A stretch of DNA of 64,000 nucleotides from Octopus bimaculoides (lineage: Eukaryota). Shown piece by piece: positions 1 to 64,000 of the stretch. The stretch's first letter is position 1. Each line of letters starts with the position of its first letter. The notes under the pieces are model-generated. The model was not told where the DNA came from. It searched no databases and saw only the letters and a list, made by a program, of their open reading frames with translations. The stretch is taken from positions 33,005,979 to 33,069,978 of the forward strand of contig NC_069001.1 in assembly GCF_001194135.2 (NCBI RefSeq), written 5' to 3'. The position numbers and the translations under genes are program-made.

Positions 1-752
1 TGATCAGTCGCCATATGCTGCATTAATATTCCTTACACTTTCTGTTGCATTGTTGCTTTTATTGAACTCATAAAGCAAAATGTGCTGAATATTCTCTTTT
101 GTCACTTCCATTATAGCTTTGAAAAAATGACTGTTAAAATCGAACTGCACTCTTCAAAACTTGCACTAAGAATAAGGACAAGATAAAATTACTGCCTGCT
201 TTTATAGCAAGTTGATGCAGGTAGTTTATCCCATCCCCCTCTGACTTTTAGTTCATGCAATTGAAAAAAACCGCATTATTTATGGGATGACCCAATAGAT
301 ATGTATACATTTTTATATATATATATATATATACATACACATATGCATGTGCATGCTTTGTAATTGCTTTTGTTCATATATTTATGAATATGAATGTGTG
401 TTGTGAATGTTTGTATCTTATATGTATGTTTGTGTTCAGGTATGTAATATATTGTTTCTATGCTTTTAAGTCATAAACAGTTATAATTTTACAGAATAAA
501 TCTCTGACACACATGTACACTGTTATATGTGCCAACATAAACAAGGATATATATTCATATAAGAATATATATAATCTGCTTCATGTATAGAAATCTCCTT
601 CTCGTGTTTGCTAAACCAAACGTATTTGTGTATACAATTCTATGTACCTCAAATTTATCTGCCAGATGTTTCAGAAACTAAAATGAAAAAAAAGTAAGCT
701 AACAAATTGAGAGCAAAATAAATAAATAAACAGTATCCCTCTCCAATTTTAC

Positions 753-959
753 TCAGTAATGTTTTCCAAGATAACAGATAACTGTTTTATTGTGTAATAT
801 TGTATGTTTAAGGAGGAGACTTGTATCGTTACAATCTTGTGTACATGTGCAGAAGACATGTAGAGATGGGTATACACAAACACGCATATATGTGCGTGTG
901 TGTGTTGTGCGTGTGAATATATGTTCTTGTGCATGCATGTGTAAATGTGTGTGTGTGTA

Positions 960-1013
<54 letters not shown>

Positions 1014-1020
1014 TATACAA
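753..1020. repeat. (TG)n/(TA)n microsatellite-rich tract
   Basis: Direct reading; it generates the spurious YI/CV/HT-repeat ORFs in the track. Confidence 0.9.
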
Positions 1021-1149
1021 ATATTTTTACATATGTTTGTTTGTGCGTATTTATATATCAACAATATCATAATCATCATCATTTAACGTCCATCTTCCAT
1101 ACTGGTATTGGTTGGATAGTTTGATAAATCTGACAAGTCAGGGAATTGC

Positions 1150-2065
1150 GTTGTATTCCAATCTCTCTCCCCCTCTCTCTCCCTTTTCTCTGATTTACAT
1201 CTTATGGTTGCCATATATCATCCTTAACACCCTCTCATATCTTCTATCATTCTTAACATCCTTTCATATCTGTCATCAACTTCCCCCACCACCTTTGCTA
1301 CTCACTATATCTATCCCTATGTACCTCTGACCTCCATCTCTGTCACTGTACATCTCCCTATTTCTCATATCTGTATGGTTTTATTATAATGCCTATTTCC
1401 AACCTTTTTGTACTGCTACTTATTGCCCTCTCCTTCATGAGTCACTCCTATTTCTTTTACCTTCTACCCACCAACTCGTATTCACCACTGGCCACACCTC
1501 CACCCTTATTCACCTTTAACTACATTCACTTCTGCCCCATCTCTAACCATCTGCTTCTCTCGTCTCACACTCTTGCAAACATACCAATTGTTTTCAATCT
1601 TGTTTCCCTTTTCTTTCTTTTACTCACTTGTATATTCAGGGTATACTCTAACACCTTGTCACTACCATCTTTGTCTATTTTGCTAGTTACTCCCACCATT
1701 ATACAATATGAAGTAGCCAGGTATCTTCTCTGTAGCAAGACTCCAGTTCCTGTCCATCTATCATACTTTGGCCGCTCAACACCTGCTATAAAGCCACCTC
1801 CCTCTTTATTATTCCCCCACGTAGTTGAGGGGGATCTTTTGTTTTTGTTTTTCAAGTTCCTTGGTGACCTCACTAGTTCCAGTGCCATGAAAATCAGCAC
1901 CCTGTACACTTTGAAAATTAGTTGTCATTAGGAAAAGCATTCAACTGTGGAAACAATGCCAAAGCAGACATTGAAACTCAATGCAATGCTTGAGCTCAAC
2001 AGATCTTGTTGAACCAATTAACCCTTGCCAGCATAGAAGTATATATTAAATGTTGATAATGATGA
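1150..2065 (+). mobile_element. Pyrimidine-rich interspersed repeat ending in an RTE-like 3' tail (...gtgacctcactag...ggaaaagcattcaactgtggaaac...gataatgatga)
   Basis: CT-rich body plus tail similar to 59870-60728 (+); body similar to the reverse complement of 36810-37300. Confidence 0.55.
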
Positions 2066-3250
2066 AGTGTGTGTATAGTATATATATGTTAGTTAGAATT
2101 TCACAAACACTAACAGAATCATCTAATACAATGAACTGACACTAATAACACTGTAAGAAAATTTAAATTTTTTTTTCTTTGGGTAGTAAGTGTTATTTCC
2201 TATTTACTTCTATCTATAAATCAAAGGAAATGACAACTGTTCTCTTCAAACTTTGCTTTTGTGACCAGTTTTGAAACTGGCCTAGATTCAGTGCTGAGTT
2301 GCTAAATCAGAAATGTTGTTATAGCAAATATTCTGCTTAATACCAGAAATTTGCTTATCAGTTGCTTGACCTAAACCACTTGAGCATGTCCCTCAGTGAC
2401 TGACAATATGTGCATCTCTGATCATGAGCAGGAGTAGTGGGGGAGCATCATAGGCATGTGCTGAGGAGGATTCGTTAGGGTTTGAATAAATGCAACAAAA
2501 GCAAAGTTTGGAGGAAACACTAGCCCATTTTTCATATTTTCTAGTGTAAGTACATAGGAAATAACAGTTCCTACCCAAGGACAAAAATCGTGTTACACAC
2601 TATATTACCAAAATACTGAAGTCCAAAACCTCCTTATTAGTAGTACACCACAAGTATGTAAACTTGAGTACATACTACAAATTAATGTAATTTGTGTTTT
2701 TGTCTGTAAAAGTTCTGAACGTCATGATCCTAACTACTTTATTGACCATATGAGCCCAACACTCATCTAGGCTCACCAAGCATTTATAAGGAGCAGTTGC
2801 AACACACTTCACCACACACATAATATAAAACAAAGCTAGATAGAAAAATATTAACAGATAACACATACTATATAGAATCCTCCACAAAAATAGACAATTA
2901 ATAATGGAAGAAATACTCATTTGACTACACAAAGCCAAAATAAACTCTCAGACAGTATATGCATATCACAAGAATGTGATTGATGACATGTAAAAGCTAA
3001 AATATGTGCCTGTTGATGTAGAAATCTAACAAAATTCTGGCAACAAAGTCTGCATAAATAAAGTTGCATACTATAAAGGAGGTTGTACACAAGCCAACAC
3101 TATTTCTTATCCTGATGATGGGGTTGAGATTGTCTTGAAATGTTGATAAAAGTGAACTTAGGAACTTTAAGGTGTCATCCAAAGAGCAAAGATCCTATAT
3201 GGAAATATGAAAACAGTCTAATAAGAATGGTGAAATTGGTAAATCGTTGT

Positions 3251-3381
3251 CGTCATTATCATCATTTAACGTCCGTTTTTCATGCAAGCATAGATCAGAT
3301 GGTTTGATAGGGACTGGCAAAGTCAGGGGCTGCACCAGATTCTATAGTCTGTTTTGGCTTGGTTTGTGATGCAGATGGATG
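3251..3381 (-). mobile_element. RTE-type 3' end fragment with (CAT)n/(ATG)n tail
   Basis: catcatttaacgtccgtttttcatgc motif shared with copies at 6541, 12185, 42519 and 62701. Confidence 0.75.
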
Positions 3382-3394
3382 AGGACAGTTGCAT

Positions 3395-3520
3395 AAAGCC
3401 ACTCACAAGGCTTTGGTCAGCTGGAGACTATAGTAGAAAACACTTGCCCAACAAACCATATAGTGGGATTGAACTGAAAACCATATGGTTGAGAAGTAAA
3501 CTTCTCACGACACAATGCCC
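3395..3520 (-). mobile_element. tRNA-derived SINE (family A, head+core)
   Basis: ccactcacaaggctttggt...tatagtagaa.acacttgccca motif shared with many copies in the window. Confidence 0.8.
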
Positions 3521-4685
3521 CGCTACGTATATGTTTGTATGTGTTTGTGCATGCATGTGTATTTGTGTGTTTATGTTCATAAGCGTGTATGTGTGTGTTC
3601 AAATGTATCTGTATGTACTTGGGTGTACGTGTGCTTGTATGTGAGGATGTTTGTGTGTACATGCATTTGTATGCATGTGTTTTTTGGAGCTTTATTCTAT
3701 GGTTCTTCCTTTGCAGAGTCCAAGTCAGTCACTAACAAAGTGGCAAGACTTTAGTTTAAGTCAAGATAAGTCTTGTGGTTTTGTGGTCAGCTGAATTGGT
3801 CGATGTCTGCATGAATGGGTACATGTTATGTGCATGTGTAGATAAACTTACACTCATTGGTGTATATGCCATTATTCTTTGTGTTTGCATGTGTATGCGT
3901 TCTATATGTATATGTGGTTATGTGCATATGTTCACCTGAGACATTAAATGGAGAATACCTGTAATGTTGTATGAATTTTCATTGTTGCTCTAATCGAATA
4001 TATCTGGAGAATGTGAATCAGTTTGTTCTGTCATTTTTTTTTTGTTTTGCAGAATCCAAGCAGATCTAAGTCTCCCTGTAAATGAGTTGTCACATTGCTG
4101 AATGCACTTATGATAATAGAAACAAATAAAAATCTGGATACAAGAGCTGTAGGTTCTCAATGGATGTTCTCCCTTTCTCCAAGTTTGAAGAGACATTCAT
4201 GCTCACTGGGCTGCTGATCTCTGCATTCTCGCTTGACTTTTTCCTCCCTGTCCTATGCTGTTATTTCTAGCCTGTTGTGCTTACTCTGGGTTTCTGTTTT
4301 TATTGGAATGTTCCACCAATATTCTGAATTTTTAAAGATATAGATACTCTCTGCTGGTGGCTGATGCACAGGAGCAATAACACTACAAGCACACAGGAAA
4401 TAGATTCTCTTAAAGGCTTATTAAGGACCCCTTAGAAGTAGTTAATAGCTTTTATTACCTATTTGACCTAATTAGAAGTGGAAGAAGATATTCTAAAAGT
4501 ACAGACACCAGAATAAGAATTGACTGGAGAAATTTTAAAGTTACTTGTATGAATTTATAAGAATATCTTTTACTCTACTCACAGGCTGACCAGTCTTGTG
4601 AGTGGATTTGGCAGACAGTAATTGAAAGAAGTGTGCCCTATCTATCTGTCTGTCTCTGGTGTGTGTGTGTGTGTGTGTGTGTGTT

Positions 4686-4721
<36 letters not shown>

Positions 4722-4872
4722 CATGAAACTTGGTCATGTGGAGTTGAATTACACTATATATATATATCTATATATNNNNNNNNNNNNNNNNNNNNNNNNN
4801 NNNNNNNNNNNNNNNNNNNNNNNNNNNNNNNNNNNNNNNNNNNNNNNNNNNNNNNNNNNNNNNNNNNNNNNN

Positions 4873-4908
<36 letters not shown>

Positions 4909-4938
4909 TAATTCAGCTCCACATGACCAAGTTTCATG
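4722..4938. repeat. Inverted repeat (about 35 bp, 1 mismatch) flanking (TA)n and an N-gap (4776-4872)
   Basis: catgaaacttggtcatgtggagttgaattacacta ... tagtgtaattcagctccacatgaccaagtttcatg. Confidence 0.85.
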
Positions 4939-5130
4939 GACACATAGACTTTGCCTTGGAACATCTGATGATAGGGACATGTCCTATGCACAACGGAACT
5001 TTCAAGGCGTGTGGAGTTGAATCAGACTGTTGTTAAATACATGTAATTCCACCCAAATGTGTTGAGTACTGTTTTATTTTGTTTGCTCATTCACTTGTTT
5101 TTATGTGCGCATGTGCGTGTGTATTGCATG

Positions 5131-5668
5131 CAGGGTGTTCAGGCTAAATTTGATAGTTTGCATAAAAGGTAAAGAAAGCACAATATCCCATCCGAAAATA
5201 TAAGTTATTTCAAAGAAGAAAAAAAAATATCAACTTGATTATGGTTGCGAGATAACAGTTTACTCAAAGTAACCACCCTCTGCTTCCACCATGGTCTCAT
5301 GATGGCTCCAGAACCTGGTGCATGCATTCCTCACTGTGTCCCTGGGAAGATGTTCAAACACCTCTTGATCTTGGTGTTGCAAGCAGAGCAGTTGGTGTCT
5401 TTCTTGACTGTGACTCACATATAGTAATTCACGGGATTACAATTGGAGGAATAAGGAGGCCAGAAACTGAGGCTCATGATGTAGATATTCTCCAGCAACC
5501 ACTTCTGACTCTTTCTTGATGCATAGCAAGAAATGGAATGTGGCTCCCACACATACGACCTTTCAGCAGTTTCATATAGGTGTTTGAATTGAGCTTGAGG
5601 CCCTGATCAAAAACGTGTGGTAGCATGACATCACCCTCACTGGATATAAATCCAAAAAGACTGCTGGC
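5131..5668 (-). mobile_element. Degraded Tc1/mariner transposase 3' half with terminal CAGGGTG
   Basis: Minus strand gives FGFISSEGDVMLPHVFDQGLKLNS, then (frameshifted) WPPYSSNCNPVNYY, a WPPNSPD-like motif, and ...MVEAEGGYFE*. The end reads cagggtgttc at 5131. Confidence 0.85.
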
Positions 5669-5737
5669 TATAGCATTGTAGTCTCTGTTGCAGCTGTGCA
5701 TATCATGTCTTAAAGCCTTTATAATGTCCACAGAGCA

Positions 5738-5953
5738 TTTTTTTCTACTCTAGGCACAAGGCCTGAAATATTTGGGGAGGGGGCCAGCTGATTAGATCGA
5801 CACCAGTATGCGACTGCTACTTAATTTATCAACCCCGAAAGGATGAAAGGCAAAGTCAACCTTGGCAGAATTTGAACCCAGAATGTAAAGACAGATGAAA
5901 TACTGCTAACCATTTCACCTGGCGTGCTAACGTTTCTGCCAGCTCACCGCCTT
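5738..5953 (-). mobile_element. tRNA-derived SINE (family B)
   Basis: ttaatttatcaaccccgaaaggatgaaaggcaaagtcaacc...gaatttgaac...gctaacgtttctgccagctc; A/B-box-like head on the minus strand; multiple copies in the window. Confidence 0.88.
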
Positions 5954-6540
5954 AGTGTTCACAGAGAATTGAGTAGCAGTCTTGATGTTGGTATTTTGAA
6001 TCATCATGATATAGGTAAATGTTTTCCAATATGCAGATGGCTCCCGTCTTCCGTGTTAGCTAACATTTTTTCAACTACAACTTTAATCTTTATGCTTTCC
6101 AATGCAATTGACTGTTCTCCAATATGTCAAGCTGTTCCTGGAAAAAGAAGACATAAAAAATTGTCAAATTTAACCCAAACACCCTTTATATACGTTATTC
6201 CTATGTAAGAGCACAACTTTTGGTGCAAATCTGATGAAATGCCATTCTGATATATAAAACTGCAAATTTTATACAACTTTTCACTTGGAACTTTTGCATG
6301 CAATGACATTAAAAACAAGGTGGCACTGAGGCAATTGTGACTGGTCATTAAAGATATGCTTAAATTTATTCTTTGTCTTCTTATTTGGATTACATATTCA
6401 TATGTATGTATGTATATATATATATCCACACACACACACACACACACAGACGTATGTAATATATATATATATGTATGTACTATGTACTTATGTATGTGTG
6501 TGTATGTATATATGTATGTATATTCGTATATATATATATG

Positions 6541-6589
6541 GTCCAACCCATGCCAGCATGGAAGGCGGACGTTAAACGATGATGATGAT
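6541..6589 (+). mobile_element. RTE-type 3' terminus (...ggacgttaaacgatgatgatgat)
   Basis: Near-exact reverse complement of the 42519-42570 tail. Confidence 0.75.
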
Positions 6590-7304
6590 CTATATCTGTA
6601 TATGTATAAATATTTATATGTATATGTTTGCGCGCGCGCGCGCGGTTGTGCCTGCCTGCGTGTTCAATTACGTGTGTATCTTCATATCTGTGCGCTTGAT
6701 TATACACTTCATGCATATGTGTTTAATTGGTGTGTACGCACGCGCGTACGTGCGTGCGTGCGTGTATATATGTTAGAGCGATGCTGGTGATTCTTAGTAC
6801 ATGTATAGCTTATATTTTTCCTTCCTTCTCCTCGAAGCCCGCATGCAAGCATAATTTGTATATTCCTTCCAAAACTTCTCTGAGCACACTACCGCGAGGA
6901 AATGTATTTATTTTTTAAATGTTATAAATCTGTTTATTATTTATAATTAATGCAATTTAATGTTCAACTTGTGTATAGAGTTTTAAGCATAGTTTGTTTC
7001 CTATTCTGGAATCTGAGGAATAATCTGAAAGAAAGACAAGAAAAGCTAAACGCATTCATCCAACCACACTCACACAAACTTATCATAGATACACAGATTT
7101 AGGAAAAGAAAGGTATATTTATCTCACCAACACCACTTACTACCGCTTCTCTGTTGTATAATTTTGTAAATGAAACTAGTTAATTTTTGTATTCGAGTAT
7201 TATTTACCTTATAGGTATATTCTTTTAAAGAAAAATACCAGTTAGATTATTTATTTTATTTATAACAATTTCACTTCTTTATTCATTTTGTTTTATCTTG
7301 TCTG

Positions 7305-7320
7305 ATGACGTCATGGGCGG
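7305..7320 (+). promoter_or_regulatory. Candidate proximal promoter: CRE palindrome ATGACGTCAT abutting GC box GGGCGG
   Basis: Perfect 10-bp palindrome (7305-7314) containing TGACGTCA, followed directly by GGGCGG (7315-7320), about 125 bp upstream of the exon-1 ATG in otherwise very AT-rich DNA. Confidence 0.5.
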
Positions 7321-7442
7321 GGGTGATTGTGAGATTTTGGACCAAAAGTGAGGAACTCTTTGGAAATTATCAACAATAACAGAAACAACTCCGAAGTTGT
7401 TTGTTTCAAAGGCCTAATAGGAAGTAACGTTGTCGGTCTGTT

Positions 7443-7518
7443 ATGAAGAACACAAAAGAAATGTCACTGCTGAAAGATTTAGAAAAAGTATTGAAAACTA
7501 TGGGTAAAAAGTACCCTG
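7443..7518 (+). CDS. Elk: Putative coding exon 1 of KCNH/Elk-like K+ channel (MKNTKEMSLLKDLEKVLKTMGKKYP + 1 nt)
   Basis: First ATG after an in-frame TAA (7425-7427); 25 codons + 1 nt then a strong donor G|GTAAGT. 76 nt with a phase-1 intron is the KCNH exon-1 architecture (hERG exon 1 = c.1-76). Splices in frame to the 43792 exon (...KKYP-G-NFVLGNA). Sequence is divergent from the canonical PAS-cap. Confidence 0.65.
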
Positions 7519-9730
7519 GTAAGTGCAGTTATATATATATTTTTTGTATGCTTATTTTCTTGTTTTTCAGTATAATTTAAGAGTAGTATATATAGCTGAA
7601 ACCGAGGAGCATGTTTTTTGTTTGTTTGTTATTTTTTCTATCCCTCGTTTGCGTTCTGAGTTCGAATTTGGCGGGGACAGAATCAATGAAATAAATAGCA
7701 ATACTAAGATCTTTTGACACTTGGCTTCTGCTTCCAAAACAATCAATAATTACTACAATTTATTACCAGGTTGGTGAAGACAGCTGAAGGGAATATATAA
7801 AGCTGACTCAATGTGTGACTGTATTTAGATTATTTCTTATACATGCTCAGTTTATTTCTTATACATGTTCAGTTTATGTCAGTAATATGTTGCAGTCGAT
7901 GCGGTCAACAGTTCTCCATATACTATATAAGTTAACTCTACCTTGTAAGAAAAAAAAAATGAAAACAGTAAATATTTGTTTGCAACGTTGTGTGCAGTTT
8001 GATTCCACGAAACACCTGTCTCTTGAAATATGTTTTTTTCTTTTTCATTATTTCCTTAAAGAAAAATAAAAGCTACCCACCATGTCGTCTATTTATGTGA
8101 TACTCTGTTTAATGCTACTCCGTCAAGTCAATATATTTACTGTGTGGTATCCTTACTTTTAAATTATCTTTTATACTTTTTCTCCAGCTAATGTTTTTCT
8201 TTTTCTTTTTTTTTCTTCGAATCATTGGGATCAATAAAGTCGATGTTTATCATTTTCTGTTGTCATTTCGATTCAGTTCAGTCTTGAATAGATCTATGTT
8301 CAAAGGTATTCCGGTCGGGGCTATCACGCACATCTTTTAGTTTTCTTGACAGTATATTTAAGACCAAATATTCTAGCGGGCCGAGTGATCACTTAACGGC
8401 CTCCTCGTTGACTCTGTTTATTATTGTTAGTTCCTGCATTAAACCGACGAGTGACCGGCGCTGGTCTTTTTCTGATAGTTTTTTTCTCTCTCTTTTGTCT
8501 CCAAAAGAATTGAACAGTGAGCAATTGTTGCTGTTTACACTGTTGAATTATGCGACCCACGTTACCTAGCTAAGTGAACTCAACCGTTAAGAGTTGTCTT
8601 GATTACAGATACATGCATTGCCAATGACCAGCTACAAATCACCGATTTGCTCAGCAGCCAAATAACTCGTAAATCTGTGGCAGTCCCTTTATTTCAATAT
8701 TGATTTTTTACATTGACACAAGACAACATATTTTCGGGGAGGGTATAATCGATAAAACCAACCCCCAATATTTCATTGTTATTATATTTCATCGACCGTA
8801 GACGGATGAAGGGCAAAGTTCACCCATGTAGAATTTCAGCCCAGAAAGCAATGTACCGGAACAAAATTCCGAAAGCCATCATGTCAAGGCTCTATTAATT
8901 TTGCTAATTGCTCACACTATTTTTAATTCTAATATTATCGTAAATGATAGAAGTGAAGTATCGGTGGAGAGCCGGACAAAATACCGTGTAGCATTTATTT
9001 ACGCCTCCTTACGTCCTATATTCAAGCCCTGCTGAGGTCGACGCTTACTTTCACCCCTCCAGGATCGATAAAATAAGTACTAGCATAGTGCAGGGTGTCG
9101 TCATAATTGTCTCTGCTCTCTTCTTAGGCTTGCAGCAGTGTTACAAATCAATGTTACTTCTATTTGTTTATTGATATGCAGGCTTTAGTGCCTGGGTGTG
9201 CTTCAGAATATTCTGGGTTGGCATTAATTTGTAATAATGCTAAAGTGGAGTAAATCTGAGGGTGCATCATTGAATGGTGAGGAGACAGAGCCGTCCAGTG
9301 CAACCCCTTAACGACGGGCATCTTGATATGGCAACCCTAACACTAGGGGTGTTCTTGGACACTTTCAATGGCTCCACTGAGTTAACACATGCCGTTTGTT
9401 TACATTCTATTCCTTGCTAGCCAATTTCCGACTACCTTAGAAGCAACTGAATCTTTAAATATGATACAGTTTATAAAATATGTTCACGTGTAATGAACAT
9501 ATTCATGAATCTCTCACTCTACCTCGTACATATTCATTCAGTTGCTGGCTACAGCCCATTCTGATTTCCTGGTTGTTGCTATTTCACTTCACCTAGGCCG
9601 CTAATGTTCCTGGGACAGACTACAGCATCCTACCTTTCAGCTCCCCTTTAACCACTCAGCATAATCACGCAGGGAAAAAGGAATAGTTCATACTGGAATT
9701 ACAAACATTAGATTTAATTTTTATGCCAGC

Positions 9731-9775
<45 letters not shown>

Positions 9776-10271
9776 ATTTGTAAGGGTGTGTGTACACGCA
9801 AGAGAGAGTTTGATATTGTACAGTTGTGCTTATGTTTTGTTAACATAAAGTATTAGAATTGGTGTTGTCTTTAGTGTTAAATGATGAGCTGCAAAACAGT
9901 AATGGGCCGAACTAAATGTTTTGCAGTAGCTAGTTATATCCCTTAACGTTTTGATGGCAGGGGTTGATTTTTGTCTGCTGTCCTTGCAGAGTCAATAAAA
10001 TATATTACCAGTCAAGTACCAACTACACCCTCATCCTCACAAAATTACGACCATATGCCAATGTACGAGGTGATTACTGCGTCTTATAATGCATATTTTG
10101 TTGCTGTTAATACCTATTTATTGTTGCAACAGTTATTGATGACGATATGTCAATGTTCTGAAGTTCTGCTTTTTTTCTTTTGTATTGTTGATATCGTCGG
10201 GCTTTTTGATTTGCTCTTTCGGTCTTTCTTATAAGTTGCGAGGCTTATTTAGACGTTTTTAATGACGATGC

Positions 10272-10327
<56 letters not shown>

Positions 10328-10343
10328 GTTGTTGTTGTTGTTG
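10272..10343. repeat. (TTA)n-(TTG)n compound microsatellite
   Basis: Direct reading. Confidence 0.95.
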
Positions 10344-10474
10344 TGCATGATGCTGTTTAATGTTCAGCTGTCGGATTTCAAAATGTCTGTCGGTTGTGAC
10401 GTAAATAATCAACTGGGGAACAATGCGCCTTTAGTGACTGTAATTCAGTGATAGTAATCTGAAAGATTAGAGAT

Positions 10475-10527
<53 letters not shown>

Positions 10528-10878
10528 GCACACGTGTCGGGGTGATACAAAAAGTAAAAAAAAACAAAAACAATTTTGGAATCGTTATCTCTTTAATACA
10601 TGCTGATACCTTTTATATTTCTTGTATATAAGGTCTATTTTCAGAAAATTAACCCAGAAATAGGAGTCGAGATAAATAGAATTCTTTTTCTTTATTTTGT
10701 TATTTTTCTTTTAAATACAGCAATAAATGTCTGATAAACGAGAAACTTCTACAAAACCATTTAGAGATTTAAAATATTTATATATCTTTTAACGTAAAAG
10801 TATGCATAAAGTCATTGCTATTTTTGTTTCTCCTTTGCATGTTTTGACGAGAATTCCTACAGTAATCTAATATCATTA

Positions 10879-11450
10879 CAGGTTGATAGTCCGATATCCA
10901 AGGTCTCTAAACTCTGAAAGATTTTTGAATGAGAGAAGCTCCACAAATTGAAAATTTCGAGTAAAAATTTGAAATGTTTACGGGTGATGTACAGCTGTTG
11001 CGGGTCACTTGTCGGGCTGTCAGCTGTTAAGAGTGACCTTTGCTGCTCTGGGCTGGGCTTTCCTAGTTTAGCCTAGTTTGTTGGTATCAGTTTGTTGTCA
11101 GCAGACGTCATAACAACATCTTTGTGCCTGCATTATTTACCAAGTGTGCAGGGCTACACTTGGTGTTGAAAATGCTAAAACAGCCTGCATATATCATTAT
11201 GAGTAATCATGCAAGGAAAAAAGGGAAACCTTGTCAATACCTTAGAAAATTAAGTTGCTGCAAAATCTCAGCAGCTGTGTAAACGTGATCGAGAAGTTTG
11301 GGTTTGAAATGACCCCTTAAAAAGCAGAAAGACAAAGTATTGAAGTTCTATATTGAAATGACGAGCTGAAAATTTGAAATATGTTGCATAGAGAAAAAAT
11401 TGATGATCTTGGATCATGTATTGATAGAGTAAATCCGTTTACTTATTGAA
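10879..11450 (+). mobile_element. pogo/Tigger (CENP-B-like) transposon 5' remnant
   Basis: TA|CAGGTTGA terminus; degraded reading ...EKFGFEMT..KKQKDKVLKFYIE...LHREKIDDL.DHVLIE, homologous to the 20105-21010 fragment. Confidence 0.7.
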
Positions 11451-11689
11451 GGACCTGAGCAGTGTGCATTCCCCACAGGGAAAGAAATCTTGGCTGTATA
11501 TAAAATCCAATAGAACCTACCACTTAAAGAATAATTTGATTTTATCTTCACATAAAAACTCAGTTAGTGAAGGTGCTATTACCTGTAAGATAGTCCAACT
11601 AAGCAGTTTCCAACAACAGTAAGAGTCATTCAGATTATATCCTTAGGCAAAACCTTGAGCCTGTCCAAGACAAGTGCTTAACCATCAAA

Positions 11690-11885
11690 CAGAAGTGATC
11701 AAAACATCGGCAGTGTGTATCTCTCTAACCTTGACTATGTCAACAGTCTTTTCCTTAGTCTTCCTGAAGCCGCATGGAGCCTAGGTGTTTCATTCATAAA
11801 TGCACACATTGCTCAGTCTGAGATTCAAACCCGCGATCCCTTGACTGCGAGTCTGCTGCTCTAACCACAAATGCATAAACAGAGC
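11690..11885 (-). mobile_element. tRNA-derived SINE fragment
   Basis: Minus strand tggttagagcagcagactcgcagtcaagggatcgcgggtttgaatctc is a tRNA-like A/B-box head. Confidence 0.7.
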
Positions 11886-12184
11886 CTGAAAGATTGCTTG
11901 GAGATACATGGCGTATTTTATAGATATGTATCATAAATGCATGAAACTATTAGTAGCTCTTTCAGTATGTGTATTAAATTGATATTTATCTCTCACTGAA
12001 TGGGGTACTTTTTTTGTTGATTCCACCTATATTGGATCTCTATTATATTTTTATATACATTTACTTATAAATGTACAAATTCATACATTTATACACATAT
12101 GTTTACATATTAATACACAACCATGCACTTACACATTACACATAGACACATATATTTAGATGCATGTATATATACAAGTACACA

Positions 12185-12342
12185 CATCATCATCATTTAG
12201 TGTCTGTTTTCCATGCTGGCATGGGTTGGATGATTTGACCAGGGCTGGCAAGCTGCAGAGCTGTACCAGGTTCCAGTCTGATTTGGCCTGGTTTCTACAA
12301 CTGGATGCCCTTCCTAACACCAACCACTTTACTGTTTTCACA
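12185..12342 (-). mobile_element. RTE-type 3' end fragment
   Basis: catcatcatttagtgtctgttttccatgctggcatgggttgg...ctggatgcccttcctaac. Confidence 0.8.
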
Positions 12343-12563
12343 CTGTAAACTTTCACTAGTATACTTCTCAAGCTTCCTTTATCCCAGCATGGGAGGAAGC
12401 GAGGAGGAGGATTAAAACCTTAGAATCGTCTCCGAATTTAAAAACGTACACTTATGCAAAAAAAAAAAATTTTTTTTAATCGAAAACAAAGAAACAAAGA
12501 ATTTGGTGGAGTAGAGGGAATCAGATATTGGAACTCTGGAAAGTTTATTTATTTATTTTAATG

Positions 12564-13369
12564 NNNNNNNNNNNNNNNNNNNNNNNNNNNNNNNNNNNNN
12601 NNNNNNNNNNNNNNNNNNNNNNNNNNNNNNNNNNNNNNNNNNNNNNNNNNNNNNNNNNNNNNNNNNNNNNNNNNNNNNNNNNNNNNNNNNNNNNNNNNNN
12701 NNNNNNNNNNNNNNNNNNNNNNNNNNNNNNNNNNNNNNNNNNNNNNNNNNNNNNNNNNNNNNNNNNNNNNNNNNNNNNNNNNNNNNNNNNNNNNNNNNNN
12801 NNNNNNNNNNNNNNNNNNNNNNNNNNNNNNNNNNNNNNNNNNNNNNNNNNNNNNNNNNNNNNNNNNNNNNNNNNNNNNNNNNNNNNNNNNNNNNNNNNNN
12901 NNNNNNNNNNNNNNNNNNNNNNNNNNNNNNNNNNNNNNNNNNNNNNNNNNNNNNNNNNNNNNNNNNNNNNNNNNNNNNNNNNNNNNNNNNNNNNNNNNNN
13001 NNNNNNNNNNNNNNNNNNNNNNNNNNNNNNNNNNNNNNNNNNNNNNNNNNNNNNNNNNNNNNNNNNNNNNNNNNNNNNNNNNNNNNNNNNNNNNNNNNNN
13101 NNNNNNNNNNNNNNNNNNNNNNNNNNNNNNNNNNNNNNNNNNNNNNNNNNNNNNNNNNNNNNNNNNNNNNNNNNNNNNNNNNNNNNNNNNNNNNNNNNNN
13201 NNNNNNNNNNNNNNNNNNNNNNNNNNNNNNNNNNNNNNNNNNNNNNNNNNNNNNNNNNNNNNNNNNNNNNNNNNNNNNNNNNNNNNNNNNNNNNNNNNNN
13301 NNNNNNNNNNNNNNNNNNNNNNNNNNNNNNNNNNNNNNNNNNNNNNNNNNNNNNNNNNNNNNNNNNNNN
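12564..13369. other. Assembly gap (N run)
   Basis: Direct reading. Confidence 1.
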
Positions 13370-13601
13370 GTGAATTTGGTAGAGTGGAGCGAAAAATGCA
13401 ATTTTCGATATTTTGTTGCGAATTAGGGTTAAAAGAAAGGTGTATAAAGAACTTTGCTGTTAAATATTTTTTCTGGTTCCGCAATGCAATTGAAAATTTT
13501 AAAAATCGCTATGTTTGGTCGAATTTTTGATTTCGTGGATTATAAATCATAACAAATACATAGTTCTATATAGCAGAATGCCAAACAGTAAATATAGTAT
13601 C

Positions 13602-14822
13602 CTTAAGAGGTTGCATACCAAGTTTCAATACAATTGACTAATATCTTGAGGTTCAGCATTGACAAAAAAGAGAACGGGAGAGTGAACTTCTCTCCTGTGT
13701 CGTTGTGTGTGGACCTACGTCGTACGTGTGTGAAGTTTTCTGCTTTGTACCTTGATTTTATAGGCCGTTGTATTAAAATTAACGATCGTGTTAAATTTAG
13801 TGATGACTCGCGAGCGAGTTTTGCCAACTTACAAGGACGTATGTATTTTATTTGAACGAGAAAAAGAAAAGAATGTAGTTAAGAAAGATCCTTCAATTAA
13901 ACAAATTGTCAAGATTGTAGCAGAAAAGATAACTCTGCTTTGGGAAGAAAGGCACCCGTCCCTTGTGTTACGATTGAATCAGTCAGACCGAAAATCTTAG
14001 ACTTTTATCTCAAGTACCAAGCATTACCAAAATCTGTGAAAAATAGAAAAATGTGCCATCGTTTCAAACTAAGTGTAATGTGTTGAAAACAATGCAACAA
14101 AAGATTTATTTGACATTTCCTGTTGCAAGTGCAACTCGTTTAAAAACTGCAGTTGTAGTAGAGACAAAAAAGCACCACAGAGAGAGCAAATTTTTTTACA
14201 GGATCAACGGACAAATCGGAAAATGATCATTGGCGAAATAGATCAAGCAATATCTAAGCAGAACGTTCAGAGGTTGATTAGAAAGAATCGGCCAGAGCAT
14301 AGTCGCCCTTCTATGTCAGTAAAGGAAAGTTTAAGATTTTCGGTTTAACTGACTCAATCGTAACATAAGAGATGGATGCCTTTTGCCAAAGAAGAATTAT
14401 CTTTCCTGCTACAATCTTGACAATTTGTTTAATTTATTTGAATGTGTGTGTAATCTAGACCTCGGTGACCTAGGTTTAGAAATAATAAAGAAAAGTCTAT
14501 TTCACATAATTTTGAAATTTCAAGTGTGTTACGTAGTCTGAAGGTATATATTTTAGAGGTTGGGATTTTAACACTCTTGTTTTTAAAAAAACATTCTTGA
14601 AAACATATTTCGAAAATCTGCGTAAAAGGTACCTTTTTTCGCTCCATTCTGATGAGCAACCCAAAGAGACTAGCGAGCCGCATGAGACATGACTCATCAT
14701 CAGGAAGGCTGCACAAGTAAAAGAAGAAGAAAAAAAAAGGTAATTTTTTTGTTGGCGTGCCATTTAGGAAGACCTGCGGGCCGGAATTGACTCGTGACTG
14801 GATTGCACACTACAACCTTAAG
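13602..14822 (+). mobile_element. Degraded, internally deleted DNA transposon (hAT-like, tentative) with a Cys-rich N-terminal motif
   Basis: Frameshifted reading LPTYKDV...VAEKITLLWE...FYLKYQAL...KDLFDISCCKCNSFKNCSCSRDKKAPQREQIFLQDQRTNRKMIIGEID; imperfect inverted ends cttaagaggttg / caaccttaag. Confidence 0.6.
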
Positions 14823-15470
14823 TGAACATTTTATTTTACTTTATAGATTTTAATGAATTAATAAATTAAAAAAATTACAAATAAATCATTGTCTTTTAGA
14901 GAAAATATTTTACACATAAATCATTCGGAATTTGACGAAAAGTCATATATTCTGCTTTATTTTAATGTCGTTTTTATTGATTTCATTTTTTACGTTGTTC
15001 ATTTGTAATTGTTGTTGACGGGAATCTGGAAATTGTTTAGGCTGCGTGTTGTTCCCATATAAAACCAAATTAGCAGAAAAATTCCTGTAGTAAATTCATA
15101 ACACTGCATAAGCATTTGAACAGGATTTATTGTGTTGCATTAGCATGAAAAGATGTTAATGCATTATATTTTATGGAAACAGTGAGGAGCAAATATAATC
15201 TGACATGCAAGGAAAATGTCTGTTCGAAGTTTGACGTTTGTGCTGGTTATGACATAACTACGATCGTGGCCCAGATAGATGCATTTAATTTATGGGCGTT
15301 TGTTGGGGTCTAATGTCACTCAAACGCTCCGAAAGCCCCCAGAATGCAAGAGTACTAATAGTTCAACTAATGACTTTTCAGATGATGTAAAGCTTCCCAC
15401 CATTATATACGAAGAAGATATAACTATTTTTGTTTTGTATGTGTGCATGTTAGTCTCATTTTCATAAAAT

Positions 15471-16815
15471 GTGCTCAGCAGTTCATGCTATGTAAGTGCA
15501 AATCCCAGCGCTTTATATACAGATGCCGTGTCATGTCTTCTTAGAAAAACGAAGGTGAGCGAGAAACTAATCACAAAGGAAGGAAACATTTTGAAGCTGA
15601 CACCGCCGGAAGAGCTATCGGCCAACGTGACAAAAAGAACAGTTATTTTCAAAACCATGATGGCAGCCACGAGAAAGGTAGAAATAGCACCAATAGAGGC
15701 CATAGAAGAATGTGTTAAGCAATTAAAAAGATTCACTACTTATATTACGAGAGGAAGAAGATACGCCACTGTGGAGGTGCGCTTCACAACGATGGAGGAA
15801 ACAATAAAGCACTCTACAGAAGCAATAAGGACAGACGAATGGGTGCTGTTGCCTTCGCACTGCGGCAAACGTGTGGCCAAGGTGTGAGTGGGTAAGGTGC
15901 CACCCGAATTAAATGAAGAATGGCTGATGACAGCCATAATATATAATATGAAAGAAGGGAATATACTGAAGGCTACAAGGACCGAGAAGGTAGATTAGTG
16001 GGGATATGGGATCGAACTAACGATTCAGGCAACAACAGAGGATTTGAACAGTGTGGTGGAGGAGATTGTGCTACCAGAAGATGTGAGACTGAGAGTTACT
16101 GTGGAGGGTAGGCCGCCAGTGTGTTTCACATGTGGAGAAAGGGGCCACATGAAGGGATGGTGCGCCCAAAGAAAGCCACAAACAGAACAGGAGGAGAGAC
16201 AGGAGAGTGTGGACCAGGTAGTACAGAACAGGGCAACAGAAACAGGAAGCGGAGAAGGGATTCACAATGGTTAAGAAGAAAAGGAGGAGGAGCGGAGGAA
16301 TGAGTTCTCCGCCTGAGAAGCAGAAAAAGAAGAGAGACGAGGTGAGAAAGGAAGCTATGAAGGAGGGCAGTAGGAAGGAGAAAGAAAGTAAAAAGAAGGT
16401 GGAGTTACCAGTGGGGAAGGAGTCGGAAACCCAATTGTATGAAGGTGAGATGGAGAAACTATTTATGGAGGAAGAAAAGAGAACCAAAAGTCCAAGAGAG
16501 AGGAAAGAAGATACGATGAAGAAAAGGAACCCTAACCCTAATCCCTTCAAAAGAAATCGCGCTCTCTGTATCTCTTTCGCTTTTACGACGTCGTTTCCCT
16601 CTTTCCCTCCAACACTTTTTACGGAAAAGGCCGATCTTTGGTAAAGATCGCCGAAGACTGGTGCTGCATGGGAGTGGGGCCCATGCATCCATTTTCATTT
16701 TTTCATAACTTTCATTTCATTTACATTCGTTTTATGTTTTGTGTCCCCACTGTGGTCTTGTTTGTCCTTGTGGTGTACCCATCTATGTTTAGAGCTTTAT
16801 GCCTAATAAAGAAAT
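15471..16815 (+). mobile_element. L1/Tx1-type ORF1 (gag-like, CCHC knuckle) pseudo-ORF joined to a 3' UTR
   Basis: One frame from 15471 to about 16270, broken only by TGA (15885) and TAG (15996), carrying VEGRPPVCFTCGERGHMKGWC (CX2CX4HX4C). Followed by a frameshifted K/E/R-rich tail, a T-rich UTR and aataaagaaat. Confidence 0.8.
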
Positions 16816-17176
16816 CGGAGACATAACACGTGTTCTTTTCAGGATATTGACGACAAAATGACAATTTCCAAATCCTGTTTCTTGACTGAGTGAAAATGAT
16901 CAAACTTTAAACCTCTATAACTTTTTAAAAACATTTTTCTGGAAACAATGAAGAACCTCCAGCAATTCAGTTTGGGTAATTGTATTATTGTGCCAAATTT
17001 GAAAATTTTCAGTAAACTTTAATTTTTGAAATACTGGCAGCCAAACCGTGATTTGAAACCTGTATGTAGCAAAACATAAGTTCGAATCCAATGCTACACA
17101 TTCACTTCATTCAATTACAAATTGCTTTTATTCATGTGTCCATGTGTCTGATTCGTGTTATCGAGCATTTGGAGTT

Positions 17177-17641
17177 NNNNNNNNNNNNNNNNNNNNNNNN
17201 NNNNNNNNNNNNNNNNNNNNNNNNNNNNNNNNNNNNNNNNNNNNNNNNNNNNNNNNNNNNNNNNNNNNNNNNNNNNNNNNNNNNNNNNNNNNNNNNNNNN
17301 NNNNNNNNNNNNNNNNNNNNNNNNNNNNNNNNNNNNNNNNNNNNNNNNNNNNNNNNNNNNNNNNNNNNNNNNNNNNNNNNNNNNNNNNNNNNNNNNNNNN
17401 NNNNNNNNNNNNNNNNNNNNNNNNNNNNNNNNNNNNNNNNNNNNNNNNNNNNNNNNNNNNNNNNNNNNNNNNNNNNNNNNNNNNNNNNNNNNNNNNNNNN
17501 NNNNNNNNNNNNNNNNNNNNNNNNNNNNNNNNNNNNNNNNNNNNNNNNNNNNNNNNNNNNNNNNNNNNNNNNNNNNNNNNNNNNNNNNNNNNNNNNNNNN
17601 NNNNNNNNNNNNNNNNNNNNNNNNNNNNNNNNNNNNNNNNN
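17177..17641. other. Assembly gap (N run) next to (TA)n
   Basis: Direct reading. Confidence 1.
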
Positions 17642-17674
<33 letters not shown>

Positions 17675-18371
17675 TATATAATCTACCTGAAAAACAAATA
17701 TATTTGATATATTCTGGTACGGTTTGGAATGATAACAGATGAAGCACCATTTACTTCAGATGTCTCGTTTTCTTAAGTTTTGTTTTTGTATTTATTACTT
17801 GTTTTATTGTTAAACATGCACCAGTTACTCGCACTGTTGATAATACAGTAAAACGAACTGTTCAAGGCAGCGAGCACATGCTACAGGATATATAACTTGA
17901 AAGAATAATCATTTAAGTTGTTGCCGTAATCTATTTTATTTGCTCTGTATCTAAAATGGTAACAATGTAAAAATAATACATTCGCAAATAAATGACTGAG
18001 AAGAAACATTTAAAAAAAAAAAGACCGATGGTAGTTAGTGGTTTGTTGGAGTTGGTTGGTAATGGATGATAAGCGGAGAAAAATACGTAGATTGGCCTTT
18101 TGATGACATTTCATCAGTGAAAGTACTTTACCTGCGACCGCTCGCATTTCCTTCTCCCGCCTTCGTACTTTGCGATCCGAAACAAACACTTCTTTCAATA
18201 ATATGTGACGCTTCGTTTAATTTTCTTCTCTTTTTGTTTCTTTCTTTACATGCGCTAAAAATAAGCAGATTTCAATGCAAATAGAACCAATACTTTTATC
18301 TGCAGAGCGCTTTGCAATTCTTCAAAATTCTTATATAATATAATGCGTTTATCTTTCTCTGGATAGTTGCG

Positions 18372-18662
18372 AAGGCACGTGGCTTAGTGGTAAGGTCTTG
18401 AGTTCAATTCCCGGTAGTGCATTGTGTCGTTGAGCGAGACATTCTGTTTCACGTTGCTCCAGCCCATTCGGTTGGCTAAAATGTAATTCAAAGGGCCAGC
18501 CTTGTTACATTATGTGTCACGCTGAATTTCCCTGAGAACTATGTTAAGGGCACGCGTGTCTGTGGAGCGCTCAGCCACTAGCACGTTGATTTCGCGAGCA
18601 GGCTGTTCCGTTTTACTGGATCAACTGGAACTCTCGTTGTCGTAACCGACGGAGTGGCAGTT
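18372..18662 (+). mobile_element. tRNA-derived SINE (family C), near full length
   Basis: ggcacgtggcttagtgg...gagttcaattcccgg head, then ttgtgtcgttgagcgagaca...cacgttgctcc core; the same core recurs at about 31100-31170 and 56120-56170. Confidence 0.8.
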
Positions 18663-19844
18663 CTCTGGTTAGTTAGTTATTTGGAGGGGGTGAAGTAGAG
18701 CCATTTGCCGTCTTAAGGCTTGGGCACACCGGGCAGTTTCCTGGTGGCCTCAAGCATCTAGGGCTCCAATTCTAACAGTGAATAAACACTATAGGGTTCT
18801 GAATTGATTTGGCCAGGGACATATGATGCGGCTCTAAATAGGATCCTTGTTCGTCGGAATACGATGTTATTACCGCCTTTGTAAATATGGCCGAGGAATA
18901 TTTTAAACCTTTATATAAAAGCTTTTAATCATGATGGCACATGCACGCATCTTTATACTTTACTGTTGCAAATATTGATGTGAGAACCTAAATGCACGAA
19001 GATAAGTCACTGATAACTTTATAGTACCTGCGATTTCTTTCTTTCTTTTTCTTTCTCTTTCTTTCCTTCTCTCTTTTCTTTTAGTTTGTTTCTTTCTCTC
19101 ATTTCTTTCTTATTCTTTCTTTTTTTTCTCCTTATTTATTTAACTGAATAAATTCAGCATCACATACATGCCCACATCTGTTTGTCTCATTCACGTTTTC
19201 CCAAACTAGAAACTCAAATTCTTCAGTTTTGGGCGAGTTATTCCATTTAATTCCTTTCCTCTATTTCTGCATCTCTCTTCAAATCTTTTTGTCTCTCCCC
19301 CCCCTCTCTCTAACACACACACATCTCTTCTAGCTGTTATATTTTACAAGGTAGAATCTGATGCATCCTTCGTTCCTTGCACCTTTCGAGGAAAGAAGAT
19401 ACTACTGTTTTTGCATTTCTTTATACCCCCACTTCCACGTTACCCCGCGAAAGTCTCTCTCTCCTACTTTCTCTTTTTACGTAATGTCTTTGTGTTTGTG
19501 TGCGCTAGCCTCGTTGATTATGCAATCTATTCACGGTCCTCCTTTTTATGAGCTGGAGATTTAGACTAGAGAAACGCGATCACTTGTAAATGACAAGCTA
19601 AACACCAATTCTATAACATTTCCCTATTTTACTTATGCTCGTCTGTGGTGGAGACGTCTACTAAGATATATAATTTTCGTTTGCTCGTTTCATGCTCGTC
19701 TTTCGTGCAGGCATAGTCCGGATTGATATTTATTGGAGTCGACCCTTTCCTGTTTTCATATGTAAGGGATATTTTTTTTTTCACTCAATTTCAAAGTGCT
19801 GATCTGTTGAAAATACTAAATAGACTGACCGATAGTCCTATATG

Positions 19845-20072
19845 GATTATTGGTTTCAAATTTTAACACAAGGCCAACAGTTTTGGGGAAGGGCATTAGT
19901 TGATTACATTGACCCCCAGTGCTCAACTGGTACTTATTTTATTGACCCCAAAAGGATGAAAAGCAAAGTTGACCTTGGCAGAATTTGAACTCTGAATTTG
20001 AACGTAAAAACAGATGAAATGCTTCTAAGCATTTTGCCTGGCATTGTAACATTTTCCACCAGCTCACTGCCT
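19845..20072 (-). mobile_element. tRNA-derived SINE (family B)
   Basis: Homologous to 5738-5953 and 51391-51598. Confidence 0.88.
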
Positions 20073-20221
20073 ATTCCTATGTATAATATTGAAAAAAAGC
20101 AAAACAAGAGGAACCATTTAAATTTGTTGATACTATCAAAAGTGAAATTGTTGAAAAAATTTGACAGTAGAGTAAGTGTGAATAATCTGAGAACTTTGGT
20201 ATTGAAACAACCACTATGTAT

Positions 20222-20377
20222 AGTTCTATATTTAAGAGATGAGGAATTATTTACATTATTTACATTTGACGGAAATTTCCCCAAGACACCTGACGAAGGC
20301 TGGAGGGTATATCAGCCGAAACGTTGTGTTAACAACAAACAAGATGAGGACAAATATCCGTCAAATGTAAATAATGT
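20222..20377. mobile_element. Penelope-like pLTR fragment with internal inversion and 14-bp target duplication
   Basis: Direct repeat CAACCACTATGTAT at 20208-20221 and 20378-20391; removing the insert restores the transposase reading TTTMYVLKK. Perfect 21-bp inverted repeat at 20253-20273 / 20357-20377. Confidence 0.75.
20285..20330 (+). ncRNA. Minimal type I hammerhead ribozyme motif
   Basis: Stem I GACAC/GTGTT; core CTGACGA+A; stem II GGCTG/CAGCC; GAAAC-GTT cleavage triplet; palindromic AACGTT stem III. Confidence 0.65.
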
Positions 20378-21159
20378 CAACCACTATGTATGTCCTGAAG
20401 AAATAGAATAAACTGCTGAAGGTCTACTCTGAAAGTAATGAACAAAAGTTAATGGGAAAAAGGAAAAACGTTGCACAGAGCAAAAAAATCAAGATCTTGA
20501 TCATGTGTTGATGGAATGAATTTGTCAATGTTTGGAGTGAACATATACTACGTAATGGAGTGATAGTCAAGAAACAAGCAAACCCAGCTAATGAACTGAA
20601 TATAACTGTGAATATTCATAAGTTTAGTTAGAAAAATTTCAACAGCATAGCATGAAAATATTTAAAGGTTTGTGGTGATAAGATATCTGTTGATTATAAA
20701 GCAGTCCAGAAATTTATGGAGGAGTTTGCAAAGATAACCACTGATAAAAATTTAACAGCAGAACAAGTGTATAATACTGATGAAACATCTGTGATATAGT
20801 GTTGTTGTTCCAACATTCATTACATCTGATGAGAGACCAATTTGAAGAGTTAAGGATACCAAGATCAGATTAACCGTGGATGTGCTAATACAACAGGCAT
20901 CCATGAATGTAAACTTGTAGTAGGTAAAGGTTTGCATTCTTATTGTTTTAAAGGTATGAGTACATTGTCTGTGCACTATTAAAAGGTATGGGTCATCAGA
21001 GAAATTTTTCTTTGTTTTAGTTTTCTGCACTCTGATCTCAAATCCTGCTAAAGTCAACTTTGATTTCTATCCTTTTGGGATTAATAAAATAGTGCCAGTT
21101 AAGAATGGTGGGTTAACAAAACTGTTAGAAGATTGAGTGAGATGCCTTTTTAGTATTGC

Positions 21160-21780
21160 TTCCAGCTCTTTGTGTCCTGACATAATACCTGCAATGACAT
21201 CACAAGTTACTAGACTCAAGTACCCCTGGATTGGAGGAAATGAGCTCAACCATCTTCCAGCTGTCACCAACATCTTTCCTGCTTTTCATTATTGAGCACC
21301 CTGGGAATAAACTTTGCACAAGTTCATGAATAATTCTGAGAACACTTGCCATTCCAACTCCAAACTGTATGCTAATTGTCTTTACAGACACATGATTGTC
21401 TTCATCCAGAAAATTGTGGACTTTCTTAACCAGCTCTGATGTTCTAACATCCCTCTCCCTCCCATACCTTGCATCAACTCCCACCTCCTCTCTACTATCC
21501 TTATCCTCTTGTGCCAGTGACAAAAAGATGCTTGGTTCATACAAGTTAATACATAAGCAATCTGGAGTATTTCATAATTTTCTGTTGCATTCTGTCCAGT
21601 TTAACACAAAACTTAACTGCATAGCAAATTTCCAAATTGTCATCATGTCCTGACTACATTCAGCAAACCAGTCACCTGTGACAAGTAGTATTTAGTAGGA
21701 TGTGTTCAAAGTACCTTTACAGCTGTCTCCTTTAATCTGGAATAAAAATTGCTGGCAGATCAACTTATTAGATGTATAGT
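21160..21780 (-). mobile_element. mariner transposase 5' half remnant
   Basis: Minus strand: REEVGVDARYGRERDVRTSELVKKVHNFLDEDNHVSVKTISIQFGVG...MVELISSNPGVLE, then a frameshifted LVTCD motif. Confidence 0.85.
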
Positions 21781-22544
21781 AATGATATACTAAGATTTAC
21801 AATAATCTAGGACAGTTACATCTGTCTTTCCTAAAAAACATCTCAAAACTTCTGGAATACACCATATATATTAAATATGTATTATGCTGGGTGGATAACT
21901 TATGTATATGAATGTTTCTTCCTGTACCATTATCTCGATTCAAAAGAGTACTTCCTATATTTCTTGGCAGCGTTCTTTAAATGTATGTATTGTTACTTTG
22001 GAAGCAAATTTGCAGATATGGAAAGCTTATTTTGTTTGATTGTTTTAGTATTGTTCTTCATGTAAATATCAGGTAAGCATCTTCATTATTTTGCATCTTT
22101 TTTTCTCATTCTTTTTCTTGCAACTATGCTGGGTGTATATTACATTCTTACTTACATATATTGGTCAGTATTTTATACATACACAAAGAAGTTTATGAGA
22201 TTTAATAACTTCACTTCAAAGGCTTTGCAATCATTGATCCTGAGATCATTACAAATCCAGCTGTTGTATGAATTTACTTCAGTGTCTGTTTATAAGTCTG
22301 TCTAACGTCTTCTAATTCAATTTTGTGAGCATAAAAATAAGCCCTTCACAATGAACATTAAATAATCAGCACCAGTATTCAAAGACGTTTCAGTATTTGC
22401 TGAAACTATTCTTGCCATTATGTTATGTAAAGTGCTCCGTAACTTAAGCTGAACCTACCTCTTTTAGAATACTTTTGAAAACCAGACAGATTATGGATGC
22501 GTGGCATGTATGTATGCATGTGTGTGTGTGTGTGTCTTTTCTTT

Positions 22545-22940
22545 TCTATTCTTTTATTTGTTTCAGTCGTTTGGCTGCGGCCATACTGGAGCACCACCTT
22601 TAGTTGAACAAATCAACTCCAGGACTTATTCTTTGTAAGCCTAGTACTTATTCTGTCAATCTTTTTTGCCGAACTGCTATGTTATGGGGACATAAACACC
22701 CCAACATCGGTTGTGAAGTGATGGTGGGGGGACAAACAGACACACAAACAAACACATACGCATACACACACACACATACACATATATATGACGGGCTTCT
22801 CAGTTTCCATCTCCCAAATCCACTCACAAGGCTTTGGTCAGCCCGAGGCTATAGTAGAAGACACTTGCCCAAGGTGCCACGTAGTGGTGCTGAACCTGGA
22901 ACCATGTGGTTGGTAAGCAAGCTACTTACCACACAGCCAC
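22545..22940 (-). mobile_element. Full-length SINE family A (head+core+tail)
   Basis: tttcagtc...ggccatactggagcacc...ctttgtaagcctagtactta...cactcacaaggctttggt...accacacagcc. Confidence 0.9.
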
Positions 22941-23339
22941 TTCAGTCATTTGACTGTAGCCATGCTGGAGCATTGCTTTAAAGGGTTTTTTAGTCAAAGA
23001 AATCGACCCCAGGATTTATTCTTTGTGAGCCTAGTACTTATTCTGTCAGTCTCTTTTACTGAGCCACTTAGTTATGGGGACATAAACACACCAAGCATCA
23101 GTTGTCAAATGATGGCTGGGCGACAAACGGATACACACACACATAAATATATATGTACATATATATATATATATTCATATATATGATGGACTTTCCATCT
23201 ACCAAATCCACTCACAAGGCTTTGGTTGGCCCAAAGCTATAGTAGAAGACACTTACCCAAGGTACCATACAGTAGGACTGAACCCAGAACCATGTGGTTG
23301 GGAAGCAAGCTTCTTACCATACAGCCATGCCTGCACCTA
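22941..23339 (-). mobile_element. Second full-length SINE family A, directly tandem to the first
   Basis: Same module order repeated immediately after 22940. Confidence 0.9.
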
Positions 23340-24376
23340 TATGTATATACACACATACACACATATATACATACATATACAGGGTGCATAAGTTATTTGA
23401 GGACATTTGTCTGTCATTTCTTCTGTTAACTTTTTGATCTTGGTCGAAGTTTTTCTCATTTGAGAAAAACCAAATCAAATCTTCTTCTGCTGGATCAATC
23501 TCACATATAAATGAGGAATATGTGAGAAATAAGATGAAGCTACTTTATTCAACTGTTTAAGTTACAACAGTATACTGGAATCAAATCAACTAACTATTGC
23601 TTTTTTTCTTAAATGATTATGTCTTAATGCCTATGAAAGAAAAATGTAACACAAATGCTATTTTTTAAGTTCCTAAAAAAACTGAGTCCAAGAAGTACTT
23701 TCTATTGCCAGCAGGAAGTGTTTCGCTTAATTTTCTAGTGACCTTGGAATAAGTGCAAATGTCACCAACTTTTCATTTGTCCTCCTCTAAAACGATGTTT
23801 CATGCTTAATTAAGAAATCATTATTCAGCTGTCAAAAGGTATTATTATTATATAGCATTCATAAATATTAAGCTTATCTTCTTAACAAAAATGACTGAAA
23901 ATATCCATTTAGGATTATTGTTAACATTAATCATAAATGGTTATTTGGGAGCTTTTTTTTTTCTTATATTAGTTAAGCTATTTTTTGTTCTTATTTCCAT
24001 GCATTGTTAAAAGTACAATGTTAAATAACAAGTTCATTAGTAAATCTAATGCCAGAATTCTAAGAAAATACAGATTAAACAGTAACACAAACAGTTCTAA
24101 ACAAAAATGGTTTTACTAAATCAGAGATATCAAATGAATGTTATCTGCTTGACTTCCTCATACAGTCATGTAAGCAATTATCTGCAACTATTGATAGTCA
24201 TGTAAAAAAAAAACCAAGACAATTGAATTGTATGTATTTCATTAAAAAACAAATTGATTAAAATTGCCTGTCAAATGATATAGCACTTGTGAAGTGTATA
24301 TATAGAACTTTGGGTAAAATAGCAAGATTCTTGTTGGTAGGCTGTGTTCTTAATTTACTATAAGTATTGTATTAGA

Positions 24377-24510
24377 GGCATAACTGGAAGTTTGCATTGC
24401 AGTCATGTGGTTCTGGGTTCTGTTTCACTTCACAACACCTGGTTAAGTGTCTTTTTCTATAGTCTTGGTTCATCAATGAATTGTATGTGAAATTTTGTTG
24501 TCAGAAACTC
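24377..24510 (+). mobile_element. Degraded SINE family A head/core
   Basis: catgtggttctgggttctgtt...cacctggttaagtgtctttttctatagt. Confidence 0.6.
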
Positions 24511-24689
24511 TGCGTAAGTTCATTGTGTGTGTGTGTGCATGTACATACCTATATTTTGTTGTTTAAAAATTTATGTCTGAAAAAAGACAGGCACTCATAT
24601 ATTAATAGAGTGGGCTTGTTATTATTAATCTTATTTATATTTGTGTATGTGCCCCCATATATAAGTATGTGTTTATTTATAGGGAGAAT

Positions 24690-24880
24690 TCACAAAAAAA
24701 AAAAAACAGATGAAGACAGGTGGTGTAGAAAGCAAATAGATGTATTAGTATAACGCTCGGGAATTGAGAAAGTCTTTAATGTTTCGAGCCTACGCTCTTC
24801 CACAGAAAGAAACAAGTAGAGGAAAAAAATGTGTAGTGGTTAGCGATCGATCATGGCGTATACACATGGATAAACAAAAG
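24690..24880 (-). mobile_element. Penelope-like pLTR fragment with a degenerate hammerhead
   Basis: Minus strand ctgtggaagagcgtaggctcgaaacatt with a TCTTT/AAAGA stem. Confidence 0.5.
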
Positions 24881-26622
24881 GGAAAAATATTCAATGCATG
24901 TAGTAGAATTTGTCTGAGGTTGACAACTACCTTCATTTTTACTGAAGGCTTCTCTAGCCCATTCCATCACAAATTGTATCGGCCTCCCTTTGTCATTCTC
25001 ACCATTGCTAATGCAGGAGATGAAATTAGAATTAAAATTATTGAACATGTTACATTTGCTATAGATCTAATGTTTATCTTCATAATAAATTCTATTTTAA
25101 CCACCAAGCTTGAACAGGTTGTTATGGGACTCTGAAAAGCTAAGTGACAGAATCCTACTTAGTGATATTGTCAATATAACCCAAAGGAAGTCATTGAAAT
25201 ACATATGGTATTATTCCTGCAGATTTTTATCCATTAAAACACTATAGTACAAATAACAAAATATAAAATCTTTGGCTCCAGAACTTTTTATCTATTTAGC
25301 CTTCATTGTTAATGAAAAGTATCTTGCAGTAAAACAATGTTACTATTGTTAAATGTTTGTAAAGACTTACACAAACATGCAAAATGTCTCCAAACTCACA
25401 TCAGACTCTTATCTATGTTAAATCAATATTGTGTATGTTTGGAGTCATGTCAAACTCTGTTGGGTAGACCTAGCTTAATAAATGTGAAACGTAAATTAAA
25501 ACTGTTTTGAAGAATGTGTTATCAGTAATTACTAGACTATTGATAAGGATGCTAATGATGATGATGATAATTATATTAATCATAGTAGTGATGATTGAGT
25601 GTTGCAGCTGACTGGCCTATTTATGTTCATGTCAAAGACTCTTAGCTCTCAATGGCCTAAGCAAACTAGCTGTAAACAGATGGTAAAATGATAATCACTC
25701 ACGAAGATAGTCGCTGTATAATAGATTATTGTTTTGTTACCTCACAAGTTACTGTATAGAAAATAGCCACAAACATCAGTGTTATAGGCTGGTACCATAT
25801 TGTTTAGGTGAGTTCTTGGCAATCCAAATTCATGCCAGTTGCAATCTGTTCACAATATTTACATCTCCGAAGGACAAAACACAGTGGAGATAATTTACTC
25901 TCCTTTTGAAATCAAAAGGTTTTTTTTTTTTTTACTTTTAAGAGAAAACAATAAGAAACTGCTCCATTGCACCCTCTTAAAATACTATGATATCATCACA
26001 CATTTCAAGTGAAACTGAATCAGCCACTTAACCTTTTAGCATTCAGATTACTCAAATGAAATGATTATTTATTCATATTGTTTTTAATTAATCGTACATT
26101 ATCTCATGGGGTGATGGCATGATAGTGGGGAGAAATAGGAGAGATAATGCTAGAGGAATAATGAAGAGAAGTAGTAAAAGTAGGGTGTCAGAAATGGTAG
26201 AGGGTAACAGGAGAGAGACACAACTGACAAATGCATGTTTGACTGACCATCTGATATACAGCCATCTATCACTTGCTCTGGTGACTATACATCAGTAGAG
26301 CAAATGGTAGGTAGTCATAAAAATGATCAGTGATAAGAGTGTTATAGATTTTATTAATGATCAACCTGGGGTAGAAGTAATGACTAGCAGTATAAAAGGA
26401 GAGAGTACAGAGTTATGTTAGTTGGTAAGGGAGAGTGATGAATGTTACTGAAAGATGAACTTGAGGGTAGTGGTGAAGAGCAAGGGAGGTACACCAGATA
26501 CCGATAGTTTTGATGCAATCCATTTGACTCAAGTATCATGATTTAAAAAGATAGAGAAAGGAATAGTAGTGATATGGATGGTGGAGATAGACTGGGGGAA
26601 TCAGTTATCGATGGGTCTAGTG

Positions 26623-27079
26623 CAGTGTTTCTCGACTGCTTTTTACCTATCTTTTTGATTCCTATCTTACTTGGATGGACTCTCATAAGCATTCAATATT
26701 AAAAAAAAAATCCATTATATTTTCATAACCAATTTGTTATCATATTTCTGTTGAGATGCTTTGTGTTTCTTTCAATTAATTTAAAATATAACAAAGCATT
26801 TCGTAAAATAACTTAGTTATCATTAAGCTAGTGTTAGGAACACAAGTTGTGACTAAGGTTTTGGTGGAAGATTTTAATTCAGAACTTTTGGAAACAAGTC
26901 ATTTGTACTGCAGAGCCAGAGGTGGTTTCGGGTGAGTTGGTATCAAAAGGGTTAAATATTATTAGGAATTGTATTAAAAAAATTGTTAAAATATTTTGTG
27001 AATTGTAGAAGTATAACAAATTTATTGTGGATAAATTTTAACAACAAAATCTTGTATGGACCCCAGTTGAGAACCACTG
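26623..27079. mobile_element. hAT (Charlie-like) MITE with a nested TTAA-type MITE
   Basis: TIRs cagtgtttctcgact / agttgagaaccactg (13/15); left flank gtctagtg. Internal 26726-26955 ends taacc... / ...aaaagggttaa. Confidence 0.7.
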
Positions 27080-29409
27080 GCCTGTGCAATATTAAAGATA
27101 ATTAAACAACTAATATAAAAACAAACAAATATTAGAAAAAGCTTATTGAACATGATTAAAGATCCAAACAAAGCAGTGTTTAACAACAAAAACACAAAAG
27201 AACATGGTAACAGGTTGGAAAATTTTAATTATTATTGCTGTTTGTTATTCATAGTGATAGTGTTTATTATAGATGATAGTAGTGTTTGTGTTAGCATTTG
27301 AACTGATAGGATTGTTTCCGTTTGCAACAATGATTGTGATGATGATAAGGAGAAGAAGTATCTCAGTCACAATTCTTCCTTATCAATAAAGTGTAACGCA
27401 GTTTCTTATCAGAAATAAAATTTCAACTTATACTGTGGAAACATTTAATAGTTTTCTTCCATTCCAGTCTTATGCTAACAAATATTGTTGAGTCTTTACT
27501 TCAGATTTTCTAGATTGTAGAGGATGTTTGTTCTCTCAATCTTGAGATAATTTCTTTTGTTTTGTCACTTTTTATAGCTAATGCTCACTTCTTCACTTTA
27601 AGCACCATATCTCGTAGATAATGAGCCTTGGTTTCTCTTACAACTCTACTGTCTGCTTCTACTTTACTTTGCTATCATATTTGTGTGATATCTTTTCATA
27701 ATCACACAAACTCTCTTCCACTAGAGATTGCTAATTTTAACTTGGGAGAATAGAGAATTCTTTAAGTCAGAACTTGTTTAAAGAGATAATCTAGTAATTT
27801 TTCTTTTTGGAACATATGAAATATTTGTTTTCCACTGTTACTATATTTGTTGTAAGTTGTAACTGACTGAGTCATTTGTATTTCTGTTTGTCAAAGGTTC
27901 AATAGTTCATTTCTCACTTGGGGCATTACCCAAACCCAAGACTAAGACGCTTCAAATGCAGGGCAAAGAACTTTTTTTTCTATATTTGAAGGATTCATTG
28001 ATTAAATGAAATCTAGTAAGGAAATTGTTATTATGGAATAACAAACAAAATTTTATCAAATATATTGAAAAATGTAATTACATTTATTGTGAAAGTGTAA
28101 TTATAAATATTAGATTAAGAAATAAAATTATAAACTGACCTTCTAATAACTTGCTTAATATTATATTTATTCATTGTGTGTATATGTATGTGTGTGTGAA
28201 CACACAAGTGTGCATGCTATCAACAAAAATGTATTTCCAAATGCAGAATCCAGACATCTGAAAATCACATATCCTTCACCCCTGATCCAATCTATTTAAT
28301 CATAATTGAGCATTATCCACTGCATTATCCAGTGGAATTGCAGCTTGGTATGTGTATTTCATTAGCTTGCAGTTGCAGTGCTAAATATTTTCCTTTTTAG
28401 ATGCAGTTATTCAGGTGCAAAAGTGTCTCTCATTTGCTACTTTTCTTGAAAATTGAGATAAGCTACCATAAACTGTCACAATTTCTAGTAACAGAATTAG
28501 ATAAAGAGGGGAAGAAGATTATATTATTTAATTAGTTGAGATGCCTCTGGAGAATATAGCAAAAATCTTTTTTGAAAGAAGACATTTGAAAAACATCATT
28601 TTAAATATCTATCTTATAGATAATGTGGGATTTTGAAAATAAGAAGAGAGCTGTATAGTTGTCTTATGAACAATTGCAGCTGGAGGCTTTTAATGAAGAA
28701 ATATAATTAGGAAAAAATACAACACCTGGGAAAGTATATATTCTATTGCAATGGGCATTATTGTCTACCACCTACCCAAGCATAGAAATGAAGTAACTAA
28801 TGTGATAGTTGCTAGTCTAGGTAGTAGATTTTGGTTATATTCCATCATCTGCAAGATTAGCCAAGTTTTTGTGCCAAGCCTCTGACAAAAATGTCTGAAC
28901 ATTTGCATAAATACAATTTGTTTGTTGATAACTTAGGATAGTGTACATCTCTGCACAACAGAGCAGTATTTATGTACACACTCCAACATAATATGTACAA
29001 ACACATATTCATGTATGCACATATTTCAATGGTTTTTCAATTATTTTTCTGTAAGGTGTGAGGGGTTGTTTTGTAAATTGAGAAATTTGCAAATTAATTT
29101 TTGAACAAATACTTCATCAACTACCTCAACTACCTGTTTCATTCTCATGAAACAATAGAACTACCTTTGACTTAATCTTTAGTATTGAAACCAGCCATAT
29201 CTAGCCAAAATATTCTACCTGTTTTGTGTTCAAACTGGATGATTATTTTACATCGTCTTTCATCTTTTTAAGAACCTTTAAACAACAATGTCAGTGGGAT
29301 TGATTCAGTTGACCATGATACGCCTCTGTACATGCTTTGGTAAAAAGGGGTTTTTGTTTATTCAAAATAAATTTTTAAAATATATTTATATCATCATCAC
29401 AACCACTGC

Positions 29410-29620
29410 CATTAGGAACTGTATGATCACTTGATCTGCTAGAAATAGAAGCCAAATTGCTTGTAAAAATTACACCTTACCACCTAGGATGAGGAAATAA
29501 GATGTAATTTAGCCCTACATGTCTTTAAAAAAGATAGGATTGTTATGACTAGAATGCCTATGTTTACAGGTTTCCTTAGGCTTGTTTAATCAGTATTGAC
29601 TTGGAATAAACAATATTAGC
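29410..29620 (+). mobile_element. Interspersed repeat with (AAC)n-type tail (ttgacctgctagaaatag family)
   Basis: Related to about 33775-33960 (+) and 46648-46883 (-). Confidence 0.6.
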
Positions 29621-30329
29621 AACAATATGTTGATGATAAATTATTTTAGTTCTTTCAAGGTGTTTTTTGGTCATCGAAGTATGTTCAACATTTTGGGGTT
29701 ACAATCACTTTGTGTACACTACTTTGAAAAGTGCTGTGACATTGTAATGACTACAAGAAACAGTTACAATGCTGACACTCCATAAGGCAGGCCAGGTCAA
29801 ACTACAGTGAAGGCTTTGTTATTATGTAAATCCACACATATAGCATATGAGTATAACAATAATATTCATATGTAAAAAAAATCTATATAAACCCCCTGCA
29901 TGCTCCATTATCACTTCCATTGACATCAACCTCCTTCAAAAACGACAGTGGGGAAAAGAAGAATTTGAGAACCAAGTGCTGATGGAGTTTATTAAATTCT
30001 TTATTTAAACTGATTAACTCTCATTTTGTAAAAATTACTCTTGTAAATGACATTCATATGCTCTCACATGCCATTTATCTGCAAACAGTTTTCTTTATAA
30101 CCACCAGAACACAGAGCATGAAGTCTTATCAAAAGCCTTCTTGAAGTCTATAAATGCTCAGTATAGTTCTTTGCACTTGGCTAAAATCTTCTCCCATAGT
30201 TGTTTTACTTGGAAGAAGGAAGTTAGAGTATCCCATCCTAGTACAAACCTGAAATGTATCTCATCTAGGCTAATTTTATTCCCAATTGGTTGTTATAACT
30301 TTCTGTTTCTTTCATATGAAATATATCTC

Positions 30330-30900
30330 ATCTAAATTAATTTCCTTCCTAATTAGCTGTGCTATAACTCTGGTTCTTTCTTTATATAACTTGGTCCATG
30401 AAGTTTATGCCTCTGTAGTTGCTTCTTCATAAAGTATTCCTTTACCCTCGTAACAGTTGACAATAGCATTACTATGCCAATTGGGGACATCCCTGTATGA
30501 TCTGACTGACTATGCAAATGATTGTGTCCAACTTTGCCAAATATTTTCAGCATTTTGGTGACTAGTTTTGCTGGCCCAGCTACTTTCCCTGTTTTCATGT
30601 TTTGTTATTTTTTCAGCTTCAAGAGCTGGTACCACTGTTGCATATACTTCTACTCCCCCCATCTATTCTTTCCAGGCCTGTCTTTTAACTTGTATGTTTC
30701 TATTTATTATACCATTCTACCACCATGTCACCATTTCATATGGCTGCAGCCTTGCTCCATCCACAAGATTGGTTTCTCATAGAAACTTCCAGTTATCTTT
30801 TATAAGTCTCTATGTTCTCTTCCTTATCAGAAGTATTACTTAGAAATTCTTTAACCTTACTTTCAACTATTTCTGAAATCTTTGCACACAAACTCAGAAA
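30330..30900 (-). mobile_element. RTE-clade LINE ORF2 remnant
   Basis: MKTGKVAGPAKLVTKMLKIFGKVG (the GKAxGP...EMLK pre-RT motif) and upstream CGWSK...TWW-like segment. Confidence 0.75.
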
Positions 30901-32100
30901 GCATAGTTTTATCCAATTTGTAGAATCATTAGAGCATTGGAGAAAAACCTCATGGTAATTATTCTGAGTTTTGCATTCTAAGATCCCACTAAAGTCAACT
31001 TCACTATTTATTTTTTAGTGATTGATGAATAAAGAGCACTAGTCAAGTACTAAGTTTGATTCTCTGTCTGTCTCTCTCTCACACACACATGCACACTGGG
31101 CTGTGTGTTGTGTTCTTGAGCAAGACACTTTATTTCACATTGCTCAGTTCACTCAGCTTTAGAAATGAAGCAGGTGTTTGGAACTTAAATAGCATGGAAT
31201 TTCTGATCAAAAGGTTTTTAGATAATTTTAAAATAGGAATTTTGTATCATGGAATCAGAGGCAGTCTTGGGCAGGTTGGTGTCAAAAGGATTAACTCCTA
31301 CTTTACATCATCACTATAACTAAAACTACACTTGTTTATATCATTCACACTGAGATTATTATTAACACTCTCAACAATGTTATCAATTCTACTGAATATC
31401 CCCCACCTGCTCTTAACCACTGTGATCACCAGACTACCACCACCACCACCACTTCTATTATACTCAGTTATAGCCATTACTTTCTTTATCTTCACCACTA
31501 TTGCTAATGATGACCAATTCTAACATTTCAACATAACCATCAGTATCCCTTCTGTTGTCTTGAGTGTCATTATCTCTCATTAAATATTGTCATAATTGAT
31601 TTGACTACTCCCAACCACATCAACATTGCCATTGTCATCAAGACAATGAGATATTTTTACCTCTCTTTCAACGAACCATTTGTGTTGAGACTGTTCTTGT
31701 TGTAGCTGTTTTTGTTGTTGATTTTGACACATGTAAAGAGATATGTATTTGAGAAATATGTATGATTTTCCAGACCATTTAACCAATTTACTTACTGTGC
31801 TATGATATCAGTCTGCTGTAAAAAGAGTCATTATTACCACATTTCATTCTCTCTCTGACTTTATCTCTTCTCTCTCACCTTCTCTTCTGTCTCTCTCTCT
31901 ATCTCTCTCTCTCCTTTTTCATTGTCTTGCTTTTATTTTTTTTTTACATTTCATATTTCATCTTTTAACTTCTGTCTCCTTTTCATTTTCCTTCTTTTTC
32001 AATTCTCCCTTATTCTTCCATTCTCTCATTTTCTCTTTCATCTACTTCCTCATTTCCTCACTCACTCTCATCTTTTATTTTTTCACTGTCTAAATTACTC

Positions 32101-32141
<41 letters not shown>

Positions 32142-34559
32142 TTTATTATTTATCTATGTTTGAACATAAAAGCATCATCCTCAACTGAATTCTCCTGAAC
32201 ATGCCAACAAACAACAGCTGTAATGTTTACATATCTATAGATTATATCATTTTAGACTTTTCAAGAAAAAAATAAAAGAAAAAAGTCACTGAAGACTGTG
32301 AGCCATGAGCAGCATAGCTCAACGAGAGTATATTGCCATTCTGAGTTTGAAACCTATTTTCAGTTCTTGGCTGGATCCATTATATTCTGTGATTCGTGCT
32401 GTAGATTATATTTATAGGGAGGATGGGTTCCACTTGATGTTGACATTCTAAAAATACTTTCATCTGCATTTCATATCATGGAACATCAACACATGGTTAT
32501 TTTGCTTTATTTTCCTGTATGAGATTGAAATTTTTAGTGAATCCCAATGATGCACTCGGGATGGAAGCAGGAATTATTAAATATTGTGATTTTAGTGTGG
32601 CACAAGTTTCAGATATTTAGAAAGATAATGCATTGCAAATCTTTCCAAATGCTGCATCATACAAATATAAATTGTTGTGTTTTGTGGCTGATGCTGGTTG
32701 ACATTCAATGAGGCTGCAATAGTTACAAAGATACTTGTTTGGTGAGCAGATGTGGTTGTCTTTTGTCAGTTAAGTTTCTTCAGAGCACATCTCTTTGGAT
32801 GTGCAGTCCTCAGTCAAGAGAAGTCTAAGATTGGGTACCTGACATCTTGAATATTTCCAGGTGCTCACAGTTCTCAATCGGTTGGGCAATGGTAGTTAGT
32901 GAAACCTGCATGTAAGCATTCTATAAAGAACTATTAATGAATAAGAACAATATTGTTCTTGGGTAAACTTTAGGCACTGATAAGAACTGACTGGCTGTAA
33001 CAGTTTCAAATATGTAAATTTAATTGTATGTTAGAATACAAAGAAACTTCCTTCAGAGAAAGAGGATAATGACTTGTCAACTAAATTACAACAGGTATAT
33101 AGTCCATTTTTTATATTATAGTGCATTGTTGTACCGTTCAAAATCTTCTATTCTTTACAAACAATACACAATACTTCAAGCGAACTACAATACTCTCCTT
33201 TAAATTATTGTAAATGTATGTGGTCAGTAATGATTTCCAAAATATCTGTGTGTGTGTGTTTACCTATACATATATATCTATCTTTTGTATCTCTCTTTTA
33301 TAATTGGGAAGTATCAGGAATTTCACCTATTTCTGAAGATTCATGCTAAGTTTATATGATATACAATAACAGCTATAAACCTTCAGAAAATCTGAGATGA
33401 ATCTTGAGAATATGATTATGTCATATGTTGATAAGATTAATAGTTTTGCAGTGTTATTTTTAGACTTGGCACAAGTCCAGTAGTTTCAGAAGGTTGCAGT
33501 TAATCACAGTAAAAACAAAACCAAAAGCAAACAAAAAAAATATCTATAGTTGATATGAACTATATAATACATATCTAAACTATGTCACTAGTAACAGGAA
33601 TAGAAAACATACTTTAATGGAAGAGGATAAAACATTTATAAAGATTGAAACAATACAATTGAAACAAAAAAGTAATGAAAATCCTATTTAATCTCAGTGT
33701 TGGATGTTAAAATGACCAATTAGATAAATTTTAGTTAATTGGTTTACAAAATTTTACTCAAGCCCATAAAGGAAGTCTTATGTGGTTACTTGACCTGCTA
33801 GAAATAGCTGCGAGACTACCTCAAATTCCATCTTACAACACATGCACGCACGCTCTCACACACACACAAAGAAAATTTTAACCAAAGTAATCTCTGGTTT
33901 ATATGAAATAAGATTGCCCAGGCCAAAATGCTTTTGGTCATAGACTGGTCAGCTAGTCATTGGGAGGATAGGGGTATATGTGTAGAAGGTGTGTCCATTT
34001 TCTCAGGTAACCTAGGAGAAGGATAGTGGAGAGAGAGGGAGCAAAATATCAGAAGGGCCAGAATGGGTGACTGGGTGGAAGAAGCAAAGGGATATTAGGG
34101 TGTAGAGTTGGTTGAGCAGTGATTGACGAGTTATCTGCAGTCGGTCATTGCAACTATGGCTGTTCATGGCTTTGGCATAACTTGATAAACTTTCTCCATA
34201 CTGGTTGTTTTTTTTTTGTTTTTTGCTTGGGTTTGCCATTTATTACAGTCAAGTGCTGAATAAATGTAAGAGTAGGTAATAAGATAAAGGTAAGAATAGG
34301 TGTTGAATAACAATAAAAGTGACCCACAGGAACAAGTGCTGGCTGATAGTACAACAGAGCTTCTTCTGCTTTACAACCAGCCAGCACTCTCAATCACAGT
34401 ATATTGTGTGTGTATACGGTAGGGATGAAGGTGGTCCAAAGAAGTCTCTTATATATGGTCATGTATGCATATATATATCTTCCATAATGTGAGGGTGATA
34501 CCAATGCTTTTTTCAGATTATAACATAGATTATAACAGATTATAACTAACAAATCCAAT

Positions 34560-36110
34560 GTAAATCAATGATGTTTACCATAGAGGAAGCACTTGAACCC
34601 TATCCAGCCTGAATTTCTACAAAGCTGACCTGAAATCTGTTCAAAAGAGATCCGGAAACAAAATTGGTCCCAAAATTTCTCTCTACAAGACAGTGATGTG
34701 AAACTTAAAGAATGTATGTCGATGATGCACAAAAAAGCACACTGAAGCAGGAGAGTCATTTTGGGACAAGGTCTCAAATTGCTTAAATAAACAACTTAAT
34801 GACAGCAAGAAGTCTCGTTAAAAAAAGGCTTTCAGAGATCAAAAACAAACTAAGACTCTCCTCTATAAAGGAGAGGGAAGAAAGAGAATCTTGGGCAGTT
34901 AAAAATATGAAAAGAAGCCCAGAGGGCTCAAATTTGCTAAAGTGTACACCTTAATGTGTTACAAGATTGAAGAAAATATGTCACTGATGGCAGATTCCAA
35001 AAAGATAAGGGGAATACTAAGTAAACAATTCCAAAGTGTTTTCACTTGCTTTACTGGAAGATATTCAAATGAATTAACCTCTTGAGTTATTGAACACCAC
35101 AGCTCAGCACAGTGAAGAGGTAATTATTGATTATAATGACAAAAGAGGAGGGTGTGATATTAGCCATTGATGAGATGAGCTTGAACTCAACAAGAAGCTC
35201 TGATGGTTTTCCAGCAATTCTTTTAAAACAATGCAAGAAGGCTCTGACAAAATCTTTGTTGATAGTTTTCCAGAGCTTCCTTGCATATTGCAAACTTCCC
35301 AAGAAATTAAAATAAGGTATAGTATGTCCTACTTACGAAGGAGGAAGCAAAATAGATTCTAAAAATTACAAGCCTATCTCTCTGATCTCATCCATCAGCA
35401 AAATCATGGAACACATTGTCAGAAGGAAGCTGATCATATTCCAAGAAAAAATCTAGCTTGCTCACTGACATGCAACATGGCCACTATCCAGGAAAGAGCT
35501 GCTTCACATGGTTAGTACAGTATTGCAACTGGGTACCGAATCAGTAGTAGCTCAATCATTTAAATATGCATATGTCTTGACTTTGCTAAGGCTAAAGTTG
35601 ATCATGGAATGTTATGTCATAAACAATGTAACCTCAGCATAATTGGAAAACTAGGTGAGTTGCTGCATGGCCTTTAAAATGGTAGGAGTCAGGAAGTTGC
35701 AGTCAATGGTTCTCTCTCTGAGAAGCTATCAATCTATAATGGATATTCTGTGAGAGCTGTACTAGGACCATTATTGTTTGTGGTGTTTCTCTAAGACATG
35801 CCCTCATTCATACACTCAACCACTTTCACTCGCTGTGTCAACAATACAAAAGCAGCATTATCAGTCAAGAACCCTGATGATAAGGCAAAACTACACTAAG
35901 ACTTGAACCCAATATACAAGAGGGCCGAAGGAAACAAAATGAAGTTCAATGCTGAAAATTTCAAGTGCTTTGCTATTGTTCTGCAAATAAATTGCAAATG
36001 GAATATACATGACCAGGGATTATTGTAGTCATAGAGTACACTCAGACTGGGATCTGGGAATCCACATGAGTAATGTTGCATCATTACATGCATATATTAC
36101 TAAGATAGCT
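34560..36110 (+). mobile_element. CR1/Jockey-group LINE reverse transcriptase pseudogene
   Basis: SDGFPAILLKQCKKALTKSLLIVFQ...GGSK..SKNYKPISLIS.ISKIME...LDFAKA..DHGML...VLGPLLF...MKFNAENFK, with many stops and frameshifts. Confidence 0.88.
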
Positions 36111-36289
36111 GCTTAGTAGGACTTCATTCAAAAAATGGCTATACTTTCAATTTGTGGGATTGGAAGGGTGTTGTTTTTTACAAGCTTCTTCCTATGAACA
36201 GGGCCATCAAATCAATTTGAATGTGTACTCTAACGAGCTGGACAAATTAAATGTAGCAATCCATGGGAAGTGTCTATAACTTGCTAATT

Positions 36290-36668
36290 GTAAGAGCATT
36301 GTCTTACATTATGACAATGCCAGACTGCCCACATCTTTGCAGATGTGACAGACATTATTGGGGCTTGGCTGGAAAGTTTATTCACCCAACCCTACACCTT
36401 CAGATTTCTACCTATTTTGGTCTTTTCAAAATTCATTGAATAAACAGACCTTCAACTCTGAAGAGTGTAAAAATTTACTTGGAAGAGTTCTTTGCCAGTA
36501 AAGACAGGAAATTCTTTGTGCAGGGAATAATGGACCTGCCCACAAGATGACAGATGATACTGGAACTAAATGACAATTATATCATTGATTGAATAAATTG
36601 ATTTATGTTTAAAAATTGTATCTTATTTTCCTCTAAAAAAGTGAACAAACCTTTTGGCCAATGCATTA
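36290..36668 (+). mobile_element. mariner transposase 3' remnant with terminal repeat
   Basis: IVLHYDNAR...LGWKV...TPSDFYLFWSFQNSLN...FFASKDRKFFVQGIMDLPTR...NDNYIID*, then a TIR-like aacaaaccttttggccaatgcatta. Confidence 0.85.
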
Positions 36669-36809
36669 GCTCACAAGATTAAAAACCTCTTCAACTGAGT
36701 GAGACTACAGTAGAGGAAGGTGGCTTTATACTTAGAGATGAGTGGATGCGTTCTGAGATAAGGAACAGAACAGGTTTCTTGCTATTGAAGAGCTACACAG
36801 CTACTCATG

Positions 36810-37300
36810 TTTGTCGAGGAGTGGGTGAGTCAAACTGGAAAGAGAGATAAAAACAATGGTGATGAAGTTTTAGGTTAGGCCTTGAAAGTGCAAGAAGGTG
36901 AACAGAGCTGAGTGGTGACAGAAAAACAGGGACTGGAGGTGGTATAAAGGTTGCAAGAATATATGAGCTGAGTAAAGAATGGTCAGAGATGGGACATGGA
37001 TGAAAGTACAGATATAATGAAGAACAAGATTTGAGGAGTGGCTGGTGATAAATAGACAGAGGGAAAACAGGTAAGAGTAGGTGATGACTGTAGAGATTAG
37101 GTAGGATTGTAGGGTGAAAATAGTAAAAGGGTAGGGGGATGGTAATGATACATATGAGATGGGAAGGTAGGAGAGAATAGGTGATGACTGATAATACAGA
37201 AGGAGTTAGGAGTAGCAGAATAGTAATAATACAAGAGGTAGGGGAAGTATGAGAGATAGGGAGATGATGTGTTGGTGTTTGGGGAGGAGAGTTAATTTGG
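36810..37300 (-). mobile_element. Pyrimidine-rich repeat family copy (reads purine-rich on +)
   Basis: Reverse complement shares catctccctat(t/c)tctcata and ccatctct(a/g)accat with 1330-1580. Confidence 0.55.
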
Positions 37301-37639
37301 TAATATAGTGTGTGTGAGTATATATATATGTATATATAAACCACTTTCATTATCATCATCATTTAGTGACTGTTTTCTATGCTGGCATCATCATATACAA
37401 ACATATTAAACAATGTCTGTTACATTCAAAGGTATATTCATAAAAAAATATTTGTTTATTGGAAGACAAATTTATTGGAAAATGTAAAACTACATTGAAA
37501 CAAATATTTTGGAACATCTTATTTATATTTATATATCACACACACACATGCATACATATGCACATAAATGTATGTATGTGTATGTTTTCTTTCTTAATTT
37601 TGATGCATAAATATTCACAACACTGTTTCATAATATAAA

Positions 37640-38990
37640 ATATTTTTTGATAATAAGATAGGCAATAGAAAAATCTGTTGCAGTATAATAGTCTGGTCTT
37701 CTTTAGCTGCAAGGTGACCCATCAGCTCATTGTACTATTCAACTTGTAGCTGAGATTGCTTGTTTCTTACAAACTGGATGCAAGATGATAGCAGTAGAAC
37801 TCTTGAATTGTAATCTTATTTTGAACAAAGGTTATTATTCTTCAACATGCTACCTATCATTGTGCCAACCCAGTTCACCATTGAGAAATAAGAATGTAAC
37901 ACATTGGGTCAAGATGACAAGATATATATATGACCCTTGTTGCAGTGGTGTATTACTTGATGAATTATCATATTGATATCTCTTTTCTAGAGGGTCTCCT
38001 TTTCAACAATAAACACAGTAGTAATTTCATTACATGAAGTACTGGTAAAAAAAATTGTACTCTCTGATGTGAAGACCTCATTTGAAGTTCTGGTTTTATT
38101 TATGGGAAAGTGTGTTTTCTTCAAGTTGAAGTTCTTGCAATTGTCAAACACATATTTTTATATAGTTGTGAAAAATCATAATTTCTTGTATTGTGCTCAT
38201 CACAATAAATAAACTTGCTGAATTTTGAGATGCTTCCGTCTGGAAATGTAAAACATCATTAGCTTCACTAATATAATATCATGTTGGTTGATCATTTTCT
38301 GAGCTCAGCATAGAGAAGGAGAATGATAAGATTTTCTAAAACAATAAAATCACTTTCTGGTGCAGTAACTGCAGAACTTATAATTTTGGATATTGTTCCT
38401 GAAATTATTAGCTTTCTTATTGTTTGCATCAAAGAGTAGTTTGAATTCATCAGGATAAGGCTATAAATGAGCAAGTCATATTTTACTATAATGGTAACAA
38501 CAATTTAGAAGGCTCAGAAATGAGCCTCAAATTCACACAGTAAAGATAGTATCTATTCATTTCTCCAATATTATTTGGTTCAACAGTGACTCATTCACTC
38601 TGATATAATATAAAACACCAAACCATCTCTGATAACTTCTTTTTAAAAGAAATTCTCAAATTAAGCAACTATTCTTTGTTTGTGTTTTCTTGTTGTACTT
38701 GAATCCTTTCATGAAATCTTTCCTGATATTGTGCCTGTTAATCTTCATTCATTTTACTTTGTTGTACCTATCGCTCTTGTCACATATAATCAGTTTGTTG
38801 TTCACCATTCATGTCTTTCTCAAAGCCTGTTGACTTTCTCTTTTGATACTGTATCTTGCGCATTTGTGTTCACTCCTGTCAGCTTCCCTTATCTGTTGAT
38901 TTTGGTCTTTCTCTTATTTCCTGTCTTTGTTCTCTCTTCTTTTGCCTTCTCATTTTTTTCTCTTGTTGCTTCAAATCCTCAATTTTGTTC
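37640..38990 (-). mobile_element. Helitron Rep-helicase N-terminal pseudogene fragment
   Basis: Minus strand, with frameshifts: TSCNEITTVF...KRDI; HLDPMCYIL/FLNGELGWH (YDPLQYPLLFPxGExGWH motif); QFYCYHLA; RNKQSQLQVE*YNELMGHL; upstream Q/E/R-rich repeats. Confidence 0.8.
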
Positions 38991-39399
38991 CACCATAAAA
39001 GTTGTTTAAATGGGAAGTGAGAATATAATTAATGTGCAAACATTTTGCAGAGATGTAAAAGAGATAATAAAAGATAACAAGAAGTTGGAGTATCTTTCTT
39101 ACTGTTTGCTGCCCCATGAAATTAAAAGTATTTATCTTGCCAAAAGTAAAGCTCTTTTTGCTTCGCAAGAATGTAAATTTTTTCCTAGAAAATGAAATTA
39201 CAAAGGAACAACAAACATTATTTAACAGTGATAATAAAGAAAATAGTGGACAGCAGAACACCAGTTGGATAATATATGCATCCAGTGGGATGAAAGCATA
39301 TTAATTGCTGTGAAGCTGTGTAAGATAAAGAAATAAATTAAGCAATGTGAGACACATGTAAGAGACAGTATCTCCTAGTAAGAGCTGACTCAGACTGTG

Positions 39400-39566
39400 A
39401 CAACCTGTCTAGTTCAGGTAGTGATTCAGCGATAAGAGCAAGGTCATCAGCATAGAGGAGCTCCCAGGGGCAGCCTGTCTTGAATTCCTCTGTTATTGCC
39501 TAGAGGACTATGATGAACAAGAAAGGGTTGGGGACTGATCCTTGGTGAACCCCTACTTGTACCCTG
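39400..39566 (-). mobile_element. RTE LINE RT core fragment
   Basis: VQVGVHQGSVPNPFLFIIVL*AITEEFKTGCPWELLYADDLALIAES (QG and YADD motifs). Confidence 0.9.
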
Positions 39567-40153
39567 TCTTAAACTGCAATAAGTAGTTGTAAAAAAAATA
39601 TATTTTTATCTTTTTAATCTGCTAGATATTGATCTTCTTCACTAAATTTTTTTTATAATGGTGGGATAACTTGAAGAGGTCAAAACATCTGTCTGGTTGG
39701 ACATTATTGGTTGGCATAATTATTTAGTAGTATCAATGCCATAGATAACACAGCATCCCCAAGTATCTGGTGGACTAATTTCTGTTTTTCATCCTTTGGC
39801 TTATTTTCTTCTCTTTAGTAAATTCAATAGGTGTTATCTGATATGAGATCAACCTAAGTAGGCTAGAACTGGAGTATTTATGGATTATAGTTACATTTAA
39901 ATGTTGGAAAATAAGCCTTACACTTAAGCCTAGCAGATCAATTTTGTGTGAAGTTGGTTTTTAACTTAACTGACACAAGTTTCTTCTTTATATGAATAAG
40001 TTTCAATTGGTGAAATTATATATTTTTGAAAATTAAATTGATACTAATTCTTACAAAGTTTTCTGTTCTTTCGTTTTTTTTTTGACAGTTTTGAAAGTAA
40101 AGGATGGGATTTAGCTAATTGAAATAAGCTAATAATATTACTGATACATTTAA

Positions 40154-40330
40154 GGTGACAAGCCGGCGGAATCATTAGCATGCTGGGCAAAATGCTTAGC
40201 AGCATTTCATCTGTCTTTATGTTCTGAGTGACTTTCATCTTTTTGGGGTTGACAAAATAAATACCAGTTGAGTACTGGAGTCACCAAAATTCCTGGCCTT
40301 GTGTCAAAATTCGAAATCAATATTATTGTT
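40154..40330 (+). mobile_element. SINE family B, internally deleted
   Basis: ggcggaatcattagcatgctgggcaaaatgcttagc...ggggttgacaaaataaataccagtt...ccttgtgtcaaaattcgaaa. Confidence 0.8.
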
Positions 40331-41140
40331 CAAAGTAAAAATAATCAGAGAGAACTTGGAGAAGGAGGAAACTGAAGCTTTTAGTCTAGAGCTCTATTAT
40401 TTCTGTAAACTCAGCATCCTTGCTTTATAATAGAATATTAAAACAGTGAATATTTTTTTCATTTTCAAATAGGTTTTTCGCAATCAGCCAATGATCATTA
40501 ATACTATATTTATGCTAATCCATTGATGAGCTAAGTTTGTGATTTAGCATTCACTCCTATTTGTAACCAGTTCAATGAGTTCAGTTACATGACTAATATG
40601 CTCAAGAAAATTTTTTAAATTATGATACACAACCTTATATTGAACTTTGGGACTTGTTTTTAAGTGAAGGTTTATGATTTTGTATCTTACAAAGTTTGAT
40701 AACTAAATGCAAATATTAAACGGTAATAATTAAAATAGTTTACACAGCACCATTTTTTGTGAGAGTTTGAATTGTTGAACTACTCATGATGATAATTCTA
40801 TGAAGAATTTCTCAAAACACATTTCTCAAGGAAATATATAATGTTATGAAATAAATAGTCAAATTGTTCATCAAATTAAATATCATCATCATTTAATGTC
40901 CACTTTCCATGCTTGCATGGGTCAGATGAAATTTGTTGAAGCAGATTTTCTACAGCGAGATGCCCTTACTGTTACTTACCCTCATTTGTTTTTAAGCAAG
41001 ATTATATTTTCCATGGCCAGACACATGTTTTTACCTTCAAAGACTGGAAGCAAACAACATTGCTTGCATAATGGTGATACTCATTTACAACTATCACATG
41101 TCAAGACAAGACAAGACACACGCACACACACACACACACA

Positions 41141-41297
41141 CACAGAGGCTTCTTTCAGTTTTCATCTGCCAATCCACTTACAAGGGTTTTGTTGGCCTGA
41201 GACTATATAGAAGACACCTGCCCATAGTGTTACGCAGTGGGGCTGATCCCAAGACAACATGGCTGGGAAGCAAGCTTCCTAACCATACAGCCATGTC
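41141..41297 (-). mobile_element. SINE family A head/core
   Basis: Homologous to 22790-22940. Confidence 0.8.
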
Positions 41298-42518
41298 AAT
41301 GTCTTATATATATATATATATATGTATATATTCAAACTCTTAAACTTCAGGCTTTGTAACTCTTCAAAGAAGTGTTTCTATATAATACATATATTTATAG
41401 TTTTGTGGAAATTTCCCATGGGATTTATATGTTTAAACTTTCTTATGAATTATATGCTAATGACATTAGTATTAAACACTGTGAGAAAGATCTACTTCAT
41501 TTAAATTTCTCACTTGATTAAATATGTATCTATATAGTATTGGGGTGGTACTTCTCATAATATCTGATAATGAAAATATGACTGATTTAAAACAGATTAA
41601 AGCATTCATCAATATATCTAACCATACTCTAGTTTACGGTGAATCTTAAATGAATACATGAAGGACTATTATTGAAGAATTCATTGTCCTGTAAGGAAAA
41701 TTTTCACCTTGACTTTCCAAGATGCTCACTTGCCAGCTAAATCTATTGGGTTCAAAGCTTTATGGCATCTTGTTTGTTGCTTCATGTTTTTCATTTGTAA
41801 AATTAATTGGAGTTAGCTTTGCTTTCTATCCTTCTATGATTGATAAAATAATACCAGTGTGTTACTTTCGATTATTGTGATCATTACATTTCAGTTTCTT
41901 GTAAAAAATAATTTTATGTCTGTGTCAAATATCCCTCTACAGATTTAATTTCTTGTGAAGTTGAACTCACAAGATAATTTTTAGTTGGAATGAGATGACA
42001 TGCACTGTTAATATTTTGAATATCATAAACATTAAAACCTCATTTTCCTAGAGCAATTCTAAGGTTTCATACCCATATTGAAATAATCAGTTTTATTATT
42101 ATTTACTCTTTGCCTTTAAATCTGTGGCTTTTTCTTACGTAAGAAAATAATATTTCAGTCATATGTTTCTGCAGTACCACAGAACTTTACTTCACTTCAT
42201 ACATCTTGATCTAAGACTGACTCTATATAAAACTGAATTTATTTGCTTAACAAACCATTTGAATAAGAATTGAAATAGAGAATTAAACTGGTTACTACTA
42301 TGAAATATTTTAATTCTTTAGTGTTCTAAATTCAGCTCCAATAATGGTCAACTTTATACTCTATTTCTAGGATTGATAAAATAAATATAATTGAAATTAT
42401 TGAATAAGCAAACTTTTAGGATATAAATTTAATGGTTATGAATTCATTGTTGCAGATATTTTGATATATCATTGGGCATGCTTCACAAAATATTTTAAAC
42501 TCTTTGCCTTTCATATCT

Positions 42519-42666
42519 ATCATCATCATCATCATCATCATCGTTTAACGTCCGCTTTCCATGCTAGCATGGGTTGGACGATTTGACTGAGGACTGGTGA
42601 AACCGGATGGCAACACCAGGCTCCAGTCTGATTTGGCAGAGTTTCTACAGCTGGATGCCCTTCCTA
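42519..42666 (-). mobile_element. RTE-type 3' end with (CAT)n tail, little diverged (CpGs retained)
   Basis: catcatcatcgtttaacgtccgctttccatgctagcatgggttggacg...ctggatgcccttccta. Confidence 0.85.
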
Positions 42667-42830
42667 TCTATGTTAGTAATATATGACAATGTTGCTGAGG
42701 ATGCTACTATTGATAAAATGTCATCATATATTGGGCAGTTCATTTTTGTTTGCTTCACAGTATTGAATAATATGTTGAATATACAACTAAATACTGGGCT
42801 TATGAGTTTTAAAAAACCTACTGGAAACTG

Positions 42831-42990
42831 GTATGGCTGTGTGGTTAAATGGTTCACATCCAAACCACATGGTTTCAGGTTCAGTCTCACTGTACAGCAC
42901 TTTGGGTAAGTGTTTTCTCTTATAGCCCTAGATTGACCAAAGCCTTGTAAATAAATTTGGTTGACAAAAACTGAAAATTTGTCATGTGTG
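42831..42990 (+). mobile_element. SINE family A head/core
   Basis: tggctgtgtggtt...ggttcagtctcactg...gaccaaagccttgt...aactgaaa. Confidence 0.8.
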
Positions 42991-43791
42991 TGTGTCTTGG
43001 GGGTGGGGTATAGTATTTGTTCCCATTTGAGATCTGTGAAAGCTACTATGAGTGATGTTGTTGTCTCTTCTGTCATTAAATCACCCACTTGCTTTGCGCC
43101 TTTGAAGATGTGTGAAAGAAGACAAAAAAAACATCTTATTTGAGATATGAGAAAGGGTTAGTGATACAAAAAGACATTTGGCTGTAAAACAATGCCTCAA
43201 TAATATATTCATCTAACCCATGCTATTATGAAAAACGGATATAAAACAAATGAAAGAACATATAAATATATGTGTGTGTTACTTATCAACTATGCTGACA
43301 ACAGAACATAAAAGCAGGTCTGGGCAAAGGATAGAATGCTTTTGAAGGGGCCAAGAAAGGAGCATTTGCCCTGTGTCCTTTTCCCTTTGAGTGGATAATT
43401 AATTCTGCTTTAATTCACTTTAACTATGGGAAATGGATATCAGATCTTTTGAGAATGTTTTCGGAAATAGATTACATCATATACAGGTATAGGATTGAAG
43501 TCTGTTTCCCTTCGCACATGACAGTTTTGAGCTACAACCAAATTTATAACTTATAAGAGCTCTTGGAAATAATATTTATCTCTTTATTTGTTAACATTCT
43601 GAACTTGAACTGGCCTACATATTTTCATTCAAATCATCATTGTCCTGGAGTGAACAAATGAGAGCGAGGCATACATTATATGCCTATGGGTAGAAATCAA
43701 GAAAGCATGAAAATCTTTGGGTGTAGCTAACTGTAAATTGTACTAATCCTTTTTTTCATTTATTTACTTTGTTCTTTTTTCCTTTTCCCAG

Positions 43792-44019
43792 GTAACTTTG
43801 TACTTGGAAATGCAAAGTCCGATGGCCTACCAGTTGTGTACTGCTCAGAAGGATTCTTTGAGATTACTGGCTTCCGACGAAGCCAAGTAATTGGCAAGCG
43901 GTGTAGTTGCAGTTTCCTCTATGGAGCCCTTACAAAAGAGGAATCAAAGCAAAAGGTTGAAGATGCTCTTATCTATCAACAGGAAACGAAAGTCAATATC
44001 TGCCTTTATACCAAATATG
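43792..44019 (+). CDS. Elk: KCNH/Elk-like K+ channel exon 2, PAS (eag) domain N-part: (G)NFVLGNAKSDGLPVVYCSEGFFEITGFRRSQVIGKRCSCSFLYGALTKEESKQKVEDALIYQQETKVNICLYTKY
   Basis: Long polypyrimidine tract + CAG acceptor (43789-43791), donor G|GTAAGT at 44020; 228 nt, phase 1-1, open frame. Motifs NFVLGNA, PVVYCSxGF and CSCxFLYG match KCNH PAS domains. Confidence 0.93.
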
Positions 44020-44239
44020 GTAAGTGATTTTTCATTACAGTTTGAAACATTGATATTCTTTTGATTGGTTTTCTTATTTAAATCATATCTACATTGTAAT
44101 ATAATTTGAAAAAATAAGTAACTGCTCTAGAGTATTCTACATTGAATTCTTACCTGAAGGCAGTCAGTTATGAGACAACTGTCAAATAAGATGGATTGAT
44201 TCTCATTTTTAAATGTTTTGTTTTAATATTTGCATATTT

Positions 44240-44602
44240 TCTACTTGTTTCAGTCACTAGACTGCAGCCATGCTGGGGCACTACCTTGGAGAATTTTTAG
44301 TCAAATGAAACGACTTCAGGATTTATTTTTTTTCAAGTCTAGTCCTTATTCTGTTGGTTACTTATGCTGAAATGCTAAATTTCAGGGAATTTAAACACAC
44401 CAACACCGGTTGTCAAGTGGTGGTCGGGGACAAACGCAGACACAAAAGCACACACACACGCACACACATATAGACACATACATACGATGGGCTTCTTTCA
44501 GTTTCCATCTCCGAAATCCACTCACAAGGCTTTGGTTGACCCAAGTCTATAGTAGAAGATACTTGCCCAAGGTGCCACACAGTGGGACTGAACCTGGAAC
44601 CA
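44240..44602 (-). mobile_element. SINE family A, near full length
   Basis: Same modules as 22545-22940. Confidence 0.88.
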
Positions 44603-44620
44603 AGCAAGTAGTATTGCTGA

Positions 44621-44654
<34 letters not shown>

Positions 44655-45643
44655 TTTTTGTCAGAAGGTCGCAGATCATGAAATACTTGAAAGCTATCTG
44701 TCTGTCTGTCTGTCTGTCTATGGTATGGCTGTGTGATTAAGAAGTTCACTTTGAAGCCCAGTAGACAAATAAACCCTTTTTAAATTAATGATTCAGCATG
44801 AAAATGAAAATAATCTATCAAAGACAATTTCGTTTTTTGAGCAGGTATGTGTAAAACAAATTTAATCTGCCTGTATATTTGTACATCATAATGCAGGAAA
44901 CCTCTATAGATTAAACAGAATCTGTACTTTATTGATTAATCAAATGCCATATTACTTCATCAAAGGCCTTTCGATAGAATGTAGCACACCCAACGAATGA
45001 TTAAAGAAGATCAGAATTGATAGCAATGACTTTCAACTAATCACTCTCCTGAACTTGGGACAAAAGATAGACATCAGCATTTTACAAGAATATACTCTAT
45101 TTATAAATGTGAAAAGAAAAGTTAACTACAGCTCCTTACTGTGTACCGTCTTCTTACCTTGTCAATAAGTATTTCAAATACATGTTTAAAGAGATAATGT
45201 AAAAATGATTCTCATAAATGTGGGTGGAAGGTCTACATTCATACCCCACTGTCACCACCAACACAAAAAAAAAAAATGTTAATTACCATGCAGTCACACC
45301 TGCATCTATTTGTCTAGTGAAAAAAAAACCCAAACAAAAAACAAAAATAAGAAATGTTTTTTATTGTTAATTATTCCTGTCTTTGCTGTAAATCAATTTG
45401 GAGATTATTTGGTGTGTTACATAATTTTTCAAATAAATTGTTTGATTTTTTACTTACAAAATTCATGGCTCACTACATGTAGTATGTTAGTGTACACTTT
45501 TGTGTTTTTCATGCAGAAGATGTCCCTGGGTAACTTTTCATCCTCATTCTTTTGACAAATATTAGCATTGTTATTCATGGAAGTATACGACTTCTCCTAA
45601 TTCTCACTTTACAGTGATAAAATATTATAACCTGTCTTTTCAG

Positions 45644-45769
45644 GAAATCCATTTTGGTGTCAGGTGGAAATCATTCCAATCACAAATGAAAACCAAGAAG
45701 TAGTTCTTTTCTTAGTATCTTTTTACCAGAACATGCCAAATGACCAAAATATAGAATCCGAAATCACAG
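45644..45769 (+). CDS. Elk: KCNH/Elk-like exon 3, PAC part of PAS: (G)NPFWCQVEIIPITNENQEVVLFLVSFYQNMPNDQNIESEIT
   Basis: CTGTCTTTTCAG acceptor, CAG|GTATTT donor, 126 nt, phase 1-1, in frame with exon 2; matches the KCNH G.PFWC...I.PI.NE...VVLFL.SF motif. Confidence 0.92.
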
Positions 45770-46486
45770 GTATTTATAAGAATTTTCTCAAATTTTCAAT
45801 GCACCATATCTCAGTGTTATCTACAAGCCTGGTTTGAAGGTAAAAGATAACAAAACAATGCAAATGTATGAAAATATTAATGGACTAAACAGAACAGGAA
45901 GAAACACATGGGATGGAGAGTTGCTGAAGAGGTCACAAGATGTATGATGTAAGATGTCAAAGGACACTAAAATAATAAAAATAATAAAACTGAATTGAAA
46001 ACCAAGTATATAATGTGTGTGTGTGTGTGCGTGTGTGTGTGATTAATTGGCAAAAATATAACTATCCCCAAATATAACAAAATATTAATAGTTATTTGAA
46101 ATCTGAATTTTATATAAGGCGTAGTCTTAATTTGAAGATTAATCAAATTGATTTTGAGGAAAGGGCACTAATAATGAGACATACTAACGCACAGCCTATT
46201 CTTAAATGTTCATTAAAGTCTGGATGTTTGATTTGGTCATAAATTCAAATCTCCACAACCATCATCACCACCACCACCACTATTCCCATGACCACTACCA
46301 CCATTGTGCTGATTCTTTTCATTATCCAATTTCTCTCTCAGCTTGCACATTGCTCTTCTTACATGTTGATATTTAATGGTTTAAACTTAACTAATTTCTC
46401 TCCAACCCTTGCAAATCTATATTTAATGCTTTTCTCACCATGATGCAGCATCATATTTCTTATTCATGCTCCATACAGTCTACCTT

Positions 46487-46529
<43 letters not shown>

Positions 46530-46647
46530 CCATTTAACAACAGAGGAAACAGCTTCTCAAACTTCTTCATAGCTTTTCTTACTCTAGTTACAATAATCAC
46601 ATTATAATGACTTTCAGCACCAATTACACCACAGAGATTATAGAAAC

Positions 46648-46883
46648 AGTTGTTGTTGTTGTTTAACCCTAAGGCAACCATGAATAAGCAGACTTATGAT
46701 CAAAGGCCTCCTAGCCATCAACATCCTGATTATTTTCAGGCCAGAGTATTCAACACAGCTTTCTTTTTAAGTTTTAAGAGAGAATTGACTGTTATCTCTA
46801 GACGACCAAGCTACCACATGTATGCTCTCTAGCTGGCTTCAAATAACAGATATTAGAATCTCTCTACTATGATCCGACCTAAC
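46648..46883 (-). mobile_element. Interspersed repeat with (AAC)n tail
   Basis: ttgttgttgttgtttaaccc...gatcaaaggc; reverse-orientation relative of 29410-29620. Confidence 0.6.
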
Positions 46884-49381
46884 AGTGTATAAACTTCATT
46901 CCATGGATTCTGTTGTGAAATTTAAAATCCAGGTTTCTTGTTAGCCTTCAGTGTACCTATTGCTTGCATGTCTTGTTTACCTGTTGATTATATTGTATAT
47001 TCAGTATTAGTTCTTACCTACTCCTTTTTTGTGTGTGTACAAAAGTATTCTTAGATGACAGTGAGATCTTGTGCTTTTTCTCAGTAACTAACACTTTGGT
47101 GTTTGCTATTTTGAATTTTAACCTTTTGATGCTTGACCATTCTTTTAGTTTGGGAATGTTTACAGCTATTTCTTGACAACTTCTACAATGAGAAATGGGC
47201 CATCAATATATAAGATAGTAAAGCTGCTGTTGTTATTGTCCCAAGAACTACAGTGAATAAAAAGGACTTAGGACAAACCTCATGGCTGAAGGAAATAATG
47301 ACACAGGAATACTTTGTGTACTAAATGCAAATACAGTAGGATCTCACATATGTAATACATTGATTGGAAAAAATGTAATTAACTGTGATTAGCAAAGAAA
47401 TTACTTGACATAAATTCTCACTAAGACATTTTTATCTTGTAAAAAGTTATGTTGTAAATTGTGCAGTCAATTTCTTGCTAATATGGAGTGCGTTCACCAC
47501 ACCATCAAACATAGCTTCAACTGTTTTCAAAAACCATATGTAAATAATAGAGAGTTATCTTCTGGTAAGGATGTATTTTGTACTTGCCCCACTAGAAATA
47601 TTATAACTGAGGTTTTAATTCCAAACTCAACTGTATTAAAACTGACCTTATTTTGTACTGAATTCACAATGAATCTCTCAAAAATAAACAATCACATCAT
47701 TGAAATTTCAAAGCTATGAGATAATGCATGATTAATTAAAAACAATATGAATAAATAAGTTTTACATTTGACAGAGTTAATATTTCTCACGTCTTAGAAA
47801 GTAGATTTAGAAAAGGCATCTAAGTGTGGAATATTATTAAATTGATTAAAGAGACACTTCACTTGTAAGAAATTAAAGATCTGAACAATACTTTCATAAA
47901 GGGAATAAAACGTGTTAAGTAGCAGCATATTGGCAGTAGTTATTATTGTAGCTGGTTGAACAGGCTGTGAGTTTGTAGAAATGGTTTAACGTATTTAGTC
48001 TTGGTAATTATTATGTTGGCTTCGTCTCTTCCAAACTCTGGGTTAAACACTTTTCTCAATATTTTCTTCCCAGAAATGTGACATCTGAAATGCTCTCTCT
48101 GCCAAATTATCTTTGCTTTCTCTACAGGCTTCAAACCTCAAAAGTTCAAGTTAAACATACAACTGCATTAACCTTACCAGTCTAAGAAGACCTTCAAATG
48201 TTATGTGGCATGTCCCTCTTTCTTGTGATAGAATATATAGAATATATATATCTTACAAAGTTTGGCATTTTGCCTCATCAAAAGAAATCATTATTATAAC
48301 TGGTTGAAATGTTTGCTTTCAAAGAAGCATAACAAAAAATACGGATTATGTTCCATTCTTTCTTTACTAAAGTAAGAGAAATCAGTGATAAGCGAGGACA
48401 CAAACTGTGATTCTACAATTTCATGATAACATCAGTCTAAACTTTAGTACATAGCCAGAAATGGTTCTTGTAATGAGAGTCAAAATAGCACAAGTTAAAC
48501 TTAGTGTGCTGAAATATCTCTCAGAAAAAACTTTTAATAAATGTACTTAATAAATGTTTACAAAGACTTACGAAATACATTGGTGTTAATCAAAGGGTAA
48601 ATGGTAATTAAAAAAAAATCTTGTTTTAGAATGAAATGACGTCAAAAATGAATGTAACCTTGCCAAAAATCCACCACTGCAATATTTTCAGGTTTCTATC
48701 ATGTCTATAATGATAGACATGATAGACCGAGACAAACAAAAATAGCAAAAGTAAAGAATTTCTATGCCACGTGTAATGTATGTTACCTTAGCTATCAACA
48801 TATTTATCTTCACTTATAGTAATTTTTCGAAAGATATGTGTTGGGCCCAATAAGGAAACTGCCACCTATCAAAAGCATAGAGGATGAAGGTTAGTGCTGA
48901 CAGAAGTGTGTGACTCACTAGATTTGGGTAAAAGATATCCTAGCATGTAAATATTTGCTTACACTAAATATATCTTGGGTAGGAGGCTCAGTAATTTCTT
49001 CTCTGTTAGATTTTTATACCCTTTTAGTAAGTAATCTATAGAAAAATTCAACTGCTGTGTAAAACAGCATACAGGAAGACTGAAAATTAAGTGGGAATGT
49101 AATGATTCTTTAGCAATTACTGAAACATGTTCCCTCATTAGTGAATTGCTATTTACAAAAACGATTTTCTTGAATGATTGAATCTCAGTTTAAGTGCAAT
49201 TTATTAAAAGTTGTGACTCTCTATATCAATACAACATGTTTATATATATTGGTGTTACTTTCATGTGTGGGTGGTTTACCAGCAAAAAGGATTCAATTTA
49301 TAGGCAGTTTATAGTTGTCAATAGTAATATTCAAATTATTTTGGGGTAATCATTTTTATTTCAGAGGTTATATCTCTAGAG

Positions 49382-49894
49382 CAGAGGTCACCAAGCCTTT
49401 TACATGGCGGGCCAAATAACTGTGGGAATGACGAGCGTGGGCCGCATAACCATTCTGTTCGATACAATACAGTGAATACACAAAAAATAAAGACAACCAG
49501 CATATTTATTTACTAAAAAGTTATCAAAGAAGGCAACGTTAGCAATAAGATAGTTATACCACACCCAGTGCACACAAATCCGAATCTCACAAACGAAGCA
49601 GCAAAAAGGATTGGTGGGATTTGGTGTTTAGCTTTTAAGATATCAATATTTGCTTTGGAATTGCTGCATCCAACCAACAGAATTGCTTTCAAATGTTCAT
49701 CAGTCAACTTCATTTGATGTGCTGACTTCACATCCTTCCTTATTGAAGATGTTTGTGCACAGACATAAATTGCTCCAAAGGTTGATGCCATACCAGAAGC
49801 AAATGAACTCTCATTGCAGCTACTTACACAAAAGGTACAGTGCAACAGCAGGCCAGATGAACTGACCTCATGGGTCGTAGTTTGGTGACCCCTG
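49382..49894 (-). mobile_element. Internally deleted hAT (Charlie/SPIN-like) element with intact ends
   Basis: TIRs cagaggtcaccaa / ttggtgacccctg; perfect 8-bp TSD CTCTAGAG (49374-49381, 49895-49902); minus strand FASGMASTFGAIYVCAQTSS...VKSAHQMKLTDEHLKAIL (hAT dimerisation domain). Confidence 0.92.
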
Positions 49895-51075
49895 CTCTAG
49901 AGGATCATTATGCTAATCTTTAGCACATACACTGCTTCAATTTTACTTCTTTATTATTTGTCAATTGGTTAGCTATTCAATCAACCAACTAATCAATTGT
50001 TTGGTTAATCATTCAGTTAATAAATCAATCGTGTTTTGCCAAAGTCCTTTCTTTGCTGTTTGCGACTTCTTCAATGACATTCTCTCTCAACTCCAGGTCA
50101 GCTCCTGAGATACAACAAAATCTGTTTCAACACATGAGCTCACATTAAGAATCTTGGAAACCAAATATAAGATTGAAATATTTCATAGGTTTTTTTCCCA
50201 GATATTCACAGTCCCTACTTTTGAATAAAATGTATAAAAATTAAGGATATTTGGGTTAATATTGTGAAAAGTCACTATTTTAGAGTTTGAATTTAGCTCC
50301 TTTATCCTCAATAAAAATGTTCAGCTTTAAAAGTAGCTGAATAGTCTTCATCTGGTAAAGTTGTTTATTGTATTTTTATTAGTGCATTGTTTGGTTCTGA
50401 TGGGAGCATGAAAGAAATCTAAAGTTGTGAAAATAGAAATTAAAAGAAAGAATACAAGCTGGCATCTGCCATATTCTTTGATATCAAACTTCTCTAACAT
50501 CTTGGCATATACTGAACTTATCTAACTTTGTCCTATTCATAGTCTTTGTTCTTCCTCCTAAAAACCTCAGCAGTGTGATTAAATCACTATTGTAGCTTCT
50601 CTCTGCTCTCTAGCTTTATTCATAAATGAACAGCAGCATTCTAGGGTAAATTTCCACTCTCCATTCATAGTTCAGTCACTCACTATTTTCTTATTTACTC
50701 TTACAAGTGTAATCAATATATACAAAAAAGATAACCCTTAATTGTCAGTTTTGAAACTGATCTAAATAATGTCCATGTTTTAACTCTTTATTAACAAATC
50801 TCGTTGGATTATTTTAAGGAAATACTTTAACTTTTTTTCCTCAGTACTAGTGAAAAATAATTTTGGGTAAATATTTGAAGCAAATTATCATCTTAAAATA
50901 TAAGCGTACTCTGATAATAGTTACTAGGACAACCTGGTTCCCCTTCTTTAAAAAATTTTTTTTTTAGTTTACAATCAAATTTAACATTCCTTTTCTTTGC
51001 TAATCCAGAATACACTTTTGTACTTTTTTTCTTGCATGCATAGATGACCAGTACTTTGATATAACTCTTGGATTT

Positions 51076-51158
51076 AAGGTAGCAAGCTGGCAGAATTATT
51101 AACATGCTGGGTAAAATATTTATCAACATTTCTTCTATCTTTACATTTTGAGTTCAAA
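51076..51158 (+). mobile_element. SINE family B head fragment
   Basis: aaggtagcaagctggcagaattattaacatgctggg...gagttcaaa. Confidence 0.7.
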
Positions 51159-51390
51159 GCTTTCAATTGAGCTCTGGTCTTCACCTACCATTTTGATTAC
51201 TGCAGCTGCTCCTCCAACCTTACTGACTACAAAACATCCTCAGCTAAACCACTTTGATGTACCATCTTGTCCTACTGCTATCACTTCTACTGTGTCTTAT
51301 TCTTCTGTTTCTGATCTAAAATTTTACTCAATTTTTTGCCACAGAACTGAATTCCTAAAGAAACCTTTTCTTTTGAAATAAGTAAAGCTG

Positions 51391-51598
51391 AATATTGGTT
51401 TCAAATTTTGGCACAAGGCCAGCAATTTTGGGGGAGGGGTTAAATCAATTACATTGACCCCAGTGTTCAACTGGTACTTATTTTATTGACTGTGGAAGGG
51501 TGAAAGGCAAAGTCGACCTCTGCAGAACTTGAAAATGGATGAAATACCGATAAACCTTTTGCTTGGTATGCTAACAATTCTGCCAGCTTGCTACCTTA
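51391..51598 (-). mobile_element. SINE family B
   Basis: Homologous to 19845-20072. Confidence 0.85.
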
Positions 51599-53029
51599 AT
51601 GAAGCTGAATATTAACAACACTAACCATAACTAATTCTTTATCAAAGTCTAGAAGGGCCTGAAAATGCTATGGGCTTTCTGACTTATAAGAAAATATATT
51701 AGCATTGCACTAAATCAGTTTTACTTCATGACATTCAGGCGTTAAGGTTTTCAGAGTCAAGCATATCAATTTGTATTCTTTTGTAATGATCTAACCATAA
51801 TTCCTCATTTCTTGAAAACAAATATGTCAAGTCACTGGTGTGTATATTAATTCTGACCACGTTCTGTCAGATCTGAAAATGAATATGATAACCTGTTGTA
51901 TTTTGCTGTGGGAGAACGTGTTCTCCCTTCAGACGATGTTTGTTGATGGTACACTCCATTCAATGTGCATGTGTGTGCGGGGGACTTTGATGTGAAGAAA
52001 GGTGTCTAGTATGTTTGTCTCCTACTTTAACTATTTGTAAATATCATTTATTTTTGGTGTGATTTAAGGTACAAGGGCTGCTATTCTTCTGTGATTTTCT
52101 TCACAGAGGGATAACTTTAACGATTGAAATTGTCAATGTTGTCGCTATAGTTTGATAGATTTGGCTTCTGGAAGTTAAATATCATACTACTGAAAGGACA
52201 TGAACTCTTCGTTCGTTTGTAGATTGACAAACTATTAATGTTTTCTGTTGTACAGTTAGTATTACGCAGGAAGAAAGACTAAAATTAAGAGATATACACA
52301 AATTTAAATAAGAACCGTTACGAAAGATATTCAAGGTAGCTAATTCTATTATTAAATGAAAAGAGTTATTTCCCTTGCCAGGGAATTGATTATTATTTTT
52401 CTTATAATACGTGTGTTTCTAGTATATAAGCATTCAGATTACATATACTTAATTTTGATTAGGATTGCTGCCAATCGAAAGGATAATTATTTTGGATTCC
52501 GAGTGAAATCAACTTTGCAGTTTTGGTTAGAATCACTTAGTAGTTTCCTTGGAAAGCTTGATTATTACAATCTTTTCGTTTTCCTCTCTCTAAAGCATAG
52601 TAGCTATGCTTAAAATGGTTTTTGTTGTTATCTGTTTGATCATTAAAATGCAGTTACAAATTGCTATTCTGCTCAAATAACCTTGAGAAAAGCATGACTA
52701 TAATAATCAAATTTCTAAGTAATCAGTTTTTTACATTTCAGTTATCTCAAAAGCTTGGATCAGTTTTGATCAACATTGATTGATCTGTACAAATAATTTG
52801 CTGAGAGTTTGTGATGCTAAAACATTGGTATGAATGTAATGTTGCTTTCTCTTTGTTTATTTCAATAGCAATAGGAATTTCTTCAGCAAGTGTATGTAAT
52901 GAAGCTTAATTATTCTAATGATAGAAACAGTAAAGAGAATTGCAAAAACTTACTTGAAACTATTGTTATACAGGCATACCTCACCCTACGTCATTAATTG
53001 GTTCCAGGAGACACGACTTAAGTCGAATT

Positions 53030-53622
53030 AACTTGTCTCTAGGCTATAGAGATGTCAATAGCAGTTTTCCTTGCTTGGTGGCTGTGGTGAAAGAGGTTGT
53101 TAAGTGGACAAGGTTGAAAGGCATGAGGACAGATACATTCCTCTTTGCTTAGAGCTCTCATTGATTTCTTCAAGTTTCACTTGAAAAGGAAATTGAGAGT
53201 GGAGAGGGAAGCGCTGTCCTCGAGTGAGTTTATTGAAAGGTGGGTGAAAGTTGCAAAAATGACAAGAGTGGATCTAAGTGTAGATCTGTGAGTTGGAGAG
53301 AAGGAATTGGAGAGGGCACTTGCCCTTGGTGTTCAGGGAAATCTTGGACAGTAGGGTTCCTCAATTTTCCCTAGAGGTCTTCCTGTATCAGGAGGTCGTT
53401 ATGTCTATCATCCTCCCGCCACCTTCTTTTCTTTTTTTTTTAACCTTTGTGTGCTATGTATATATCCCTTCTTTTCTGTGTATACTTACTTTCCTTTTTT
53501 TTTTAACATTTCATTATATGTAAACCCCCACACTTTATGTCTGTCTTTGTATTGTCCACCCTCATCCTTTACCCTTGTGGCAAATAAATGAAATTATCAT
53601 TATTATTATTATTATTATTATT
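53030..53622 (+). mobile_element. L1/Tx1-clade LINE 3' end (ORF2 C-terminus, 3' UTR, (ATT)n tail)
   Basis: AVVKEVVKWTRLKGM...LIDFFKFHLKRKLRVERE...FIERWVKVAKM*, then T-rich UTR, aataaa and (ATT)n. Confidence 0.75.
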
Positions 53623-53850
53623 ATGGTGAGCTAGCAGAATTGTTAACACACCAGACAAACTGTTTGGTGGGATTGCATCTGTCTTTACATTCTGAGTTAA
53701 ATTCTGCTGAGATCAACTTTGCTTTTCATCTGTTTGGGGTTGATAAAATAAGTACCAGTTGAGCACTGGGGTCAATGTAATCGACTTACTCTCTATCCTA
53801 AACTTACTGGCCTTGTGCCAAAATTTGAAACCATTATAATAATAATGATA
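53623..53850 (+). mobile_element. SINE family B with (AAT)n tail, about 100 bp upstream of exon 4
   Basis: ggtgagctagcagaattgttaac...ggggttgataaaataagtaccagtt...ccttgtgccaaaatttgaaacc. Confidence 0.88.
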
Positions 53851-53949
53851 ATAATAATAATGATAATAATACTCAGTTATCATTTCAGTTACAAGAAATC
53901 CATCTCAACTGGTAAACTGACTTTAGTTTTATAAATTTACTTTTTGCAG

Positions 53950-54086
53950 AACACGATCCTGATATCTTATCAAGTCCAACAAATGAATCACATTTCCAAA
54001 AACGAAAACGGAGAGGAAGACAAGTACTCTTTAATCTTTCAAAACAGTTTAAGTCCAGTAGGAAAAAGATGTCCCAGTTAGACAAG
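53950..54086 (+). CDS. Elk: KCNH/Elk-like exon 4, post-PAS linker: (E)HDPDILSSPTNESHFQKRKRRGRQVLFNLSKQFKSSRKKMSQLDK
   Basis: TTTACTTTTTGCAG acceptor, AAG|GTCAGC donor, 137 nt, open in the phase-1 frame expected from exon 3. RKRRGRQVLFNLS resembles the Elk linker motif RRRSRAVLYxLS (recalled). Confidence 0.8.
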
Positions 54087-54600
54087 GTCAGCCATCTTTA
54101 TATTACTTATTGGTCCATAAGAGTGTGTTTACTAATGAGATATTAATTTTTCAGGTTTTCATTCACTGTGAGTTGAGGGTATTATAATGCTATCTACTCA
54201 CAATTTTATTATACTGACTAATCTCAGTTCCAGACATCAAATGAATGCAAATAAAAACAAAAAATGTATAAGATAACATTATTGAGTGACAATTTCCAAC
54301 ATGTTGAGTTTGTGGTCTTGTTTTCATTTTTATCTGAGGTAGTTACATGTTGCTGTGAGCCTCCCATATTTCATAATATAGAGAAATACAGGCTTCATTG
54401 GACTGGCTTGTCATTGTCATGCTAGATGAAGACAAAAATGGTATTCCAGTGACTCAGTGAAACACATCTACTTATTAGAACTTGTTTTGACATTAGTGTC
54501 AAAGCAAGAGAGATTATGAGAAATATTTAATCCATGTCTTTTAATTTTACATTTATTTCTTATTAAGACAAAAAGGAAAATGTCCTGATAAAATGGATTC

Positions 54601-55010
54601 TTCTATCTTTTACTTGTTTCAGTCATTAGACTGAAGGCAGTGCTCCAGCCATGCTGGAGCACTGCCTTGAACATTTTTTCAGTTGGACAAACTGACCCAG
54701 TACTTATTATGTTTTTGTAAAGCCTGGCATTTATTCTATCAGTCTCTTTTGCCAAACTGCTAAATTATGGGGATGTAAACACAACGGCACCAGTTGTCAA
54801 GGGGTACTGGGGGACAGACACAAACACTACCCCCCCCCCCCACACAAACATACAATAGTCTTCTTTCAGTTTCTGTCTATCAAATCCATTCACAAAGCTT
54901 TGATCGGCCCGAGGCTATAGTAGAAGACACTTGCCCAAGGTGCCATGCAGTGGGACTGAACATAGAACCATGTGGTTGGAAAGCAAACTTCTTACCACAC
55001 AGTGAAGCCT
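54601..55010 (-). mobile_element. SINE family A, full length
   Basis: Same modules as 22545-22940. Confidence 0.88.
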
Positions 55011-55566
55011 GTACCTGTATATACTCACATATAAATATACCACCACCATCTTCAACAGGATTCATGCCTCAATTATAAATATCCAGAATCACAATTATCT
55101 CCCTGTAGATTTAAATTTAAATACAGGTGGATAACTTATCATTAAAATAATACATAAAACTCTTGCTTTATGCAAGAAAGTAAAATAATAAGCTTATTGT
55201 ATACAGCACTCAGGTATACTACAACTCATCAAAAAGGTTTAAAAGAATAGACAGAAAACACGTATACAAGGAAGAAATGACAGCAACGAAAGCTAGAAGT
55301 ATATACACACTGGCTAGAATAAATAGACAGAAAAGTGAACATTAAAGGCGTCATAAAGAGAAACGCTTTTTAGCAAGTTTCAGTAAATAGAATTAACACA
55401 TAAATCATATGTAAAGTAACATATATTTGTGTGGAATTAAATTGTTTTGGCATATTTAAGCATGTGCTAAATGAATGATGCTGTTATATTAGATCATTTT
55501 AAATTTCAGTATATTTGAAAAAGTAAGGAAACGTCATTCCCACGTGTTCTCACAGCACCAGACTTT

Positions 55567-55578
55567 TGTGTGTGTGTG

Positions 55579-55641
<63 letters not shown>
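55567..55641. repeat. (TG)n microsatellite
   Basis: Direct reading. Confidence 0.95.
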
Positions 55642-55643
<2 letters not shown>

Positions 55644-56349
55644 ATACCTCCCTCCCTCCATCCATCCATCTATTTATCTAGCTATTTATCTATGCACACC
55701 TATGTAAGTTCTACCAATTATTAATGATAAATATATATAACAGATTGACTCTTTAAAAAAAAAAAAGATTATGACTGATAAAATAATGAAAGCAATATTT
55801 ACTAAGCAAGGGAGCACTGATATACAAAGAAATAATTAGATGTAAAATATAAAAATTATTAGAATTGGGAATTAAATGTGGAAACATTATCAAGGAGGCC
55901 GGTATTTCTGCTAGCCACTTGATATATATTGTACATGCTGCTACATAACACATTCTTTTTAACTGTTTGTATTTTAATGGTTTATTATTTCCTATGTTGT
56001 TGAATACTAATTTTTCGTGAATACCTATTCTTGATATATTCCATTAAGGGTCTAAAATGATTTTCCCTGTCTCTCTGAAACAGCAAGGTATAATTCCTAA
56101 ACTGATTGGGCTGATGATGGCCTTGCATTGTGTTCTTGAGCAAAACACTTCCTCTCACATTGCTCTGCAATCACTTTTGACACCTGATTTGTGGTACATT
56201 GTGCACCTGTTTAGACAATATTGATGGAGAGAGTTAGCTAATATGCTACACAAACATTTGATCACTATACACAAATCATTTCTGCAGGTCATTCAACAAA
56301 AGTTGAACACTCATATGTTGTCTTCAATAGGAGAGTCCATCATCATCAT

Positions 56350-56386
<37 letters not shown>

Positions 56387-56539
56387 TTTCTGGTGTTATA
56401 TTTATTTTTCCTGAAGATGTGTAAAGAAATTTTGATTTATTAAGTCTCTTAATGAATTCTTTATACTGAAATATATATTGAAGAAGATAAATATGTTCAT
56501 TTAAATATATACGTTTTTGCGTCGTAACTCCTTTATTAT

Positions 56540-56588
<49 letters not shown>

Positions 56589-58310
56589 TGAAACTCATAC
56601 ATGCAATTCTGAGCAGGCCTCACACTGTTATTACACTGACTGAACTCATTTCCATATATCAAATGTGTGCAGATGTATGCAAAATGAATAAGTGAATGAA
56701 TAAATAAATAAAATAAAAATGCAATAAAATAAAATGAAGTAATAAAGAAAGAAAGAATAAAAGCTATAATGCAAACGGTATTGGATATAGGTTACTCAAC
56801 AGATACTTGGCATTAATTGTTAATCTCATTTCAATGAATGAATTACGAGGAAACAATGCCCCCATGACCAATCGCCTGTAATCAAACAATGAAAAACAGA
56901 AACTATAATTGATTAATTACATCTTAATCTTTCACCAAAATACTCAAGTCCTAAAGCTGCTGTAGAAGTAGTAGTAGTGACAATATGGGTAGTAGTGATG
57001 CTATCCTGGTGGCGTTTTGGTTATGGTGCTACTAGTTGTGTTGTGGGTGTGCTCTGCATGATAGTGTTGCTGATAGTGGCTTTGGATGAGGGTAGCATTA
57101 GTGGTTGTTGTCCGTAGATTATATTTAGTAGATGTTGTAGCGATGATGTGGTGATAATTAAGTTGTGGTTATATTGTTAGAATAATGATGTAGTTGTCGC
57201 ATCAAGTTCGGTTCATGCTGGAGCATTTTTAGTAGCAGAGAGACGTTGGTGGTAGTGGTGGTGAAGCAGAGGTTATACTGCTCTTAGTTGTCATGATGAA
57301 AAATAATAGGCTGAGTTTTACAACCATACAAAATGTTTTGACCTGTTTGCATAGTGTAAAGGATTGACCGAGAAGCATTGAATGGAGCAAGAATGCTGTG
57401 TATTACTGGTATTTACTGACTCTGGAAGGATGGAACCATAATGAACATTCATAGGATTTATATAGGACTAGCTTCCAGTTTAGCATTTTATTGTCTTGGA
57501 TATCTTAATTACCTTCAACAAGTCTAACAACAAAATCTTAATAATAATAATAATAATAATAATAATATTCAACAAAACCTGTAACAAACGAAATAGATGT
57601 GCCTTTCAAACACAATTCCTATGGTCCTCTGATATTTTTGGCATCATGAGGATTTAAATAATAATGATATCAACCAATTTGGTCTTAAAATTAGGTGGTG
57701 AAATGAGCAAGATATGAGAATTTAGTTTTTCTTTCAAGTATAAACAGTTAAGAAACAGTTGAGAAATGTAAAATAAGTGATAACAGCAGCAACAGCAGTA
57801 ATAAATAGTTCAACTTTAATATAGGGATCAAATAATAATATTATTGATAATTTCTGAACCAGGTTTGAATTCTTAGGCAAGCAGAGTTAAGTATCTTGCA
57901 TTGAGATACAGCACAATGTCTGCAATAGAATTCAAGCTGACAAACCTAGGAACCAGGATTCCAGAATCTTATGCATTTAACCATTATAATTTTCAACCAG
58001 GCATTGGTTGGCATAAAAACATAAGGACACTTTATAATTCTTATTATAATGATTGATTTAGAATTAAAGTGGTTGTAGTTAAAAATTATCATAATGTATC
58101 AATTCAAGAAACGCAGTGTTGTGGATCCTACCCAAAATGTTATTGGGATGATGGATGAAATTGTAAGTATAATGGTTATATTTTATACATACATGTGTGC
58201 ATTTTCTATAGTGAATATAATAGTCATATTATATTGTATTCTATATATGTATATATGTTTACACCAGTGAGCACAATGCATTAGTGTGTGTGTGTGTGTG
58301 TGTGTGTGTG

Positions 58311-58470
58311 CAGACATAGATGTATGGTTGAGAAGTTCTTTTTCCAGCCATGTGATTTCAGGTTCAGTCCTACTGTGTGGCACTGAGCTATAGCCGCTAT
58401 AGCCTCAGAACAGCCAAAGTCTTGTGGGTGATTTGATAGATGGAAACTGAAGGAGGACTGTCATATGTAT
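58311..58470 (+). mobile_element. SINE family A head/core
   Basis: ggttcagtcctactgtgtggcac...gccaaagtcttgtggg...tggaaactgaagg. Confidence 0.75.
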
Positions 58471-58780
58471 ATATATATATATGCATGCATGTGTGTGTGT
58501 GTGTGTGTGTTAACATCTGCAATTGATTGTACAAAAGTGCAGTGGTTGGTATTGTCAGTTTCTCCCATTAACAAAGTATTTTGTGCCTTTGAAGCCATGT
58601 GGAATAAGTGACCCCTTACTTGAAAAACAAATAAGGGTTAGCATCAGGTAGCGGGTGGGTTCCATAGGCATATACTCTTTTATTGTAAGGCTCATGTTGA
58701 ATTATCCTGACATAGTATATGACAAGGCTGGAACTTTGAATTATAAATAAGCTACCTACACAGTATCCTTCTACCTAGTT

Positions 58781-58892
58781 TTACTCACAAAGCTTAGATC
58801 AATCTGAGTTTATGGTAAAAGATACTTGCCCAAGATGCCAGTCAGTGGAACCATTCCTATGACTGCATGATTGTGATTAGAACTTCTTAACC
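58781..58892 (-). mobile_element. Degraded SINE family A
   Basis: actcacaaagctt...gatacttgcccaagatgcca. Confidence 0.6.
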
Positions 58893-59529
58893 TTTCACTC
58901 ATAACAACATTGATTTAATAATGAATTACCATGCAGTTCATTGCATGCGTATGTGTGTGTGTGTGTGTGCGCCCATGTGTGTGTGTGTGAGATCAAAGCA
59001 GCTAGAATATACATATATCCTTAAATGTCAGTGTTTGTGGTATACAATGTATAGCTAAAGTGTATATAAGTGAAACATGCGCATGTTTGTTTGCCCTTCT
59101 GTATTTAAACATAGTTATAGATACGTATTTATGTGTGCATATCCTGTACCCATGTAATTTAACCACTACTACCTTAAGTTTCATAAACAAAATTAGAAGC
59201 GGTTTTTGTATATATGTGCATGTGAACGTAACTTTATGAGAGCTAGTGTATTTATGTTTACATGTATTTAAAATATGTATATACAAGTTTATGACAAGCG
59301 TATGTGTATGTAAGGAAGATTAAGTCGTTGTATTAATAGCCTTCTCTCCATTATCATCGTTGTTTTAACCTCCACTCCATATATATGCATATGTTCACTA
59401 ATTGATGTAGATGTACTAATTATGGACAGGTGCTCCACTGCATGTACATATGCACACACATGCATACAGACACACATTATAGACATACACCCACCACCAC
59501 CACCACCACCACCACACACACACATAATC

Positions 59530-59697
59530 CTTTCTGCTATAGGCACAAGGCCTGAAATTTTGGGGAGGGGTAAGTCGATTACATCAACCCTAGTATTCAA
59601 CTGGTACCTAATTTATCGACCCTGAAAGGATGAAAAGCAAAGTCGACCTCGGCAGAATTTGAACTCAGAACGTAGCAGCAGACGAAATATTGCTAAG
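59530..59697 (-). mobile_element. SINE family B (head truncated)
   Basis: aggcacaaggcctgaaattttggggagggg...aaggatgaaaagcaaagtcgacctcggcagaatttgaactcagaacg. Confidence 0.88.
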
Positions 59698-59869
59698 ACA
59701 CACACACATATAATGTGTGTAATATATAACTGTGTGTGTATATGTGTGTATACACTCACATACATTTATATATGTATATATGTGTATGCATACATGTATA
59801 TGAGGTACCCATTTATTCATATACATGCACGCAGTACTTCCTGCAGTATATACACAAATGGGCACCTTG

Positions 59870-60728
59870 TCCAACCTCCTCTAAACATTTCTTCCCACCT
59901 CACCCATAATTTCTCTCACTGCGACTACTCCACCCCTTGAAACCATCCTATTTTTCTTGCTACCTGGAACCATGTCACTTGTTAGATATTCTTCATTCAT
60001 TCATTATTGTTCTCCTCACCCACATCTTACAGTGATAGTCCCACCAACCACACTGAACTACCAAATTATCTCCCCTAATGCACTACTCCTGCCTCTTTCC
60101 CCATCAGGTGTCATGTCTCCCTTGTTCCCCTTTTGTCAACTGTATTATATTTACTGTTTCTATTTGACACCACCCATATGTTTCTCTCTCCTAATCTTAT
60201 TTACATCCCTCTATTTTTCCCAACTCACACACCATTACTCATCCATCATTCCCTACATCCACCCTTCAACCCTACCCATCTTTAACATTCTTGCTTACCT
60301 CCCAACCCCCCATCTCTTGCTCCCTCCCCATTTTTGCAATCCCCTCCTACCCACACTCCTAGTTCCTCTGTCTTAATGCACTTCTACTCATCTCATACCT
60401 TGAGGAGACACTTAGGCTTGCAGCTCCTACTGATCATTCTCTCTCTCTCTCCTAAATCTGATTAACCATGTAGATCCTCTACTACAGAACCTTCTTGCCT
60501 CTCCCTTTATCCTGCCCTCCTTTCACACTCTTATGTCTCATCTCCTCCTATAACTCTGCATTTTTTTCCTGGTTTTGTGGTCTTGCAAGCTGCATGGTGA
60601 CTTCACTATTGCTGGTGGCAAGAAAAAATGCACCCAGTACATACTGTAAAGTAGTTTGCACTAGGAAGGGTATCCAGCCGTAGAAATCATGCTAAAGCAG
60701 ACAATGTAGCTGAATGTAGCCCTTGGAC
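59870..60728 (+). mobile_element. Pyrimidine-rich repeat with RTE-like 3' tail
   Basis: CT-rich body, then ggtgacttcact...gcacccagtacatactgtaaagt...ggaagggtatccagccgtagaaa. Confidence 0.55.
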
Positions 60729-62700
60729 ACCTTACTTGCTTCATTTTCGTGATTTGTTCTATGTATTGTTGGACAGGACCTGATAGTGTATTTGTGTTTT
60801 GTTAGGGGATCATTCTGGCATAGTTTCAAAAATGCACAACTGTTGTGTCCTGGATTGTGTACTTGCCAAATAGCTGTTGTTTAATTGAAGTAAGCCTTTT
60901 GGCCACTTTTCAAATGAACAGCAAATTATTGAATGCTGATATCTTGTTTCTGCTGGATTTGAGCAATTTCCCCACAGCTGTTTTGTTTTGTTGGAGAAAA
61001 TATCACAGCTTCAGATCCCTCATTAAAATACTAGAAAACATGTTTGATGGACTGTATTTACTTACAGAATTCAGCATTAATAAGTTCATTGAATACATCA
61101 GTTAGGTGCGAGCAGTAGGGATCTATTTATCTATTGTCAATTACATGCTGTACAAACAAGGCTCAAAAGTCTTCATCCTTTGGTACTCTTCTGTAAAAGG
61201 GCTAGCTGTCTTTATTTGTTTGATGTTTCTTTGGCAAATGATCTTGGAAACCATTTCATGCATTTGTTGTATTCCATGCAAGGTGAATTCCTGTTGTGAG
61301 AATTGAGTACCAAAGGGTCTATTATTTTCATTATTGGCAATTCAGAACTCCAAGATAGATTCAGGTTCCAGTGTTTGCTCAAAATTTCTGATGTATTTGT
61401 TCTTTGCATGGGCTATCACATACACACACTCACAAGCACATACACACACATTTGATCTTTCATTTGCCAGTTATTTTTGTCCTCCACCAGCTCAGTTATT
61501 AATAAAAAATATCTTATTTTAGATAATTCCAAAATTCATGAGGAATTTAGTGCACAGAAAGTTTGCATCAGGAATCTGTCACCAGTCCTCTTTTATCTAT
61601 TAGAATGCTTGAAAATATAACACAAGATTTCAAAACCATTTGTTTTGGAGAGGGTTTTCCATATAGATAACTTTGTCTGTTGAAGTGTTGCAGCAGTCGT
61701 TCTTAAGCTGCCATCTTAATTTAGTCTAAAATTGGAAAGACCAAAGTGCTAATTACTAAGAGGAGGTGCAAAATCTTAGTTAAATCTGTGAAAAAGCCCT
61801 GGTTGATATGAAGAATGGAAGTTAGTATTGAGCAGAAAATTTGCTATGACAGTATTTCTTCTTCAGCAACTCAGTGCTGAATCTGTTTGAGATGGAATGA
61901 AAAATAGGTCAGTTTCAAAACACTGATGCCCAGATCAGAAAAGCAAAGTTTGAAGGGAATAGTTATCAATTCCTTTGATTTCTAATTAGAAGCAAATAGG
62001 TAATAACACTTACTGACCAAGGAACAAAAATAGTTACACAGTGTTATTGATACTTATGTTATTTTATTGACTCCAGATATAAAAAGTAGGTGGGGTTTGA
62101 GCACAGAATGTAAAGAGACATGACTAAAGATGCAAGTCAGTAATTATTTCCACCACACCACAACTGTTTTTAGTAACAACAAAAGTAATTATTCAGTGAA
62201 TGTTGATGAACTGACATTTTCCATTGATTTATTATTTGGTTTGTCTGCTCTCTCTGCGTTTCTCTTGCTAATCCAGCCAGTCATTTGCCTCGACTTTATA
62301 TTTTACTTTTTCCTCCTTCTGAGTACATAATCTCTACCTGATAATGCTAGACACCTTCCTTCTTTCTTCTCCTCTTTCTCTTTCCACATGTACACACATA
62401 CTTTCACATCTACACATGCACTCTGTCTGTCTGTCTCACAACTTTTTAGTTTATACTCTCATCTTTTTCTCTGTTGCTGCTATTATCTCTCTCTCTCTTT
62501 CTCTCTCTCTCTCTTTTCACTCCTGTTCTCTTTCATTTCCTTCCTATTTAATCACCCATCTTTCCTTCGCCTTCTCTGACATCGTTCCTTGACTACCTCC
62601 TAATATCTTAAATATATACCATCACTGTTGCTGCTTTTGGGTTAGAAAAAACTGTTGATACACTTCCAGTCAGAAACATGTTTGATATGTGTGCGCTAGA

Positions 62701-62766
<66 letters not shown>

Positions 62767-62850
62767 GTAACATTTGTTTTCTATGCTGGTGGCATGGGTT
62801 GAATGGTTTGACATTGTGGCAAGACAAAAGGCTGTACAGAGCTTCCATGT
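62701..62850 (-). repeat. (CAT)22 microsatellite forming the expanded tail of an RTE-type 3' end
   Basis: Perfect CAT run 62701-62766, followed by ...tttctatgctgg..gcatgggttg. Confidence 0.9.
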
Positions 62851-63411
62851 CAAAAGCTGGGTCAACAGATCCACTTGTTCAAAATTACCAACAATAGCTG
62901 ATCATTTGCACTATAATTCCGTCACTTGACATACTCCTAGAGATACCAGATTCACTAATAAAACCACACACCTGGCTATAAGTGATTCAGTTGTTTTATG
63001 TTCCCAGCAGTAACAAATTCATCAGCACCATATAACCATCAATGGCAAATATCACTCACATCACTCCGAACGGTAACAAATTCACATATACCGCATTTCT
63101 ACACCAAATTCACCTGCCCTATACTCCTGACAATAATAGATCACTTGTACCACACACACACATCATTTGTACCTCATCTCTGACAATAATAGATGTTAAT
63201 CCTCACTAGGCCTTTCATGAAGTTTAGCCAGGTTTTCATATTCCCACCAGAATATAGGGCAAACATTGTAAATGAGATACATCTATCATCTCAATCACTT
63301 GGCATGAAACTAATGGTAGCTTTGTTAACCCACAAATAAAGAATATTCATCCACCAATGTGGTTTTGAGCACTCATTCTCACTGTCCAATATTAGTGTGT
63401 ATATGTGTGCA

Positions 63412-63450
<39 letters not shown>

Positions 63451-64000
63451 GACCTCCCCTTGCAAATACTAATCGGACACAGACTATGTGTTGTTAGCCA
63501 GCTGGAGGAGATATCTTCCGGGGACTATAAACAACAGTAGCGTTGTCCTGTGTAGGAAGCCACACTTACTTGGCAAATATTTGTTATGATTCCGTACCGC
63601 TACTGTTTATATCTCACTCAGAGATGGGATGATGATGTCTGTTTGCATACAAATCTAAGGAAATGGATAAAGTGTACTGGATTGAGAAGGTTAAGAATTT
63701 GGAGGGAGAGGATGGGGAGGTAAAGAATCAGGTGTCAGGGTGTATTTAAGAGTTTTAGCGGTGGATGGAATTGGTAGTATATGATCTTGAACAAATGAGT
63801 GGTATGAAAATAATAATATACGTACATAGACACACAAACATAGATATATATACTTATCTGTGTGTGTGTGTGGAGAGAGAGAGAGAGAGAGAGAGAGAAA
63901 GAAAGAGAAAGAGTGAGAGCTGTAAACATATAGCTATGTTTGTATGTGTATGTACATATGTGTTTGTATGTGTATGTACATATGTGTGTGTATATACATG

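What the first reader, a model, noticed from the sequence alone, without database searches (positions are those of the whole stretch)
7443..7518. Elk-like channel with a replaced PAS-cap: canonical exon geometry, non-canonical N-terminus
Seen: a 76-nt phase-1 first exon splices in frame to a clear KCNH PAS exon, but encodes MKNTKEMSLLKDLEKVLKTMGKKYP. Known: KCNH channels start with a conserved MPVxxGxxAPQNTFL N-tail plus amphipathic helix that docks on the CNBHD and gating machinery and sets deactivation and voltage-dependent potentiation. Here only an amphipathic-looking helix (LLKDLEKVLKTM) remains, and the PAS end (SFYQN for SFKDI) is also divergent. Inference: a lineage-specific, fast-evolving KCNH paralog with altered gating.
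Basis: partly seen in the sequence, partly recalled or inferred. Interest (0 to 1): 0.7.

Follow-up and report, generated by a model that had tools for sequence, protein, structure and literature searches.

The report
Alternative first exon of octopod Elk channel
The odd 25-residue start is very probably a real exon, conserved in a second octopod, but it is an alternative first exon lying downstream of a normal one, so the potassium channel likely has two N-terminal versions rather than a replaced one.

Summary
Window 7443-7518 is a 76-nt ORF that starts with ATG and ends in phase 1 before GTAAGT. It is in frame with a clear KCNH PAS exon at 43792.

Geometry alone proves nothing: the 43.8 kb upstream of exon 2 holds 1247 ATG/phase-1/GT candidates, and two others have similar length and strong donors.

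The deciding evidence is conservation. The only close relative found, an Argonauta hians gene, has the same exon inside its intron 1 (MPNSKKGDTSLSRDLEKLLKSMGKRYP). ATG, GTAAGT donor and phase are kept, there is an in-frame 6-nt indel, changes fall mainly on third codon positions, and the flanks do not align. It lies 35.6 kb upstream of exon 2 there, against 36.3 kb here.

The Argonauta gene model also has a canonical cap exon (MPVRKGRTVAGNRFLDTIINRVEGS) 22.6 kb further upstream. Collinear anchors place the window start about 17 kb downstream of that exon, so the window simply does not reach it.

The best reading is therefore an alternative first exon, probably with its own promoter. It swaps the flexible N-tail plus short helix for one long amphipathic helix on an Elk-type eag domain. 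"Replaced PAS-cap" is not supported; "divergent Elk-like paralog" is. No transcript evidence was obtainable.

The parts
7443..7518 (+). Exon 1b, an alternative first coding exon of 76 nt. It encodes MKNTKEMSLLKDLEKVLKTMGKKYP plus the first base of a Gly codon (phase 1).
   Evidence: ORF and donor are. The ortholog is at L001:32667-32748 in Argonauta, with ATG, GTAAGT donor and phase kept and a 6-nt in-frame indel. Codon-position differences are 4/7/15 with 9 synonymous-only codons; binomial p=0.009. Shuffle z is about 14. It is single copy in the window.
7519..7524 (+). Splice donor GTAAGT of exon 1b.
   Evidence: The hexamer is identical in Argonauta.
7425..7427 (+). In-frame TAA five codons upstream of the ATG. 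The ORF cannot extend further 5'.
   Evidence: Argonauta has an in-frame TAA seven codons upstream.
7306..7322 (+). TGACGTCA (CRE-like) followed one base later by GGGCGGGG (GC box), 121-137 nt upstream of the ATG. These are putative promoter elements for exon 1b.
   Evidence: This is the only GGGCGGGG in 64 kb (expected 0.02) and one of two TGACGTCA (expected 0.36). The motifs are only consensus matches and are not clearly conserved in Argonauta.
43792..44019 (+). Exon 2, the first half of the PAS domain (NFVLGNAK...LYTKY). It enters and leaves in phase 1.
   Evidence: It has the same 228-nt length as in Argonauta.
45644..45769 (+). Exon 3, the second half of the PAS domain (NPFWCQVEIIPITNENQEVVLFLVSFYQN...).
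   Evidence: It is 126 nt in both species.
53950..54086 (+). Exon 4, the start of the N-linker (EHDPD...FQKRKRRGRQVLFNLSKQFKSSRKKMSQLDK).
   Evidence: It is 137 nt in both species.
757..816 (+). Unique conserved non-coding block upstream of exon 1b, used as a collinearity anchor.
   Evidence: It is 83% identical to L001:27513-27572 and single copy in both sequences. It lies 6.6 kb upstream of 1b here and 5.1 kb upstream in Argonauta.
10384..10441 (+). Second single-hit conserved non-coding block, downstream of exon 1b, used as a collinearity anchor. Copy number was not checked separately.
   Evidence: It is 85% identical to L001:39144-39202, and that was its only hit in the locus.

Best explanation
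Window 7443-7518 is exon 1b, a conserved alternative first coding exon of an octopod Elk-type (KCNH3/4/8-like) potassium-channel gene. It lies in the long intron between a canonical PAS-cap exon (1a, expected upstream of the window) and the first PAS exon.

Transcription from an internal promoter just upstream would splice 1b to exon 2 in the same phase as 1a. The product would be a subunit with an intact PAS domain but a different cap. The canonical cap has a flexible basic N-tail (about 12 residues) and a 10-residue amphipathic helix. The 1b cap is one long, strongly amphipathic, lysine-rich helix (about residues 4-23) followed by GKKYPG.

In ERG, EAG and ELK channels the N-tail and cap helix set deactivation, Cole-Moore behaviour and voltage-dependent potentiation. 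They do so through contacts with the CNBHD, the C-linker and the voltage sensor. The 1b isoform is therefore expected to gate differently, most likely with faster deactivation and weaker potentiation. It may also tune currents by co-assembling with 1a subunits, as hERG1a/1b do.

Shown: the exon, its conservation as coding sequence, its phase compatibility, the coexistence of 1a and 1b in Argonauta, and the Elk-type PAS domain. Inferred: use of the 1b-2 junction, the promoter, presence of 1a in this species, and all gating effects.
For: Exon anatomy is.

Conservation in Argonauta intron 1:
- The match is at a collinear place, 35.6 kb from exon 2 against 36.3 kb in the window.
- ATG, donor hexamer and phase are kept despite a 6-nt indel.
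- Codon-position differences are 4/7/15 (binomial p=0.009).
- Flanks are only 32-42% identical ungapped.
- The match scores 35.8 bits against a shuffle maximum of 23.1.

A six-frame scan finds only 1b and exons 2-4 as unique collinear coding-like matches.

The canonical exon 1a is present in the Argonauta gene model. Non-coding anchors place the window start about 17 kb downstream of it.

The PAS domain is Elk-type. The channel body (Ion_trans + cNMP_binding) lies directly downstream in Argonauta.

The amphipathic moment is 0.74-0.79 in both species, p<=0.003. AlphaFold2 predicts helix 4-23 for 1b, against coil 1-12 plus helix 13-22 for 1a.

A CRE and a GC box lie 121-137 nt upstream.

Cap function is reviewed in PMC7515569. 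Multiple tissue-specific isoforms of a KCNH gene are described for C. elegans unc-103 (PMC8968053).
Against: - No transcript evidence. No protein in 5.8 billion or 1.8 billion representatives carries the 1b peptide joined to the PAS domain, and no contig with the read-through ORF is on record.
- Only two species could be compared.
- Exon 1a was not seen in this species, because it would lie outside the window or conceivably in a gap.
- The Argonauta 1a-2 junction comes from a gene model of unknown evidence.
- The promoter motifs are not clearly conserved.
- The AlphaFold2 placement of the helix may be biased, because the alignment put 1b opposite canonical caps.
Confidence: 0.68

Rival explanations
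1. Replaced cap. In this species the canonical exon 1a has been lost and 1b is the only first exon, so every channel from this gene carries the non-canonical cap.
For: No canonical cap exon is detectable anywhere in the 43.8 kb upstream of exon 2. Exon 1b is intact and conserved.
Against: The ortholog keeps an intact 1a 22.6 kb upstream of 1b, whereas the window holds only 7.4 kb upstream of 1b. Collinear anchors map the window start to about L001:27 kb, well downstream of 1a at 10 kb. Absence from the window is therefore expected whether or not 1a exists.
Confidence: 0.12
2. Conserved, but not a KCNH exon. The block is the first exon of a separate nested transcript, or a small ORF, that does not splice to exon 2.
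For: No junction evidence exists. Short conserved ORFs inside long introns do occur.
Against: Phase 1 matches the exon 2 acceptor in both species, and it is preserved across a 6-nt indel. Conservation stops exactly at a consensus donor. No other unique conserved coding-like block lies between 1b and exon 2 to serve as a partner exon.
Confidence: 0.12
3. Chance ORF plus donor in a long AT-rich intron, or a conserved non-coding or repeat element that happens to be open.
For: There are 1247 candidates of this geometry and two others of similar length with strong donors. The lysine-rich peptide is typical of AT-rich translation.
Against: The block is single copy in both loci and scores z of about 14 over shuffles. 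Substitutions show three-base periodicity with 9 purely synonymous codons. ATG, the upstream in-frame stop, the donor and the phase are all conserved while the flanks are random.
Confidence: 0.05

Closest known systems
hERG1a / hERG1b (KCNH2; mouse Merg1a/1b) alternative first exons
   Same: One KCNH gene has two promoters and two first exons, giving subunits with different N-termini that can co-assemble and set deactivation kinetics (PMC7515569).
   Different: hERG1b drops the whole eag domain (cap plus PAS) and replaces it with a short unique peptide. Here only the 25-residue cap is exchanged and the PAS domain is kept. The subfamily is also different (Elk rather than Erg).
C. elegans unc-103 (ERG-like) isoforms
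   Same: This invertebrate KCNH gene has many tissue-specific isoforms (ten are quoted in PMC8968053, citing Reiner et al. 2006).
   Different: I recall, but did not verify here, that these isoforms differ in their first exons and come from separate promoters. I also could not verify which residues those exons replace. There is no sequence similarity to exon 1b, and the phylum and subfamily differ.
Canonical KCNH PAS-cap (MPxxKGLxAPQNTFLDTIxxxFxG)
   Same: The exon position, phase and almost the same length (25 codons + 1) match. Both end in an amphipathic helix followed by Gly just before N-F-(V/I/L)-L. AlphaFold2/Foldseek align 119 columns to the Drosophila ELK eag domain 4HP4, against 104-106 columns for structures that hold only the PAS core.
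   Different: There is no significant sequence similarity (p 0.05-0.8). The R/K-G...APQN tail is absent. The helix is predicted to start at about residue 4 rather than 13.
Drosophila ELK / vertebrate KCNH3, KCNH4, KCNH8 eag domains
   Same: These are the best sequence and fold matches for exons 2-3.
   Different: Identity is only 46-47%. The PAS end is SFYQN instead of SHKDI/SFKDI. In Argonauta even the canonical cap is divergent (AGNRF for APQNTF).

Membership tests
KCNH (EAG-family) voltage-gated K+ channels | N-terminal PAS (eag) domain. | tested here: met
   Pfam PAS_9 at 2.2e-15. PDB KCNH eag domains at 9e-36 to 3e-20. Foldseek top hits are KCNH PAS structures, with TM-score to target 0.83-0.91.
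KCNH (EAG-family) voltage-gated K+ channels | Six-TM voltage-gated pore module followed by C-linker and CNBHD in the same gene. | tested here: inconclusive
   These are not in the window: no exon downstream of 54086 was found. In the Argonauta ortholog an 845-aa model with Ion_trans + cNMP_binding starts 5.3 kb downstream on the same strand. The link is by adjacency, not by a transcript.
Elk subfamily (KCNH3/4/8) | Groups with Elk rather than Eag or Erg. | tested here: inconclusive
   The PAS domain is closest to Drosophila ELK (9e-36, against 2e-24 for ERG and 2e-22 for EAG). The nearest named proteins are KCNH8-like. No phylogeny of the whole channel was made.
Canonical PAS-cap | MPxx(K/R)G..APQNTFLDTI motif encoded by the first exon. 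| tested here: not met
   Exon 1b shows no significant similarity to five canonical caps. No library protein aligns to query residues 1-24 in a cap context. The motif is met by exon 1a of the Argonauta ortholog, not by anything in the window.
Alternative first exon / alternative promoter isoform | Own start codon and a donor in the same phase as the other first exon. | tested here: met
   ATG, an upstream in-frame stop and a phase-1 GTAAGT donor are present in both species. Exon 1a in Argonauta also ends in phase 1 before GTAAGT.
Alternative first exon / alternative promoter isoform | Coexists with another first exon in the same gene. | tested here: inconclusive
   This is met in Argonauta, where 1a is at L001:10001-10076 and 1b at 32667-32748. 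It cannot be tested in the window, which ends 7.4 kb upstream of 1b.
Alternative first exon / alternative promoter isoform | Transcripts that start at or near the exon and join it to the common exon. | not testable with these tools
   No RNA data are available. No matching protein or contig was found in the collections. CRE and GC-box motifs upstream are only a hint.

The most novel reading that the evidence does not exclude
Octopods make, from an internal promoter conserved between two lineages whose introns no longer align, an Elk-channel isoform in which only the PAS-cap is swapped. The flexible N-tail plus short helix gives way to a long basic amphipathic helix, while the PAS domain stays. 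This would be a natural cap-swap that retunes deactivation and voltage-dependent potentiation, possibly cell-type specifically and through 1a/1b heteromers.
Probability: 0.45. Interest if true: 0.6.

Novelty: new variant of a known kind. Interest (0 to 1): 0.48.

Why it matters
The PAS-cap is the part of KCNH channels that reaches the gating machinery, and almost all knowledge of it comes from deletions and point mutants of mammalian ERG, EAG and ELK channels. A naturally selected second cap on an otherwise identical channel would be an evolutionary experiment on what the N-tail does. It would also be a ready-made pair of constructs for electrophysiology. The known N-terminal isoforms (hERG1b, KCNH2-3.1, Merg1a') remove part or all of the PAS domain rather than exchanging the cap alone. 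For annotation, it shows that the first exon of these genes lies tens of kilobases upstream and is easily missed or mis-called, as several database models suggest. A non-canonical start seen in a truncated window should therefore not be read as loss of the canonical one.

Tried and rejected
- Canonical cap exon in the window. tblastn with human ERG/EAG/ELK sequences written from memory, and with the Argonauta cap, found nothing above noise.
- Geometry as evidence. The count of equivalent candidates shows it is not significant on its own.
- CpG-island test for a promoter. The CpG-rich patches are simple repeats or transposon fragments, and 7401-7700 has an observed/expected ratio of only 0.97. 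This was not used as evidence.
- Bacterial-type promoter and terminator scan. It is not relevant to a eukaryote and showed nothing above shuffles for promoters.
- Origin of 1b by duplication of 1a. MAFFT lines up VLKTMGKKYPG with FLDTIATRFDG, but local alignment scores are not significant (p 0.05-0.8). This is left open.
- Transcript or other-species evidence. The word-indexed search found only the Argonauta protein. The exhaustive search found no protein matching residues 1-24. The exact look-up of the read-through ORF found nothing. A search with the Haliotis KCNH8-like eag domain returned no cephalopod protein, so I could not test whether octopods also keep a conventional Elk gene.
- Exon 5 and the channel body. 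tblastn with three Elk channels found neither in the window nor in the 4.7 kb of the Argonauta downstream model that was fetched.
- Literature. No paper on cephalopod Eag/Erg/Elk channels or on a cap-only alternative exon was found.

Full report
**1. What is in the sequence**

Window 7443-7518 (+) is ATGAAGAAC...TACCCTG followed by GTAAGT. That is 25 codons, MKNTKEMSLLKDLEKVLKTMGKKYP, plus one base. An in-frame TAA lies five codons upstream, so the reading frame opens at this ATG. Position -3 is a purine.

At 43792, after a long pyrimidine tract and CAG, a second exon continues the split Gly codon and reads NFVLGNAKSDGLPVVYCSEGFFEITGF.... Using the one close relative found, I fixed the downstream exons:
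- exon 2: 43792-44019
- exon 3: 45644-45769
- exon 4: 53950-54086

Together with 7443-7518 they make 567 nt, or 189 codons. The peptide matches Pfam PAS_9 at 2e-15.

**2. Is the geometry more than chance?**

No. In the 43.8 kb upstream of exon 2 there are 1247 ATG-initiated open stretches that end in phase 1 before GT. Five distinct ones have GTRAGT donors. Two of those (36746-36824, 79 nt; 42833-42905, 73 nt) are as "canonical" in length as the candidate. The lysine-rich peptide is also what AT-rich DNA tends to encode.

**3. The relative**

A word-indexed search of 5.8 billion proteins returned one hit: a 205-residue Argonauta hians protein, 83% identical over exons 2-4. The window is therefore cephalopod, probably octopod. 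I infer this from that single hit.

That protein begins MPVRKGRTVAGNRFLDTIINRVEGS|GNFVLGNAK, a recognisable if divergent PAS-cap. I fetched its locus, L001, which is 85 kb. The cap exon (1a) is at L001:10001-10076 and ends in phase 1 before GTAAGT. It lies 58.3 kb upstream of exon 2. An 845-residue model with Ion_trans and cNMP_binding domains starts 5.3 kb downstream of exon 4 on the same strand. The annotation has evidently split one KCNH gene in two.

**4. The decisive result**

tblastn of the candidate peptide against the Argonauta locus gives a single strong hit inside intron 1, at L001:32667-32750: MPNSKKGDTSLSRDLEKLLKSMGKRYPG. The DNA there shows the following features:
- an ATG with a purine at -3;
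- an in-frame stop seven codons upstream;
- 27 codons plus one base;
- the identical GTAAGT donor.

Relative to the window there is one 6-nt in-frame indel, so phase 1 is kept.

Of the 25 aligned codons, 9 differ only synonymously. Differences by codon position are 4, 7 and 15. The excess at third positions has binomial p = 0.009. Sixty bases on either side are 32-42% identical ungapped, which is random for this composition.

Three hundred shuffles of the peptide gave best hits of 17.8 +/- 1.3 bits (maximum 23.1), against 35.8 bits for the real peptide. The other strong-donor candidates gave only noise. The block is single copy in both loci.

Its distance to exon 2 is 35.6 kb in Argonauta and 36.3 kb in the window. 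For comparison, exons 2-4 differ at 13%, 8% and 47% of codon positions 1, 2 and 3 and are 83% identical in protein. Exon 1b differs at 16%, 28% and 60% and is 64% identical. So it is less constrained than the PAS core but clearly not neutral.

A six-frame comparison of the whole window with the locus found only this block and exons 2-4 as unique, collinear, coding-like matches. Everything else was repeats, simple sequence or transposon fragments. There is thus no visible partner exon for a separate nested gene.

**5. Where the canonical cap is**

In Argonauta, exon 1a lies 22.6 kb upstream of 1b, whereas the window contains only 7.4 kb upstream of 1b.

Two short non-coding blocks each gave a single hit in the locus and are collinear:
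- window 757-816 = L001:27513-27572, 83% identical, confirmed single copy in both sequences;
- window 10384-10441 = L001:39144-39202, 85% identical.

They bracket 1b in the same order in both species. This puts the window start at about L001:27 kb, some 17 kb downstream of 1a. Introns 2 and 3 are 1.1 and 1.6 times longer here than in Argonauta.

Failure to find a canonical cap in the window is therefore the expected result and says nothing about loss. The 97-nt gap at 4776-4872 sits in a microsatellite.

**6. What kind of channel**

The best solved relative of the PAS domain is the Drosophila ELK eag domain 4HP4, at 9e-36. That compares with 2e-24 for hERG and 2e-22 for EAG1.

An AlphaFold2 model has mean pLDDT 79.7, with decade means of 77-94 over residues 31-130. 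Its best Foldseek match is also 4HP4.

An exhaustive search of 1.8 billion representatives found the nearest non-cephalopod relatives at 46-47% identity. Those I looked up are named KCNH8-like, from Haliotis, Hermetia and Cherax.

"Elk-like" is supported, although no whole-channel phylogeny was made. The divergent PAS end (SFYQN here, SFYLN in Argonauta, SHKDI/SFKDI elsewhere) is real and shared.

**7. What the alternative cap looks like**

No protein in the exhaustive search aligns to residues 1-24. Similarity of 1b to five canonical caps is not significant (p 0.05-0.8), so common origin with 1a is neither shown nor excluded.

Both species' 1b peptides contain a strongly amphipathic 11-mer, SL(L/S)(K/R)DLEK(V/L)LK. 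Its hydrophobic moment is 0.74-0.79, with p <= 0.003 against shuffles, and both peptides carry net charge +4.

With the same set of aligned relatives, AlphaFold2 predicts:
- the canonical Argonauta cap: coil 1-12 plus helix 13-22;
- the 1b cap: one helix from residue 4 to 23, with pLDDT of 47, 71 and 79 for the first three decades.

Foldseek aligns 119 columns to 4HP4, against 104-106 columns for structures that hold only the PAS core. This suggests the 1b helix is modelled where the canonical cap helix sits. The alignment placed 1b opposite canonical caps, so this placement may be biased and I treat it as inference.

**8. Promoter hints**

The only GGGCGGGG in the 64 kb (expected 0.02) lies at 7315-7322. 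It sits one base after one of two TGACGTCA sites (expected 0.36) and 121-137 nt upstream of the ATG. Argonauta has only a loose resemblance about 190 nt upstream of its ATG. This is suggestive and no more.

**9. Mechanism proposed**

The gene has two first exons. Exon 1a gives the usual cap. Exon 1b, read from an internal promoter, gives a subunit with the same PAS domain but without the flexible N-tail, carrying instead a longer basic amphipathic helix.

The review PMC7515569 summarises what the cap does:
- it points toward S4, the S4-S5 linker and the C-linker;
- it controls deactivation in hERG;
- it controls voltage-dependent potentiation and intrinsic-ligand dynamics in ELK;
- deleting it in hERG mimics deletion of the whole PAS domain for deactivation.

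By analogy the 1b isoform should deactivate faster and potentiate less, and could tune native currents as hERG1a/1b heteromers do. None of this was tested.

**10. Comparison with what is known**

Alternative N-terminal isoforms are established in the family. hERG1a/1b is covered in PMC7515569, and ten tissue-specific unc-103 isoforms are described in PMC8968053, citing Reiner et al. 2006.

What differs here is that only the cap is exchanged and the PAS domain is retained. The replacement is itself conserved between two lineages whose introns no longer align. I found no paper describing this, though the searchable library is incomplete.

Several database models of KCNH3/4/8 also carry unrelated N-termini in front of the first PAS exon. 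That shows how often this distant first exon is mis-called, or perhaps alternatively used.

**11. Limits**

- There is no RNA evidence.
- Only two species could be compared.
- The Argonauta 1a-2 junction is a gene model of unknown support.
- Exon 1a was not seen in this species.
- The channel body lies outside the window.

**12. Verdict**

However, this is an additional first exon, not a replaced one. It is a new variant of a known kind, of moderate interest.

Noticed in passing
window 7306-7322: TGACGTCA is followed one base later by the only GGGCGGGG in the window, 121-137 nt upstream of the exon 1b ATG. This is a promoter-like pair of motifs.
   Followed up: partly
window 757-816 and 10384-10441: Two short non-coding blocks, 83-85% identical to single places in the Argonauta intron (L001:27513-27572 and 39144-39202), lie collinear on either side of exon 1b. 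They may be regulatory elements.
   Followed up: partly
window 15471-16644 (+) and 39341-39568 (-): Transposon remains lie in intron 1. One set of ORFs has a CCHC zinc knuckle (CFTCGERGHMKGWC). There is also a reverse-transcriptase fragment, which matches an RT fragment at a roughly collinear place in the Argonauta intron (L001:61522-61746).
   Followed up: no
L001:10001-75420 and 80699-85420: The Argonauta annotation splits the channel gene. One 205-aa model reads through the exon 4 donor into the intron (ending ...VGYFYRAKCGPIWLNW). A separate 845-aa model carries Ion_trans and cNMP_binding domains.
   Followed up: partly
proteins P0007, P0011, P0013, P0023, P0032, P0039: Several database KCNH3/4/8 models from fish, a pangolin and an unidentified source carry unrelated N-termini directly in front of (D/N)SNF(V/I/L)L(G/A)NAQ. 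They are either mis-called first exons or further alternative first exons at the same phase-1 junction.
   Followed up: no
window 22787-22880, 23184-23271, 44379-44736, 54779-55078 and others: A short interspersed repeat family is present in many copies in both the window and the Argonauta locus.
   Followed up: no
window 6400-6780, 4776-4872: The highest CpG observed/expected patch (1.95) is a (GC)n / (ACGTGCGTG)n simple repeat, not a CpG island. The 97-nt assembly gap sits inside a microsatellite.
   Followed up: yes
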